DNA of 64,000 bases from Alphaproteobacteria bacterium (GCA_965237415.1 CBDEFM010000002.1:576001-640000); one strand, 5' to 3'; counted from the stretch's first letter, positions 1 through 64,000 are shown. Notes: generated by a model not told the origin, from the letters alone. Numbers and translations are program-made.

Positions 1-71
1 GGCAGCGACAATCAGCCGCGCTGGCCGACCAACCGCTAGAGCGGCCGGCCAAGCGGGAAGAGGAGGCCGCC

Positions 72-872
72 ATGACCCGCCCCGTGCGCATCGCGGAGAT
101 CAACTGGACCGAGTACGACCGGCGGGTGCGGGAAGAGCAGCCCGTGGTGATCCTCCCGGTCGGCTCATTGGAGCAGCACGGGCCGCATCTGCCCATGAAC
201 TGCGATGCCGTGATCCCCACCGCGCTCGCCGAGCGGGTCGCGGCACGCACGGGCGATCTGGTCGCGCCCACCTTCTGTTACGGCTACAAGTCGCAGCCCA
301 AGTCGGGCGGCGGCAACCACTTCCCCGGCACCACCAGCCTCGACGGCGAGACCCTGATCCGCATGACACGCGACATCGTTTGCGAGTTCGCCCGCCACGG
401 CGTGCGCCGCATGACGGTGGTCGACGGCCACTACGAGAACAACATGTTCCTGGTGGAAGGCATCGACCTCGCGCTGCGTGAGCTAAGGCGGGATGGCGTC
501 CACGACATGCGCATCGCCAAGATTCCTTACTGGGAATATGTCACCGAGGAGACGATGCAGGCCGCCTGGCCCGATGGCTTCCCCGGATGGCCGCTCGAAC
601 ATGCGGGGCTGATGGAAACCTCGGTCATGCTTCACCTGCATCCCGCGCTTGTGGACATGACGCAGGCGCCCGATCATCCGCCGGCCGACTTCCCGCTCTA
701 CGACATCTACCCGACGGACACCTCCCGGGTGCCCTGGACCGGCGCGCTCTCGCCCTCCGTCGCCGCGACGGCGGAGAAAGGCGAGCGATTCGTCGCCGAC
801 TACGTGGACGGCATGACCGACGCAATCATCGATATTTTCGGGTCGAGGCGGCGCGACATCGCGGCCGAATAG
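72..872 (+). CDS. crnA: Creatininase (creatinine amidohydrolase)
   Basis: Motifs PVGSLEQHGPHLP, D-x-x-I-P, SGGGNHFPGTTSL, DGHYEN and EHAGLMETS; SD AGGAGG upstream. Confidence 0.9.
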   Translation: MTRPVRIAEINWTEYDRRVREEQPVVILPVGSLEQHGPHLPMNCDAVIPTALAERVAARTGDLVAPTFCYGYKSQPKSGGGNHFPGTTSLDGETLIRMTRDIVCEFARHGVRRMTVVDGHYENNMFLVEGIDLALRELRRDGVHDMRIAKIPYWEYVTEETMQAAWPDGFPGWPLEHAGLMETSVMLHLHPALVDMTQAPDHPPADFPLYDIYPTDTSRVPWTGALSPSVAATAEKGERFVADYVDGMTDAIIDIFGSRRRDIAAE

Positions 873-889
873 GGGAGGGGACGTCAGCC

Positions 890-1849
890 ATGAGCGAGGG
901 TTTCTACGAGCCGGTGAGCGGCATGGACATGCCGCGCTTCAGCGCGATGCCGACCTTCATGCGGCTGCCCCATGTCACGGATTTCTCGGCCGTGGACATC
1001 GCGCTGGTCGGCGTGCCCTGGGATAACGGCACCACCAACCGCGCCGGCGCCCGCCACGGCCCGCGCGAGATCCGCAACATGTCGAGCCTGATGCGGCGCA
1101 CCCATCACACGCTCGGCATCTGCCCCTACGAGCTTTGCCGGGTCGCCGACTGCGGCGATGCGAGCGTCAACCCGATCGATCTGAACGACACGATCGGTCG
1201 CGTCGAGCGCTTCTTCACCGCGCTGCACGAGGCCGGCGCGGTGCCGCTCTCGGCCGGCGGCGACCACCTCATCACGCTCCCGGTCATGCGAGCCATCGCC
1301 AGGGACCGACCCCTCGGCCTGATCCATTTCGATGCTCACTCAGACACGTGGGACAGCTATTTCGGCGGCTTCAAGATCACGCATGGCACGCTCTTCCGCC
1401 GCGCCGTTGAGGAGGGGCTGCTCGACCCGAAGCGGACCATCCAGATCGGCATACGCGGTTCGGTCTACGACCTCCACGACATGGACTTCGCGCACGACTC
1501 GGGGATGCGCGTCATCACCATCGAGGAGTATTTCGATCTCGGCTGGGAGAAGGTGGTGGCCGAGGCCCGCGCCGTCGTCGGCGACGGCCCGACCTACATC
1601 AGCTTCGACGTGGACGGGCTCGATCCGGTCTATGCGCCGGGCACCGGCACGCCCGAGATCGGTGGCTTTTCGACCTACGAGGCGCAGCGCATGTTGCGCG
1701 GTGCGCGCGGCCTGAATCTGGTTGGCGGCGACGTGGTTGAGGTCGCACCTCCCTTCGACCCCAGCGGCAACACGGCGCTGGTGGGGGCCACCATGATGTT
1801 CGAAATCCTGTGCGTGCTGGCTGAGGCGGTGGCCGCCGCCAAACGCTGA
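890..1849 (+). CDS. Ureohydrolase (agmatinase / guanidinopropionase GpuA-like)
   Basis: GGDHL, HFDAHSD, SFDVDGLDP and PGTGTPEIGG Mn-binding motifs; ATG at 890 after GGGGAGGGG (ORF track start 587 is an over-extension). Confidence 0.9.
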   Translation: MSEGFYEPVSGMDMPRFSAMPTFMRLPHVTDFSAVDIALVGVPWDNGTTNRAGARHGPREIRNMSSLMRRTHHTLGICPYELCRVADCGDASVNPIDLNDTIGRVERFFTALHEAGAVPLSAGGDHLITLPVMRAIARDRPLGLIHFDAHSDTWDSYFGGFKITHGTLFRRAVEEGLLDPKRTIQIGIRGSVYDLHDMDFAHDSGMRVITIEEYFDLGWEKVVAEARAVVGDGPTYISFDVDGLDPVYAPGTGTPEIGGFSTYEAQRMLRGARGLNLVGGDVVEVAPPFDPSGNTALVGATMMFEILCVLAEAVAAAKR

Positions 1850-1863
1850 CAAGGGAGGGGACG

Positions 1864-2334
1864 ATGAACGACGAAACCTACATGCGGCGGGCGATCGCGC
1901 TCTGCGAAGTGAAGATGGCGGCCGGCGAAGGCGGCTACTGCGCGACGATCATCGTGCGCGACGGCGAGATGATCGGCGAGGGCTGGAACAATGTTGCCGA
2001 GAACCACGACGCCACCGGCCATTGCGAAATCAACGCCATCCGCGACGCCGGCAAGCGTACGGGAAACTGGGACCTCTCCGGCTCGGTGCTCTACACGACG
2101 TGGGAGCCCTGCGTCATGTGCGCCGCGGCGATCTGGTGGGCGCGGATCGATCGGGTGTTCTACGGCAATCTCCTCTCCCAAGCAGCCGAACTCGGTATCG
2201 ACATCAGCGAGCTGGAGACCGAGGTCGCGACTTCGAGCGAGCAGCGCAGCCGCCCCTACCGGCGACTGCTGGGCGATGAAACCTTCGCCATGTTCAAGGC
2301 ATGGTGGGACAGCGGGGACCGCACCACGATCTAA
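1864..2334 (+). CDS. Zn-dependent nucleoside/nucleobase deaminase (CDA/TadA fold, guanine-deaminase-like)
   Basis: HCE (HAE variant) and EPCVMC motifs; SD GGGAGGG. Confidence 0.85.
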   Translation: MNDETYMRRAIALCEVKMAAGEGGYCATIIVRDGEMIGEGWNNVAENHDATGHCEINAIRDAGKRTGNWDLSGSVLYTTWEPCVMCAAAIWWARIDRVFYGNLLSQAAELGIDISELETEVATSSEQRSRPYRRLLGDETFAMFKAWWDSGDRTTI

Positions 2335-2340
2335 TGGCGC

Positions 2341-2369
2341 TTGCACCGCTGAAGCGAGCGCGCCATATA
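2341..2369 (+). promoter_or_regulatory. Sigma70-type promoter for the small ORF/sRNA unit
   Basis: TTGCAC (2341-2346), 17-nt spacer, CATATA (2364-2369), resembling the alphaproteobacterial RpoD consensus. Confidence 0.55.
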
Positions 2370-2403
2370 CGAAATGTCGTCAACAACGAAAGGAGGTGAT
2401 CCA

Positions 2404-2478
2404 ATGTGTGACAGTCGTAAACCGCGATCGGCGGTCACCGTGATCTGGGTCTCCCCCTGCGATGGGGCCCACGGCTGA
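2404..2478 (+). CDS. 24-aa small ORF (MCDSRKPRSAVTVIWVSPCDGAHG) within a structured transcript; possible dual-function sRNA
   Basis: ATG immediately follows GAAAGGAGGTGATCCA; upstream promoter and downstream hairpin. Confidence 0.5.
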   Translation: MCDSRKPRSAVTVIWVSPCDGAHG

Positions 2479-2514
2479 CGGTGACGACGCGATCTGCGGA
2501 TCGCGGATTGACAG

Positions 2515-2545
2515 GGAAGGGCCGCCCGATGCGGGCGGCCCTTCC
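2515..2545 (+). terminator. Strong GC-rich hairpin (terminator or stabiliser)
   Basis: Perfect 14-bp stem GGAAGGGCCGCCCG-ATG-CGGGCGGCCCTTCC; no clear U tail. Confidence 0.6.
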
Positions 2546-2589
2546 AACGTTACGGGTGCGCGCGCGGGGCGCTAGCCCTGGCGGCTCGC

Positions 2590-3129
2590 ATGATCGAGGG
2601 TGTGCCGGAGGTCGCCGCGACGGGCGTGATTCCCGCAGGATTCTGGCGGCGCGTGGCGGCGTGGGTCATCGACGGCATCCTCGTGATGGTGAGCTTCTTC
2701 ATCGTTGGGATTTACCTCTGGCCCGATCTGGTGGAGACCACGACGCTCGTCTCCCAGGTCGATGGTGCGCGGTTGGAAACCGTGCGCTACGCACCGACCA
2801 TGCTAGGCACTGCGGTTCTCGGCATCGCCTTCTGGGCCTACGTGGCGCTCCAGGAATGCGGGCCGGCCCAGGCGACCCTCGGCAAGCGGATGCTGCGGCT
2901 GCAGGTCACGGGGCTTGACGGCGCGCGCGCCTCGCTACTCACGGCAAGCTTCCGCAGCTGGCCGCGCTGGCTGCCGGGGATTCTCGGGGTCATCGGCATT
3001 CTCGATGCCATCGGAGGCCTTGCCGCCCTTGCCGCTTGTATCGCTGTCGCCTTCACCCGACGCAAACAGGGGCTGCACGACATGATGGCACGGTGCCTGG
3101 TGGTGCGCCGGCCGCCGCCTGTCCTATGA
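2590..3129 (+). CDS. RDD family membrane protein
   Basis: AGFWRRVAAWVID, QATLGKRML and QGLHDMMA motifs with TM segments. Confidence 0.88.
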   Translation: MIEGVPEVAATGVIPAGFWRRVAAWVIDGILVMVSFFIVGIYLWPDLVETTTLVSQVDGARLETVRYAPTMLGTAVLGIAFWAYVALQECGPAQATLGKRMLRLQVTGLDGARASLLTASFRSWPRWLPGILGVIGILDAIGGLAALAACIAVAFTRRKQGLHDMMARCLVVRRPPPVL

Positions 3130-3222
3130 GGAGCGCGCGGAGGGTACTCGCACCGGCTGGGCTTTTGCGCCATGATCGCGCGCCGGCGGGGCGGGGAGCC
3201 GGCTGGGGCAGGGGGCGAAGAG

Positions 3223-4152
3223 ATGGCCGCTGAGCGCGCGAACGAGCGGGTCTGCTACTTCAACGGAGAGATCGTGCCGGAAAGCCGGGCCGTGGTCTCC
3301 TTCCGCGACAGGAGCTTTCGTTACGGCGATGGGGCCTTTGACACGACCCGCACCTTCGGGCACCGCATCTTCAAGCTCGAAGAGCATATCGTGCGCTTCT
3401 ACAAGACGCTTCGCTATCTGCGGATCGACCCCGGAATGGCGCCGTCGGAGATGAAGCGCCACACGGAGGAGGTCCTCGCCCGCAATCTCCACCTGCTCGG
3501 GCCGGACGAGGATTATTGGGTCTTCCAGCGCATCTCCCGCGGCCTGGAGCCGGCGGGCGGCGATGTCCACGGCGCGACCGACCCGGTGCTCATCATCGAT
3601 TGCACACCGCTTCCGATTCCCCAACGCGCCCACTACTTCCGCGACGGGATTCCGCTGATGGTTCCATCGACCCGCCGTGCGGCACCGGATTCGCTCTCCC
3701 CCAGGGCGAAGACCCACAACTATCTCAATCTGTTCGTAGGCAACGACGAGGTCCGCCGCCGCGACCCCAATGCCTGGGCGCTGTTCCTCGACCACAACGG
3801 CAATCTCTGCGAGGGCGTCGGCTCCAATATCTTCCTCATCACTGACGGCGTGCTCTACACGCCGCAGGACCGCTACGTGCTCAACGGCATCAGCCGCGAG
3901 ACCGCGCTGGAGCTTGCGGCGGAAGCGGACATCGAGGTGGTGAAGTGCGATCTCGACCTCTTCGATGCCCACGGCGCCGACGAAGCCTTCATCACCTCCA
4001 CGAGCTTCTGCGTCTGCCCGGTCGCGACCATCAACGATGTGTCCTTCGGTGAGCGGGGGATCCCCGGTCCGGTGACGGAGCGGCTGATGACGCTCTACTG
4101 CGAGTTGATCGGCTTCGATTTCGTGGCCCAATACCTCAAGCACCTGCACTAG
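3223..4152 (+). CDS. Class IV PLP aminotransferase (branched-chain / D-amino-acid aminotransferase family)
   Basis: YGDGAFDTTR, catalytic Lys in RAKTHNYLN, EGVGSNIF, LNGISR, ADEAFITST. Confidence 0.9.
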   Translation: MAAERANERVCYFNGEIVPESRAVVSFRDRSFRYGDGAFDTTRTFGHRIFKLEEHIVRFYKTLRYLRIDPGMAPSEMKRHTEEVLARNLHLLGPDEDYWVFQRISRGLEPAGGDVHGATDPVLIIDCTPLPIPQRAHYFRDGIPLMVPSTRRAAPDSLSPRAKTHNYLNLFVGNDEVRRRDPNAWALFLDHNGNLCEGVGSNIFLITDGVLYTPQDRYVLNGISRETALELAAEADIEVVKCDLDLFDAHGADEAFITSTSFCVCPVATINDVSFGERGIPGPVTERLMTLYCELIGFDFVAQYLKHLH

Positions 4153-4164
4153 GAGACCGCCCTC

Positions 4165-5133
4165 ATGCTTGAGATCGTCAAGCCGGGCCTCGAGACCAGT
4201 ATCCAGGATTTCCCCGGCCGCATCGGTTACTGGAACCAAGGGTTCCCGCCCTCCGGCCCGTTGGACATGTGGTCCTTCCGCCTCGCCAATCTGGTGGTCG
4301 GCAACGACGAGGGCGCGCCGGGGCTGGAGGCCCAGTTCATGGGGCCGACCATCCGCTTCGAGCGCAGCGGCGTGATCGCGATGACCGGGGCCAACATGCG
4401 CCCGATCCTCGACGGTCAGCCGCTGCCGATGTGGGAGAGTGTCGCGGTGGACGCAGGGCAAACGCTCGTGATGGGACCGGCCGTCGCCGGCGCTCGCGGT
4501 TACCTGGCGGTGGCCGGTGGCATCGATGCGCCGGAGTGGCTCGGCTCGGCGTCGACCTTCCACAAGGCCGGCGTCGGTGGGTTGGACGGCCACGCGGTGC
4601 AGGCGGGGCAGGTGCTCCCGGTGAAGGAGGCCGCAGGCACGCCGGGCCGGCGGGTCGCGGAGCGCGCGCGGCCGACATTTCCGGGAGGAAAGACCTGGGA
4701 AGTCGAGGCGGTGCGGGGGCCCAACGACGACTGGATCGACGACGCCGGTCACGAGCGCTTCACCGAGACGGCGTGGCTGCTCGAGGCGCGGAGCGACCGC
4801 ACCGGCTATCGGCTCAGGGGGCCGGACTGGACCTTCACCGAGAAGGCCACCGACAAGCTGCCGGAGCACGGCGACTTCCCGTCCAACATCATCGACCAGG
4901 GCTATCCGCTGGGCGCGGTCAACCTGGGAGGCCAGACCCCCATCATCCTGATGAACGACGGTCCCAGTATGGGCGGCTTCATCTGCCCCTACACGGTGCC
5001 GTCCGCCGCCTTCTGGAAGCTCGGTCAGATGAAGCCTAACGAGTCCATCAAGTTCCGCGAGGTTTCGGTGGGGGAGGCGCAGGAGTTGCGTTTTACCCTC
5101 GACGAGGCCTGCACGCGGGGCAGCATCGAATAA
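4165..5133 (+). CDS. Biotin-dependent carboxyltransferase CT-A/B subunit (AHS2/KipA/PxpC family, urea-carboxylase-like)
   Basis: QDFPGRIGYW..GFPPSGPLD, SDRTGYRL, PSNIID, DGPSMGGF. Confidence 0.88.
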   Translation: MLEIVKPGLETSIQDFPGRIGYWNQGFPPSGPLDMWSFRLANLVVGNDEGAPGLEAQFMGPTIRFERSGVIAMTGANMRPILDGQPLPMWESVAVDAGQTLVMGPAVAGARGYLAVAGGIDAPEWLGSASTFHKAGVGGLDGHAVQAGQVLPVKEAAGTPGRRVAERARPTFPGGKTWEVEAVRGPNDDWIDDAGHERFTETAWLLEARSDRTGYRLRGPDWTFTEKATDKLPEHGDFPSNIIDQGYPLGAVNLGGQTPIILMNDGPSMGGFICPYTVPSAAFWKLGQMKPNESIKFREVSVGEAQELRFTLDEACTRGSIE

Positions 5134-5146
5134 GGGAGGCCAGTTC

Positions 5147-5362
5147 ATGGCGGAGGAGGTTCTGACCCAGGCGCCGGGCAACGTGTGGAAGGTCCTGGTG
5201 AAAGAGGGCGATTCGGTCAAGGCGGGCGATACGCTGTTCATCCTCGAAGTGATGAAGACCGAGGTGCCTCACGACGCCGAGAGCAACGGCGTGATCAAGA
5301 CGCTCCATATCAAGGAGGAAGACGCCGTCGACGTGGGCCAGCTCGCGGTGGAGATCGAGTAG
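5147..5362 (+). CDS. Stand-alone biotin carboxyl carrier protein
   Basis: 71 aa with PGNVWKVLVKEGD and biotinylation motif ILEVMKTE; SD GGGAGG. Confidence 0.88.
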   Translation: MAEEVLTQAPGNVWKVLVKEGDSVKAGDTLFILEVMKTEVPHDAESNGVIKTLHIKEEDAVDVGQLAVEIE

Positions 5363-5399
5363 ACCGCGCACGGCAGGCGCCGGCCGCAGGGAGCGGGCA

Positions 5400-6650
5400 A
5401 TGCGCGTCCTGGTGCTCGGCGCCGGGGTCGTCGGCACCGCGGCCGCCTACTTCCTGAACGAGGCCGGCCACGACGTCACCGCGGTGGAGCGGCAGGCCGG
5501 TGCCGGCCTGGAGACCAGCTTCGCCAACGGGGGGATCGTAGGGGCATACAGCTCCCGGCCCTGGGCGCACCCCGAAGTGCCCCGCATGTTGATCAAGTGG
5601 TTCGGGCGCGAGGATGCGCCCTACCTGTTCCGTCTTCGCCCCGACCTCGCCCAGTGGCGCTGGGCCGTGAACTTTCTGCGCCATTGCACGCGGGCGCATT
5701 TCGAGCGCTCCCAGCAGGTCTCACTCAGGCTTTCGACGTACAGCTACGACTGTCTCAAGGCGCTGCGCGAGAAGGAGGGGCTCGCCTACGACCAGCGCGC
5801 CAAGGGGGTTCTGCACCTCTACCGCGATTCCGCGTCGCTGGATGCGTCCTACAAGTACGAGACGCGGATGGCGGACGTCCGCTTCCATCCCGAGCGCCTC
5901 GACCGGGACGAAATGCTCGACGCCGAGCCTGCGCTGCAGCAGACGGCGGATCAGTTCGCGGGCGCGATCTTCTTCGCGAACGACGAATCGGGCGATGCGC
6001 ACAAGTTCACGGCGGCCCTAGCTGCGACCGCGGCCGCGAACGGCGTGACCTTCCGCTATGGCGAGACGGTGCGGCGGCTGACCGGCGATCGCCGGCGCGT
6101 GACCGGCGCGGAGACCGACAAGGGCGCCATCGAGGCCGATGCGGTGGTGATGAGCCTCGCGAGCTACAGCCCGCCATTTCTCAAGCGTCTCGGTTTGCGG
6201 GCGCCGATCTATCCGCTCAAGGGCTATTCGGTGACCATTCCCACCGCGGGCTACAACGGCGCGCCGACCCGCGCCATTCACGACGGCCACCGGCGCATCG
6301 TGATGAGCCGGCTCGGCGATCGGCTCCGCTGCGCCGGCACCGCCGAACTCGACGGCCACAACGCGACCATCCGCGCCGATCGTGCCACCGCGACGCTGGA
6401 CGCGGCGATGGCGGTCTTCCCGAGTTGCGGCGACCGAGCCAAGGCCGAGCGCTGGATAGGCTTCAGGCCGATGACGCCCGATTGCCTGCCGATCATCGGC
6501 AAGACCCGGATCCCCGGTCTCTACATGGACACCGGCCACGGCAGCACCGGCTGGACCTACTCGTCCGGCTCCGGGCGCCTCATCGCCGACATCGTCTCGG
6601 GCCGCGAGCCCGAGATCGACATGACAGGCCTCTCTCCGGACCGCTTCTAG
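5400..6650 (+). CDS. dadA: D-amino acid dehydrogenase (FAD-dependent)
   Basis: VLGAGVVG Rossmann motif, ETSFANGG, IYPLKGYS, GFRPMTPD, TGHG..GWT. Confidence 0.88.
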   Translation: MRVLVLGAGVVGTAAAYFLNEAGHDVTAVERQAGAGLETSFANGGIVGAYSSRPWAHPEVPRMLIKWFGREDAPYLFRLRPDLAQWRWAVNFLRHCTRAHFERSQQVSLRLSTYSYDCLKALREKEGLAYDQRAKGVLHLYRDSASLDASYKYETRMADVRFHPERLDRDEMLDAEPALQQTADQFAGAIFFANDESGDAHKFTAALAATAAANGVTFRYGETVRRLTGDRRRVTGAETDKGAIEADAVVMSLASYSPPFLKRLGLRAPIYPLKGYSVTIPTAGYNGAPTRAIHDGHRRIVMSRLGDRLRCAGTAELDGHNATIRADRATATLDAAMAVFPSCGDRAKAERWIGFRPMTPDCLPIIGKTRIPGLYMDTGHGSTGWTYSSGSGRLIADIVSGREPEIDMTGLSPDRF

Positions 6651-6692
6651 CGGCTTCGCGTCCGGTGCGCTGGCCGTGCCGGCCGGCGCGGG

Positions 6693-9600
6693 TCAGGCCC
6701 CGCCGTTGCCGAGCAGGCGATCGAAGTGGCTCGCGGTGCGGGCCGTCGTCTCGCGCATCGCCTCCTTGAGGGAATCGATGCCGCTCACGTCGCAGGCGCG
6801 CTCGATCACGGCGAGCAGTGCCGGTGGCGCCGTCGCCTCGACGAAGCGCTCCTCCACCGTCAGGCTCAGGATGCCGTGCAGGTTGTTCCACAGCGTGGCC
6901 GCGTCGGCGAGCTCCCGCGCCGTCTCCGCTTCGATTAATCCGTGGCTGGCGGCAGCCTCGAAGACGGAAATCGAATCACCAGCGAGAATGTCCTCGGTCT
7001 CCGCAGCATGCAGCAGTTGCAGGTACTGCGCGATGTACTCGACGTCGATCAAACCGCCGCGCTTCTGCTCGATCGCCCAGATCTCCTCGCCGGGGTCATC
7101 GTCACGCCGATCCTCACGCAAACCGACGAGTTGGGCGGCGAGGTCGTCGCGCTCACGCTGTTGCCTGAGGATGGCGCGGCGCGCCTCCTCGAAGCGCTGG
7201 CCCAGATCGCCCTCCGCCCAGACCACTCGCGCGCGGGTGAGCGCCTGATGCTGCCAGGCCGGGACGCCTGCGCTAAAATGCTCGATGAAGGACTCGAGCG
7301 AGGTGACGATCGGCCCGGCATTGCCCGAAGGACGCGGGCGCATGTCCACGTCGTAGAGCGTGCCCTCCGCCGTCGCCGCCCGGATCGCGGCGATGAAGCG
7401 CCGGCTGAGCTGCCCGTAGTAGCGGTCAGGCCTGAGTGCCTTGCGTCCGTCGGATTCCTGAGCGTTGGGCGGGTGATCGTAGACGAGGACGAGGTCGAGC
7501 GGCGCGGTCACCGTCATCTGTCGGCTGCCGAGGCGGCCGAGCGCGACCACGGCAAAGCGGCCGCCGGGGATATGGCCGTGCGTGGCGGCGAAGGCCTCGG
7601 CGACAACCGGCAGTGCGGCGCCGAGGCAGGCATCGGCGATATCGGAGAGCGTGATCGCGGCCTCGACCGGGAAGAGAAGCCCGCGCAGCATGTGCACGCC
7701 GATGTGGAAAATCTTGTCGTTGGCCCAGCGCCTCTCGGCATCGAGGAAGTCCTGCAGGTCCCGTGCGTGAAGCGCCACGTCGGCGAGTTCGGCCTTCATT
7801 TCCACCGTGCCGAACTCTCGCTGGTAGAACACGCGTACGAGCCCTCGGCGCGCCATGGTCGCGAGCTCGGGCCCCAGTTCGTCGGCGTCCGGCACGTCCA
7901 GGTCGGAGAACTCGCGGCTGAGCACGCTGTCGAGCAGCATCGGCCGGTGTTCCAGCCAATTCGCGAGACGGGGCGCCGAACCCATGATCTCCGTAATCAG
8001 GTCGAACAGCTCGGGGTGCGCCGCGAACATGGAAAAGAGGTGGGAGCCTGCCGGTAGGCGGGCGAGAAAGCCGTCGAAGAGTGCGAGCGCCGAATCGGGG
8101 TCCGGCCAGGCGGCGAAGACGTCCAGGATCGTCGGCAGCAACTCGGCCAGTCGATCGCGGGCCTCCTCGCCGCGCACGGCGCGGTAGCGACCCTCGTGCC
8201 AGGCCCGCAGCGTCTCGAACGCTCGCTCCGGGTGCGCATAGCCCATGGCCGCGAGGGTCTCCAGCGTGGCATCGCCGTCGCCCCCGGCGCTGATATCGAG
8301 GGTGCCTTCCGTCGCAAGCGCTGGCTCGTCCTCGAAGAGGGACGTGTAGTGGCGCTCCACCGTCCGCAGATGGCCGAGCAACACGTCGGAGAATGCATCA
8401 ACCGCGTCGAAGCCGAGGAAGGTGGCGACCTGTGCCACGCCCTCGTCATCGTCCGGCATGCTGTGAGTCTGGCGGTCGTCCGCCATTTGCAACCGGTGCT
8501 CGACGGTGCGGTGGAAGGTGTAGGCCTCCATCAGCTCGTCCACCGCCTGCCGGCGCACATGGCCGGCGGCGACGAGACCGTCGAAGGCCTCCCGCGTACC
8601 GCGCACCCGGAGCGTCGGGTCGCGCCCGCCCCAGATGAGCTGCTGGGTTTGCGCGAGGAATTCGATCTCGCGGATGCCACCGCGCCCGAGCTTGATGTTG
8701 TGCCCGGCGACGGCGACCTGACCGCCGCCGCGATGGGCGTCGATCTGGCGCTTAATCGCGCGGATGTTCTGGATGGCGGCAAAGTCGAGATGGCGTCGCC
8801 AGATGAAGGGTTGCAGCCGGTCCAGGAAGCCCGCTCCGGCCTCGATGTCGCCGGCCACGGGCTTCGCCTTGATCATGGCGGCGCGTTCCCAGTTCTCGCC
8901 GGTGGTCGCGTAATAAGCCTCGGCGGCGCGGACCGAGAGGGCGGCCGCGGTCGAGCCGGGGTCGGGGCGCAGCCGCAGGTCGGTGCGGAACACGTAACCG
9001 TCTGCCGTCCGCTCGTCCATAATCGTGACCAGGTTGCGGGCGAGCCGGGCGAAGATCTGCTGCAGCCCGTCGCCGCTCGGGTCGGCGGCGATCTCCTCGT
9101 CAAAGAGGACGATGATGTCGACGTCGCTGGAATAGTTGAGCTCGCCGGCGCCGAGCTTGCCCATGCCGAGGATGATGAGGCCGGAGCCCTGTTCCGGAGC
9201 CTCCGGGTCGGGCAGGGCGAGCTTGCCCCGATCGTGCAGGGCGCGTAGCAGGTGGGCACAGACGGCGCTCAGCGTCACGCAAGCGATATCCGAGAGCGCG
9301 CCGGTCACGCGCTCCAACGGCCATACAGAAGCGATGTCGGCCATGCCGATGGCGAGGCTCGCGCGGCGCTTCGCGACGCGGAGGCGCTTCATGACCTGCT
9401 GCCGCGTTTCGTCGCCTAAGACACTGGTATCCACCGCCATCTCGCGGGCGGCGCCGTAGGCGGCCTCGGGCCCCTGCTCGATCAGCAGGCGGGCAAACCC
9501 CTGGTCGGCAGTCAGGCAATGACTGAGGTAGCGGCTGTTACCGAACAGCGCGCTCAACAGCGCGTTGGTGGATGCATCGCTCTCACACGCCTCGGCAAAG

Positions 9601-9728
9601 GCGATGAGGCCGTCGTCTTCGCTCCGGGCCGCATTCTCGCGCCAGCGCTCCCAGCAAAGCGCGAGTGCCGCCTCGCCAGCGGGTAGGGGAGGCCGTGCCG
9701 CCTCCCTCCATTCCGGCGCTAGGTTCAT
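6693..9728 (-). CDS. glnE: Bifunctional glutamine synthetase adenylyltransferase/adenylyl-removing enzyme
   Basis: Two NT domains: GMGKLGAGELNYSSDVD, DLRLRPDP, IKLGRGGIREIEF; second domain DMRPRPSG and GGLIDVEY; ~1010 aa. Confidence 0.93.
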   Translation of the reverse strand: MNLAPEWREAARPPLPAGEAALALCWERWRENAARSEDDGLIAFAEACESDASTNALLSALFGNSRYLSHCLTADQGFARLLIEQGPEAAYGAAREMAVDTSVLGDETRQQVMKRLRVAKRRASLAIGMADIASVWPLERVTGALSDIACVTLSAVCAHLLRALHDRGKLALPDPEAPEQGSGLIILGMGKLGAGELNYSSDVDIIVLFDEEIAADPSGDGLQQIFARLARNLVTIMDERTADGYVFRTDLRLRPDPGSTAAALSVRAAEAYYATTGENWERAAMIKAKPVAGDIEAGAGFLDRLQPFIWRRHLDFAAIQNIRAIKRQIDAHRGGGQVAVAGHNIKLGRGGIREIEFLAQTQQLIWGGRDPTLRVRGTREAFDGLVAAGHVRRQAVDELMEAYTFHRTVEHRLQMADDRQTHSMPDDDEGVAQVATFLGFDAVDAFSDVLLGHLRTVERHYTSLFEDEPALATEGTLDISAGGDGDATLETLAAMGYAHPERAFETLRAWHEGRYRAVRGEEARDRLAELLPTILDVFAAWPDPDSALALFDGFLARLPAGSHLFSMFAAHPELFDLITEIMGSAPRLANWLEHRPMLLDSVLSREFSDLDVPDADELGPELATMARRGLVRVFYQREFGTVEMKAELADVALHARDLQDFLDAERRWANDKIFHIGVHMLRGLLFPVEAAITLSDIADACLGAALPVVAEAFAATHGHIPGGRFAVVALGRLGSRQMTVTAPLDLVLVYDHPPNAQESDGRKALRPDRYYGQLSRRFIAAIRAATAEGTLYDVDMRPRPSGNAGPIVTSLESFIEHFSAGVPAWQHQALTRARVVWAEGDLGQRFEEARRAILRQQRERDDLAAQLVGLREDRRDDDPGEEIWAIEQKRGGLIDVEYIAQYLQLLHAAETEDILAGDSISVFEAAASHGLIEAETARELADAATLWNNLHGILSLTVEERFVEATAPPALLAVIERACDVSGIDSLKEAMRETTARTASHFDRLLGNGGA

Positions 9729-9832
9729 GAGCGATGCCGGTCCATCATGCGCGATGGCCCTCGCGCGCACGTCGGCCGGCACAGCCAGCAAAGCGCCGGA
9801 TGATGGGGGCAGGTGATCGGGAGGAACTCGTC

Positions 9833-10663
9833 ATGCCTAAGGTCAACGCCAACGGAATCAATATCTACTACGAGCTGATGGGCAAAGGCGACCCGCTGGC
9901 GCTGATCGGCGGCTCTCTCTTCGGGCGCCAGAACTTCGCGATGGTGTGGGAGGGACTCGCCGAATCGTTCCAGCTCATCAGCTACGACCAGCGGGGCTAC
10001 GGGCAGACCGACCGCCCCTTGATGCGCTACGACCTCGATATTTGGGCGGACGACCTGGCGGCGTTGCTCGATGCTCTCGAGATCGAACGGGCCCATGTGA
10101 TGGGGACCTCCGCCGGCGGCATGATCGCGCTGAAGTTCGCGGCGAAGTATCCCGATCGCTGCATCGGCGTGGTGAGCGACTGCGCGTTCGCGAAATGCGA
10201 CACCATGCGCCGGATCATGTTCCGCACTTGGCGCCATATGGCGCTGACCTGGGGCTGCGGCCCGGAATTCGCCGATCACGTGGTGACCCAGGCCGTGGGT
10301 GCCGACTTTCTCGACGGCCCCAATGGCCAGCCGTTGATCGAGATGGTTCGCACCATCGTCGGGCTCAACGCGGTCGAGACCGTAGTCCAGGCCTGCATCG
10401 CCATGGAGGAGATGGACCTGCGTGAGGATTGCAAGAAGATCAAGAACCCGACGCTGGTGATCACCGCCGCCAAGGACATGCTGACTCCCATGCTGACAGG
10501 GCCGGACGGCGCCGGCGCCCAATGGGTCGTGGACAACGTGCCGGGCTGCGAGGCGATCGTCTACGAGGATATCGGCCACGCCGACCTCGTCGAATGCCCG
10601 GAGAAGACCATCGCGTCCGCCACCGCCTTCCTCCACCGTGCGAAAGAGAAGGTGCTGGGGTAG
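9833..10663 (+). CDS. Alpha/beta hydrolase (PcaD-like fold)
   Basis: YDQRGYGQT, nucleophile GTSAGG, C-terminal GH; SD GGAGG. Confidence 0.88.
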   Translation: MPKVNANGINIYYELMGKGDPLALIGGSLFGRQNFAMVWEGLAESFQLISYDQRGYGQTDRPLMRYDLDIWADDLAALLDALEIERAHVMGTSAGGMIALKFAAKYPDRCIGVVSDCAFAKCDTMRRIMFRTWRHMALTWGCGPEFADHVVTQAVGADFLDGPNGQPLIEMVRTIVGLNAVETVVQACIAMEEMDLREDCKKIKNPTLVITAAKDMLTPMLTGPDGAGAQWVVDNVPGCEAIVYEDIGHADLVECPEKTIASATAFLHRAKEKVLG

Positions 10664-10664
10664 G

Positions 10665-10684
10665 CGTGGTAGCTGGCACGGTGG
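10665..10684 (+). repeat. Left copy of 20-bp direct repeat flanking the Doc TA cassette
   Basis: CGTGGTAGCTGGCACGGTGG, 18/20 identical to 11445-11464. Confidence 0.6.
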
Positions 10685-10773
10685 TGAGACCGGTTGCGGC
10701 CTACGCCGACGCCTTTCCCGGACTTGATACGGCGCGCCACGATGTGCATGTATCGGCTGGAGAGGGGATTGTC

Positions 10774-10971
10774 ATGCAGAAGAAGCCGAACACATCGGGG
10801 CCAGGAGGCCCGAAGTCCGATTATCCCAGCAAAGCCGCTTCTGTGCTCTCGAACAAGCGAGGCACATCAACTAAGCCCGAGACGGTCTCTGTTTCGCCGA
10901 TTTCCCAGAGTGTGATCACACAGACTTCGGTGAAGCGGCGAGAGGCCATGAAGGCGTTGGCAAATCGGTAA
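10774..10971 (+). CDS. Putative antitoxin partner of the Doc toxin (65 aa)
   Basis: SD GAGGGG; C-terminal helix KRREAMKALANR like antitoxins preceding doc; overlaps the toxin 5' end. Confidence 0.6.
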   Translation: MQKKPNTSGPGGPKSDYPSKAASVLSNKRGTSTKPETVSVSPISQSVITQTSVKRREAMKALANR

Positions 10972-11350
10972 GAGGCATTACCGTGTCACGTGGGCCGATG
11001 CGGTTCGCGGCCACGAGGAAGCGCTCAAGGATGGCGGTAGACCCGGACTCCTGAACGAACACGGCGTCCTATCCGCGCTTGCCCGCCCTTACGACGGTTA
11101 CCATCGAAGAATTTATGAAAAGGCAGCCGCCCTTCTTCACGGCGTTGTTTGCAATCACGGCTTCACTGATGCGAACAAGCGTACGGCCTTGTACCTGGTC
11201 GAGTTACTGGTACAACGCAGCGGATATGAATTCGTCGAAACGGACGCGGAAGTTGTCGAGATCATTCTCACTGTTGCCAGGGGCGAAATGGGATACGCAC
11301 AACTCGCCGGGTGGTTCAGTGAGCGCATCGTTCGGATCGACCCATCATAG
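10964..11350 (+). CDS. doc: Fic/Doc (death-on-curing) toxin; no ATG/GTG/TTG upstream of the motif, ATC at 10964 is the candidate start
   Basis: Manual translation: IGKRHYRVTWADAVRGHEEALKDGGRPG...SALARP...KAAALLHGVVCNHGFTDANKRTA...; absent from the ORF track. Confidence 0.82.
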   Translation: MGKRHYRVTWADAVRGHEEALKDGGRPGLLNEHGVLSALARPYDGYHRRIYEKAAALLHGVVCNHGFTDANKRTALYLVELLVQRSGYEFVETDAEVVEIILTVARGEMGYAQLAGWFSERIVRIDPS

Positions 11351-11444
11351 CTTGCAGATTGCGAGCTTTGGGCAACTGCGTTGACGCAGTGCATGGGCCA
11401 CCGGATCGTTCCGAGTAGGACGCTTGGCATCGGGCCTCAAGAAC

Positions 11445-11464
11445 CGTGGTAGCCGGCGCGGTGG
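11445..11464 (+). repeat. Right copy of 20-bp direct repeat flanking the Doc TA cassette
   Basis: CGTGGTAGCCGGCGCGGTGG. Confidence 0.6.
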
Positions 11465-11528
11465 CTGGCGTGCGCGGGCTGTGGTAGACAGCGGCCGATG
11501 ACATCTCCGGCCGGCTGAGGGAGCGACG

Positions 11529-12824
11529 ATGGCGACGAACGGCTCCGGTGAGGGACGGCGCGAGAGCGTCGGCGTGCAGGTCGGCACGGTCACGATCGGC
11601 GGCAGCGCGCCGGTCGTCGTCCAGTCGATGACCAATACCGATACCGAGGACACCCGCGCCACGGCGGAGCAGGTCAAGGCGCTAGCCGACGCGGGCTCGG
11701 AGATCGTGCGCATCACGGTCAATACGCCGGAAGCCGCCGCCGCGGTGCCGGCGATTCGTGAGCGGCTGGAGGCGGCCGGCTGCCACGTGCCGCTCGTCGG
11801 CGACTTTCACTACAACGGCCACCGGCTTCTCACCGAATTCCCGGCCTGCGCCGAGGCGCTCTCCAAGTACCGGATCAATCCGGGCAATGTCGGCTTCCGA
11901 GAGAAGCGTGACCGGCAGTTCCAGACCATGATCGAGGTCGCGCTCAAGTACGACCGGCCGGTGCGCATCGGCGTCAACTGGGGCAGCCTCGACCAGGACC
12001 TGCTCGCCCAACTCATGGACGAGAATGCGGCCCGGCCCGAACCCAAGGACGCCGCAGGGGTGATGCGCGAGGCGCTTGTCGAATCGGGGCTGCGCAGCGC
12101 TGCCCTCGCCGAGGACATCGGGCTCGCGCGGGACAAGATCGTGATATCGGCCAAGGTCTCGCAAGTGCAGGACCTGATCGCCGTCTACGGCGAGCTCGGA
12201 GCGCGCAGCGACTATGCGCTGCATCTCGGGCTCACCGAAGCGGGCATGGGCTCCAAGGGCATCGTGGCGTCGACCGCCGCGCTCTCGGTGCTGCTCCAGC
12301 AGGGCATCGGCGACACCATCCGCATCTCGCTTACGCCCAAGCCCGGCGGCGATCGCACCCAGGAGGTCATCGTCGCGCAAGAGATCCTTCAGACCATGGG
12401 GTTCCGCTCGTTCGTGCCTCTGGTGGCGGCGTGCCCCGGCTGCGGGCGCACGACAAGCACGGTGTTCCAGGAGCTCGCCGAGAGCATCCAGGACTACGTG
12501 AGACGGCAGATGCCGATCTGGCGCGAGACCTACGACGGGGTCGAGGCCATGCAGCTTGCCGTCATGGGCTGCATCGTCAATGGCCCCGGCGAAAGCAAAC
12601 ACGCCGATATCGGCATCAGCCTGCCGGGGACGGGCGAGATGCCCGCAGCGCCGGTCTTCATCGACGGCAAGAAGGCGGTGACGCTGCGCGGCGCAAGAAT
12701 CGCCGAGGAATTTCAGGCGATCGTCGCCGACTACGTGGCAAGCCGCTATCCGCGACGAGCCGGAGCGGGTGACACGGACGGGGCGGGGAACGCCGCCCGG
12801 CCCGCGCGACACCCCGGCGGCTAG
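11529..12824 (+). CDS. ispG: (E)-4-hydroxy-3-methylbut-2-enyl-diphosphate synthase
   Basis: [57 protein letters not shown]. Confidence 0.97.
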
Positions 12825-12861
12825 CGCGCCCGCAGCCGCTTACACCGGCTCTTTCCGAAGT

Positions 12862-13130
12862 TAGCCCGCATTTCTCACCATGCTCACGGCCTGCGTCGCG
12901 GCCAGGTGTTCGATCCGCCAGGAGCGGGCCGAAAAGCGTAATGGTGTCTACGGTTGAGGCCCGCGACGCCGCAGGCGGACATCTGGGCGCGACCCGAAGG
13001 GCGGCGCTCTCCGGCCGACAGTGTGCGTCACGGCGCTTGCCCGATGCCCCACATCGCGCTGCGCGCCGTTCCTACTCTGTCGGCCGGACAGCGCCGCGCA
13101 GACCATGATCATGGTGAGAAATGCGGGCTA
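12862..13130. mobile_element. MITE-like element (~270 bp) with terminal inverted repeats and internal hairpins
   Basis: TAGCCCGCATTTCTCACCATG (12862-12882) is the exact inverse of 13110-13130, extending imperfectly to ~34 bp; internal 22/24 inverted pair near 13001-13024 and 13075-13098; no transposase. Confidence 0.75.
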
Positions 13131-14257
13131 GCGTGGACGCTGCGGCCCTCCGGCCCGCTCGGCGCGGCGGCATCGCACCTGAGAGAGTCGCGCGCAATTG
13201 CCGCGCCGTCGCTTGGTGGTTGCTAGGCCTTGCGGGTCTCGTGCTGGCGATGGTCGTGCTCGGGGGGATCACGCGTCTCAACCACGCCGGTCTTTCGATG
13301 GTGGATTGGCGTCCCTTGGTGGGCGTCCTGCCGCCATTCGGCGAGGAGGCGTGGCAGGCGCTGTTCGCCGACTACAAGCGCTTCCCCGAATATCAGGAAC
13401 TCAATCCGGGCATGATCCTCGCCGGGTTCAAGGAAATTTTCTGGCTGGAATACGCGCATCGTCTGCTCGGGCGCGTCGTCGGTATTGCCTTCGCGCTGCC
13501 CTTCATCTGGTTCCTGATCCGGCGCGCGTTCGACCGACCCCTTGCTCTGAAAGTGCTCGCCATCGGTATCCTCGGCGGGCTTCAAGGGCTGCTTGGCTGG
13601 TACATGGTGAAGAGCGGGCTGGTGGACCGCCCCGATGTGAGCCCGTATAGGCTCGCCGCCCATCTCGGCCTCGCGGTGGCGATCTATGGCTGCCTGATAT
13701 GGGTCGCGCTCGGCCTCTTGACGGGAGGTTCGATCGAACGCGTTCGTCGGGAAGGTCGATGGCGCGGCGCGATTTGGGGGGTGACCGGACTGGTGTTCCT
13801 CACGATCCTTTCCGGCTCGTTCGTCGCCGGCAACGACGCGGGCCTCGCCTACAACACCTTCCCGCTCATGGCCGATGCCATCGTGCCGCCTGATATCTTC
13901 CTGATCGAGCCCCTGTGGCGGAACTTCTTCGAGAACGTGCCGCTGGTGCAGCTCGACCACCGGCTGCTGGCGATGCTGACCGCACTGGTCGTGATCCTGA
14001 TCTGGGCCGCTGCGCTACGCTGGTTAGGGCCGATGCCGGCGCGGGTTGCGCTTCACGCGGCGGCAGCGGCGGTGCTCGTTCAGTTCGCTCTCGGCATCGC
14101 CACCTTACTCACCTTCGTGCCAGTGCCGCTGGGCGCTGCCCATCTGGCCGGCGCGATGGCGGTGTTCACGGCGATCCTGGCCGCGCTTCGCCTGCTGTAT
14201 CCGCCCCCGGGTCCGCTTGCTTCGCCTGCTCCTGCGCCGCCTTGCGGCCCTTCATGA
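13121..14257 (+). CDS. ctaA: Heme A synthase (COX15/CtaA)
   Basis: GGITRL..AGLSMVDW, FWLEYAHRLLGR, GWYMVKSGL, RLAAHL, QLDHR; start uncertain (ATG 13121 lies in the MITE end, GTG 13133 alternative). Confidence 0.93.
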   Translation: MRASVDAAALRPARRGGIAPERVARNCRAVAWWLLGLAGLVLAMVVLGGITRLNHAGLSMVDWRPLVGVLPPFGEEAWQALFADYKRFPEYQELNPGMILAGFKEIFWLEYAHRLLGRVVGIAFALPFIWFLIRRAFDRPLALKVLAIGILGGLQGLLGWYMVKSGLVDRPDVSPYRLAAHLGLAVAIYGCLIWVALGLLTGGSIERVRREGRWRGAIWGVTGLVFLTILSGSFVAGNDAGLAYNTFPLMADAIVPPDIFLIEPLWRNFFENVPLVQLDHRLLAMLTALVVILIWAAALRWLGPMPARVALHAAAAAVLVQFALGIATLLTFVPVPLGAAHLAGAMAVFTAILAALRLLYPPPGPLASPAPAPPCGPS

Positions 14258-14939
14258 AGCGCTTGATGAGGCGGGGCATGAAACCGATCAGGCCGAGGAC
14301 CGCGAGGCCGAGCAGAGCGTTCTGAGCCAGGTCGCCGTCCCCGGTCGCGAGCGAACGCCCGGCATGGCCGAGATAGGCGTAGGCCGCGGCGCCCGGCGCC
14401 ATGAAGATGACCGATGCGGCAACGTAGGACACCAGGCGGATGCGCGTGAGCCCCAGCGCGTAGTTCAGCGCGTTGAAGGGGATGAAGGGAATCAGCCGGG
14501 TCATGGCGACGAAGCGCCACCCCTCGTCCTCGACTCCCTCGATCACCCGCTGCACCCGCGCCGGCGTACGCGCGGAGATCCAGCCGGCCAGCACGTAGCG
14601 CGCTATGAGGAAGGCGATGGTCGCGCCCACTGTCGCTCCGATCAGCGCGATGAGCGTGCCGATATAGGGACCGAAGAGTGCACCGGCCGCGAGCGTGAAC
14701 AGCAGGCCCGGCAGGAAGAGCACCGTGGCGAGCACGTAGGCGCAGAAGAAGACGATCGGCGCCCACGGGCCGAACTGGGTGATCCAGGCCTCGAGCGCCG
14801 TCGAATCGATGCTCTCCCGATAGAGCACGGCGACGACGATGCCGGCCAGGACCACGGCCAGCAGCAGGAAGCGCGGCAGCGCCTTGCGCACGCGCTGAAG
14901 GCGAGGGGTGTCAGGGGTCGTACTCACGGTCGACGTCAT
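14166..14939 (-). CDS. TVP38/TMEM64 (VTT/DedA) family membrane protein
   Basis: FLPGLLFTLAAGALFG, RLIPFIPFNALNYALGLT; ATG overlaps the upstream stop. Confidence 0.88.
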   Translation of the reverse strand: MTSTVSTTPDTPRLQRVRKALPRFLLLAVVLAGIVVAVLYRESIDSTALEAWITQFGPWAPIVFFCAYVLATVLFLPGLLFTLAAGALFGPYIGTLIALIGATVGATIAFLIARYVLAGWISARTPARVQRVIEGVEDEGWRFVAMTRLIPFIPFNALNYALGLTRIRLVSYVAASVIFMAPGAAAYAYLGHAGRSLATGDGDLAQNALLGLAVLGLIGFMPRLIKRFMKGRKAAQEQAKQADPGADTAGEARPGSP

Positions 14940-16171
14940 GCGCGGGCTCCTTCTGCGGCTGGTGCCGCAGCACCATCGAGGCCGAACAGGGGACGGAGGC
15001 GCGCGCCAAGCGCTGCGCCGGGGAGGGCGGCAAGCAGCCAGAGCCAGCCGTGCACGCTGCCGGATGCGATGCCGCCAAAAAGAGCGCCGATATTGCAGCC
15101 GAAGGCCAATCTTGCACCGTAGCCGAGCAGGAGGCCTCCAACTATGGCGCTCGCCACCTGACCGGCGGTAAGCCGGCGCCGGGGCGCGAAGCGTCCGGCG
15201 AGCGCGGCACCCAGTAACGCGCCCAGGATGAGGCCGACGTTCATCACCGACACCGTGTCGTGCGTGACCCCGGCGGCGAGCTTCCGCGCCGGGCCCGGCC
15301 ATTGCCAGAAGGTCCAGTCGGCGATGCCGAAGCCGAGCGCATCGGCCAGCGAGGCGCCCCAGAGCGCGAAGCCCCAGGTGACGCTCCACGGATGACCGGC
15401 GATCAGCAGCGTCGCGAGGTTGAGGAGGGCGAGCGCCAGCGCTCCCCAGGCGAGAGGCCAGCCACCGTGCAGCAACCGCTCTCTCCAACCGCCGCCTGCG
15501 CCCCAGGCAAGCGGCTCGTGGGCACCGTGGCGCCGCCGCTCCAGTGCGAGCGCGCCCAGCACGAGCAAGCCGATGGCGGCAAGCTGCACCGCGAGGCCGG
15601 CCGGCCAGCCCAGCGTGTTTGGGATCGAAAGCGGGGCGATGCGCGGCTGATCGAGCCACCAGGGCAGGTGTGCCGTGCCGATCACTGAGCCCGCGATGAA
15701 GGCCGCGAGAGTGATGGCCATGCGGAGGCTGCCGGCCCCGGCGCCGCTGAGCGTGCCGGAGGCGCAGCCGCCGCCGAGCTGCATGCCGATGCCGAACAGG
15801 AACGCGCCGAGCGCAACCGACACGCCAACGGGGGCAAGCGCGCCGCTAAGCCCCTGGCCGAACGCGCTGCCACCGGCGAGTAGCGGCACAAACGCGACGC
15901 TTGCTGCAGCGATCATCAAGAGTTGTGCCCGGACGCCGGCACCGCGGCGATCCACGAGGAAGCGCCGGGTGGATGAGGCAAAGCCGAAGAGCGCGTGGTG
16001 GAGAGCCAATCCGGCGAGCCCGCCGACGACGAGCAAAGCTGCCAGCCGGCCGTCTACCGTGATCGCGAGCCCCACCACGCCCGACGCGATCAGCAGTCCG
16101 GCCGCCGCCGCGACCGCCACCTGCGGGCGCGCTGTCGGCATCGGTACGGCCGTTGGCATGGCAGTGCTCAT
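14936..16171 (-). CDS. YeeE/YedE sulfur-compound transporter
   Basis: FGIGMQLGGGCASGTL and GARLAFGCNIGA motifs; many TM helices. Confidence 0.9.
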   Translation of the reverse strand: MSTAMPTAVPMPTARPQVAVAAAAGLLIASGVVGLAITVDGRLAALLVVGGLAGLALHHALFGFASSTRRFLVDRRGAGVRAQLLMIAAASVAFVPLLAGGSAFGQGLSGALAPVGVSVALGAFLFGIGMQLGGGCASGTLSGAGAGSLRMAITLAAFIAGSVIGTAHLPWWLDQPRIAPLSIPNTLGWPAGLAVQLAAIGLLVLGALALERRRHGAHEPLAWGAGGGWRERLLHGGWPLAWGALALALLNLATLLIAGHPWSVTWGFALWGASLADALGFGIADWTFWQWPGPARKLAAGVTHDTVSVMNVGLILGALLGAALAGRFAPRRRLTAGQVASAIVGGLLLGYGARLAFGCNIGALFGGIASGSVHGWLWLLAALPGAALGARLRPLFGLDGAAAPAAEGARA

Positions 16172-16230
16172 AGGAGGGACTATTGGGCGCTCATCGGGCG
16201 GGCGCCAATAACATTTACTTGAGGGTGCTA

Positions 16231-17097
16231 TTACCAAACGAATGTGGCGAGCGCGGCGCTGGGCCGGGCTCGCGCGGCCCAGCATGCCTCATCGAGTGCC
16301 TGCGCATTCGGCGCCACGCCGGGGGCGAGGTCGAGCGCATCGGCGAGCAGGCCGCCCGTAATCAGGAGCGAATTCAAGCCGGCGGCGTTTGCGCCGGCGA
16401 TATCGGTGCCAAGGCCGTCGCCGACCGCGAGCACGCGCGAGGGCTCAAGGCCCAGCTTGATCAGCGCGAGGTCATAGACGTCCGGGTGGGGCTTGCCGTA
16501 GTAGCGCACGCGGCCCCCGATCGCCTCGTAACGCGCGGCGAGCGCGCCGGCGCAGGGTTCCTGGACGCCGAGCCGGATCACCAACAGGTCCGGATTAACG
16601 CAGATCATGGGCAGGCCGTGCCCGGCTGCCGCCTGCAGGATCGGCTCATGGTTCTCGACGGTGTTCCGGCCATCGTCGAGTCCGATGCCGAGCAAAAAAT
16701 TCGCCTCCGCAATGTCGGCAGCGGCGTAGCCGAGCCCGTCGAGCACGTCGTCGGATCCGGGCGGCCCGAGCAGGTGGTAGCGTGTCCCGAGCCCATCGAA
16801 CGGAGGGCGAGCACGGTCGGCGAGCGCCTGTCGCGCCGCGTCGCCGGAGGCGACCACGGCGTCGTAAAGCGTCGCATCCACCCCCTTGCCATTGAGTACC
16901 GCTTCGACCTGGAAGGCGAGGCGCGGCGCGTTGGAGAGGAACACCACGCGCTTGCCGGCCTCGCGCAGCCGGCGCACGCACGCGATTGCCTCAGGGTACG
17001 CCGGGCCTCCCTGATGCATGACACCCCAGACATCGAGGATGTAGCCGTCATAGTCCGCCGCGAGTGCGGCCAAGCCGGGAACCATGGGAATCGTCAT
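16231..17097 (-). CDS. HAD-superfamily class IIA hydrolase (TIGR01459-like)
   Basis: ILDVWGVMH, LSNAPR, NPD, GKP, VGDGLGTDIAGA. Confidence 0.9.
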   Translation of the reverse strand: MTIPMVPGLAALAADYDGYILDVWGVMHQGGPAYPEAIACVRRLREAGKRVVFLSNAPRLAFQVEAVLNGKGVDATLYDAVVASGDAARQALADRARPPFDGLGTRYHLLGPPGSDDVLDGLGYAAADIAEANFLLGIGLDDGRNTVENHEPILQAAAGHGLPMICVNPDLLVIRLGVQEPCAGALAARYEAIGGRVRYYGKPHPDVYDLALIKLGLEPSRVLAVGDGLGTDIAGANAAGLNSLLITGGLLADALDLAPGVAPNAQALDEACWAARARPSAALATFVW

Positions 17098-17359
17098 GGG
17101 CGCCCTTGTCCCATCCGGTGTGTGGATTTGCAAAGCGCGTGGGCCAGACGGCGATGGTCGAGACGTTCTTCCCGATCCCGCGGAGCACCGCGAACCGGCG
17201 CTCATCGTTCATTGCCCGCTATTTCACACGCGGCGGGGCGGCGCCTGAGGAATACGGCAGGCGCATAGTTGGCCTGCGGTCGAGGCAGGTTTCCTTGGAC
17301 AGGGAACCTCTCTAGAGTGTCATGCGCGCGAGGCCAATGACAGGAATGGGAGGGTCGTT

Positions 17360-18664
17360 ATGAGAGTCCGTCACCTGTTGATCGGAGCGGCGGCGGCGGC
17401 GGTGGCCGTCTGGTCGCTTACCACGGCAGCGCCTGCTGCCGACCCCATCAAGGTTGGCTATATCGGCTCGTTCGATACCGATACCGGCAAGAGCACGATC
17501 CGGGGCACCGAGATCGCCGTCGAGGAGCTCAACGCCGCCGGCGGCGTACTTGGCGGGCGCATGATCGAGCTGGTCATGGCCGACACGCGCGAGGATGTGC
17601 AGGAGGGCATCCGGGCCTACGAATATCTCAATGAAGTCGAGAACGTGGACTTCATCATTTCGGGCTGCATCGACGACGTGTCGCTGGGCTGGCTCGAGCG
17701 TATGGCGGAATTCCGGACGCCGACCCTCGACACCTGGACCTCTTACGTCGGCATCATCGACAAGGTCGTCGAGGAATACGACAAGTACAAGATGTACTTC
17801 ATGAATGTGTCCAACGACTACGCACTGGCCATACTCTATGTCGACTTCGGCAAGGACGTGCTCTCCAAGCAGATGGGCTGGAATACGGTGTACGTGCTGC
17901 AGGAGGATACTGCGTTCGGCGGCGGCGTCTACGAGCTGATCGAGCAGGTTCTCGCGCCGGAGGCCGGCATCGAGATCGTCGGTCACACCGTCTACGACAC
18001 CAACACAGTCGACTTCGGCCCAATCTACAACAAGGCGGCGGCGGCGGAACCCGACTTCATCTACCTGATCGCCGCGGTGCGCAGCCAGGTGCCCGCCTCG
18101 CAGTACGTGAAGCTCGAAGTGCCGGTGCCGATGACCGGGATTAACGTCTCGGCCTTCGCCCTTGAGTTCTGGGACGACACCGGCGGCCTTGGCGGCGGCA
18201 TCTCGACGCTGAGCCCGGTGCCTTCGATCGGCTCCGACATCGACCCTCGCACGGCGGAATTCCTCGAACGCTATACCGCCAAGTACGGCGATTCGCGGCC
18301 GGTCTTCCCGCACTTCAACGGCTTCAACGCCTACTACGGGATGCTCAATGCCTTCGCCGCGGCCGAGCGCGCCGGCGGTTTCGCACCGCTCGACGACTGG
18401 GTCCGGGAGATGGAGAACGAGGACATCGTCGTCGAGAAGGACGGCGAGATCTGGCTCCGCTACGCCTACTGGAAGCCGGGCGAAATCGAGCCCCGGACCC
18501 AGCGGGAGTACACCCACAACATCAAGTTCGACATCGATCCGCCCTATGACGAAGGGGCGCCGTCGATGGTGGTCATCCAGTGGTACTCGGATGGCACGAC
18601 CAAGGTGGTATACCCGCCGAAATACGCCAACGGCGAGTTCGAGGTGCCGGACTGGCTGAAATAG
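17360..18664 (+). CDS. Branched-chain amino acid-type ABC transporter substrate-binding protein (LivK-like)
   Basis: Signal peptide, AVEELNAAGGVLGGRMIELVMADT; followed by Liv-type permeases and ATPases. Confidence 0.88.
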   Translation: MRVRHLLIGAAAAAVAVWSLTTAAPAADPIKVGYIGSFDTDTGKSTIRGTEIAVEELNAAGGVLGGRMIELVMADTREDVQEGIRAYEYLNEVENVDFIISGCIDDVSLGWLERMAEFRTPTLDTWTSYVGIIDKVVEEYDKYKMYFMNVSNDYALAILYVDFGKDVLSKQMGWNTVYVLQEDTAFGGGVYELIEQVLAPEAGIEIVGHTVYDTNTVDFGPIYNKAAAAEPDFIYLIAAVRSQVPASQYVKLEVPVPMTGINVSAFALEFWDDTGGLGGGISTLSPVPSIGSDIDPRTAEFLERYTAKYGDSRPVFPHFNGFNAYYGMLNAFAAAERAGGFAPLDDWVREMENEDIVVEKDGEIWLRYAYWKPGEIEPRTQREYTHNIKFDIDPPYDEGAPSMVVIQWYSDGTTKVVYPPKYANGEFEVPDWLK

Positions 18665-18677
18665 GCAAGGTCTTTAT

Positions 18678-18707
18678 CGGGCGCGGTCCCTCGGGTCCGC
18701 GCCCGAC
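18678..18707 (+). terminator. Hairpin after the SBP gene (stabiliser/attenuator)
   Basis: TCGGGCGCGG...CCGCGCCCGA inverted repeat. Confidence 0.5.
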
Positions 18708-18801
18708 ATCCCTTGTTCCAAGCCGGCTGGGCAGCCCGTGATCGCAGCGCTCCGGCCTTTGCACGAACGCTGATGCGACGGCGGGTAGGCGAGCCGGCCT
18801 G

Positions 18802-19656
18802 ATGGCGCTTCAGATCCTGATCCAGGGGTTTGTGCTCAGCGGCCTCTACGCACTGATCGCCGTCGGCTTCACCATGATCTTCAGCGTGGGCCGGGTGCTG
18901 AACTTGGCCTACGGCGTCTACATCATGCTCGGCGGCTATATCTACTACGCGGCCCTCCAGGAGGCGGGACTGCCCGTCTTCGCGAGCTTCATCCTGGCGA
19001 TGCTCGCGGGCGTGATCTTCGGCCTGCTCACCTACCTGATCCTCGTGCGCCGGCTGGAGAACAACCCGATCGCGGTCGAAATATCGACGCTGATCCTCGC
19101 CGTCGTCATGCAGGCATTGATCGTGGTGATCTTCGGCGCCTCGCCCAAGACCATGTGGCCGGTGATCCGCGGCGTTCTCCGCTTCGAGGGCATCTCGGTC
19201 ACCATGAATATCCTGCTCGCCACGGGCGTGAGCTGGGTGGTGCTCGCCGGCCTCATGCTCTTCATTCGACGAACCCACATCGGTCGCGCCATCCGCGCGG
19301 TTTCCATGGACCGTAAGGGCGCGGTGATCTCGGGCATCGAACCCAGCGTCATCAGCCTGGTGACCTGGGCGCTGTCCGGCGCCTTCGGCGCGATCGCCGG
19401 AGTCTTCTTCGCCACCTTCACCCAGCTCGACTCGAACATGTGGGTGTTCCCCCTCATCATCTCGGTCGCCGTGGTGATCGTCGGCGGCATCGGCAGCATC
19501 GTCGGCAGCCTGATCGCGGCCCATATCATCGGCTTCGTGGAGACCATCACGACCACGATCATCGCGGCCGAGTTGCGCGGCGTCTCCACCATGCTGCTCA
19601 TCATCCTGGTGCTGGTGGTGCGGCCCAAGGGCCTCTTCGGCAAGGCGGAGCTCTGA
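18802..19656 (+). CDS. livH: ABC permease, LivH-like
   Basis: GLYALIAVGFTMIF..NLAYG, GRAIRAVS, VVIVGGIGS. Confidence 0.85.
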   Translation: MALQILIQGFVLSGLYALIAVGFTMIFSVGRVLNLAYGVYIMLGGYIYYAALQEAGLPVFASFILAMLAGVIFGLLTYLILVRRLENNPIAVEISTLILAVVMQALIVVIFGASPKTMWPVIRGVLRFEGISVTMNILLATGVSWVVLAGLMLFIRRTHIGRAIRAVSMDRKGAVISGIEPSVISLVTWALSGAFGAIAGVFFATFTQLDSNMWVFPLIISVAVVIVGGIGSIVGSLIAAHIIGFVETITTTIIAAELRGVSTMLLIILVLVVRPKGLFGKAEL

Positions 19657-19659
19657 GCC

Positions 19660-20613
19660 GTGAGCATCGACCGCGAGACCCTGCGTTATCTCGGCTGGTG
19701 GCTCGCCTTCGGCGTGCTCATGTGCCTGCTGCCGCTGGTGGTCGGCACCGGCACGCTGCGCATCCTGATCTTCGCCCATTTCCTGGCGATGTTCGCCATG
19801 AGCTGGGACTTCCTCTCAGGGAGGACCGGCTACATCAGCTTCGGCCACCCCTTCCTGATCGGCATCGCCGGCTACACCACGGCGATCCTGAGCTTCCGCT
19901 ACGGGGTGCCCCTCTATTTCAGCATTCCGGCGGCGGTGGCCGCGACCATGGTGGGCGGCACGCTGTTCTTCCTGCCGGCGCTGCGCACGCGGGGCACCTA
20001 TTTCGCGCTGGTGACGCTGGCCTTCATGGAAATCCTCTACGAGATGACCAAAGTGGTAGCGCCCAAGGTCACGGGCGGCACGCGGGGCATCTCGGGCCTC
20101 GAGAGCATCGTCACCGGCGCCGTGAACAACTACTACCTCAGCTTCGGCATCATGTTCGCGGTCGGGGTCGTCCTCTGGCTCCTCATCCGCACGCGCCTCG
20201 GCATCGCGCTGAGCGCCATCAGGATGAACGAGGAGGCGGTCCGCAGTACCGGGCATAGCACCACCAAGCTCAAGCTCTTCGCCTTCACCGTGAGCGCGGC
20301 GGTCGCCGGCATCGGCGGCGCCTTCTACGTCCACTATCTCGGCTCGATCGCGCCGCGCGGCATATTCGAGATCAACTTCCTCTTCACCATCCTGGTGGCT
20401 GCGCTTCTCGGCGGGGCGGAGACCATCATCGGCCCGATCATGGGCGCCTACTTCCTCACCGTCCTGCTGGAATTCCTGCGGCCGGTGATGCCCGGCATGG
20501 AGCGCTATCTCCTCTACGGCGCGATCGCGCTGGTGCTCTACGTTGTCCGGCCCGAGGGCATCTACAGCCTGATCGTCGACGCCGGCCGCAAGGTGCAGGA
20601 GTGGCGGCGATGA
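19660..20613 (+). CDS. livM: ABC permease, LivM-like
   Basis: [33 protein letters not shown]. Confidence 0.85.
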
Positions 20614-21347
20614 CGGCGGGCCCGCTGCTGGAGGTGCGCGACCTTCACATGACCTTCGGCGGAATTCGCGCCGTGCAGGGGATCTCCTTCCAGGTGGGGG
20701 AGGGCGAGACCCTCGGCCTGATCGGCCCCAACGGCGCAGGCAAGACCACCGTCTTCAACGTGATCATGGCGGAGCTCAAACCCACCAGCGGCGAGATCTG
20801 GTTCGAGGGCCAGAACATCACGCGCGTGCCCACCCACAAGCGGGTCAAGCGCGGCATCGCGCGCACCTATCAGGTGCCCCAGCCCTTCGGCGAGATGTCG
20901 GTCGGCGCCAATATCCGCGTCGGCATGGCGCCCGACGATATCTGGAAGCTCATCGCCGAGGGGGCAGACCCCGTAGCCGAGGCGGAGATAGGCCGCAGCG
21001 TCGGTTTCTCCGACGAGCAGATCGACGCGTTGCCGAGCGAGCTCGCCATGGGCGACTTGCGCCGGCTTGAGATGGCGCGGAACGTCGCCGTCTCTCCCAA
21101 GCTCCTGCTCCTCGACGAGGTCTTCGCCGGCCTCACGCTCAGGGAGATCGCTCAGATCTCCGAACTGCTGGTCGAGAAGAAGCGTAAAGACGGGCTCACG
21201 TACATCATCGTGAGCCACGACCTGCGCGCGCTCGCACCGCTGGTGGACCGGGTCATCGTGATGTCCTTCGGTGCCGCCATCGCCGAGGGCACCTTCGACG
21301 AAGTGGTGCGCGATGCGGCCGTCCGCGATGCCTACCTCGGGCAATAG
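20610..21347 (+). CDS. livG: ABC ATP-binding protein, LivG-like
   Basis: Walker [16 protein letters not shown]-terminal AYLG; ATGA overlap. Confidence 0.87.
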
Positions 21348-21368
21348 GCGAGGGCAGGGGAGACGGCC

Positions 21369-22073
21369 ATGGCGATCCTGAGCATCAGCGACCTCGATGT
21401 CTTCTACGGCCGTGCACAGGCGCTCCACGGCATCTCGCTCGACGTGGACGTGGGCCGGATCGTGGCCGTCATCGGCCCCAACGGTGCCGGCAAGTCAACG
21501 CTCCTCGACTCAATCATCGGCCTCACCCGGCGGCGCGGACAAATCCAATTCGAAGGCCGCGACATCGGCCGCATGGCACCTGCGCGGATCGTCCGGCTCG
21601 GCATCGGCTATGCACCCGAACGCGGCAACCTCTTCCCCTTCATGGGCGTGAAGGAGAACCTGCTTGTTGGCGCCTACTGCAAGCGCGACGCGATCGAGGA
21701 GAACCTGAGGACCGTCTTCGACCTCTTCCCGCGCCTGGAAGAGCGGCAGAACCAGGAGACCGCGACCCAGTCGGGGGGTGAGCGCCAGATGGCCTCGCTC
21801 GGCCGGGCGCTGATGTCGAGCCCCAAGCTCCTGATGGTGGACGAGCCGACTCTGGGTCTCGCGCCGCGTGTGTGCCTGGAGATCGCCGCCGTGCTCAGGG
21901 ACCTCAACGAGCGCCTCGGGCTTACCATCGTGATCACCGAGCAGAACGCGAACTTCGCCATAAGCCTCGCGCAGGAGGTCTATCTCCTGGAGACCGGCCG
22001 CATCGGCGAAAAGAGGACGCCGGAGGAGCTTCGCGAGTCGGCCGACATAGCGAGCGCTTATTTCGGCGACTGA
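21369..22073 (+). CDS. livF: ABC ATP-binding protein, LivF-like
   Basis: [28 protein letters not shown]. Confidence 0.87.
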
Positions 22074-22079
22074 GTTCGC

Positions 22080-23915
22080 CTAACGACGGCCGAACAGGCG
22101 CTCGATATCGGCGAGCTTCAGTTCGACGTAGGTCGGCCGGCCGTGATTGCATTGGCCGGCATGGGGCGTCTCCTCCATTTGGCGGAGCAATGCGTTCATC
22201 TCGTCGGCGTTGAGCCTGCGGCCGGCCCGGACGCTGCCATGGCAGGCGAGGGTGCTGCACACGTCCGCAAGCCGCTGGCGCAGCGTCGAGGAATCGTCCC
22301 ATTCGGCCAGCTCGTCGGCGAGGTCGCGCACCAGGCCCTGCGTGTCGCCGTTGCCGATGAGCGCCGGCACCTCGCGCACCACCACGGCGCCCGCGCCGAA
22401 GCGCTCCAGCACCAGGCCGAGATCGGCCAGCTCACCGGCCCGTGACTCCAGCCTGCCGACCGCCGCCTCGTCCAGCTCGACTACTTCCGGGATCAGCAGC
22501 ATCTGGCGCTGGATGCCGGACTCGGCGAGCGCCGCCTTCATCCGCTCGTAGACGATGCGCTCGTGGGCGGCATGCTGATCGACGATGACGATGCCGTCTT
22601 CGGTCTGAGCCACGACGTAGGTGCCGTGTACCTGCCCGCGGGCGACTCCCAAGGGATAGGTCGCAGGCGGTCGTTCCTCGGTCTCCACCGCCGGTGCCCA
22701 AGCCGCGGCATCCGGTGGCGAACTCTCGATCTGGGCCGAGGGCGAATCCAGCGGCGCCTGAAAGCGGGCGTGGGCTTCGGCCAGCAGCGGCGCCCGGGAT
22801 GGCGGCGGGGTGCCGTAGCCCCGATCGGCAGCGCCACCGCGACCGCCGCCGCCCGCTCCTGAGTGCGGTCTGAGCGCGGCAAGGGCGTCGTCGGCAACCG
22901 TCGTCGCCGCGTGATGCCCGGCGGCGGCGAGCGCGCGCTTGAGTGCGCTGACGATGAGGCCGCGCACCAGGGCCGCATTGCGAAAGCGCACCTCGGCCTT
23001 CGTCGGGTGAACGTTCACGTCCACCATGTCGGGCGCGAGGTCGACGAAGAGTGCCGCCATGGGATGGCGGCCGCGATGGAGGAAGTCGGCGTAGGCCGCG
23101 CGCACGGCGCCGTGCAGCAGGCGGTCGCGTACCGGCCGGCCGTTGACGAAGAGGTATTGATGCTGCGCGCTCGCGCGGTTGAGGGTGGGGAGCGCCGCAT
23201 AACCGGTGAGCCGCAGGCCCTCGCGCTCAGCGTCGATAGGGAGCGCGTTGTTCGCGAAGTCGCGGCCCATGACCAGCGCGAGCCGGGCGAGCCGTCCAAC
23301 CGGTGCGTCCTCGTGCGGTCCGTCGCGCAGCACGGTTCGGCCGTCGTCGACCAGGGTGAAGCCGATGGCCGGATGGCACATGGCAAGGCGGTTGACGGTG
23401 TCCGCGGCATGGCCCGATTCGGTTCGTGGCGCCTTGAGGAACTTGAGCCGTGCCGGCGTGGCATAGAAGAGGTCCGCCACAGCGACGGTGGTCCCCTGCG
23501 GGCGGGCGGCGGGAGTACACGCGGCGGGGGCGCCGCCAGCGGCTTCGATCGACCAAGCGTTGTCGGACCCGGCCCGGCGGCTGGTGAGAGTCAGCCGGCT
23601 GACGGCGGCAATGGAGGGAAGCGCCTCGCCGCGGAAGCCGAGGGTCTTGATCGACCAAAGATCGCCGTCCTCGGTGAGTTTGGAGGTGGCGTGGCGGGCC
23701 AGCGCAAGCGGCAGCTCGTCGCGGTCCATGCCGCGGCCGTCGTCGGCGACCCGAATGAGGCGGCGGCCGCTCTCCTCCAGCGTAATCTCGATGGAGCGCG
23801 CGCCTGCATCGATGGCGTTCTCGACCAGCTCCTTGACCACCGATGCCGGCCGCTCGATTACCTCTCCCGCCGCGATTCGATTGACCACGCCCTCCGGCAG
23901 GAGACGAATTCTCAT
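22080..23915 (-). CDS. mutL: DNA mismatch repair endonuclease MutL
   Basis: [45 protein letters not shown]. Confidence 0.97.
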
Positions 23916-24181
23916 GGCTCGACCTCCAGGTAGCGGCGCACCAGCCCCTTGCCCCGCTCCGCCGCCGGCTGATCGTAGGGGTCCACGCCCAGCAGATGCG
24001 CGGCCATCACGGTCTTTAGCATGAAGTGCATCATCAGCACACCGACGGCGCGGGCATAGGCTGCCGCGACGCTGAGCCGGCGCACCGGGCGGCGAGCATC
24101 TGTCAGCGTGGCGGCCGTGGCGCGCGCAATACCGCCGGGTCCGACAGCCTCGGCGAAGCAAGCGTCTGCGTCCTGCTTCAC
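23912..24181 (-). pseudogene. pgi: Internally deleted glucose-6-phosphate isomerase remnant
   Basis: 89-aa ORF ending in [29 protein letters not shown], matching the PGI C-terminal DQPxVExGK signature; catalytic core absent. Confidence 0.68.
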
Positions 24182-24239
24182 GGCCGGTAGTGTATTGACG
24201 GATAGGGGGTCGGTCAGGGCGCGGCCTCGCCGCGTCAAC

Positions 24240-24845
24240 TCAGAAAACCCCCTCGAGAAGCGCCTTCTCCCGCCGTTTGATCGTCGGCGTCTCGCCCGCC
24301 GTTACGGGTTTGCCTGCCTCAGCGTTCTCACGCAGCCGCTCGGCCTCGGCCGCCGCGTCGACCACTTCGCCCGGCAGTTGCTCTTCCTGCCAGAACAGGA
24401 GCGAGTCGATGAAGCTCTCGTCCTCCGAGGCGTAGCCCGAAAACTCGCGATCCACGATATGGCGAATATTCGGGTCCACGTCGGCCGCACCGGCCCGCTC
24501 GACGAATGCAGCTTCGCCCTGTGTCGCTGCCGCCGTCGAGTCATCGATGGCAAGGGCGCCGGCCTCGTTGAACAGGGCGACCCTCGCCTGTTCACGGACC
24601 GATTCCTCATTGGGACGTGCCTCACCCGGCCGGGGCGGGCGCAACGTGAAGTCCGGCGGTAGCGTAAGCGGCGCGTTTCGCACGACCGCGAACTCGTCCG
24701 GCGCGCTCTTGCCGAGGCCGAGGGCATCGCCGATACCCCCCTCACATGCGGAAAGAGTCGCTGCCAGCGCCAGTGCGCCGAGGCCCAGCGCCAAGCCGCG
24801 ACCGACGCTTGGGCAGAAAACCGACCGATGTGCCCCCTGCTTCAT
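24240..24845 (-). CDS. DUF3035 family lipoprotein
   Basis: Lipobox LSAC, APDEFAVVRNAPLTLPPDFTLRPPRPG; usual position after lspA. Confidence 0.88.
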   Translation of the reverse strand: MKQGAHRSVFCPSVGRGLALGLGALALAATLSACEGGIGDALGLGKSAPDEFAVVRNAPLTLPPDFTLRPPRPGEARPNEESVREQARVALFNEAGALAIDDSTAAATQGEAAFVERAGAADVDPNIRHIVDREFSGYASEDESFIDSLLFWQEEQLPGEVVDAAAEAERLRENAEAGKPVTAGETPTIKRREKALLEGVF

Positions 24846-25321
24846 GATTCTTTTCTAGGCTCTTTACGCGGCTTCATCAAGAAGCTGTGCGCCAACAGCA
24901 TGACCACGCCCACGCTGATTGCCGCATCGGCGATGTTGAACGCGGGCCAATGGTAGCCGCCGCCATGGAAATCGAGGAAGTCGATGACCCAGCCGAAGCG
25001 CACGCGGTCGATCACGTTACCGATCGCTCCGCCGATGACGAGACCAAGGGCGCATGCCGGCCAGCGCAGCCGGGTCCGGCTCAACCAGACGCCAAGGCCG
25101 GCCGAAATCGCGAGCGCGAGGCCGACGATCAACCACATGCCGGCACCCTCGCTCTGAAACAGCCCGAAGCTGATGCCCTTGTTCTGGACCGGGACAAGAT
25201 TGAAGAACGAGGTCACCTCGATGCGTCGTAGCGGATCCCAGAGCGCATCGCGCACGGCCCACTTGCTGATCTGGTCCGCAGCGATGATGGCCGCCGCGAC
25301 GGGCAATCCGAGGCGGAGCAC
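24842..25321 (-). CDS. lspA: Lipoprotein signal peptidase II
   Basis: DQISK, NKGISFG, GGAIGNVIDR, VIDF, PAFNIAD. Confidence 0.96.
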   Translation of the reverse strand: MLRLGLPVAAAIIAADQISKWAVRDALWDPLRRIEVTSFFNLVPVQNKGISFGLFQSEGAGMWLIVGLALAISAGLGVWLSRTRLRWPACALGLVIGGAIGNVIDRVRFGWVIDFLDFHGGGYHWPAFNIADAAISVGVVMLLAHSFLMKPRKEPRKES

Positions 25322-25351
25322 GGCCGCCGTTCCTGAGCCCAGCCTTCCGGG

Positions 25352-28222
25352 CTAGGCGGCCGCCTGACGGGCAGCGTCGACGGCGCTCACGCAGCGTTCG
25401 CAGAGGTCGGGGTGGCGCTCGTCACTGCCGACCTCGGGCAGGAGCCGCCAGCAGCGCGCGCACTTTTGATCCCTGGCGGGGACGAACAGTACGCCGACCT
25501 CTGGTACCTCGGGCAGGGTCACAAGGCTGTCGTCGCCGGGGGCCTCGCTCCACGGCGCGACAACTGCGTCGGAGGTGATAAAGAGCGTCGCGCAGTCGTC
25601 GTCCTCGTGGGCGAGGGCGTCGCGGTAGCGCTCATGGACGAATATGGTGGGCGCTGCCTCCAGCGACGAGCCGATATCCTTCGCGGCACGGGCCTGCTCC
25701 AGCGCCTTGGTGACGACGCGGCGCACCGCGCGCATGCGCTCGATCCGTTCGGCCAGCGCATCATCCTGCCACGCCGCCGGCAGCGTGGGGAACACGCGCA
25801 GATGCACGCTCTCGTCGTCGGGATAGCGCGTGAGCCAGGCCTCCTCGGCGGTGAAGCAGATGAAGGGCGCGAGCCAGGCGGTCAGACAATCGAACAGCGA
25901 ATCGAGCACGGTGCGGACGGCGCGCCGGCGCATCGAATCGTCCGGGTCGCAATAAAGCGAATCCTTGCGGATGTCGAAATAGAAGGCCGAGAGATCGACC
26001 GCGCAAAAGTGGTGCAGCGCCACGAACATCTCGTGGAACGCGAACGCCTCGCACCAGCGCCGGACATCGCGGTCGAGGCCGTGGAGTCGGTGCAGCACCC
26101 AGCGTTCCAGCGCAGGCATCGCATCTGCCGGCAGTCGCTCGCGCGCGTCGAAATCGGCCAGGTTCCCCAGCAGGTAGCGGAGCGTATTGCGCAACCGGCG
26201 GTAGGAATCGACCTGGTGACGCAGAATTTCGTCGCTGATCCTGAGATCTTCGGCGTAGTCCGTGCTGACCACCCAGAGCCGGAGGATGTCGGCGCCGTAG
26301 CGCTCGTTCACCTGCTCCGGGGCGATGACGTTGCCAAGCGACTTCGACATCTTGCGCCCCTCGCCATCGACAACGAAGCCGTGGGTGAGCACGGCGTCGT
26401 AAGGCGCGCGGCCGCGTGTGCCGCAGGATTCGAGGAGCGAGCTGTGGAACCAGCCCCGGTGCTGGTCCGACCCTTCGAGATAGAGGGACGCCGGCCACAT
26501 CAGCTCCGGCCGCTTCTCGAGCACGAAGCTGTGGGTCGTGCCGCTCTCGAACCAGACGTCGAGAATGTCGGTGACCTTGTCGTATGCATCCGGGTCGTGC
26601 TCCGGTGCGAGAAAGCGCGCCTTGTCGCTGGTGAACCAGGCGTCCGCCCCTTCGGCCTCGACGGCGGCGGCGATGCGCTCGACCACGTTGGGGTCGCGCA
26701 GCGGGGTGCCGTCCTCGCGCGAGACGAAGACCGCGATCGGCACGCCCCAGACGCGTTGGCGCGAAAGCACCCAGTCCGGCCGGGTCTCGATCATCGAGCG
26801 AATGCGTGCGCGGCCGCTCGGCGGCACCCAGCGCACCTGATCGATGGCATCGAGCGCAGTGGCGCGGAGGCCGGTCGTCTCCATGCTGATGAACCACTGG
26901 AGCGTGTTGCGGAAGATCAGCGGCGCCTTGGAACGCCAGGAGTGAGGATAGGAGTGGACCAGCTTGCCGCGGGCGAGCAGGCGGTCGGCGTCGGCCAGCG
27001 CGTCGGCGATCTCGCCGTTCACCTTGTAGACGTGCTTGCCGGCAAAGCCCGGCACGTGATCGTAGAAGCAGCCGTCGTCGTCCACCGTCGCTGGAGTCTC
27101 GATGGGCCTCCGTTCGCCGCCCTTTGCGGCCAGGCCGGCGTTGTAGCGCGTGACCGCCTCGAAGTCCTCGGCGCCATGGCCCGGTGCGATATGGACGAAG
27201 CCGGTGCCTTGCTCGGTAGTCACGTGATCCGCCGGGATGAGCGGCACGGGAAAGTCGTAGCCGCGACCTCGCAGGGGGTGGGCGCAGACGGTTCCGGCGA
27301 AGGCGGTGCCGGGGAGTCCTGAAGCGATCACCCGGTGGCCGGTCACGCCGGTCTCCGCGCAGAGGGTAGGCGCGAGTTCTTCGGCAGCGGCGATCCGCGT
27401 GCCGGGGGTCACCGCGGCGCCCTCCGCGACCTCTGTCACTTCGAGCACCAGATAGCGCACCGCCTCGCCGTAGGCGATGCAGCGGTTGCCGGGGATGGTC
27501 CAGGGCGTCGTCGTCCAGATGACGATGGCGGCGCCGCGGACGGCCTCAAGCGGGCTCTCGATCACCGGGAAGGCGACGGTGATCACCACGGACGTGTGGT
27601 CGTGGTACTCGATTTCGGCCTCGGCAAGCGCCGTTTTCTCCACCGGTGACCACATCACCGGCCGGGCCCCGCGGTAGAGGCTGCCGTCGACGAGAAAACG
27701 GCCGAGTTCGCGCACGATCTGCCCCTCGGCCTCGAAGCTCATGGTGGTATAGGGATCGTCCCAGTCGCCGATCACCCCGAGCCGCTTGAACTCGTCGCGC
27801 TGCACGTCGATCCAGTGTTCGGCGAAGGCCCGGCAATCGGCGCGGAAGCGGCTGACCGGGACGGAATCCTTGTCGCGGCCTTCCTTGCGGTAAGCCTGCT
27901 CGACCTGCCACTCGATCGGCAGCCCGTGGCAATCCCAGCCCGGCACGTAGACCGAATCCTTGCCTAGCATCTGCTGGGAGCGCACGACCACGTCCTTGAG
28001 AATCTTGTTCAGCGCCGTGCCGAGGTGGAGATGACCGTTGGCGTAGGGCGGGCCGTCGTGAAGGACGAACTTGGGCCGGCCGGCAGAGGTCTCCCTCAGG
28101 CGCCGGTAGAGACCGTTCTCCTCCCAGCGTGCGGCCATCGCCGGCTCGCGTTCCGGCAGCCGCGCCTTCATGGGGAAGGCGGTGCGCGGCATGAGGACGG
28201 TATCGCGGTAATCGGCGGTCAT
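25352..28222 (-). CDS. ileS: Isoleucine--tRNA ligase (type 1)
   Basis: HDGPPYANGHLHLGT, GWDCHGLPIE, EGSDQHRGWF, KMSKS, C-terminal CxxC Zn finger. Confidence 0.97.
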   Translation of the reverse strand: MTADYRDTVLMPRTAFPMKARLPEREPAMAARWEENGLYRRLRETSAGRPKFVLHDGPPYANGHLHLGTALNKILKDVVVRSQQMLGKDSVYVPGWDCHGLPIEWQVEQAYRKEGRDKDSVPVSRFRADCRAFAEHWIDVQRDEFKRLGVIGDWDDPYTTMSFEAEGQIVRELGRFLVDGSLYRGARPVMWSPVEKTALAEAEIEYHDHTSVVITVAFPVIESPLEAVRGAAIVIWTTTPWTIPGNRCIAYGEAVRYLVLEVTEVAEGAAVTPGTRIAAAEELAPTLCAETGVTGHRVIASGLPGTAFAGTVCAHPLRGRGYDFPVPLIPADHVTTEQGTGFVHIAPGHGAEDFEAVTRYNAGLAAKGGERRPIETPATVDDDGCFYDHVPGFAGKHVYKVNGEIADALADADRLLARGKLVHSYPHSWRSKAPLIFRNTLQWFISMETTGLRATALDAIDQVRWVPPSGRARIRSMIETRPDWVLSRQRVWGVPIAVFVSREDGTPLRDPNVVERIAAAVEAEGADAWFTSDKARFLAPEHDPDAYDKVTDILDVWFESGTTHSFVLEKRPELMWPASLYLEGSDQHRGWFHSSLLESCGTRGRAPYDAVLTHGFVVDGEGRKMSKSLGNVIAPEQVNERYGADILRLWVVSTDYAEDLRISDEILRHQVDSYRRLRNTLRYLLGNLADFDARERLPADAMPALERWVLHRLHGLDRDVRRWCEAFAFHEMFVALHHFCAVDLSAFYFDIRKDSLYCDPDDSMRRRAVRTVLDSLFDCLTAWLAPFICFTAEEAWLTRYPDDESVHLRVFPTLPAAWQDDALAERIERMRAVRRVVTKALEQARAAKDIGSSLEAAPTIFVHERYRDALAHEDDDCATLFITSDAVVAPWSEAPGDDSLVTLPEVPEVGVLFVPARDQKCARCWRLLPEVGSDERHPDLCERCVSAVDAARQAAA

Positions 28223-29214
28223 GAGCGCACCTGGCGGCGGGGCAGGACGTCGGACTCTTCGGCGTCCGGCGCCGGCATGTTGGCGAGGATGGCACGGGCG
28301 GTGTCGCAGTCCGTGGCGATCTGCGCCTTCAGGGCCTCGATACCGTCGAAGCGGCGCTCGGGCCGTACCCTGTCTGCGAAGGCGGCGCGCAGCCGCCTGC
28401 CATAAAGATCGCCGGCATAGTCGAAGATATGCACTTCGAGCAGGTCCTCCGTCTTGTCGAACGTCGGCCGGCGGCCGAGATTGGCCACCGCCGGATACCA
28501 GCGTCCATCGTCGCTGTCGCCGACGGGCTGGGCCCACAGCGCATAGACGCCACGCGCCGGATGGAGAATCCCGGCGGTGCGCAGATTGGCCGTCGGGAAG
28601 CCGATGGTTCGGCCACGGCGATCGCCCGTGACCACGTGGCCATCGATTTCCCAATAGCGGCCTAGCACCGCAGGGAGCGCTGCAACGTCGCCGGCCGCCA
28701 GCAGCCGGCGTGCCCGGCTCGCCGAATGGACTTCCGTGCCCGTGCCAGCCGCTTCGATACTGGTCACGCCGACCCCGAGCGATGCGCCGATCTCCGAAAG
28801 CAGGGCGACGGTGCCGGCGCGCCCTCGACCGAAAGCGAAGTCGTGACCGACCACGACGTGGCGGGCGCCAATCCCCGCCGCTACCACGTCCGCGACGAAA
28901 GATGCCGGCTCGCGGGCGGCGAAGGTGCGATCGAACCGTGCGATATAGAGAATCTCGATACCGAGGCCGGCAAGATGACGTGCCTTGACCCGGAAAGGCG
29001 TGAGCCGGAAGGGCTCATCGGGAGCCGCAAGCACTTGGCGCGGGTGCGGCTCGAAGGTGAGCACGGCGAGCGGTGCCCCGAGGGCGCGGGCGATCCGCCG
29101 GCCTTTCTCCACGACAGCGCGGTGGCCTAAATGGACGCCGTCGAAATTGCCGATGGCAACCACCGCGCCGCGCGCGTCTGCGGGCGTTGAATGCCAATGC
29201 CGAACGATGCGCAT
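28219..29214 (-). CDS. ribF: Bifunctional riboflavin kinase / FAD synthetase
   Basis: IGNFDGVHLGH, GRTIGFPTAN, GRRPT, EVH. Confidence 0.97.
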   Translation of the reverse strand: MRIVRHWHSTPADARGAVVAIGNFDGVHLGHRAVVEKGRRIARALGAPLAVLTFEPHPRQVLAAPDEPFRLTPFRVKARHLAGLGIEILYIARFDRTFAAREPASFVADVVAAGIGARHVVVGHDFAFGRGRAGTVALLSEIGASLGVGVTSIEAAGTGTEVHSASRARRLLAAGDVAALPAVLGRYWEIDGHVVTGDRRGRTIGFPTANLRTAGILHPARGVYALWAQPVGDSDDGRWYPAVANLGRRPTFDKTEDLLEVHIFDYAGDLYGRRLRAAFADRVRPERRFDGIEALKAQIATDCDTARAILANMPAPDAEESDVLPRRQVRS

Positions 29215-29388
29215 AGGCGCGATTTCTCCGAAGCCGAGCGCGCGGGAGAATAGGCTTTCGACCCTGCCTTGGCCAGCGCCGCGCGGGCCCGTCAGCCTGG
29301 TTTTCAGAGCGCGAAGAAAGGCCTTGAGAGCGAAGTATGCTCACTCACGGTCGCCATGCTCATCAACTCGTGGGTCGGAGCTTGCGGC

Positions 29389-30039
29389 TCACCACATGCG
29401 CAAGCCGACCAGGAGGACATGTTGGGTGACCTCGCCGTAATCGTTGAGGCCGCCGGTTTTCAGGTATCGGTATCCGACGTGCCACCCCTGGAAGTGAACA
29501 CCCAGTCCAATTTGATACGCGAATTCCGTGTCTGTGTCGTCGCCACTACCCTGGAGCGCATTTTTCGCTCTATCCACAATTCGGTGGCTCGTCTTGGCGA
29601 ACAGCATTCCGGCGCCGCCACCGAGATAGACGCCCCACGCGCTATCGGCCCCGATGTCGACCCAGGAGTTGAGCATCACCCCATAGGTGCGGACATCGCC
29701 GGAGACCGAGGCGGTCAGTCCCTGCGCCTGCTGCTCGCTTCCCGATGCCGTGTCTATGTCGAAGAAGACCTCGGCCTCGGCGCGAACCATCTCGGTGAGG
29801 CCCATTCCCACGACACCGCCTACGCGAAAACTGGTGTCGTCATAGCTGGGAGAGGCGATGTCGCCGCAGCCGTCGTCACTGCAGCCCAGGAACTCCGAAG
29901 CCTTCCCCGGCAAGTCAAAATCGTACAAGCCGACGTCGAAGCCGAAATAAAGGCCGCCCTGTTCGGCGTGGCTCGCGGTGGTCATCATTGCCGGGACCGC
30001 GAACGCGATTCCGGCCAAGGCTGACAGAAGCGCTCTCAT
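29389..30039 (-). CDS. Outer membrane beta-barrel protein (opacity/OmpA-TM-like)
   Basis: Signal peptide, amphipathic strands (YLGGGAG, FAYQIGLG, VGYRY), terminal aromatic residue. Confidence 0.8.
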   Translation of the reverse strand: MRALLSALAGIAFAVPAMMTTASHAEQGGLYFGFDVGLYDFDLPGKASEFLGCSDDGCGDIASPSYDDTSFRVGGVVGMGLTEMVRAEAEVFFDIDTASGSEQQAQGLTASVSGDVRTYGVMLNSWVDIGADSAWGVYLGGGAGMLFAKTSHRIVDRAKNALQGSGDDTDTEFAYQIGLGVHFQGWHVGYRYLKTGGLNDYGEVTQHVLLVGLRMW

Positions 30040-30170
30040 CCCGATTCCCCCCGTGCAGCGGGCCAAGCGACTCCGACTCGGCGGAAGACAGCGCCCTGAC
30101 GTTCCACGTGCAGGGCGCGCGCGTCAATATCGGCGTCTGCCGAGATTTCGGTGGGGGAGGGGAAAGAGGG

Positions 30171-30197
30171 GGAGGGGGCGCCCGCTGCGCCCCCTCC
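30171..30197 (-). terminator. Hairpin downstream of the sugar SBP gene
   Basis: GGAGGGGGCG...CGCCCCCTCC followed on the minus strand by a pyrimidine run. Confidence 0.5.
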
Positions 30198-30208
30198 GAT
30201 AGTCCGGC

Positions 30209-31624
30209 TCAGTCGCCCGGATAGGCCGCCGGCTTCGAGGCCCACTGCATATAGGCCTCGCGCTGCGCGTCGACGCCCACCTTCTCGGTGAGCTCGTCCC
30301 AGGCATCGGCAACGCCGTCGAGCTCCGACTGCGGGTCGGCTCCGCCCATTACCGCCTGAAGCCCGATCGCCAACGCATCCTCGTAGGCGAAGGTGTTGAT
30401 GACCGAGAGATCGAGCAGGCCTGAGACCGCGCCAGCTTGCAACGCATCGAGATACTCCTTCGCATCCGGCCAGAGCGACTGGTACTCCGGAGACGAGAAG
30501 TGCGACTTGCGGAAGGGATCGCGCAGCGTGTAGGGCAGCTGCACCCGCTGGCCGCTGATGTCGATGCTGTTGATCCACTGGATGTAGAGGTAGGCCGCGT
30601 CCTTGTTGTTGCTGTCGGACGAGACTGCCATCGAGAATCCGGCGGCGAGCTGGGGATGGCCGCCCGGCGGCAGCGCATAGCCCACGTTGCCCGAGACCAC
30701 CGACGGCGGCACCCACTGCATGGCGATGTCATCGGTGCCATAGCCCGCCGACCAGCGGCCGACCGGCGGCCACCACTGAGTCATGGCGATCTGGCCGGCG
30801 TTGAAGGCGGCCAGCGACTCGATCGCGCCCCACTGCTCGATGCCTGGCGGCATGGTGGTGTTGTCCTTCACCATGCCGGCGAGCGCCTTGACGCAGCCGG
30901 GGCCGTTAACCGTTGCCTTCATGGACTCGGAATCGAAGAACTTGCAGCCCTCGTTCCGTGCCCGCTCCTGATAGAAGTAGTGCAGGAGGCCGCGCACCCG
31001 CATGAAGCCGGCTCCGTAAACCTCCGGCGCTTTCGCGTCGGTGATCGCCTTGCTGACCTCGTAGAACTCGTCCCACGTGGTCGGCACCGAGAGGCCCATC
31101 TCCTCGAAAATGTCCTTGCGGTAATAGAGAATCAGCACGTCGCCATCATCCGGGAAGCCGTAGATGGTGTCGCCGACCCTCATCTGGTTCTCGCGGTAGA
31201 CGTCGCCGATATCCTCGAGCTCCTCGCGATAGCCGTACTTGTCGACGTATTCGTCGAGCGGCTCGACGGCGCCGGCGCGCACCATGTCGCCCATCCAGGC
31301 AGGCACCACGCTCAGCACGTCATAGGCGCCGGTTCCCGCCCGATGCTCCTGAAGCATCTTGGGAAACATCTCGTTGACCTGGGATTCGATCACGTTGACC
31401 TTGATCCCCGTGAGCTCTTCCCACATCGGGCCGGAGAAGTTCTGCGGGCCCAGCGACTGGAGCCCGGCCTCCCAAATCACGTTGATCTCGGTTCCGGCAT
31501 ACTGCTTGGCCTCGCGCACCGCGATTTCTGCGGCGCTCTCGGCCCAGGCGGCGCCCGATCCCACGCCCAGCAGCGCGAGCGCGGCGACCCCGCCGATCAT
31601 TGACCGCATCGTTCCGATTGCCAT
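30209..31624 (-). CDS. Carbohydrate-type ABC substrate-binding protein (family 1), orphan
   Basis: Signal peptide, WEELTGIKVN, YGFPDDGD..LYYRKD, PTTWDE; no adjacent permease. Confidence 0.88.
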   Translation of the reverse strand: MAIGTMRSMIGGVAALALLGVGSGAAWAESAAEIAVREAKQYAGTEINVIWEAGLQSLGPQNFSGPMWEELTGIKVNVIESQVNEMFPKMLQEHRAGTGAYDVLSVVPAWMGDMVRAGAVEPLDEYVDKYGYREELEDIGDVYRENQMRVGDTIYGFPDDGDVLILYYRKDIFEEMGLSVPTTWDEFYEVSKAITDAKAPEVYGAGFMRVRGLLHYFYQERARNEGCKFFDSESMKATVNGPGCVKALAGMVKDNTTMPPGIEQWGAIESLAAFNAGQIAMTQWWPPVGRWSAGYGTDDIAMQWVPPSVVSGNVGYALPPGGHPQLAAGFSMAVSSDSNNKDAAYLYIQWINSIDISGQRVQLPYTLRDPFRKSHFSSPEYQSLWPDAKEYLDALQAGAVSGLLDLSVINTFAYEDALAIGLQAVMGGADPQSELDGVADAWDELTEKVGVDAQREAYMQWASKPAAYPGD

Positions 31625-31672
31625 GGATGGTCTCCCCTCGTTCGGCGCGACGGCGCCGCGCACTCCTCCAAA

Positions 31673-32479
31673 CTATCGCCCGCCGGCGGCGCCCATGCGC
31701 GGGCCACGGCACGCCTTTCGCAGCGCGGCGATGCCCTCCGCGACACCGCGCTGCACCAGCCAAGCGTCTCCAGAATAGCATAGGAAGTCGACGCCGATGT
31801 CATGCAGCGCCATACCGGTCGCGGTGTCTTCGAAAATGCGGCCGAGCGACTTGCCGTATTGCGTGCAGGCTGCGCCCACGCGCTGCATCGCCGCCTGGAA
31901 CCTCGGATGATCGAACTTCGCCGGAATCCCCATGGCGACCGAAAGGTCGAAGTGGCCGATCCATATGCCGTCCACGCCGTCGAGAGCGGCGATCGCCTCA
32001 ATCTCCTCGATCCCTTCGGGCGTCTCGATCTTGGGGAAGAACACCACGTCCCTGTTGGCGGCGCGGAGCGCGGGCGCCGCAGGGCGCTGCCGGTAGCGAT
32101 CGTGGGCTATACCGAGTGCGACTCCACGCGCGCCCTTCGGGGCATAGCGGACGTGATCGAGGATGGCGCGCGCCTCCTCGGCGCTCCCGACCTTCGCCGG
32201 CTGGATGCCGTCCGCCCCCATGTCCAGAGCACGGGCCACCATGTCGTAGTCGCCGCCGACGGTCGACACGACCACCGGCAGATCGGCTGCCTGGTAGAAG
32301 CGCAGCATCCGCTTGAGCTGATCGTAGCCGAAGCCGGAATGTTCCATGTCGAGCAGCGCGTATTCGCAGCCGGCAGCCTTGAGGATCTGCCCCATGCCGG
32401 AGCTGTCGAATTCGATCACGAACGAGCCGAATTTGGGCTGCCTCGTGCCCATCATCGCGCGCAAGGCGCCGCTCGGCAT
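31673..32479 (-). CDS. HpcH/HpaI aldolase family protein
   Basis: DMEHSG, RALDMGADGI, KIET, IWIGHFDLS. Confidence 0.88.
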   Translation of the reverse strand: MPSGALRAMMGTRQPKFGSFVIEFDSSGMGQILKAAGCEYALLDMEHSGFGYDQLKRMLRFYQAADLPVVVSTVGGDYDMVARALDMGADGIQPAKVGSAEEARAILDHVRYAPKGARGVALGIAHDRYRQRPAAPALRAANRDVVFFPKIETPEGIEEIEAIAALDGVDGIWIGHFDLSVAMGIPAKFDHPRFQAAMQRVGAACTQYGKSLGRIFEDTATGMALHDIGVDFLCYSGDAWLVQRGVAEGIAALRKACRGPRMGAAGGR

Positions 32480-32485
32480 CCCTGC

Positions 32486-33277
32486 CTATCCCTTCCGCCG
32501 GCCGCCGAGCGCGGCCCTCAGGTCGCCGATGCCGCGGGCGAGCGTCTCCCGCAGCAGCCACACGTCCCCAGAATAGCAAATCATGTCGAAACCCGCGTGA
32601 TAGGCGGTGATGCCCCTCTCAACATTCATGACGAGGCAGCCGAAGGACTTCTTGTGCCTGACGCAGGCGCGCGCGACACGGTCCTCCGCCGCGGTGAGAT
32701 CGGGGTGGTCGAATTGGCCGGGGATGCCGAGCGACGTGCTGAGGTCGAAATGCCCGATCCAGATGCCGTCGATCCCCTCGACCGCGGCTATCTCGTCGAC
32801 GTTCTCGATTCCCTCACGGGTCTCCACCAGGAGAAACACGGCGACCCGCTTGTTGGCGGCGCGCATCTTGGTCACCGGAGAACCTGGCGCGTAGCGGTCG
32901 TGGGCAACGCCGAGTGCGACACCGCGGTGGCCCAAGGGCGGATACTTTGCGTGGGCCACGATGCGTTGCGCCTCCTCCGCCGTGCCCACCATGGGCGTCA
33001 TGATCCCCTCGGCACCCATGTCCAGGGCCCGGGCGATGTGGTGGTAGTGGCGGGAAGGCACGCGCACGATCGCCGGCAACGACGCCGCCTCCATGTAACG
33101 CAGGAGCTGCTTCACCGTGTCGAAGCCGAAGCCGGAATGTTCCATGTCGAGGAAGACGAACTGGGCACCACCGGCCTTGAGGATGTAGCCGATACCGGGC
33201 GAGGCGAGCTCGATCACGAGCGTGCCGAACTTGGCTCGCCGCGTCCCCGCCATCTCCTTCAACGTGGTCAACGCCAC
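32486..33277 (-). CDS. HpcH/HpaI aldolase family protein (tandem paralog)
   Basis: DMEHSG, IVRVP, RALDMGAEGI, YPPLGHRG, IGHFDLS; GTG start with GGGAG SD. Confidence 0.88.
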   Translation of the reverse strand: MALTTLKEMAGTRRAKFGTLVIELASPGIGYILKAGGAQFVFLDMEHSGFGFDTVKQLLRYMEAASLPAIVRVPSRHYHHIARALDMGAEGIMTPMVGTAEEAQRIVAHAKYPPLGHRGVALGVAHDRYAPGSPVTKMRAANKRVAVFLLVETREGIENVDEIAAVEGIDGIWIGHFDLSTSLGIPGQFDHPDLTAAEDRVARACVRHKKSFGCLVMNVERGITAYHAGFDMICYSGDVWLLRETLARGIGDLRAALGGRRKG

Positions 33278-33429
33278 TCGATGACTCCCGACTCGCCCTC
33301 TTCCATCAGGCTGGCTGGCTCGCGATTCCGCCAGCGCGCACCGAATGTTAGCAGCATTGGCGCGCACCGCCGAATCGGGTTGTGGCGGGACGGTCTCTCC
33401 GGCGTTCCTTGTCGTTGGAAGGAGAAACG

Positions 33430-34116
33430 CTACCCGGCTTCGAGGACAGCCAGGGCCTCATCCGCCGTCATCACGTCGCCGAACTGCTGGATGATAGTTT
33501 CCAGCGCGTTGCGGTGCTCCTCGTCGGAGAGCGCGGCGCAGCAGTCGGCGAGCATCACGGTCTTGAAATCGAGCATCATGGCGTCGCGCGCGGTCGATTC
33601 GCAGCAGACGTCGGTCTTTGTGCCGCCGATGAGCAGCGTATCGATGCCGCGGCCGCGCACCATCGTCTCCAGCGACGAGGAGCCCGCGATCAGCGCGCTG
33701 TAGCGGTTCTTGAAGAGGATCGTGTCGCCCTCGGCGACTTCCAATTCGGGCCAGAGCTTCTGTCCATCGGCGCCGGGGGCGAGCCCGGCGATGGTGCGCT
33801 CACGCGCCTCGTCGGAGACGAAGTGATCGAAGAAGCCCGGCCAGTCCGACGCACCGTCGCGGCTCGTATTGGCGTGGGCGATCCAGTAGATGCGCACCCC
33901 GAGCGCCCTGAGGCGCGCGTTGAGCGCGTTGATCTGCGGTACGATGGCGCGCGCCATCGGCACCTCGACCGGCGCGCCCGGCGCAAGGAAGGTCACCTGC
34001 ATGTCGATGTAGACCGCCGCCGTACGGGCCGGATCGAGCCGCTCGAAGAGGTTCATCCGCCCGCGCCGCTTCACGACCCGGTCGATGATCTCCTGCCGGA
34101 TGGCGATCTCGTGCAT
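33430..34116 (-). CDS. Isochorismatase/cysteine hydrolase family amidase
   Basis: Triad IDMQ (D), KNRYSA (K), TDVCCEST (C). Confidence 0.9.
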   Translation of the reverse strand: MHEIAIRQEIIDRVVKRRGRMNLFERLDPARTAAVYIDMQVTFLAPGAPVEVPMARAIVPQINALNARLRALGVRIYWIAHANTSRDGASDWPGFFDHFVSDEARERTIAGLAPGADGQKLWPELEVAEGDTILFKNRYSALIAGSSSLETMVRGRGIDTLLIGGTKTDVCCESTARDAMMLDFKTVMLADCCAALSDEEHRNALETIIQQFGDVMTADEALAVLEAG

Positions 34117-34125
34117 GGGGCTTCC

Positions 34126-34401
34126 CTACACCCGCACGATGTCGGTGAGGAAGGGATCGCCGGCGAGCGCCGATTCGGTATCGAGCAGGGCGCCGCAGCC
34201 GGGGCAGAAGAAACGCCGCAGCAGGACCCGCTCGGCATTGCTATAGGGCGCGCCGCCGGCGCCCTGCATCGGCTGCTCGTCGAGCCGGGCGGCCTCCTTC
34301 CAGGGCTCCCCTGCCGGGCCAAGGGCGTAGCCACAAGCCATGCAGGCGATGGCGCGGTCCTCGTTCACCACGAGTGTGGCGGATATGCGGGTGCCGCTCA
34401 T
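34126..34401 (-). CDS. Acetone carboxylase gamma-subunit-like Zn protein
   Basis: CMACG ... WKE ... FFCPGCGALL. Confidence 0.8.
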   Translation of the reverse strand: MSGTRISATLVVNEDRAIACMACGYALGPAGEPWKEAARLDEQPMQGAGGAPYSNAERVLLRRFFCPGCGALLDTESALAGDPFLTDIVRV

Positions 34402-36227
34402 TCAGCAGCCATCGGCGTCGCCAGGCGGGCTGTGCGGAGCGCTGCACGACGGGCGCGGGTCGCGTCCTCGTCGACCTTGCCGGCCGCCGTCACCACGCCG
34501 TAGACCCGTGCCGCTACGTCCGCCGACACCATGCCGGCCTCGATATCGGCCTGCACCCGCTCTGGCTCCCGCTCCAGCGGGTCGCCGAAGCCGCCGCCGC
34601 CGTCGGAGCGGACATAGAGCGCGTCCTCTCCCTTGAGGGGGAAGACGCCCCAGGAAATGGTCTCGGCCTCGCCTGTCATCTCGTCGAGCGAGGTGGGGAA
34701 GGGATTGACGTTGCGCCCGGCCTCGCTGGCCTCGTTGTTGTGCACCCAGCGATAAGCGCAGGGCGCGCCGGCATAGCCGCCGCCCAGCCCTTCGCTCATG
34801 GAGAACTCGGTGCCCTTGCCGGAGACCACGTAGTTGATGCCGCCCTCGGGCGAATCGTGCTGCACCAGGGCGAACTCGATCGCGTTGCCGCCGCGCCAGC
34901 GGCCCGGCCCGCCGGTATCCAGGCGCGCCCGGCGGAACAGATAGCGCACCGGGAACGTCGCCTCGGTGGTCTCGACGTTGGCCATGCGGCCGATGGGGTT
35001 GGGAATTTCGCCGCCGACATCGATGCCGTCGGCGAAGGTGCGCGCGCCGCCGGCGCCGCCGAAGGTCTCGGTCAGGATGCCGATGGCCTCCTGACGCCGC
35101 TGGTTGAGGCCGAACATGAAGATGGCGAAATGGCTCCCGTGCCAGACCGCCGTTGCTTCCTTCGCGTATTTCTCGCTCGCCGACAGCATCTTGGCGATGC
35201 AGGTACAGGCGGCGTTGTTGACCGACTGGATCGCGCCCACGGTCGCGAGCGAGACCGGCGCCGGCCTGGTGCAGTTCACCACCGAGCCCTCCGGCGCGAT
35301 CATCCTGATCGGTCTGAGAACGCCGTCGTTCCAGGTGATGTCGTAGCAGAGCAAGGGGAAGAGCGGAGCGAAGAAGCCGCCCCAGGAGGCCCAGTAGGTG
35401 CAGTTGATACCGTAGTGGGACTGCGGGCTCGAGCCCGTGAAATCGAACGTGAGCTCGTCGCCCTCCTTGGTCATAGCGAGCAGCACCCGGCAGGTCTCAC
35501 CCTTGATGTCGAAGTACTGCCGCGCCTCCCAGCGGCCATTGGGAAGCTCGCGGAGTCGCTTGCGGAAGAGCGTCTCCGACTGCTCGACCAGCGCAGCACA
35601 GGCCTCGTCCACCGGCCCGGCGCCGTACTTGTCGATCAACGCGCCCATCCGCTCCCGCGCCACATTGTTGGCCGCGATCATGGAGGAGAGGTCGAGCGCC
35701 ACCATCTCCGGCGCGCGCACCATGTTGAGCACCGTATCCATCACATCGCGGCGCATCTCGCCGCCTTCGACCAGCTTGATACCGGGCGAGCTGAAGCCTT
35801 CAGTGAAGATATCGCGCGAATCCGGGCTGAATCCGCCGGGTACCATGGCGCCGATATCGTAGACATGGACGAAGCACGCGCTCCATGCGACCAGCCGCCC
35901 GTCGTGGTGGATAGGCGCCACCAGATAGATGTCCGAGGTGTGGAGCGCCGCCGTGTAGGGACAGTTGGTGAGGAACACGTCGCCCTCGCCGATATCGCCC
36001 TCGAAGCGGCGGATGACCGCCTTGCAGGCCTCGGCGGCGCTGGTCAGATGGTGCAGGAAGCCGACGCCGCCCATGAGCAGCGAGCCGTCCGCGCGGTAGA
36101 GGGAGACCATGAGATCGTGGCCCTCGTTGGTGATCGCACTGCCCGAGACCTGCTTCAGCGTGATCACCGCCTCGTCGATGACGCGGAAGAGCCGATGGCG
36201 GATGATGGAGAAGGTGATCGGGTCCAT
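34398..36227 (-). CDS. Hydantoinase B / oxoprolinase family protein
   Basis: MDPITFSII, HTSD, HVYDIG, DFTGSSPQ, GGAGGAR, GGGGFGDPLER. Confidence 0.92.
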   Translation of the reverse strand: MDPITFSIIRHRLFRVIDEAVITLKQVSGSAITNEGHDLMVSLYRADGSLLMGGVGFLHHLTSAAEACKAVIRRFEGDIGEGDVFLTNCPYTAALHTSDIYLVAPIHHDGRLVAWSACFVHVYDIGAMVPGGFSPDSRDIFTEGFSSPGIKLVEGGEMRRDVMDTVLNMVRAPEMVALDLSSMIAANNVARERMGALIDKYGAGPVDEACAALVEQSETLFRKRLRELPNGRWEARQYFDIKGETCRVLLAMTKEGDELTFDFTGSSPQSHYGINCTYWASWGGFFAPLFPLLCYDITWNDGVLRPIRMIAPEGSVVNCTRPAPVSLATVGAIQSVNNAACTCIAKMLSASEKYAKEATAVWHGSHFAIFMFGLNQRRQEAIGILTETFGGAGGARTFADGIDVGGEIPNPIGRMANVETTEATFPVRYLFRRARLDTGGPGRWRGGNAIEFALVQHDSPEGGINYVVSGKGTEFSMSEGLGGGYAGAPCAYRWVHNNEASEAGRNVNPFPTSLDEMTGEAETISWGVFPLKGEDALYVRSDGGGGFGDPLEREPERVQADIEAGMVSADVAARVYGVVTAAGKVDEDATRARRAALRTARLATPMAAE

Positions 36228-36235
36228 GGCGGGCC

Positions 36236-38356
36236 TCAATCGAGTTCGATGATGGTGTTGCGGTAGGCGTCAACTCGGCCGGTTTGGCCGGATTGTACGA
36301 CGATCGTCGTGATCGGGGTGTGAATCACCGCCGGGCCGTTGACGACGTTGCCGGGCACGAGCCGCTCGAAATCGTAGATGTCCGCCGGTGCGAGCCCGCC
36401 CGCGGTCTCCACGAAGATGTCGCGCCGGCCGATCAGCGCTGGCTCCGGGTCGGCGCCGTTGAGCGCGGCCGTCTCGACGGGCGGTCGTTCCACCAGGCCG
36501 CGCGCGGTGAGGCGGAACATCGTCATCTCCATACCAGCGGCGCGGTAGGCAGAGCCCTGGCCGAACTTGCGCTCGTAGAGGGCCTCGAAGTCCGCCGCGA
36601 GGCGGCCCACGGCATCGTCGTCCAAGGGTCCGCCGCCCGCGACCGGCGTCGTCACCTCGTGCACCTGCCGGCCGTATCGCAGGTCGATGGACCAGTCGAG
36701 GGCGATGGCATCGCCCGCGAACCCCTCGGACGTAAGCTGTGCGCGTGCGCGGGCCACCATCGGCGCGTAGATCTCGTTGATCTCGTCGGCCGGGCTCGGT
36801 ACGGGCAGCGTCTTGGTCACGCTGTACTCGTGGACGATATCGGCCGAAAGGAGGCCGAAGGCGGCGTTCACCGAGGCGGTGTAGGGAACCACGATGCGCT
36901 TGACCCCGAGCTCCGCGCCGAACACGCCGCAGAGCAGGCCGCAGCTGCCGCCGAAGGCATGCAGCACGAAATCGCGCGGGTCGAGGCCGCGCTCGACCGT
37001 GATCTCATGGATGAGGTCGGTGATCTGCGCCGCGGCGATGCGGTAGATGCCGATGGCGGCGTCCTCCACGCTCATGCCGAGCGGCGAGGCTATCTTCTCG
37101 GTGAAGACCTGCCGCGCCTTCTCGGCATCGAGCGTAATCGTGCCGCCGAGGAAGGTGCCGGGGTCCATGTAGCCCACGAGAAGCATGACATCGGTGAGAG
37201 TCGGCTCGCTGCCGCCTAGCCCGTAACAGACCGGCCCCGGCCGCGCGCCGGCGCTCGCCGGCCCCACGCCCGGCACGCCGGTCGCGGGGTCGAGCGCGAC
37301 GATGCTGCCGCCGCCGGCGCCTATGGAGACCACCTCGATCTTCGGCGCCACATAGTGATAGCGGTCGACCATCGGCTCGCGGGCGTAGTCGATGGCGCCG
37401 CCCTGGATCACGCCGACCTTGAAGGTCGTGCCTCCCATGTCGCAGGCGATGATGTCCTCGTCTTCCATCAGCCGGCCGAGATGACGGCTGCCGATGACGC
37501 CTGCGGCGGGGCCGCATTCGAGCATACCCACCGCCCGCGCGGCCGCTTCCTCGGCCGGAAGCAGACCGCCATAGCCCTGCATCACCAGGAGCGGCCCGTC
37601 ATAGCCGCGCCCCCGCAGCAGCGCCTGCAGGCTGGTGATGTACTCGCTGGCGATTTGCCCCGCATAAGCATTGATGACCGTGGTGGAGGCGCGCTCGTAT
37701 TCGCCCGGCACCGGCGCGATCTCGCTCGAGAGCGTCACGTAAACGCCGGGCGCAATCTCGCGGATCAGGTCGCCCACGCGCCGTTCGTGGCTATCGTTGT
37801 AGAAGGACCAGAGGAAGGAGACCGCAAGCGCCTCGACCTCGTCGTCGTCCACCAGCGAGCGAACCGCCTGGCGCACCGCCTCTTCGTCCAGCTCGCGCAG
37901 CACCGCGCCCTTGTAGTCCACCCGCTCCGGCACGCCCCTGGTGCGCGAGCCCGGCACCAGCGGCGGGGCCCTGTCGGTCGCCACCGGATGCTTGATGCCA
38001 TCCTCGGTGAGCCCGGCCCAGCGGCCGTAGGCGCCGCGCGTGATCGTCAGGGTGTCTTCGAAGCCTTCGGTGGTGATCAGGCCGGTCCTGGCGCCGGTGC
38101 GGGTGACCAGCGTGTTGTCCACAACCGTCGAGCCGTGCATGAAGAGCGCCGTCTGGGCCAGCAGCGCGTCCGTGGCGATGCCGATGCCCTCCGCCGCAGC
38201 GCCGACGGCGGCGAGCACGCCGTCCGCGAAGTCGGGCGGGGTCGAGAGCGCCTTGCCGAGGCGCACCGGCTCGCCGGCGGCGAACAGCACCGCGTCCGTG
38301 CAGGTGCCGCCGACGTCGGTCGCGACCACATAGCGGGCGTCGCCCTGTTTGCTCAT
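36236..38356 (-). CDS. Hydantoinase A / oxoprolinase family protein (ATP-binding)
   Basis: DVGGTCTD, EYER, GPAAG, DMGGTT, SIGAGGGS, DLRYGRQ. Confidence 0.93.
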   Translation of the reverse strand: MSKQGDARYVVATDVGGTCTDAVLFAAGEPVRLGKALSTPPDFADGVLAAVGAAAEGIGIATDALLAQTALFMHGSTVVDNTLVTRTGARTGLITTEGFEDTLTITRGAYGRWAGLTEDGIKHPVATDRAPPLVPGSRTRGVPERVDYKGAVLRELDEEAVRQAVRSLVDDDEVEALAVSFLWSFYNDSHERRVGDLIREIAPGVYVTLSSEIAPVPGEYERASTTVINAYAGQIASEYITSLQALLRGRGYDGPLLVMQGYGGLLPAEEAAARAVGMLECGPAAGVIGSRHLGRLMEDEDIIACDMGGTTFKVGVIQGGAIDYAREPMVDRYHYVAPKIEVVSIGAGGGSIVALDPATGVPGVGPASAGARPGPVCYGLGGSEPTLTDVMLLVGYMDPGTFLGGTITLDAEKARQVFTEKIASPLGMSVEDAAIGIYRIAAAQITDLIHEITVERGLDPRDFVLHAFGGSCGLLCGVFGAELGVKRIVVPYTASVNAAFGLLSADIVHEYSVTKTLPVPSPADEINEIYAPMVARARAQLTSEGFAGDAIALDWSIDLRYGRQVHEVTTPVAGGGPLDDDAVGRLAADFEALYERKFGQGSAYRAAGMEMTMFRLTARGLVERPPVETAALNGADPEPALIGRRDIFVETAGGLAPADIYDFERLVPGNVVNGPAVIHTPITTIVVQSGQTGRVDAYRNTIIELD

Positions 38357-38501
38357 CTCCTGCCTTTCGTCTGCCCGGCGCCATCTTGCCGGGCGGGCAC
38401 GCGAAATCAAGCGACCGTCTGAGCGAACTGGTCGGCGGCGGCACTCTCTCCGGTTACGCGGTGGCCAACGAAATGGGACGGTTCGAGCTTCGCCCAGGCT
38501 C

Positions 38502-39524
38502 TCAGGGCTCCGGCGTCGCTGCGACGCCACACGTCTCCCTGAGGATGAGTTCCGTTTTCAGAACGATACGCTGCGCCGGGGCGTCAGGATTGTCGATCCG
38601 CTCAATCAGCGTTGCCGCGGCTTGCCTGCCCATCTCCTTCCGCGATACCCGCGTGACGCTCAAGGAAGGGCTGACGAGGCTCGACTCCTCCACATCCTCG
38701 TGGCCGATGAGCGCGAAGTTCTTGCCGGGGAACAGACCTTCCTTCGCCAGGCCATGGAACAGCCCGAGAGCGATCGAATCGTTGTAGCTGATCGCGGCAG
38801 TCGGCCGAGGGTCGAGCCCGGCTACCCAGCGCGCCGCCCTGAAGCCTTCGACACGAGTCGGCACCGACGGCCAGACGAGCGCATCGTCGAAAGCGACCGA
38901 TTCCCGCTCGAGTGCTGCCCGATGGCCGCGCAAACGCTCGCCGAAGGGGCTTGCGCTCGGGTGACCGCCAACAACCGCGATCCGGCGATGGCCCAGGTTC
39001 AGCAATCGCTCCGTCGCCAGCCGGCCTGATTCACGATCGTCGCTTACGACGTAGTCGAAGCCCGAATCCAGCATGGCCCGCGACACGAAGACGAGCGGCG
39101 GCACGGGAACATGTCGAGGAGAAAACTGCTCCATCGTGGAGTCGATTGCCGGAGACACGATGATGCCGTCGGCGTTGTATTCCGCCATCGTCCTGATGAA
39201 ATCGGCCTGTCGCTCGCAGGATTCGTTGGTGTTGCACAGAAAAACGGTCCGGCCGGTCTTCGCCAGCTCCTCTTCCAACGATGCGAGCAAGGAACTGAAG
39301 AACGGATCGGAGACATTGTTGAGGATAACGCCAACGGTGTGGGTCTTGGCCGTGCGAAGGCTCGCTGCGCTGCGGGCGTAGATGTATCCATGTTCCGCCA
39401 GGGCGGCCTTGACGCGATTTCGCGTGTTCAGCGAGATCCTCTCGTTGCCGCGCATGGCGAGCGACACGGTGGCCGTGGAGACACCGAGCTGCTCGGCGAT
39501 GTGACGGAGAGTGGGTCTGGTCAA
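38502..39524 (-). CDS. LacI family transcriptional regulator
   Basis: HTH TLRHIAEQLGVSTATVSLA, hinge ARSAASLR, C-terminal LILRETC. Confidence 0.93.
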   Translation of the reverse strand: MTRPTLRHIAEQLGVSTATVSLAMRGNERISLNTRNRVKAALAEHGYIYARSAASLRTAKTHTVGVILNNVSDPFFSSLLASLEEELAKTGRTVFLCNTNESCERQADFIRTMAEYNADGIIVSPAIDSTMEQFSPRHVPVPPLVFVSRAMLDSGFDYVVSDDRESGRLATERLLNLGHRRIAVVGGHPSASPFGERLRGHRAALERESVAFDDALVWPSVPTRVEGFRAARWVAGLDPRPTAAISYNDSIALGLFHGLAKEGLFPGKNFALIGHEDVEESSLVSPSLSVTRVSRKEMGRQAAATLIERIDNPDAPAQRIVLKTELILRETCGVAATPEP

Positions 39525-39753
39525 TCCTGTCGGCTCGACGGCCTGGTACGTTTACACTCTACCGACCTGCGCCACGCTCGCCCCGAGGGAGTTGAAGCAA
39601 GCGCTGGCTCGCACGCCCGGCACATGCCACGCGCGGCTCTTTCGTGGCGATCCGCCGTCCATACGGCGAAGCGCTCCGAGTGGCGGATCGTCTGGAATCG
39701 GTCAGGGCTCAACAGTGTTCGCATTCCGCGGCGGAGACAAGCGCGAATGCAGT

Positions 39754-40416
39754 TCACGGGTCGCCTGCAGGTCTTGGCGAGGGTGCGGCGCAGGCCGCGA
39801 GGCCGGCGAGCAGGGCCGCAAGCACCACCCAACCCTGCCAGGCCCCCATCGTGATGAGGGTGAGTGCGGAAACCGCAAGCCATAGCGCCGGTACGACACA
39901 TAAAAGGGCCATCCACCGGCTGCGCCCCGCGAGCGCAAGCAGGGCGAGCGTGGCCGCGGCGGTCGGATCGGGCGCGACCGCGAAGACTTCCGCCTCGCGC
40001 CAGGTTCGTCCGTCGAGTCGCGCGAGGAACGGCCAGGCCAGAAGCGCCGCCGCCAGAAGCCCGACGGCGGCCTGAGCCCGTCTCCCGCGCCCGGCGAAAA
40101 GCAGCCGGCCCGAGAGGCCGAGCGCCGCCAAGAGTGCGGCCTCGGCATAGAACCCCCAGGCGAGCGATGGCGCGACCCAATTGACCGTCCCGTAACGCAG
40201 CGCCACGAACTGCCATCCGGCCCAGAGCCATGCCGCAGCGAGCGCAGGGCCGAGCCAACGCGCGGACGGCCGCCACCCCCGCAGCAGGCAGAACGCAAGC
40301 AGCGCGCCTGCCGCCAGCAGCAGCGGCTGCGCCGGCCAGACCGCCTCGTTCTCCAACGCGAAGAGCCGCCAATAGACCCGCGGCTCGAACGGCAGGAGAT
40401 CTTCCAGCCCTGCCAT
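39754..40416 (-). CDS. DUF6064-like membrane protein
   Basis: LPFEPRVYWRLF..NEAVWP, FAVAPDPTA; hydrophobic; downstream of an aldo/keto reductase. Confidence 0.65.
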   Translation of the reverse strand: MAGLEDLLPFEPRVYWRLFALENEAVWPAQPLLLAAGALLAFCLLRGWRPSARWLGPALAAAWLWAGWQFVALRYGTVNWVAPSLAWGFYAEAALLAALGLSGRLLFAGRGRRAQAAVGLLAAALLAWPFLARLDGRTWREAEVFAVAPDPTAAATLALLALAGRSRWMALLCVVPALWLAVSALTLITMGAWQGWVVLAALLAGLAACAAPSPRPAGDP

Positions 40417-40474
40417 CGCGGGCCTCTATGCCGTCCCCGCCTTCCGCGAATCTCCAGGCCCGAACGGCACGGTC

Positions 40475-41377
40475 CTACAGGCTCTGCACATGCTCCGCCA
40501 TGCGCTGGCGCATGGCTGCGTCCGGTACGGGGCCGAAGGCGGCGGACTTGTTCTCGCGCAGATGGTCCAGCCGCCGGGTCGCAGGGATGGCGGCCGTGAC
40601 CGCGGGATGCGAGAGAATGAACTTCAGCAGGAATTGCGGCCAGGTGGACACCTCGATTTCCTGCGCCCAGCCGGGCATCGGGCGGCCCGCGAGCCAGTCC
40701 GGCAGGCGGCCGCGCTGGAACGGGCGGTTGCAGATGACGGCGATGCCGCGCTCGAGGGCGAGCGGCAGCAGGCGCCGTTCCGCCTCCCGATCCACAATGT
40801 TGTAGGTGAGCTGGACGAAATCGGGTGGCCGGCGCCGCATGACCTCCTCAAGCTCGTCGTGCCGGCGTCCGTGCGAGGTGGTGACGCCGACATAGCGCAG
40901 CGCGCCGGCCTCCTTCATGGCGTCGAGGGTGTCGAGATTTTGCTCCCAGTCCAACAGGTTGTGGACCTGCAACAGGTCGAAGCGCGGCACGCTCCAGCGC
41001 CTGGTCGTCTCCGCGATCTGCGCGGGGCCTCCGCCGGCGCGGGTCCAGACCTTGTCGGCGGCGAACAGGCCCGGCGGACGGCCGAGCGCCTCCAGCGCGT
41101 CGCCGATCACCTCCTGCGAGGAGCCGTACATGGGCGAGGAATCGACGATGCCCCCGCCCGCCTCGAAGAAGGCAGCCATGACGGCACGGCATTCGGCGCG
41201 CAGCAGCGGATCGTCGCCCACATTGAAGGTGATCCAGCTTCCGATCCCGACCGCAGGGACCGATTCTCCGGTCGCCGGAATGCGTTTCGAGAGCGTCTCT
41301 CCGGCCGAGAGTTCGAGTCCCGGCACCGCAAGCGTCGCGGCCGCTCCAGCCAGCACCGCCCGGCGTGTCACGCGCAT
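40475..41377 (-). CDS. Aldo/keto reductase (probable Tat signal)
   Basis: TRRAVL twin-arginine, DSSPMYG, KVW, QVHNL, IPAT. Confidence 0.9.
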   Translation of the reverse strand: MRVTRRAVLAGAAATLAVPGLELSAGETLSKRIPATGESVPAVGIGSWITFNVGDDPLLRAECRAVMAAFFEAGGGIVDSSPMYGSSQEVIGDALEALGRPPGLFAADKVWTRAGGGPAQIAETTRRWSVPRFDLLQVHNLLDWEQNLDTLDAMKEAGALRYVGVTTSHGRRHDELEEVMRRRPPDFVQLTYNIVDREAERRLLPLALERGIAVICNRPFQRGRLPDWLAGRPMPGWAQEIEVSTWPQFLLKFILSHPAVTAAIPATRRLDHLRENKSAAFGPVPDAAMRQRMAEHVQSL

Positions 41378-41554
41378 GAGGAGTCTCCCTTCCTGCCTTC
41401 CGCAAGATTAGAGTGTTGCCCCACCTGAGTGAATCGCTTGTTCAGGACAGTTCCCGGTCGCGACGCGGCAATTGGCGATAGCGGCGGGAGGCGGGGAGGG
41501 GTAGCATTCCAGCAGGCATTTGGGCCCGCAATGCACGGGCAAGGGGGGCAAGCG

Positions 41555-42046
41555 ATGAAGAGACGCGCATGGATAGCGGGCGCGGCGGCGCTGGCGATGG
41601 CGCTGGCCGTATTCACCGGATCGGGCATGGCGAGCGCCCAGGAGGACCACTCGGGCGCGGTCAAGGCCCGCCAAGCCTATATGCAGCTCAACGGCTTCTA
41701 CATGGGCCAGCTCGCAGCAATCGCGAAGGGCCAGGTTCCCTACGACGCGGCCCAGGCGACCGGGGTCGCCAACAGTCTGCTCGCGCTCGCCAGCATGGAC
41801 GTGGGCGCCATGTGGCCGCCGGGATCCGGCAACGACAACCCGGCGCTCGCGGGCAAGACCCGGGCCTTGCCCGAGATCTGGACCACCTTCCCGGCGGTGG
41901 TCGAGAAGGCCGACGCACTAAGCAAGGCGCTGGAGGCGATGGTGGTGGCGGCGGGAACCGACCTCGCCAGCCTTCAGGGTGCCTTCGGCGCCGTCGGTGC
42001 CGGCTGCGGCGGCTGCCATCGCAGCTTCCGCGCCGAGAAGTTCTGA
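41555..42046 (+). CDS. Class II cytochrome c (c'/c556)
   Basis: Signal peptide, RQAYM, TRALPEIW, C-terminal CGGCH. Confidence 0.92.
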   Translation: MKRRAWIAGAAALAMALAVFTGSGMASAQEDHSGAVKARQAYMQLNGFYMGQLAAIAKGQVPYDAAQATGVANSLLALASMDVGAMWPPGSGNDNPALAGKTRALPEIWTTFPAVVEKADALSKALEAMVVAAGTDLASLQGAFGAVGAGCGGCHRSFRAEKF

Positions 42047-42064
42047 CGCGGGGTTATTTCTTAC

Positions 42065-42163
42065 CCCTCAGGCGCCGGGCGCTCGCTCCGCTCGCTTGGC
42101 TACGCGCCAGAGGCGCGGCGCGCGTTCGCGCGCTCCGGGCCGCTTTGCGGCCCGGCCCTCAGG
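42065..42163. repeat. Palindrome-rich intergenic element bounded by CCCTCAGG direct repeats
   Basis: CCCTCAGG at 42065-42072 and 42156-42163; hairpin CCGGGCCGC-TTT-GCGGCCCGG at 42135-42155; between convergent genes. Confidence 0.45.
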
Positions 42164-42172
42164 TACCAGGGG

Positions 42173-43006
42173 CTAAGCGCCCGCCGGCCACACGAGCGGG
42201 AACTCGGGATCGTCCAGAGGATCGCCGTCGCGTAGCCGTCGGTGGGCCTCGGGGAACGGCGGCGAGACCTCGCCGGGGCGCACCTTGAAGCGCACGTCGT
42301 CGCCCACCCAGCGGTGAACGAAGGCGCGCCGCCGCGCAGACGCCGATGCGTTGCCGGGCGCGCCGTGGACGGTCAGGAAGTGGAAGGCAATGGCGTCGCC
42401 CGGCGCCATGTCGAACGAGACGATCTCGAACTCGTCGCGGCGTGCATCGATGTCCGGCATGGTGTCCAGCGCCTCGCCCTCGCGCTGGTAGTCGACGCCG
42501 ACGAATTTCTTGGGCATGAACGACTTACCCCACCGGTGCGAGCCCGCGACAAGCTCCAGGCAGATCGCGCGCGGGACGGGGTCCAGCGCGGTCCAGAAGC
42601 TCACCGTCTGCGTCCCGTCGATGCAGTAGTAGGGAAGGTCGTGGTGCCAGGGCGTGCGTGACTCGGTCTGCGGTTCCTTGACCAGCACATGCTCGTGGAA
42701 GAAGCGCGCTGTGCTCGATGCCATGAGCCGGGTGGCCAGCGCCGCCGCGTGCGAGTGAAGCACGAAGTCTCGATATTCGGGGATGCGCGCCCAGTTGCAG
42801 TAATCGCCGAAGAAGTAGCCCTTCGAACCCTCCGGCTCGTATTCCCTCTTGTAGACGCCGGGCGCGCGCATGTTGCGCTCGACGCCGGCGCGGAGGACAT
42901 CGAGCCAGTCGGCAAACGCGCCTGCGAGGTGGACGACGCCGTCGTGCTGGAACGTCTGGGCAGTCGCGCCGTCTTCGATTGCGTATCCGGTGTCTGTCAG
43001 CGTCAT
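42173..43006 (-). CDS. Phytanoyl-CoA dioxygenase (PhyH) family Fe(II)/2-oxoglutarate dioxygenase
   Basis: TPWHHD (HxD), GSHRW, PGDAIAFH..TVHGA..N, RRA. Confidence 0.9.
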   Translation of the reverse strand: MTLTDTGYAIEDGATAQTFQHDGVVHLAGAFADWLDVLRAGVERNMRAPGVYKREYEPEGSKGYFFGDYCNWARIPEYRDFVLHSHAAALATRLMASSTARFFHEHVLVKEPQTESRTPWHHDLPYYCIDGTQTVSFWTALDPVPRAICLELVAGSHRWGKSFMPKKFVGVDYQREGEALDTMPDIDARRDEFEIVSFDMAPGDAIAFHFLTVHGAPGNASASARRRAFVHRWVGDDVRFKVRPGEVSPPFPEAHRRLRDGDPLDDPEFPLVWPAGA

Positions 43007-43049
43007 GCGCGCCTCCGGCACCCGTCCAGACGCGTGCGCCGCGCGGAGG

Positions 43050-43976
43050 TCAGAAGTTGACCTGATCGCCGCCCTTGAGGCCGAGCATGTCACGCGCCTC
43101 CGCAGGGGTCGCGACCTCGAGGGAGAGTTCCTCGACGATGCGCCTGGCCTTGGCCACCTGGGCGGCGTTGGAGGGCGCGAGCTCCCCCTTGCCGATAAAG
43201 AGGCTGTCCTCCAGCCCCACGCGGATGTTGCCGCCCATCATCGCGCCCATGGTGACGAAGCTCATCTGATGGCGGCCGGCGGCCAGGATCGACCAGCGGT
43301 AGTCGTCGCCGAAGAGCTTGTTGGCGATGCGCCGCATGTGCATCAGGTTCTCGTGGTCGGCGCCGATGCCGCCCAGGATGCCGAAGATGGTCTGCACGAA
43401 GAGCGGCGGCTTGACCAGGCCGCGGTCGACAAAATGGGCCAGGTTGTAGAGGTGGCCGATGTCGTAGCACTCGAACTCGAAGCGCACGCCGTGGCCTTCA
43501 CCTAAATCCTTCATGATGTATTCTATATCTTTGAATGTATTCCTGAAAATGAAGTCCTTCGTGCCCTCAAGATGGGGTTTCTCCCAGTCGTACTTGAAGC
43601 TCTTGTAGCGGTTCAGCATCGGGTAGATGCCGAAGTTCATGGAGCCCATGTTGAGTGAGGTCATCTCCGGGCTCGCCCGGCGCGGCGCGGCGAGGCGCTC
43701 GTCGAGGGTCATGCCGAGCCCGCCGCCGGTGGTGATGTTGATGACCGCGTCCGACTGTTGCTTGATGCGCGGCAGGAAGGCCATGAAGACGTCGGGGTCG
43801 GGCGTCGGCCGGCCGTCGTTCGGGTCGCGCGCATGCAGGTGGAGGATCGAGGCGCCGGCCTCGGCGGCCGCCACGCCGTCGGTCGCGATTTCGTCTGGCG
43901 TAATCGGCAGGTGCGGCGACATGGTGGGGGTATGGATCGACCCCGTGACCGCGCAGGTGATGATGACTTTGCTCAT
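43050..43976 (-). CDS. Beta-keto acid cleavage enzyme (BKACE / DUF849)
   Basis: ITCAVTG, HLHARDP, TTGG, SLNMGSMNF, EFECYD, RVGLEDS. Confidence 0.93.
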   Translation of the reverse strand: MSKVIITCAVTGSIHTPTMSPHLPITPDEIATDGVAAAEAGASILHLHARDPNDGRPTPDPDVFMAFLPRIKQQSDAVINITTGGGLGMTLDERLAAPRRASPEMTSLNMGSMNFGIYPMLNRYKSFKYDWEKPHLEGTKDFIFRNTFKDIEYIMKDLGEGHGVRFEFECYDIGHLYNLAHFVDRGLVKPPLFVQTIFGILGGIGADHENLMHMRRIANKLFGDDYRWSILAAGRHQMSFVTMGAMMGGNIRVGLEDSLFIGKGELAPSNAAQVAKARRIVEELSLEVATPAEARDMLGLKGGDQVNF

Positions 43977-44180
43977 GGCCCGTGGACTCCCGCTCGTGCT
44001 CGACGCGCGCCCTACCGGCGGCTGCGACGGTTCTACCCGCCCGCCACCGGCCTCGACAAGCGTCGCGGCCCTGGCGGGGTGGAGACTCTCGGCTGGGCCA
44101 GTCGAAGCGTAGCCCGTTCAGGAACGTGCAGGGGGCCTCAGTGCAATACCCGATCGCCGCGTATCGGCGATCGTCAATTT

Positions 44181-44217
44181 GTGGGGGCGTACCCGGCGTC
44201 GCCGGACACGCCCCCAC
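44181..44217 (-). terminator. Long hairpin downstream of the RbsB-like SBP
   Basis: GTGGGGGCGT...ACGCCCCCAC inverted repeat. Confidence 0.5.
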
Positions 44218-44250
44218 TATCGACTCTTATTCACACGTTGCGAACGCAGC

Positions 44251-45258
44251 TCAGCGGATGCCCGCCTCGATCTCCGGGATGAGCTGGTCGATGTTGCCCG
44301 GTGTCACCAGCCCGATGCCGGTATCGATGTCGAGACCCGGAATGGCGTAGGTCGAGGACAGGACGCACTGAACCACCGGCAGGAAGCCCTGCAGAAAGAG
44401 GTTCTGGTCGAACAGGACTTGGACATAGCCCTCCTGCACGGCCTCGACGGCGGCGGGGACGATGTCGTAACCCGCACCGAAGACCTCGCCCGGCTCCTTG
44501 CCCGCTTCTTTCAATGCCTTGCCCAGGAATCCGGTCACCGTACCGTGCGAGGTGATGATCGCCTTCACATCCGGGTTGCGCTCGATGTAGGCGACGAGGA
44601 TCGGCACGGCGAGCGACGGGTCGCCGTTCACTTCGGGGCTGATCTCGATGTAGTCGATCGTCATGTTGTTTTCTTCGTAAACGTCGAGAGCGCCGCGCTC
44701 GAGCTTGCCGCGCTCATCCTGCGAGAGCAGGCCGTAGACCATGACGCGGTCGCCCTCCTTGAGACCCGCGCTCTTGATCGTCGCCCCCGCGACGAGCCGG
44801 CCGGAGCGGTAGTTGTCCATGCCGACGAAGCCGAACCCCGATTGGCGGTACTCGTTGAAGAGCTCGCTGAGCTGGGAGTTGCCGCTCGTCAGCACGATGC
44901 CGCGCTCGCGGGCTTCAGCGGCCAGATCCCAGAAGGCGTCGTTGCCGGGATGCCCCATGATCTCGACGCAATCCGGACCGGCCGCCAAGGCTTCCTTGAA
45001 CTGGTCGATCATCTTGTCGGGCTGCCAGGAGGAATACTGCTCCCGCAGGTCGACGCCGAACGCTTCCGCCGCGGCGCGCGCGCCGTTGGTCCGCGCCAGC
45101 GTGGCGCCGCCGCCGGGGTTCCCGCCCATCTGGAAATACATCACCAGGCCCTCGCCGATGGCGGCGGCCTGACTCTGCGTTGCGGCACCGGCCGCGAACA
45201 ACGCGCACGCCGCGACAGCGACGGCGCCTAGATACTTGCGTGATCCGGTCATTCTCAT
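44251..45258 (-). CDS. Sugar ABC transporter substrate-binding protein (RbsB-like)
   Basis: Signal peptide, FVGMDNYRSG, AGYD, DQNLFLQG, IDTG. Confidence 0.88.
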   Translation of the reverse strand: MRMTGSRKYLGAVAVAACALFAAGAATQSQAAAIGEGLVMYFQMGGNPGGGATLARTNGARAAAEAFGVDLREQYSSWQPDKMIDQFKEALAAGPDCVEIMGHPGNDAFWDLAAEARERGIVLTSGNSQLSELFNEYRQSGFGFVGMDNYRSGRLVAGATIKSAGLKEGDRVMVYGLLSQDERGKLERGALDVYEENNMTIDYIEISPEVNGDPSLAVPILVAYIERNPDVKAIITSHGTVTGFLGKALKEAGKEPGEVFGAGYDIVPAAVEAVQEGYVQVLFDQNLFLQGFLPVVQCVLSSTYAIPGLDIDTGIGLVTPGNIDQLIPEIEAGIR

Positions 45259-45360
45259 CTCCCTTTGCTTGCGGGTTACAACATAGACAATGTCACCGCG
45301 CTTGATTCTGAAACAGCGTTAGCGCGGGGTGGTACGGGCGCGCCGCGCCCCTCAGATCGC

Positions 45361-46458
45361 TCAGGGCGGCTTTGTGTTCCGTGGCGGTCGGTCGCCTTCC
45401 GTGGCGCCGAGGCCGCCCATCCCGACGATCCGCCCGATCCCGGCCAGTCCCTTCGGCTTCTCCACGGCAAGGTGGAACGTGACGGCCGCCAGGAACACGA
45501 GACCGACGACGAGGCGCGTCCAGAAGCCGCTGATTCCGCTGCCTACGACCCCCGCCTCCACGGACCCGACGATGAAGCAGCCGAAGACGGTGCCCACGAT
45601 GCTGCCCCTGCCGCCGCTGATCGAGGTCCCGCCGATGAACACGGCGGCGAGAGCGACCAGCAGCAAGCCTGTGCCCTGGGTCGTAAAGAAATTCTTGTTT
45701 TCCAGGGTCAGTATGACGCCCGACAAGGCGCCGAGCACGCCCATCAACGTGAACAACTTGATCCGTTCCCGGTCGACTTTGACGCCGACCACGCGTGCCA
45801 CGTTGGCGTTGTCGCCGATGAACAGCAGGTGCTCACCGAAGCGGTGGCGGTTCAGGATGAACCACATCAACACGGCCAGCCCGATGGCCCAGAAGAATTG
45901 AACCGGCACCGCTCCGACCCGGCCCGTCAGGACATCGTAGATGACGTAGTCCTTGATGCCGCGGATATTGTGGCTCAGCCCGCCCGAGGAGACGACCGTC
46001 GCGCCCTCCCAGACAAAGAGGGTCGCAAGTGTAGCGATGATCGAGGGTATGCCGATGCGCACCACGAGGAGACCGTTCAGGAATCCGATCAGGCCGCCGA
46101 CGAAGATCGCCGCGAAGAAGGCGCCCAACACCAGAAGGTCATGCTTGTCGGCCATGTCTTCATCGAGTGGGAAGACACCGAACTTGGTGATCAGCACGAA
46201 TATCAGGCCGGAAACCTTCAGAACGGAGGGGAAGGAGAGGTCGATTTCGCCGGCGGCGATGACAAAAGTGAGACCCAGGCCGAGAATGAGCGGTGGCACG
46301 ACCGTGCTGGCGAGCGTCGTGTAAATGCGATAGCCGAGAAAGCTCTCGGGTGCTGAAATCATGAAGGCGCCGATCACGGCGACGAACGCCATGACGACCG
46401 GCAGGCCTTCGAATCGCGTCCATACCGTCTGATGGCTCTTCAGCTCAGCTCTCGGCAT
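45361..46458 (-). CDS. Sugar ABC transporter permease (RbsC-like)
   Basis: AGEIDLS, GIPSIIATL, AAVFIGGTSISGGRG. Confidence 0.9.
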   Translation of the reverse strand: MPRAELKSHQTVWTRFEGLPVVMAFVAVIGAFMISAPESFLGYRIYTTLASTVVPPLILGLGLTFVIAAGEIDLSFPSVLKVSGLIFVLITKFGVFPLDEDMADKHDLLVLGAFFAAIFVGGLIGFLNGLLVVRIGIPSIIATLATLFVWEGATVVSSGGLSHNIRGIKDYVIYDVLTGRVGAVPVQFFWAIGLAVLMWFILNRHRFGEHLLFIGDNANVARVVGVKVDRERIKLFTLMGVLGALSGVILTLENKNFFTTQGTGLLLVALAAVFIGGTSISGGRGSIVGTVFGCFIVGSVEAGVVGSGISGFWTRLVVGLVFLAAVTFHLAVEKPKGLAGIGRIVGMGGLGATEGDRPPRNTKPP

Positions 46459-47239
46459 GTTCGCGCTCGGTCTGGAGCTCGATGAGGAAGGACGTCAGAT
46501 CGGCGACCGACATGTCTCCCCGTTGAACCTCGTTGACGATGGTGCCGCGGTCCATGATGACGATACGGTCTGAGACGGCGTGCACGTGGGCGAGGTTGTG
46601 CTCGATGTAGAGGCAGGCGCGCCCGGAGGTCTTGATGTCATCGACGAACTCCAGGACCTTGCGTACCTCCTTCACACCAAGCGCTGCCGTCGGCTCGTCG
46701 AGCAGAATGAGGTCGGCGTTGAAGTGCATGGCGCGGCCGATGGCGATGCCCTGCCTCTCCCCGCCCGAAAGGTCGCCCACGGTGGTGTCGACCGTGATAC
46801 CGGCACCGCGAAATCCGATCGACTTGAGAAGAATCTCCTGAGCGAGTTCCTTCTGCTTGCGGACGTCGATGAAGCCGAGGCGATTGGTGATCTGACGGCC
46901 GACGAAGAAGTTGCGCCACAGCGGCTGTTTCTCGCAGAGCGAGCGTTCCTGGTGGACTGTCTCAATACCGTACTGATGTGCCCTGAAGACCGAATAGTCT
47001 TGCAGGCCGACCTCCCGGTCGCGGATGTAGAGGCTGCCCGCGCTCGGTCTCAACACGCCGGTTATGATCTTGATGAGCGTCGATTTGCCGGCGCCGTTGT
47101 CGCCGATCAGTCCCACGATCTCGTTGCGGCCGACGCTCAGGTCCACGCCGGTGAGCGCACCGACATTACCGAACCACATCTCGATGCCTTCGGCACGGAG
47201 GGCGTTCTCGAAGTCTTGACCGCCTCTGTCCACCGGCAC
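46445..47239 (-). CDS. Sugar ABC transporter ATP-binding protein (single domain)
   Basis: [27 protein letters not shown]; start approximate (GTG). Confidence 0.88.
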   Translation of the reverse strand: MPVDRGGQDFENALRAEGIEMWFGNVGALTGVDLSVGRNEIVGLIGDNGAGKSTLIKIITGVLRPSAGSLYIRDREVGLQDYSVFRAHQYGIETVHQERSLCEKQPLWRNFFVGRQITNRLGFIDVRKQKELAQEILLKSIGFRGAGITVDTTVGDLSGGERQGIAIGRAMHFNADLILLDEPTAALGVKEVRKVLEFVDDIKTSGRACLYIEHNLAHVHAVSDRIVIMDRGTIVNEVQRGDMSVADLTSFLIELQTEREHAES

Positions 47240-47355
47240 CTTTGCTTTCTTTGGCTCTGCCGAATACCCGGGCGCGCGAGTAGACCACTTGTTGTCGACG
47301 AAGCAAAGTTGGCGGGGATGGAGGGGGACCGGACGCACGCGGTGTCCGGGGACAC

Positions 47356-48519
47356 TCAGAGCAGGGTGTTGAGCAGCGTGTGGAGCGTGGCTTTGCGCTC
47401 GAAGCCCGCACCGGGTGCGTCGCCGAGCCGGACCCGGCCGTCCTCCACCGGGGTGTCGTCGGCGAAACCGCCGAAGGGTTGAAAGACACCCGGATACGAC
47501 TCGCAACCGCCGAGTGAGAGGCCGCCGGCGGTGCTGAGCGCCAGCAGGTTGCCGCCATGGGGCAGGAAACGCCGCGGCGACCAGCCTTCCGCCGCCATCA
47601 TCGCGACGATATCGATGGTCTCGCCGACGCCGTACGCGAGCGCCGGGTCGAACTGCACATAGTCCAGTTCCCGGCGCATGCCGCCGAAGCGCAGCAGGTT
47701 GCGCGCATCCTGCAGCGAAAGCAGGTTCTCACCGGTCGCAATCGCGCCGGGATAGGCCGCGGCCACCGCCGCATTGAGGGGAAAATCGAGCGGGTCGCCC
47801 GGCTCCTCGTACCAGGCGAGGCCGTAAGCGCTCATCGCGTCTGCGTAGCGGAGCGCGGTCTCCTCATCGAAGCGACCGTTCGCGTCCACTGCGAGCCGCG
47901 CGCCGTCGCCGCCGAGCAACGCCAGAACCGCCTCGATCCTTGCGAGGTCGTCGTCGAGGGAAGCACCGCCGATCTTCATCTTGACCTGCGTGTAGCCCTC
48001 GCCCAGATAGCGCCGCATCTCGGCGACGAGGCCGTCCGTGCCCTTATCGGGGTCGTAATAGCCGCCCGCGGCGTAGACCGGGATGTGGCGCTCGGGCGTG
48101 GGGTTGCCGGCGTCCTCGGCAATCATCGCCCAGAGCGGCATGTCGCGGATCTTGGCGGCGGCATCCCAGACGGCAATCTCAAGCGCGGCAACCGCGACCG
48201 CGCGCTCGCCGTGGCCGCCGGGTTTTTCGTTCCGCATCATCAGGCGGCGGATGGCGCGGGGGTCGAGCGTGCCGCCGTCCGCCGTCGCGTGCTCCTCCGG
48301 CGCCTCCAGCACCCGCGGCACGAGCCGTTCGCGGATCACAGCACTCTGGGCGTAGCGGCCATTGGCGTTGAAGCCGAAGCCCACCACCGGCTCTCCACCG
48401 CGCACGACGTCAGTGACGACCGCGACCGCGCTCACGGTCATCTTGCTGAAGTCGATGACGGCGTTACGCATCGGCGCGCCCATGGGCACGGCGATGTCGC
48501 GGATTTCCACGATCCTCAT
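47356..48519 (-). CDS. tarD: Enolase-superfamily dehydratase, D-tartrate dehydratase-like
   Basis: RNAVIDFSKMT, NGRY, NEKPGGHGERAVA, VYAAGGYY, KMKIG, DAN, PHGG resemble Bradyrhizobium TarD as recalled. Confidence 0.75.
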   Translation of the reverse strand: MRIVEIRDIAVPMGAPMRNAVIDFSKMTVSAVAVVTDVVRGGEPVVGFGFNANGRYAQSAVIRERLVPRVLEAPEEHATADGGTLDPRAIRRLMMRNEKPGGHGERAVAVAALEIAVWDAAAKIRDMPLWAMIAEDAGNPTPERHIPVYAAGGYYDPDKGTDGLVAEMRRYLGEGYTQVKMKIGGASLDDDLARIEAVLALLGGDGARLAVDANGRFDEETALRYADAMSAYGLAWYEEPGDPLDFPLNAAVAAAYPGAIATGENLLSLQDARNLLRFGGMRRELDYVQFDPALAYGVGETIDIVAMMAAEGWSPRRFLPHGGNLLALSTAGGLSLGGCESYPGVFQPFGGFADDTPVEDGRVRLGDAPGAGFERKATLHTLLNTLL

Positions 48520-48532
48520 GGCTTCCCGCCGT

Positions 48533-49526
48533 TTACCCGTGCGGAGCCAACGAGTCCTCGGTGCAGAGCGCGGCGATCCGCCGTCGCTCAGCTTGGGCCT
48601 CGCTCACCGAGACCTGTCGGAAGCGATAAGTCTCGTTCGGCCGGGACTGGCCGAGCTTCCACCAGGCGCAGGTGGGCACCGTGTAGGGGTTGATGAAGCC
48701 GCCCAGCGTCAGCGTGTCCACCATCAGGATGATGGGCGTCTGGCCGCAGAGGTTGATCGCGCCGATGGGATAGCCGTGGTCGATCACGTTGGAGGGATGC
48801 TCGCCGTTCTCCGGCGCCTTGTCCGTCGCCTTCTCGGTGAAGGTCCAGTCCGGCCCTTCGAGGCGGAAGCCGACGCGGTTGCTCTTGGGGGACAGGCGCC
48901 AGTCGCTCTTCAGGAAGCGCCGCTGGCCGGCTTCGTCGATCCAGTCGTCGTTGGGGCCGGCGACCACCTCGATCTCCCACACGCCGCCGGCAGGGGCGGG
49001 CGGGCGGGCACCGTCCTTAAGCCTGCGGCCGGGCACGGCTTCTGCCGGAGTGAGCGGGATCGTCTGATCTGCCTTGAGCGCTGCGCCGTCCAGGCCTCCG
49101 CAGGCGCCGATGACGAAGGTCGCGCAGGAGCCGAGAAAGGGCACCACATCGATGCCGCCGGCGAAGGCGATATAAGTGCGCGCGCCGGTGACGGCGGAAC
49201 CCAGCGCCAGGGTCTGCCTGGCACGCACACGCGCGCTTTCCCAGAGCGGCAGGGCGTCCCCGTCGAGGGTGGCCTTCATGTCCGCGCCCGTGAGCGCGAT
49301 GACCGTATCCCGCTCGAAGCGCAGCACCGGCCCGATGAAGGCGCATTCGAGCGCGGCATTCGAGCGCGGCTGCGCCCGGCGCATTACCGACCAGGATGTT
49401 GGCCAGGCGGAACGACCAGTGGTCGATGGGGCCTGAGGGCGGGAAGCCCATGCCGAAGGCGCCCTTGCGGCCGGGATAGTCCTGCACCGTGGTCTCGAGC
49501 CCGCCCTTGATAACGGTAACAGCCAT
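48533..49526 (-). pseudogene. CT-A/B carboxyltransferase subunit frameshifted by a 13-bp tandem duplication
   Basis: N-terminus MAVTVIKGGLETTVQDYPGR in one frame, remainder in another; span 994 nt = 981 + 13. Confidence 0.88.
49343..49368 (+). repeat. 13-bp tandem duplication GCATTCGAGCGCG x2
   Basis: Copies at 49343-49355 and 49356-49368. Confidence 0.93.
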
Positions 49527-49528
49527 CT

Positions 49529-50398
49529 TCAGAACCGCTCGCTCGCATCGAGGGAGGCGGCCCACGCCTTGTATTCGCGGACCGAGAAGCGCTGGTAGCC
49601 GGTCACGTTGAAGGCGTAGGTGCCGTCGGCCACCCGGCGCTCGATGTACTCGAACTCCTCCAGCTCGACGGGCACGAACTTGACCCGGTCGGCGGCGTCC
49701 AGCAGCACCACGCGGTCGCGGTAGGCGGGGAGTCTGGCCTGTTTGTCCCAGAGCGGCACGGGGGTCCGGCCGATCAGGTTGTAGCCGCCTGGCCCCGGCG
49801 TCGTGTAAATCGAGGTGGAGAGCCCGCCGACACCGATGGCGCCCAAGGTAGTCCAGGTGCGCGGCGGGTTGTACTTGGGCGAGGTGATGGCGCAGCGCGG
49901 GTCCAGCGCGACCATCAGCGGCAGGCCCGGCGTGGAGCAGACGGCGACCACCCAATGCTCGGTCCCGGAATGGACACGCACGAGCTGAGCAGAATCCTCC
50001 AACCCGTTGATACGGGCGACGAAGTCAGGGTCGCCGTCGCGCGGTGCGATGCGCTGGGCGTAGTCCTCGACGCAGGCCTTGGTCCAGGGATCGCGGTACA
50101 TGACGGGCAGGTAGGCGAGTCTGCTTTCAAGCTCCAGATCCTCGACCGAGCCGAGGCCCTCGATCAGGCGACGCAATTCCTGTTGGAGGTCGTCCAGGCC
50201 GATCCTGTCCGGGTCGTACTCGACCACCACGGAGTTGTAGGAGGGGTTGGTGTCGATCACGCCCGTGGTGCGGTCCTCCCGCAATGCCGCCGTGAGCCCG
50301 AGCGCCATGAAGTTGAGGTCGATCCGCGCATCGTCGCCGAACTGCGCGAGTACGAAGGTGTCGCCGCCGGGCAGGAATCGCGGCTCGTCGTAGATCAC
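49529..50398 (-). CDS. Carboxyltransferase CT-C/D subunit (AHS1/KipI/PxpB family, urea-carboxylase-like)
   Basis: PGGD, SPKYNPPRTWT, GAIGVGG, PGGYNLIGRT; 289 aa. Confidence 0.87.
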   Translation of the reverse strand: MIYDEPRFLPGGDTFVLAQFGDDARIDLNFMALGLTAALREDRTTGVIDTNPSYNSVVVEYDPDRIGLDDLQQELRRLIEGLGSVEDLELESRLAYLPVMYRDPWTKACVEDYAQRIAPRDGDPDFVARINGLEDSAQLVRVHSGTEHWVVAVCSTPGLPLMVALDPRCAITSPKYNPPRTWTTLGAIGVGGLSTSIYTTPGPGGYNLIGRTPVPLWDKQARLPAYRDRVVLLDAADRVKFVPVELEEFEYIERRVADGTYAFNVTGYQRFSVREYKAWAASLDASERF

Positions 50399-51378
50399 CG
50401 GGCGTCTTCCAGGCTGGACTCGGCACAGAGCGCGTCGATGGCGCGCCGGGCCGCCTGCGCGTCTGCGACCGAGACGAGGTGGAAGCGGTAGGTGTCGTTC
50501 GGTTTCGACTGGGCGAGCTTCCAGAAGGTCGCCGACGGCACCGTGTAGGGGTTGATGAAACCGCCGGCCGACGGCCCGTCATTGACCAGGATGATCGGCG
50601 TCTGGCCGCAGAGGTTCACGGCGCCCACGGGATAGCCGTGGTCCAGGATGTTGGAGGGATGCTCACCGTGCTCAGGCCCTTTGTCGGTGGCGCGAGCGGC
50701 AAAGGTCCACTCGGGGCCGGAGAGGCGGTAGCCGGTGCGGTTGCTGCGGGCCTGGAGCGTCCAGTCGCTCTCCAGGAACATGCGCTGCCCCGCCTCGTCG
50801 ATCCAGTCGTCGTTGGGGCCGGCGACGACCTCGATCCGCCAGCTATTCTCCAAGGGGATGGACGGTCGGCAGTCCAGGCGCACACGGCGGCCCGATCTGG
50901 CGTCACCGGCGCAGGCGCCGAGAGGCAGGCGCTGACCCTCCTTCACCGCGTGGCCTTCCATGCCGCCCACGCCGGCCATGTGGAAGGTCGAGCGCGAGCC
51001 CAGCACCGGTGCCGTGTCGATGCCGTCACTTGCGGCCAGATAGGCGCGGGCGCCCGTGCGCGCGAACCCTGTCTCCAGCACCGCGCCGGCGGGGACGGCG
51101 ACGCTCTCCCACTGCGGTATAGGAACGCCATCGAGCTTCGGCGCCATCGTAGCGCCGGTGAGCGCGATCACCGCCGCGCGCTCGAATCGGAGCGTGGGCC
51201 CGAGGAATTGGATCTCCAGCCCCGCGGCTTCCTGCGCATTGCCGACCAGCAGGTTGGCCAGGCGGAAGGACCACATGTCGAAGGGTCCAGACGGCGGAAA
51301 ACCCTGCTCCCAGAAGCCGTAGCGGCCGGGAAAATCCTGCACGCAGGTCTCAAGCCCGGCCTTGATCACCTCGATCAT
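50395..51378 (-). CDS. Carboxyltransferase CT-A/B subunit (AHS2/PxpC family)
   Basis: QDFPGRYGFW..GFPPSGPFD, SNRTGYRL, HPSNILD, DGPSAGGF. Confidence 0.88.
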   Translation of the reverse strand: MIEVIKAGLETCVQDFPGRYGFWEQGFPPSGPFDMWSFRLANLLVGNAQEAAGLEIQFLGPTLRFERAAVIALTGATMAPKLDGVPIPQWESVAVPAGAVLETGFARTGARAYLAASDGIDTAPVLGSRSTFHMAGVGGMEGHAVKEGQRLPLGACAGDARSGRRVRLDCRPSIPLENSWRIEVVAGPNDDWIDEAGQRMFLESDWTLQARSNRTGYRLSGPEWTFAARATDKGPEHGEHPSNILDHGYPVGAVNLCGQTPIILVNDGPSAGGFINPYTVPSATFWKLAQSKPNDTYRFHLVSVADAQAARRAIDALCAESSLEDAR

Positions 51379-51613
51379 GGCTGCCGTCCGTCCCGCGCTT
51401 CCCTCATGGCTGGACGCGTTCCGGCGATTCGTGGCTATCGGTCATGCGTGGTCCCGTTCTCCGCACGCCGTCATCCTGCGACCAGCCGATGTCTGGAACA
51501 ACCCCGCTCCGACGAGCGTTCGGCCGCTACGCCGTGGCCATCACCGGGCGGCGCCATCTATGATGTTCTCCAAGAACGAATTCGCGTCGGCGCGGACCGG
51601 AGGAGCAAGCACC

Positions 51614-51838
51614 ATGGACTCCAAGACCCTGCAGGAGGCGGCCCTGAGCCTGCCGCCCGACGAAAGGGCGGCGCTCGCCGAAAAGCTTCTGTCGAGTCTC
51701 GATGAGCCGTCCGAAGCCGAGCTCGAGCGAATCTGGCTTTCGGAGGCGGCCCGCCGCGCCCGCGAACTCGACCGCGGGGATGTGCAAGGGATTTCCGAAG
51801 AGGATGTGCGGCGGAAGGCGCGGTCGCTCCTGCGGTGA
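51614..51838 (+). CDS. Addiction module antitoxin component (TIGR02574-like)
   Basis: ALSLPPDERAALAEKLLSSL..W..EAARR; SD AGGAG; GTGA overlap with the toxin. Confidence 0.88.
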   Translation: MDSKTLQEAALSLPPDERAALAEKLLSSLDEPSEAELERIWLSEAARRARELDRGDVQGISEEDVRRKARSLLR

Positions 51839-52128
51839 CGATCCGGTTCCACCCGGAGGCGGAAGCGGAGCATCTGGAGACTGTCGCCTACTATGAGACC
51901 CGTCGATCTGGGCTCGGCAGCCACTATCTGGCGGCGTTCGAGTAGGCCCTGAAAGCCGTGCGCGCCGACACGCACCGGTTCCGGATCGTCCAGGAGCCGG
52001 ACATTCGCCGGGCGCCCTTGGTGCGGTTCCCTCTTTCCATCATCTATCGGGAGACGAGGGGGAGGATCGAGATACTCGCCGTGGCTCATCACAAGCGGAG
52101 GCCGGCCTACTGGATTGCCCGATCCTGA
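51835..52128 (+). pseudogene. RelE/ParE toxin with in-frame TAG at codon 37
   Basis: MTIRFHPEAEAE..YYE..GLG..F E*ALK...RFPLSIIY...ILAVAHHKRRPAYW; TAG at 51943-51945. Confidence 0.87.
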
Positions 52129-52201
52129 TATGGCGTGTCAGGCATCAGCGTCGGTGAACATGATCACAACCGCCTCAAACGCTGTGTAGGGGCCAGCCGC
52201 A

Positions 52202-53071
52202 CTAGAACCGCACGCTCATGTCGAGGGTCTCGAGCCAGGCGTGATAGGCGCGGATCGAGAATTTGGCGTAGGCCGCGACCTGATGCTCGTAGTCGCCGCT
52301 TTCCACCTGGGCGGTCACATGGTCGTATTCCTCGCGGCCCACGGGCACGAAGCGCACCCGGTCGCCCGGCCTGAGCAGGGCAAGGCGATCGCGGAAGGCG
52401 CGCAAGCGCTGCTCCAGGTCGAACACCGGCACCGGCGAATGGCCGATGATCTGGTAGCCGCCCGGTGTGCGGGCCGGATAGAGGCAGGTGACCGAGCCGC
52501 CGTAGCCGAGGGTGCCTTTGGGCGTCCAGGTGCGGGGTGGGTTGTATTTCGGCGCCGTGAGGCGACAGCGTGGGTCGAGCGCGATGAGCGAGGCGAGGCC
52601 CGGATAGAAACCCAGTGCCGCCACCCAGTATTCCGTGCCCGAATGGATGCGCGCCAGCTGTTCACGGCTCTCCAGGCTATTGAGCCGCACCATGAGGTCG
52701 GGGTCGTACTCCTTTTCGACGATGCGGGCGCAGTAGTCCTCCCAGCAGGCGCGGGTGACGTGGTCGAAATAGAGTACGGGGAAGGTGTAGAGCGGGCTCG
52801 GCAGCTCCACGTCCTCGAGCGAGCCGAGAGAGGCGAAGAGGCCGCCGATCTCGCGCACAACGTCGTCGTAGCCGATCCGATCCGGATCGTAGCTGATGAC
52901 GATCGAGGCCATGTTGGGCAAGAGCTCGATGATGCCGTCGAAATCCGCCTCGCGAACCCGCGCGGTCAGCGCGTGGACCAGGAAGTTAAGATCGAAATTG
53001 AGTTCGTCCCCCAACTCCATCTCGATGAAGCGGTCGCCGCCCGGCGTGAATCGCGGCTCGTTGTAGATCAT
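52202..53071 (-). CDS. Carboxyltransferase CT-C/D subunit (AHS1/PxpB family, urea-carboxylase-like)
   Basis: PGGD, GFYPGL, TAPKYNPPRTWTPKG, TPGGYQIIG; paralog of 49529-50398. Confidence 0.88.
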   Translation of the reverse strand: MIYNEPRFTPGGDRFIEMELGDELNFDLNFLVHALTARVREADFDGIIELLPNMASIVISYDPDRIGYDDVVREIGGLFASLGSLEDVELPSPLYTFPVLYFDHVTRACWEDYCARIVEKEYDPDLMVRLNSLESREQLARIHSGTEYWVAALGFYPGLASLIALDPRCRLTAPKYNPPRTWTPKGTLGYGGSVTCLYPARTPGGYQIIGHSPVPVFDLEQRLRAFRDRLALLRPGDRVRFVPVGREEYDHVTAQVESGDYEHQVAAYAKFSIRAYHAWLETLDMSVRF

Positions 53072-53159
53072 CTTGCGCGCCGGCCTCCGCCGCGTGTGCC
53101 CTCCGGCCGAGAAGCCGGTGCGTTGAGTCGGTTCTAGCGCGATCGGCGGTCCAGCGCCA

Positions 53160-53199
53160 AGCGCCGCGCAGACCATGACCGTGGTGAGAAATGCGGGCT
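53160..53199 (+). repeat. Solo copy of the MITE right end
   Basis: 38/40 identical to 13090-13129. Confidence 0.82.
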
Positions 53200-53260
53200 G
53201 GCGGATCGCCGGCTCTGCTATAACGGGCCGGGCACGCCGGAGCGGGCAGGGGAGAGCACC

Positions 53261-55456
53261 ATGCCGACGATGGAACCGTTGATCTCCGAGACTCCTTGGC
53301 ATCGTCTTGCCGCCGACGAGGACGACTGGCGGGACGAGGACCCGCAAGTCCTGGCGTATCTGCTGGAGCAGCTACTCCTCATCCGCCGCTTCGAGGAGCG
53401 CATCCTGGCGCTCTTCAAGGCGGGCTGCGTACACGGGCCGGCGCACGCGAGCATCGGGCAGGAAGGGGGCGCGGTCGGTGCCATGTCGACACTGACGGAC
53501 GCCGACAAGATCAACGCGACCCACCGCGCCCATCACCAGTTTCTCGCCAAGTTTCTGAACCACGTGGCGCCGGCGGACTACGACCCCCGCGCGGACGAAT
53601 GGCCCGAGGCCATGCAGGAAGTCGTGCACCGCTCCATGGCCGAGATCATGGGGCTCTCGCCCGGCTATTGCGGCGGGCGCGGCGGCTCGATGCACATGCG
53701 CTGGGACGAGGCCGGCGTGCTCGGCACCAACGCCATCGTCGGCGGCAATCCGCCGCAGGCGGTGGGCTACGCGCTCGCCGAAAAGCTGAAGCGTAGCGGC
53801 AACCTGACCGTCACCTTCTTCGGCGACGGCGCGATGCAGAACGGCTCGGCCTACGAATCGCTCAACATGGCCGCGCTCTACGACCTGCCGATCGTCTTCT
53901 TCGTCGAGAACAACCTCTACGGCGTCTCCACCCATGTCTCGGAAACCACGCGCGAGACCCGGCTATCGGCGCGGGGGCAGGGGCTCGCGGTGCCCTCGGT
54001 CGAGGTCGACGGCATGGACGTGATGGCCGTGCGCAAGGCGATGCAGTGGGCGCGCGGCCAGATCGAGGCCGAGAAGGGGCCGGCGCTGGTCGAATCGCTC
54101 ACCTACCGCTACTTCCACCAGCATGGGCCGATGCGGGGCAGCGCCTTCGGCTACCGCGACAAGGACGAGGAGGAGGCCTGGCACGCCCGCGACCCGGCGA
54201 CGACCATGCCGAAGCGCCTGATCGACCTCGGCATCTTGGACGAGGCCGGGGTCGCGGCGCTGGAAGGGCGGGCGCACGCGGCCGTGGAGAGCGCCGCCCA
54301 GGCGCTGACCGAGACAGAGCCGGGCTCCAATCGGCTCCGCGTCGTGCCGGCGCTCTGGCCCGATACGGCGGAGATCGAAATCGGCATCCGCGGCGACCTC
54401 TCTGAGCTGGATGGCATTCGTGCCATGGAGCCGGACGACGTCGATCCCGCCTCGGCGCGCGAGATGACCTACATCGAATCGATCGCCGCCGCCCAGTTCC
54501 ACGCGATGGAGCGGGACGAGACCGTGATCGTGCTTGGCGAGGACGTGCACCGGCTCAAGGGCGGCACGGTGGGCGCCACCAAGGGGATCGGCGAGGCGTA
54601 CCCTGAGCGCCTGATCGGAACGCCGATCGCGGAAAACGGTTTTTGCGGCATGGGGCTGGGTGCTGCGGTCAACGGGCTGCGGCCCATCGTCGAGATCATG
54701 TACGCGGACTTCTGCCTGGTGGCGGCGGACCAGCTCTTCAACCAGGCCGCCAAGGTGCGCCACATGTTCGGCGGCGGCCACGATGCGCCGCTGATCCTGC
54801 GTGCCCGCGTGGCGGCGGGCGGGGGCTACGGCTCGCAGCATTCGATGGACCCGTCGGGCGTCTTCGCGCTCTGGCCGGGCTGGCGCATCGTCGCGCCGAC
54901 CACGCCCTTCGACTACGTGGGGCTCTTCAACAGCGCCGTCCGCTGCAACGACCCGGTGGCGATCATCGAGTGCCAGGCGCTCTATCAGGGCTCAGGCCTG
55001 GTGCCCGACGACCTCGACTACTGCATTCCTTTCGGCAAGGCGCGAATCGTCCGCCCCGGCAGCGCGTGCACGGTGGTGACCTGCGCCAACATGGTGCCCG
55101 TGAGCGTCGCCGCGGCCGAGGAAGCCGGTATCGATGCCGAGGTGATCGACCTGCGCACCCTCGACCCGCTCGGCATGGACTGGGAGACCATCGGGGCAAG
55201 CGTCAGGCGCACCAACCGCCTGCTGATCGTGGAACAGACCGCGCGCGGCCCCTCGCTCGGCGCCCGCATCGCCCAGGAGGCGCAGGAGCGGCTCTTCGAC
55301 TGGCTCGACCACGAGATCCTGCGGGTTTCGGGTTCGCAGGCCGCACCGGTGGTCTCCAAGGTGCTGGAATCCGCGGCCCTCGCCCAGCAGGAGGACGTGA
55401 TCGCGGGCTTGCGCGCCGTCACCGCGGCGGCGGCGCTACCGGAAGCGGCGGAGTAG
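53261..55456 (+). CDS. Fused E1 alpha/beta ThDP-dependent 2-oxoacid/acetoin dehydrogenase
   Basis: HASIGQEG, GRGGSMH, FFGDGA..ENN, GEDV, TPIAE, DQLFNQAAK, SQHS, IDLRTL. Confidence 0.92.
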   Translation: MPTMEPLISETPWHRLAADEDDWRDEDPQVLAYLLEQLLLIRRFEERILALFKAGCVHGPAHASIGQEGGAVGAMSTLTDADKINATHRAHHQFLAKFLNHVAPADYDPRADEWPEAMQEVVHRSMAEIMGLSPGYCGGRGGSMHMRWDEAGVLGTNAIVGGNPPQAVGYALAEKLKRSGNLTVTFFGDGAMQNGSAYESLNMAALYDLPIVFFVENNLYGVSTHVSETTRETRLSARGQGLAVPSVEVDGMDVMAVRKAMQWARGQIEAEKGPALVESLTYRYFHQHGPMRGSAFGYRDKDEEEAWHARDPATTMPKRLIDLGILDEAGVAALEGRAHAAVESAAQALTETEPGSNRLRVVPALWPDTAEIEIGIRGDLSELDGIRAMEPDDVDPASAREMTYIESIAAAQFHAMERDETVIVLGEDVHRLKGGTVGATKGIGEAYPERLIGTPIAENGFCGMGLGAAVNGLRPIVEIMYADFCLVAADQLFNQAAKVRHMFGGGHDAPLILRARVAAGGGYGSQHSMDPSGVFALWPGWRIVAPTTPFDYVGLFNSAVRCNDPVAIIECQALYQGSGLVPDDLDYCIPFGKARIVRPGSACTVVTCANMVPVSVAAAEEAGIDAEVIDLRTLDPLGMDWETIGASVRRTNRLLIVEQTARGPSLGARIAQEAQERLFDWLDHEILRVSGSQAAPVVSKVLESAALAQQEDVIAGLRAVTAAAALPEAAE

Positions 55457-55486
55457 TCTGAGCAGGGAGCGAACGGGAGCTATCGT

Positions 55487-55554
55487 CCCCACCTTGTATC
55501 TCGTCTGATCGCCGTCGGCGTTGTTCTGACGGTGGTGGAAGCGGACGGGAGACC
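55487..55554 (+). repeat. 68-bp repeat copy A (inverted partner at 63036-63103)
   Basis: 59/68 identical to the reverse complement of 63036-63103. Confidence 0.85.
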
Positions 55555-55665
55555 GAACCATGTCCGGTGCGCCGACATCACTTCTTATATGCCGGTGCAT
55601 CGCGGCTTCCTTTACCTGATAGCGATCATGGACTGGGCGAGCCGGTGCGTCCTGGCCTGGCGGCC
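55550..55665 (+). mobile_element. IS3-family transposase (integrase core) remnant
   Basis: RPNHVRCADITSYMPVHRGFLYLIAIMDWASRCVLAWR matches the IS3 OrfB W.aDITY...YL..i.D..SR.i.gW pattern. Confidence 0.82.
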
Positions 55666-55761
55666 TGAACGACAACCGGAATACACTACAGCCGCCGAGC
55701 TGCCCCAAAGGGCGAGGCTACTTCAGCTACGACCGGGCGATCTACTTCGACACCTTCCCCG

Positions 55762-56196
55762 ATGCCGATACACACCGCCGAAGACGCGCGCGAGGCAGCG
55801 GAACGGTTAGGCGCCGGCATCGCCGGGGAGTTGATCGTTACGCTCGGGAGCGACGGCCTCGTCCACCGCGACCGGCGGGGGAGGGTGCGACACCATGCAG
55901 TCCGCCCGGCGCCGCTCATCTCCGCGCACGGCGCCGGCGACGTGTTCGTGGGCGCGCTTTGTGCCCGCATGGCCGCGCTCGCTGCGATGGAAGATGCTAT
56001 TGCCTACGGCCAGGCCGCAGCCGCCCGGTTCGTATCGACCCCTCTCGAGGACCGGGGGATTCTGCGCGCTAGCGAGGGATCGAAAGCCCGCGTCGAACAA
56101 CAATCCTCGGTGCTCCTGATCGAGTCTGGCGCCGATCATGAGCGACAGCGCGCCTCCCGCCTACGACACCCGCCCGCAGCAAGCCGGATGCGCTGA
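55762..56196 (+). pseudogene. C-terminal remnant of a PfkB carbohydrate kinase
   Basis: IVTLGSDG and HGAGDVFVGAL anion-hole motif; N-terminal two thirds missing. Confidence 0.75.
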
Positions 56197-56228
56197 TGAT
56201 GGTCGGCGCTCCCATGTGCAGCCGGCAG

Positions 56229-57521
56229 TCAGCCGGTCGAGCGCGGCCCGGATTGACGGGCGAACCGGACGGTCTTCTCGGCCCAGGGAAGATCGACCCG
56301 GGCCTCGGCAGGCGCCATCGTCGAGATCACTCGGCCGCGGCGGACGACGGAGAGGCGGGGCGGGCGCAGGCGGATCGCCTCCACGGGGTTCTCGGCGTCG
56401 AGCACCACCATGTCCGCGTTGCAGCCGACCGCGATACCGTAGCCCTCAAGGCCCATGATACGCGCGGGGTTCTCGGTGACGGCGCGGAAGCAGGCCTCCA
56501 TCTCGTCATAGCCCGACAGATGCCCGACATGGACCGCCATGTGCGCGACGTCGAGCACGTCCCCACAGTTGAGCGGCCCGACCACGTCCATCACTGAATC
56601 CTGGGCCAGCGCGACGTTGATGCCGGCGGCCATCAGCTCCTTCACGCGGGTCATGCCGCGGCGCTTCGGGTAGGTGTCGTGGCGTCCCATCAGAAGCATG
56701 TTCGCGGTCGGGTTCGCGACAACCTGGAGATCGGCCTCGGCCATCAGCGGGATCAGCTTGGTGACGTAGTAGTTGTCCATCGAGTGCATGGAGCAGAGAT
56801 GCGATCCGGTTGTGCGCCCGTGGAGCCCGAGTCGCACCGTCTCCGCAACCAGCGTCTCGACATGGCGCGATGTCGGATCGTCGGTCTCGTCGCAATGGAG
56901 ATCCACCATAAGGCCGCGCGCCGCCGCGATCTCGCAGAGCGCGCGCACCGATTGCGCGCCTTCGGCTGCCGTCTGCTCGAAGTGGGGGATGCCGCCAACC
57001 ACCTCGACGCCCATGTCGAGGGCGCGTGCCAGGTTCTCCACATAGCCGGGCCGGCGCAGATAACCGTCTTGCGGGAAGGCGACAAGCTGGATGTCGAGGC
57101 TCTCCTTCACCGTCTCCTTGACGTGAAGGAGCGCTTCCACGCCGACCAGCGCGGGGTCGGTGATGTCGACATGGGAGCGGATCGCGAGCAAGCCTTGCGC
57201 GACCGCCCAAGAGCAGTATTCGAGTGCCCGCTCGACGTTCCACTCGAAGGTCAGCTCCGGCCTCAGCTCACCCCAAAGGGCGATCCCCTCGAGCAGCGTT
57301 CCGCTCTGGTTGTAACGCGGATAGCCATAGGTGAGCGTGGTGTCCATGTGGAAATGAGCGTCGACGAAGGGCGGCGTGACCAGCTTTCCGGTCGCGTCGA
57401 TTTCTGTCGTGGCCGTAGCATCCAGCTTCGGCTCGACCGCCGCGATCATGCCGTCGCGCACCCCTATGTCGATGCCTGTGCGGCCGTCAGGCAGCGTCGC
57501 GCCGCGCACAATCAAATCCAT
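56229..57521 (-). CDS. codA: Cytosine deaminase-like amidohydrolase (cytosine/creatinine deaminase family)
   Basis: PPFVDAHFHMD, SGTLLEGI, AFPQDG, GGIPHFE, HCDETDD, KRRGMTRV. Confidence 0.85.
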   Translation of the reverse strand: MDLIVRGATLPDGRTGIDIGVRDGMIAAVEPKLDATATTEIDATGKLVTPPFVDAHFHMDTTLTYGYPRYNQSGTLLEGIALWGELRPELTFEWNVERALEYCSWAVAQGLLAIRSHVDITDPALVGVEALLHVKETVKESLDIQLVAFPQDGYLRRPGYVENLARALDMGVEVVGGIPHFEQTAAEGAQSVRALCEIAAARGLMVDLHCDETDDPTSRHVETLVAETVRLGLHGRTTGSHLCSMHSMDNYYVTKLIPLMAEADLQVVANPTANMLLMGRHDTYPKRRGMTRVKELMAAGINVALAQDSVMDVVGPLNCGDVLDVAHMAVHVGHLSGYDEMEACFRAVTENPARIMGLEGYGIAVGCNADMVVLDAENPVEAIRLRPPRLSVVRRGRVISTMAPAEARVDLPWAEKTVRFARQSGPRSTG

Positions 57522-57817
57522 CGCTCTCCCTCTCGATTTGGTTGGCTGCGCGCCTGGATCGCCGCGCCCAAGCTGGATGGCCCTTCACGATTCCGGTGTC
57601 CGAGATCGTCGCGAAACCCGGTACCTCGTATAACGCAATCGAGCGCTGTTCGTCGCGAATTCGGATGCGCGTCTTGGGTGATCGACACAACAGCACTGCC
57701 GGAACGCGAGCGAGATGTTCTGCCGGCATTAGATCCTCGACAGGAAATGCTTGGTCTACAGTGACGTAGAGAAGCGGTCGCTAAGGGCCCGCACCGTTTC
57801 GAGCGAGGCACGACGCC

Positions 57818-57840
57818 CCACCGTCAGAACGACGCCGACG
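57818..57840 (-). repeat. Third, partial copy of the 68-bp repeat core
   Basis: CCACCGTCAGAACGACGCCGACG is 22/23 identical to the reverse complement of the copy A core. Confidence 0.65.
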
Positions 57841-57913
57841 CGCTGGCCCATAATCGCGCCGCCGTTGACATCGGGGTTTCCGAACGGCCCATATGCAGCG
57901 GGAGGAGAATGCG

Positions 57914-58297
57914 GTGTCGTTCGAGCTGTTCGTCAACGGAACGCTGATGCGGGGCCTCGAGCTCCACGGGAATCTCGAGGGGGCGGAGTTCCTGGGGGAG
58001 GCCCAGACGGCGCCGACCTATCGTGTTTATTCCATCGACGACCGCCATCCAGGCATGTTCGAGGTGGGCGCGGGCGGCGTATCGGTGAAGGGAGAGCTGT
58101 ACCTGGTGGACGACGCGCTGTGGGCGCGCATCGAGGCTGGCGAGCCGCCTCACCTCTATCGCGGGGAGGCGACGCTATCGGACGGCAGGCGCGTGCAGGC
58201 CGTCCTTTACCCACGCGAGCTGGCCGAAGGCCGGCACCGCGACATTTCCGAGTACGGCGGCTGGCGTGCCTATTTGGAGCAACGAAGCGGCGGCTGA
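57914..58297 (+). CDS. Gamma-glutamylcyclotransferase/AIG2-like protein (allophanate hydrolase C-terminal-like)
   Basis: LFVNGTLMRG, GELY, EPPHL, DISEYGGWRAYL; SD GGAGGAG before GTG. Confidence 0.85.
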   Translation: MSFELFVNGTLMRGLELHGNLEGAEFLGEAQTAPTYRVYSIDDRHPGMFEVGAGGVSVKGELYLVDDALWARIEAGEPPHLYRGEATLSDGRRVQAVLYPRELAEGRHRDISEYGGWRAYLEQRSGG

Positions 58298-58304
58298 GCG
58301 TCGC

Positions 58305-58824
58305 CTATTGAATGAGTTCCGGGATTTGGGTCGGACGCGGCGTGCGCGCGACGGCGGGGCGTTCGCAGGGCAGGAACTCTCCGTGCCCGGCGTCTGCGCA
58401 GAGCGCGCCATCGCGCCACACCGGCCGCCCGCGCGACAATGTGACGGCAGGCCATGCCCCAAGCGTCATCCCTTCGTAGGGGGTGTAGTCGCAGTCGTGG
58501 TGCAGCCGGTCATTGGTGACGGTCATGGTCCTGGAAGGCGAAGGGGATGATGGTCGTCGTACCACCGCAGGCGGCCGACCGTGAGCCGGTATAGAAGTTG
58601 TCGGCGATCTCGGCCCCGTCGGGCAGGCGCTGCTCCAGGTGGATGTGACCGTCGATGCCGCCGGGGGTGATCGTCCGGCCCGCGGCGTCGATCTCCTCGC
58701 GCCCCCGGTCGAGGGATGAGGCGATGGCCTCGATCCTCCCGGACAAGATGCCGATGTCGCCGGTGAAGACGTCCGCCGGCGTCGCGATTGTCCCGTTGCG
58801 GATCACCAGATCGAATTCGGTCAC
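58305..58824 (-). pseudogene. hydA: Dihydropyrimidinase with a large internal deletion
   Basis: N-terminus FDLVIRNG..PGGIDGHIH..AACGGTTT joined out of frame near 58530 to C-terminus HHDCDYTPYEG..WP..TLSRG. Confidence 0.87.
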
Positions 58825-58882
58825 GATACCTTCACCTCGCTTCGTTGCCGCCGCTTGTGGTTCCGCGCGCGGGGCGATTGCG

Positions 58883-59755
58883 TCAACCGTGGGCGACCAC
58901 GCGACCCGCCTGCGGTGTCCACTGCAGCAGCCATCTCGATAGCCGATCGAAGATGGCATAGCTGATCGAGGCATAGAACACGAAGATCAGCGCCACTACG
59001 AACATCCTGTCCAGATAGGCGAACTGTTCGGAGTAGATGATGATGTAGCCAAGCCCCGATTGTGCGCCCAGGTACTCTGCACCGAGCACCGCGGCCCACC
59101 CGATGCCGAGGCTAAGCAGGATGGTTCCCCGCAACTCGGGAAATATCGCCGGCAGAACGACGGTGCGGTAGATCTGCAGGCGCGAGGCGCCCAGCGTCCG
59201 GGCATTGTCGATGTAAATCTGCGGGACGTTCTTCACCGCATTGACCACGCCAGCGAAGAAGATGACGCCGACACCGTAGCCGACGAAGGCGATCTTGCCG
59301 ACGAAGTCGATGCCGAACCAGAGCTGAAACATCGGCACCATGGCAAGCAACGGCAAAGTGCGCAAAAACTGAATCGGCAGATCGACGATCCGGCGGGTCC
59401 ACGGCGACCAGGACACCGCGATTCCAAGAAGAGAGCCGAAAACGGCGCCGATGAAGAGCCCGGTGTAGAGCCGCACGATGGTGTCGACCGAGTGGTCCAG
59501 GATGGACAGAACGGCGGCGAGATAGCTCTGCGGCGCACCGGCGGCGACCGAAGGGACGCCCAGCCCGCCCTGCCAGTAGTCCGAGAGTGACAGCAGGGTG
59601 CGACTGAACACGATGTGCCACCCCGGCAGCATCGGCTCCCCCGGAACCGCCTCGGCGGTGAAGATCATCGACAGGATTTGCCAGAGTCCGGCCATCGCGA
59701 GCAGGACCAGGATCGAGACGCGACGGCGGCGGAATTGCGCGATCAGCCACTTCAT
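58883..59755 (-). CDS. ABC permease (nitrate/sulfonate/taurine class)
   Basis: NARTLGASR EAA-like loop, AEYLGAQSGLG. Confidence 0.88.
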   Translation of the reverse strand: MKWLIAQFRRRRVSILVLLAMAGLWQILSMIFTAEAVPGEPMLPGWHIVFSRTLLSLSDYWQGGLGVPSVAAGAPQSYLAAVLSILDHSVDTIVRLYTGLFIGAVFGSLLGIAVSWSPWTRRIVDLPIQFLRTLPLLAMVPMFQLWFGIDFVGKIAFVGYGVGVIFFAGVVNAVKNVPQIYIDNARTLGASRLQIYRTVVLPAIFPELRGTILLSLGIGWAAVLGAEYLGAQSGLGYIIIYSEQFAYLDRMFVVALIFVFYASISYAIFDRLSRWLLQWTPQAGRVVAHG

Positions 59756-59759
59756 GGGA

Positions 59760-60584
59760 TCAGCCCGCACTCGCCGGCGCATCGGTGGCGCTCTTCACGT
59801 TTTCCAGCCCGAGGTGCGCGAGCAGGACATGCTTGTGCTGCACCATGGTGGGCTCCATGAGCCCGTCGGTCGTCCGCGGCCGCGGTGCTGTGACGGCGAG
59901 GTCGTCGACAAATCGGCCGCTGTGCATAACCAGAATCCGGTCCGCAAGGATCAGCGCCTCGTCCACGTCGTGGGTCACGAAGACGACGGTGCGCCGTTCG
60001 TTCGAGCCCGCCTCGGTCCATAACGCGAGCAGGACATCGTGCAGGTTGCGCTTGGTCACGTAGTCGACGGCGCCGAAGGGCTCGTCGAGAAGCAGGACGT
60101 TCGCGCCGTTGGCGAATACCGTGGCCACGGCGACACGCTTCAGCATGCCTCCCGACAGCTCGCGCGGCCAGGCCTTCGCCACGTGCGAGAGACCAACGCG
60201 CTCCAGGTAGAACTCGGCGCTCCTGCGACGCTCGGCCCGAGCGATTCCCCGGCACTTCAGTCCGTATTCGACGTTGTCGATCACGCGCATCCAGGGGAAG
60301 ACGCTGTCCTGCTGGAACACCATGCCGCGCTCCGGGCCGGGCCGGGTGACGCTCTCCCCTTCGACCTCGAGTATGCCGGCCGACGGAAGCATGAGCCCGG
60401 CGATGAGCTTGAGCAGTGTCGACTTTCCGCAGCCGGACGGCCCGACCAGACAAGCGAACTGGCCTCGGTCGATCTGGAACGACACGTCGTCGACCGCCGT
60501 CACCGTCTGCCGGTCTGCGCGCCGGAAGGTCCTGGACAGGTTGCTGGCCACGATGACGTCCCGGCCCTCTGCCGCCCTTGCCAA
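59760..60584 (-). CDS. ABC ATP-binding protein (TauB/SsuB class)
   Basis: GPSGCGKST, VFQQ..FPW, LSGGM, LLDEPF, VTHD; TTG start inferred from SD. Confidence 0.88.
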   Translation of the reverse strand: MARAAEGRDVIVASNLSRTFRRADRQTVTAVDDVSFQIDRGQFACLVGPSGCGKSTLLKLIAGLMLPSAGILEVEGESVTRPGPERGMVFQQDSVFPWMRVIDNVEYGLKCRGIARAERRRSAEFYLERVGLSHVAKAWPRELSGGMLKRVAVATVFANGANVLLLDEPFGAVDYVTKRNLHDVLLALWTEAGSNERRTVVFVTHDVDEALILADRILVMHSGRFVDDLAVTAPRPRTTDGLMEPTMVQHKHVLLAHLGLENVKSATDAPASAG

Positions 60585-60588
60585 TGGA

Positions 60589-61386
60589 TCACCCTCCCCC
60601 GGTTCGGGCCTCGACGCTCCATGCCGAGACGTAGGAGAAGAATCGGGCAGTGAACGCATCGAAGACAACCGCCAGTGCACCGAGCACGAGAAGAGCGGCG
60701 AAGATGCCTTCCATATCCGTCGAGCCGGCGAGGACCTGAACGATCTTGCCGATGCCCTGCTGCGCGCCGAGCAGCTCGGCGATGGCCTCCAATCCCCAGG
60801 CCCCGGCAAGCGCGATCCGGATGCCGCCGAGAATCTGTGGCACGGTGCCCTTGATCAGGACATCCCAGACAACGCGCCGACGGCTCGCGCCGAGCGTGTA
60901 GGCGGCGTCCTCGTAGACGGGATCGAGCGTGCTGGCGGCGCGCTGGGCGTAGATATAGAGGATGACTGCCACGTAGATGGCCACCAGCAGCACCGCGCTG
61001 GTCCGGCCGGTGCCGAACCAGATCAGGAAGAACGGCGCCAGGACGAGGATCGGGATGGTGCCCAAGACCATGAGCACCGGATCGATGACCGAGCGGACGA
61101 GATCGAAGCGCGCCGTCACCAGCCCGCAGACGGTCCCGACACTGGCCCCGAGGGCGACCGCGATCAGGACGTTCCCGGTCGTGTAGAGCATGCTGTCGAG
61201 GAGGCCCGTCTTGGGCAGTCCGTAGAACAGCAGATAGTCCGCGATGATGAAGTCCTCGGCGATGCGCTCGGCCACATGCAGCGGATGCGGCAGCGAGATG
61301 AGCGGGATGGCCAGCGTCAGCAACTGCCAGACGGCCACCAAGAGCACGAGGCCGATCAGGCCGAGAGCGTCAAACCGCTTCGCCAT
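60589..61386 (-). CDS. ABC permease (nitrate/sulfonate/taurine class)
   Basis: DAAYTLGASR, AELLGAQQGIG. Confidence 0.88.
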   Translation of the reverse strand: MAKRFDALGLIGLVLLVAVWQLLTLAIPLISLPHPLHVAERIAEDFIIADYLLFYGLPKTGLLDSMLYTTGNVLIAVALGASVGTVCGLVTARFDLVRSVIDPVLMVLGTIPILVLAPFFLIWFGTGRTSAVLLVAIYVAVILYIYAQRAASTLDPVYEDAAYTLGASRRRVVWDVLIKGTVPQILGGIRIALAGAWGLEAIAELLGAQQGIGKIVQVLAGSTDMEGIFAALLVLGALAVVFDAFTARFFSYVSAWSVEARTGGG

Positions 61387-61428
61387 TACCGAGAAACTGT
61401 CGGCTGCACTGTGGCTATCCAGGCCGTG

Positions 61429-61456
61429 ACGCCGCCCGCCTGGTGGCGGGCGGCGT
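61429..61456 (-). terminator. Perfect 12-bp hairpin between SBP and permease genes
   Basis: ACGCCGCCCGCC-TGGT-GGCGGGCGGCGT. Confidence 0.5.
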
Positions 61457-61542
61457 TGCCGGTGTCGTGCCCGATGCCGCGCGCCGGCCGGGCGTATCAG
61501 CCTCCCCGGGCCCTTCGTCAGGCGAGGGCCAAACGCCCGGGC

Positions 61543-62868
61543 CTATGACGACGCGGCGGTTGCCAGACGGTAGGCATCCAGGAAGTTGAACCACTCGAAG
61601 TGCTGCTTCGCCCGGTCGAGCAGCGCCTGCTTCTCGGCGTCGAGGGACATACCTTCGAGATCCGCGATCGTCGCCGCCGACTTCGCTTGGTAGTCCTTCA
61701 TCTGGTTCCAGATCGCCGCCCCCCAAATGAACTCTTCGGTCGTGACCGCATCCTTGGGCAGCAGACCCTTCTCCGCCCAGTCCGCGATGATCGCCGGCCA
61801 GGCGTTCTTGTAGTAGAGCAGGCTCGCCTCGTCGACGTAGTACTTCTCGTTATACTCGAACGATGAGTAGGGATGCAGGATGGCGACCGTCTCCTCGACT
61901 CCCTTGGCATCCAGATCGGTTCCCGCGACGCTGTTCAGATAGGGCGCCTGCAGCTCGTAGAGCGAGGAATCCTCGTCAACCGCAGCGAGCGTGCGCCACG
62001 CCACGGAGAGGAAGCGGAGGATCGTGTTCTGGTTCTCGTTGATATAGTCGGAGTTCGAGGCGATGCCGACGATGGTCACCAGCTTCTGCATCGGCGAATC
62101 CAGGCCGCCGGGCCCGTGGTTGTAGAGATCGCCGACATCGATGAGGTTGGTCCATCCCGCCTTCATCAGGGTGTAGACGATCGGCGCGCCTTCGGGATTG
62201 ACGAAGTCGATGCGGCCGGCCTTGGCAAGCACGAGCGACTTGGCATCGTCCATCAGGTCGAGGTCCCACGTCACGCCCGAGAACGCCGACACGGCCTCCT
62301 CGAACGGCCGCTTGCTCAGCACCGGCGATCCGACCAGGGTCTTGCCGTCCATCGGTGCCAACGCGGCCGTGATGGCATCCTCGAAGCTCAAGCCCTCGGC
62401 GATGTAGTCCTTGAAGCTCTTCAGCCCGAGTTCCGGGTTGGCCAGCAAGGCAGTGCCCAGGAAGTTGTCGGTAAACGCGATGCACTTGAGCTTGTTCGAG
62501 CTCTTGTAGGTCGGAAGCATCAACGGGCAGTACTGGCTCGATATGTCGAGCTGGCCGTTGAGAAGCAGCGCGGTGACATTGGTGTCGGTGACCTTCAGAC
62601 CGAGCTCGCCCGGTCCGATCTTGATGCCGGCATCCTCGAACCAGCCCTTCTTCATGGCGATGACGTAGAAGGTGTTGTCGGCATAGGGGCGCATGCCGAA
62701 GTTGACCTCCGCCACGGGAATGTCGGTTCCGGGCTCGGGCGGGGCCGGCGTGTAGACGTCGGCGGCAGACGCGGATGGCGACCCGGTCGTGAGTAATAGC
62801 GCCAGTGCGCCGGCGAACGCCGCGGCAATGCCTGCGGGCCGCTTCGCGAGTGTGAATTGTTGGATCAT
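61543..62868 (-). CDS. ABC substrate-binding protein (SsuA/THI5-like)
   Basis: Signal peptide, IAMKKGWFEDAGI, ALLLNGQLDI; heads the ABC operon; SD GGGAGG. Confidence 0.82.
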   Translation of the reverse strand: MIQQFTLAKRPAGIAAAFAGALALLLTTGSPSASAADVYTPAPPEPGTDIPVAEVNFGMRPYADNTFYVIAMKKGWFEDAGIKIGPGELGLKVTDTNVTALLLNGQLDISSQYCPLMLPTYKSSNKLKCIAFTDNFLGTALLANPELGLKSFKDYIAEGLSFEDAITAALAPMDGKTLVGSPVLSKRPFEEAVSAFSGVTWDLDLMDDAKSLVLAKAGRIDFVNPEGAPIVYTLMKAGWTNLIDVGDLYNHGPGGLDSPMQKLVTIVGIASNSDYINENQNTILRFLSVAWRTLAAVDEDSSLYELQAPYLNSVAGTDLDAKGVEETVAILHPYSSFEYNEKYYVDEASLLYYKNAWPAIIADWAEKGLLPKDAVTTEEFIWGAAIWNQMKDYQAKSAATIADLEGMSLDAEKQALLDRAKQHFEWFNFLDAYRLATAASS

Positions 62869-62999
62869 TTCTCGACCTCCCTCATGTGACCAGTCGATGG
62901 CTGCCGGTACGGGTCGGGTGTTGACGGACCGCTGCGCGACAAGACATCGAAAATTGTTCTTCTTTTTGGTGGCTGCCGTCCGACCGGCGATGCATATGA

Positions 63000-63028
63000 A
63001 TCATGTTTGGCCCGCGAGTTGGTGTCAA
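63000..63028 (-). promoter_or_regulatory. Sigma70 promoter for the ABC operon
   Basis: TTGACA, 17-nt spacer, CATGAT on the minus strand. Confidence 0.65.
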
Positions 63029-63035
63029 GTGGAGT

Positions 63036-63103
63036 GGTCTCCTGCCCGCTTCCAACGCCGTCAGAATAACAACGACGGCGATCAGACGAGATGCAAGGCG
63101 GGG
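63036..63103 (-). repeat. 68-bp repeat copy B
   Basis: Inverted partner of 55487-55554; lies just upstream of the -35 box. Confidence 0.85.
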
Positions 63104-63123
63104 TTGTCGGCTGGTGGTCGGGC

Positions 63124-63681
63124 TCAGCCGTTGAAGGGCACGTGGGCGACGCTCTCCTCAACCTCGACGCCGAGCACGGCGCAGAAGCTGCCGAGCAGCT
63201 GGTAGTAGCCGACCATCACCACGAGATCGACGAGGCCCGCGTTGCCCAGCGACTCGCGTAACCCAGCCACCAGCGAATCGTCCACATCCGCACCGCTCGC
63301 CAGCAGGCGGCAGAGGCGGAGCGCCGGTCCCACCGGCGCCGGCTCGCCCTCGGCCGCAAGCGTCCCGACGATTCCGCGCAGCCGCTCCGGCACCTTGTGG
63401 ATATGGTGGTCCCATTCGTAGATGTTGCCCACCGCCTGGGCGACGGTGCAGATCACCATCTCGCGCAGGTCGTTATCGAGCGCCGAGTGCCAGCGGACGT
63501 GCTCGCCCACGGCCGCGACGGCCCCGAGCGCCTCGGGGCTCTGCCCCATGACCGCGAACATGTTGGGCATGAAGTCGAGCTTGCGGGTCTCGACCACGTG
63601 GTCCCAGATCGCCGCCTGCGCGGCTGAGAAATCGCCGCGCGCCGCCCGCGGCAGGCGTTGGGTCTCGGCATAACTCGTCAT
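63124..63681 (-). CDS. Carboxymuconolactone decarboxylase (CMD/AhpD-like) family protein
   Basis: LREMVI...YEWDHH, LVDLVVMVGYY. Confidence 0.83.
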   Translation of the reverse strand: MTSYAETQRLPRAARGDFSAAQAAIWDHVVETRKLDFMPNMFAVMGQSPEALGAVAAVGEHVRWHSALDNDLREMVICTVAQAVGNIYEWDHHIHKVPERLRGIVGTLAAEGEPAPVGPALRLCRLLASGADVDDSLVAGLRESLGNAGLVDLVVMVGYYQLLGSFCAVLGVEVEESVAHVPFNG

Positions 63682-63707
63682 AAATCCATCCTTTTCGGTG
63701 CGGCGGC

Positions 63708-64000
63708 TCAGTCCGCGAACGCCTCGATCATCGCCTCGTGGTTGGCGAGAGATTCCGCGCGGTCGATGAAGGGCATCGGGCAGTAGAGCAGCACGGTCTC
63801 GAACAGCCCCTCGAAGCGGTCGAGCTGGCCGCGTACGTCGTCCGGCGTGCCGGCCAGCACCAGGGCATCCACCATGTCGTCGGTCACCAGATCGGTCATG
63901 GCGGCGAGGTCGGCGCGTGCCCAGGCATCGCGGATCGCGAGCTTCTCGCGGGTGAAGCCGGCAGGGTCGAGCACCTGGTCGAAATAGGGGAGGCACGAAT
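63708..64000 (-). CDS. Luciferase-like (LLM) flavin-dependent oxidoreductase, C-terminal part (cut by the window edge)
   Basis: VTDDMVDALVLAGTPDDVR is typical of LLM/F420 C-termini. Confidence 0.7.
   Translation of the reverse strand, partial: SCLPYFDQVLDPAGFTREKLAIRDAWARADLAAMTDLVTDDMVDALVLAGTPDDVRGQLDRFEGLFETVLLYCPMPFIDRAESLANHEAMIEAFAD

Follow-up and report, generated by a model that had tools for sequence, protein, structure and literature searches.

The Locus and Its Complement to the 16S rRNA Tail

The window analysed in the present study, a stretch of 64,000 nucleotides from an alphaproteobacterial genome (GCA_965237415.1, CBDEFM010000002.1:576001-640000), contains a 255-nt spacer between a deaminase-family gene and an RDD-family gene (Table 1). 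The spacer holds, in this order, a promoter-like block, a CAACAAC leader, a 16-mer complementary to the 3′ tail of 16S rRNA, an ATG opening a frame of 24 codons closed by TGA, and a 14-bp hairpin. An arginase-family (agmatinase-like) gene of ordinary appearance is located just 5′ of the deaminase gene (890-1849, + strand; Pfam PF00491, E 3e-91).

Table 1. Features of the spacer and its flanking genes, with positions counted from the first nucleotide of the window.
Feature	Position	Strand	Description
Deaminase-family gene	1864-2334		Pfam dCMP_cyt_deam_1
Promoter-like block	2340-2369	+	TTGCAC (2341-2346), 17-nt spacer, CATATA (2364-2369)
CAACAAC leader	2381-2387	+	Near-invariant in alignments A1 and A2; adjoins the 16S complement on its 5′ side
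RF01867 match	2381-2542	+	Model positions 1-159 of 159; 62.5 bits, E 1.1e-12
Extended Shine-Dalgarno (SD) sequence	2388-2403	+	Perfect 16-nt complement of the 16S rRNA 3′ tail of the same genome
Small ORF	2404-2478	+	ATG (2404-2406), 24 codons, TGA stop (2476-2478)
P1 closing stem, 5′ arm	2414-2417	+	Predicted to pair with 2509-2512; only four pairs in this window
Long-range stem, 5′ arm	2422-2433	+	Predicted to pair with 2495-2506
16S-tail mimic, CUGGGUC..CCCCU	2445-2458	+	Inside the ORF; predicted closed-form partner of the SD (2391-2403)
SD-like copy (anti-mimic)	2464-2476	+	Predicted open-form partner of the mimic (2443-2457); extends as far as the stop codon
3′ arms	2495-2512	+	Long-range stem (2495-2506) and P1 (2509-2512)
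Terminator-like hairpin	2515-2545	+	14 bp (2515-2528 with 2532-2545), loop 2529-2531, G+C-rich, without a T run
RDD-family gene	2590-3129	+	

Read on the opposite strand, the end of the 16S rRNA gene of the same genome (...CGGCTGGATCACCTCCTTTCTA) contains the 16-mer, GAAAGGAGGTGATCCA, which can therefore pair without mismatch with the 16S tail of this very cell; the 16-nt match to the 16S 3′ end, noticed in the initial annotation, is thus confirmed against the genome's own gene, and the 24-codon ORF that it had placed directly after the match is found there as well. The complementarity comprises exactly 16 nt, and the flanking bases on either side are unmatched. When one mismatch is allowed, the 16-mer has two matches in the whole 4.75-Mb genome, namely itself and, on the opposite strand, the 3′ end of the 16S gene; with up to two mismatches, the window contains a single match, and dinucleotide-shuffled sequences contain 0.04 on average (4 of the 100 shuffles had at least one). 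The duplex between the 16-mer and the 16S tail has a predicted energy of -30.8 kcal/mol, versus -7.0 kcal/mol for GGAGG/CCUCC, and in the same-genus relatives that start with GTG the complement reaches 17 nt. The ATG follows GGAGG by 7 nt; another ATG, in frame with it at 2374, gives an ORF of 34 aa. On the 5′ side, the CAACAA block abutting the 16S complement is near-invariant across the aligned clades.

The TTGCAC-17 nt-CATATA block was recognised by eye in all 18 aligned sequences of the same genus. A scan of 1800-3200 with an E. coli-type consensus, which is not informative for this organism, called neither promoters nor terminators, so that the promoter of the initial annotation stands as a conserved -35/-10-like block and not as a proven promoter; the start of the transcript is inferred at about 2375-2377. 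At the other end of the element, the terminator helix is 96.2% paired in alignment A2, which comprises 47 sequences of the window's own genus and the related MSHC clade, and nine of its ten pairs have changed on both sides. The terminator stem (GGAAGGGCCGCCC ... GGGCGGCCCTTC; 2515-2545, A2 columns 202-245) has nearly identical letters across families and orders, and this unusual sameness hints at a role beyond termination.

Assembled metatranscriptomes contain the element as well. From run X8, a contig of 181 nt extends over 2347-2521 with a single difference; contigs of runs X1 and X2 extend from the deaminase gene through the element, break at the foot of the hairpin (2514-2519) and have unlike letters beyond it; contigs of run X5 cover the flanks and not the element, the uncovered parts being uninformative. 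Contig ends or divergence at the hairpin foot were thus seen in three runs from two studies (X1 at 2519, X2 at 2514 and X8 at 2521), and these breaks at 2514-2521 could mean that assembly stopped at the inverted repeat or that the sampled strains have another downstream context. Contigs from RNA libraries lend weak support to a transcript across the element, as assembled contigs indicate presence and not level, ends or strand, DNA carry-over is possible, and depths were not used for ranking expression.

Relationship to CC2171 and the rre Small mRNAs

An Rfam search at gathering thresholds yielded no match over the whole window. A permissive scan of 2250-2650 revealed a match to RF01867, the Caulobacter sRNA CC2171, along the full length of the model; since its 62.5 bits (E 1.1e-12) lie below the gathering score of 75 bits, the element is filed here as a homologue of RF01867 and not as a curated Rfam member. 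This is also the best RF01867 match in the whole genome (E 3e-12), the others having E-values of 0.0018, 0.095 and 0.18, where the last is the end of the 16S gene itself. The RF01867 consensus itself contains GAAAGGAGGUGAUCCAGUG.

The same design is known from the small mRNAs called rre, for ribosome-regulated expression (Hahn et al. 2016, PMC5711450). The representative rreB of Bradyrhizobiaceae was described as a 165-nt mRNA with a 14-codon ORF and a 17-nt complement to the 16S 3′ end, which includes the G of the GTG start; rreR of Rhodobacterales has 18 codons, and 'putative rre analogs' with 16-nt complementarity were listed for Caulobacterales, Rhizobiales and Rhodospirillales, including an ATG start in Azospirillum (PMC5711450). 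Loci of these types were scored with the RF01867 model: two rreB-type loci, with a 14-codon ORF and an adjoining tRNA-Gly as published for rreB, obtained 49.4 and 47.4 bits, two rreR-type loci 39.8 and 37.3 bits, a Sphingomonas locus 41.4 bits, a Mesorhizobium locus 33.8 bits and a Methylobacterium locus 96.8 bits, the last being the only one of these tested loci to pass the cut-off. Judged by their sequences, the CC2171 RNA that Rfam lists as an 'sRNA' belongs to one family with the rre 'small mRNAs', and because own-genus and rre-type loci score below the cut-off, standard Rfam annotation misses whole clades of it.

Expression of CC2171 has been detected by Northern blot in Methylorubrum extorquens (bioRxiv 10.1101/2022.01.24.477521), and in Caulobacter two formerly predicted ncRNAs, listed in Dataset S1 of Schrader et al. 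(2014), were reported to be translated. The rre paper (PMC5711450) was not among the results of a literature search for CC2171/RF01867, and the term CC2171 is absent from it; the link between CC2171 and rre may therefore be unstated in print. Apart from papers citing it, a search for rreB/rreR brought up no functional follow-up.

Every rre hallmark that can be read from sequence appears to be present in the window's element, and the region of about 2376-2550 (+ strand) can probably be assigned to the alphaproteobacterial rre class (rreB/rreR) as a stand-alone small mRNA homologous to CC2171 (RF01867). The statement of the initial annotation that the element belongs to no named family was wrong, given the sub-threshold RF01867 match and the fit to the published rre class; since the match is to an already characterised family, the claim of novelty falls, and the published rre/CC2171 family gains a new member from an uncultured genus of Alphaproteobacteria.

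At E ≤ 0.001, RF01867 matches were found in 23 of 41 relatives (own genome included). The window's genus accounts for 17 matching genomes out of 20, with no match above the cut-off, and the single above-cut-off match among the 41 relatives comes from another family. When one genome per family was taken across the class, 22 of the 151 genomes matched, five of them above the cut-off. A scan of 185,579 species genomes with an exact pattern (extended SD, start codon and TC) revealed at least 119 stretches; nearly all of the 80 matches listed are assigned to alphaproteobacterial taxa, among them Sphingomonadales, Rhodobacterales, Hyphomicrobiales, Acetobacteraceae and Azospirillum, or to proteobacterial MAGs of unresolved position. 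Two records among the matches listed, labelled 'Alphaproteobacteria bacterium', encode the same peptides as the genus relatives of the window. The rre/CC2171 family is widespread in Alphaproteobacteria and, to our knowledge, has the longest natural mRNA:16S pairing known.

Several of these stretches deserve mention on their own account. In a contig of a MAG labelled Gemmatimonadetes (L064:7832-7852, + strand), the pattern includes TTG as the start of an ORF of 20 codons; this is the only non-Proteobacteria label among the matches listed, and mis-binning is possible. The same 21-nt extended-SD pattern precedes a 59-codon ORF in an Azospirillum MAG (L114:3845-4100, + strand), where RF01867 gave no match, and a 48-codon ORF in an Acetobacteraceae MAG (L090:2531-2702, + strand); both ORFs encode hydrophobic, signal-peptide-like N-termini. 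These longer ORFs behind the pattern indicate that a full complement to the 16S tail is not exclusive to rre minigenes.

The genes around the element are limited to clades. Neighbouring ORFs were clustered from 2162 stop-to-stop ORFs of at least 90 aa at 117 loci, many of these ORFs being spurious in high-G+C DNA; the top clusters cover 20 of the 23 loci of the Sphingomonadales type and 18 of the 20 from the window's own genus, and among the top 12 there is no cluster that spans two named clades.

RNA Fold and Small Reading Frame

The RNA of 2376-2550 has a predicted minimum free energy (MFE) of -88.3 kcal/mol (z -4.26), and none of 200 shuffled sequences was as stable. Both nested stems of the initial annotation (2422-2429/2499-2506 and 2434-2440/2479-2485) and its 14-bp hairpin (2515-2528/2532-2545) recur in the MFE fold. 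Two outer helices vary in a compensatory manner in alignment A2: the family-wide P1 (columns 40-46/196-202), which in Rfam joins codons 3-5 to the bases before the terminator, is 78.5% paired, its pair 42-200 being UA in 25 sequences and CG in 13, and the long-range stem (columns 54-64/177-187) is 75.8% paired, with eight of ten pairs changed on both sides and pair 58-183 being AU in 17 sequences and GC in 17.

The RNAalifold consensus of A2 contains, besides the terminator, a pairing of the 3′ part of the SD (columns 24-34) with a CUGGAUC..CCUC segment (columns 76-85), which has the same letters as the 16S tail. This SD:mimic helix is 88.7% paired; its pair 33-77, which involves the base before the start codon, is AU in 41 sequences, UA in four and GC in one, and pair 34-76 tracks GTG versus ATG in one sequence. 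In the window, the duplex (2391-2403/2446-2458) has a predicted energy of -16.2 kcal/mol, the Trp codon UGG (2446-2448) forms the core of the mimic, and the closed form would leave only the 5′ GAAAG of the SD free. The ATG, taking the place of GTG, costs the window's element the 17th pair with 16S rRNA and introduces an A-C mismatch into the SD:mimic helix.

A second partner of the mimic is an SD-like copy located downstream in the ORF. The resulting open helix (A2 columns 68-80/102-117) is 67.3% paired, and its pair 80-102 is AU in 19 sequences and GC in 15; in L021, a sequence of the window's own genus, both sides of the mimic:anti-mimic helix have changed, and in L051, L124 and L108 the third partner at column 105 is adjusted too. 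None of 500 column shuffles reached the observed values in both counts, and slid partners were 34-56% paired, these controls being inflated by the relatedness of the sequences and the second structure having been derived from one of them. The two forms are close in predicted energy, with -88.3 kcal/mol for the open fold and -86.7 kcal/mol for the fold with a forced SD:mimic helix, i.e., within 1.6 kcal/mol. When 113 sequences from all clades were compared with conservative shuffles, the best duplex of the SD with the body of the RNA had a mean z of -1.45, and 38 of the 113 were below -2; the MSHC, own-genus and Rhodobacterales types show a strong signal, and many sequences of the Sphingomonadales type a weak one. 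The covariation suggests that the mimic can pair alternatively with the SD or with the SD-like copy, with compensatory changes in both helices. The hairpin predicted for rreB holds the 16S complement except for its five 5′ nucleotides, and seeding followed by melting was proposed (PMC5711450); beyond the Results and Discussion text of that paper, the present analysis adds the second partner and the compensatory changes.

The reading frame is kept throughout the family. An extended SD, a start codon 7 nt (8 nt in one case) after GGAGG and an ORF of 18-32 codons are found at 41 of 42 RF01867 loci; the exception, L047, is the weakest match (27.7 bits) and the second one in its genome; it has no extended SD and was excluded from all counts. 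The start codon of 40 distinct sequences is GTG in 22, ATG in 16 and TTG in two. The first stop falls at codon 14-32 in all 40 of them in frame 0, versus 5/40 and 6/40 in the other two frames, which have early stops in 22/40 and 28/40; the sequences are related, 18 of them coming from one genus, so that these counts overstate independence, and the contrast between frames is still large. For the pattern matches listed, the frame-0 stop lies at codon 14-32 in 76 of 79 distinct sequences, those outside this range being the long ORFs of L090 and L114 and that of L085, which is cut by the end of the locus. Within the window's genus, all 18 sequences have 24 codons and 15 have GTG at the 7-nt spacing, and within clades the stop codon alternates between TGA, TAA and TAG at fixed positions.

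The encoded peptide follows another pattern. The pN/pS ratio is 1.17 for the own genus (16 distinct sequences), 1.18 for the Sphingomonadales type (20), 0.83 for the Rhodobacterales type (8) and 0.95 for the MSHC type (13), where the values are pooled over related sequences and RNA constraints on synonymous sites push them up. In these four clades the three codon positions vary alike, without an excess at the third position, and the peptide families are unrelated between clades. Selection thus appears to act on the open frame and not detectably on the peptide; the comparison of homologues, by which the initial annotation had proposed to weigh structure against coding, bears out compensatory changes in the helices and not purifying selection on the codons, pN/pS being about 1.

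A functional micropeptide (24 aa here), with the extended SD merely setting its expression level, is an unlikely product, even though the start codon, frame and stop position are conserved, 20 Sphingomonadales-type sequences share MSHGSA..., the pattern MS.C..PRS...V.W is common to the own genus and the MSHC clade, and Hahn et al. argued that RreB and RreR are conserved (PMC5711450). Besides the pN/pS values and the lack of kinship between the peptides of different clades, it is opposed by the coincidence of the conserved residues with RNA pairings, as the mimic has the Trp codon at its core and the P1 arm is formed by the His-Cys codons. No Pfam or NCBIfam family was found for the 24-aa or the 34-aa reading, and synthetic RreB and RreR peptides were reported to be unstructured and their overproduction to be without phenotype (PMC5711450). 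The highly expressed micropeptide offered in the initial annotation is not supported, given the same ratios of 0.83-1.18 in four clades and the very weak translation of the homologue rreB.

A purely non-coding, trans-acting sRNA with an incidental ORF, as the Rfam type 'Gene; sRNA' would have it, seems very unlikely. The stable fold, the several covarying helices and the apparently unselected peptide would agree with such an RNA, but not the start codon at a fixed spacing in 41/41 SD-carrying sequences, the frame that stays open for 14-32 codons in 40/40 when the other frames meet early stops, or the stop that switches between TGA, TAA and TAG at a fixed position; moreover, rreB-EGFP fusions were translated (PMC5711450). 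A cis-acting leader or attenuator of the RDD-family gene, which lies on the same strand 45 nt downstream and is preceded by a leader-peptide-like ORF and then a terminator hairpin, is exceedingly improbable, since the neighbour families are shared within and not between clades, which argues against a leader role for one downstream gene, the context is not conserved outside the family according to Hahn et al. (PMC5711450), and the alternative pairings involve the SD and not the terminator.

Proposed Mechanism and Comparison with Known Systems

The reading of the element as an rre-type small mRNA can be extended by the published behaviour of rreB. In Bradyrhizobium japonicum, rreB co-sediments with 30S subunits, to which it binds tightly; its translation is very weak because of the extended SD, and an ATG start raised translation in rreB constructs (PMC5711450). 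Its decay depends on the start codon, the half-life rising from 10 to 37 min upon a swap of GUG to UAG, and overexpression in B. japonicum gave no growth phenotype, the function being called elusive (PMC5711450). The suggestion of the initial annotation that the RNA traps or senses ribosomes fits the 30S co-sedimentation, the weak translation and the start-codon-dependent decay, insofar as they may be carried over from rreB.

By analogy with rreB, a 30S subunit with an unoccupied 16S tail would seed on the free GAAAG, displace the mimic and hold the RNA tightly; the over-long SD helix would slow the step into elongation, so that translation would be weak, and engagement of the start codon by the ribosome would lead to decay of the RNA. 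Since the peptide differs between clades and pN/pS is about 1, capture and translation would matter and not the peptide; selection would act on the loading and passage of the ribosome, which would unwind the mimic and its partner and end its way near the stop at 2476. The window's element has ATG, which raised translation in rreB constructs, and the description 'weakly translated' may therefore hold less well here. A simple role as a ribosome sponge is doubtful, given that overexpressed rreB had no growth phenotype.

A bolder reading, which we consider rather improbable, is that rre/CC2171 RNAs are three-part bistable switches, composed of the extended SD, the 16S-tail mimic and the SD-like copy, which report free 16S tails and are not peptide genes. 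If this were true, capture of the SD by the 30S subunit would hand the mimic to the SD-like copy or free it, and once free, the mimic could have targets in trans, either mRNAs with an SD or factors recognising the 16S 3′ end. Translation would reset the switch and destroy the RNA, and the ORF would be a timing device rather than a coding sequence. With two partners for the mimic, the 'seed and melt' idea of Hahn et al. would become a switch that can be tested. The identity of CC2171 and rre, the kept frame with an apparently unselected peptide and the two-partner mimic are the additions made here; they are refinements and do not amount to a new kind of element.

The closest known counterpart is found in rreB. 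Both elements come from alphaproteobacterial hosts and have a 16-17-nt 16S complement that includes the SD, a start codon directly after it, a tiny ORF, an SD that is predicted to be partly sequestered with a free 5′ toehold, and a hairpin at the end; a stand-alone RNA of about 165-175 nt, as known for rreB, would be expected of the window's element too. They differ in the ORF (14 codons with GTG in rreB, 24 codons with ATG and an unrelated peptide in the window), in the length of the complement (17 and 16 nt, respectively) and in the neighbours, as rreB adjoins tRNA-Gly (PMC5711450), whereas the window's element is flanked by the deaminase and RDD genes. The combination of an extended SD and a small ORF is shared with rreR and the putative rre analogs as well; unlike the window's element, rreR has 18 codons, and the 16S-tail mimic of the Rhodobacterales type is located 3′ of the ORF and not inside it. 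The CC2171 consensus of RF01867 has the same extended SD, GUG and the codons UCU CAU UGU, with P1 and the terminator common to both, but Rfam classes it as a non-coding sRNA, and in its consensus structure the SD is unpaired, unlike in the rre reading. The extended SD motifs described in Staphylococcus aureus (PMC13009471) likewise form SD helices beyond the canonical length at translation starts; as reported there, they occur genome-wide in ordinary Firmicute mRNAs, whereas the element described here is a dedicated minigene whose complement spans the whole of the 16S tail.
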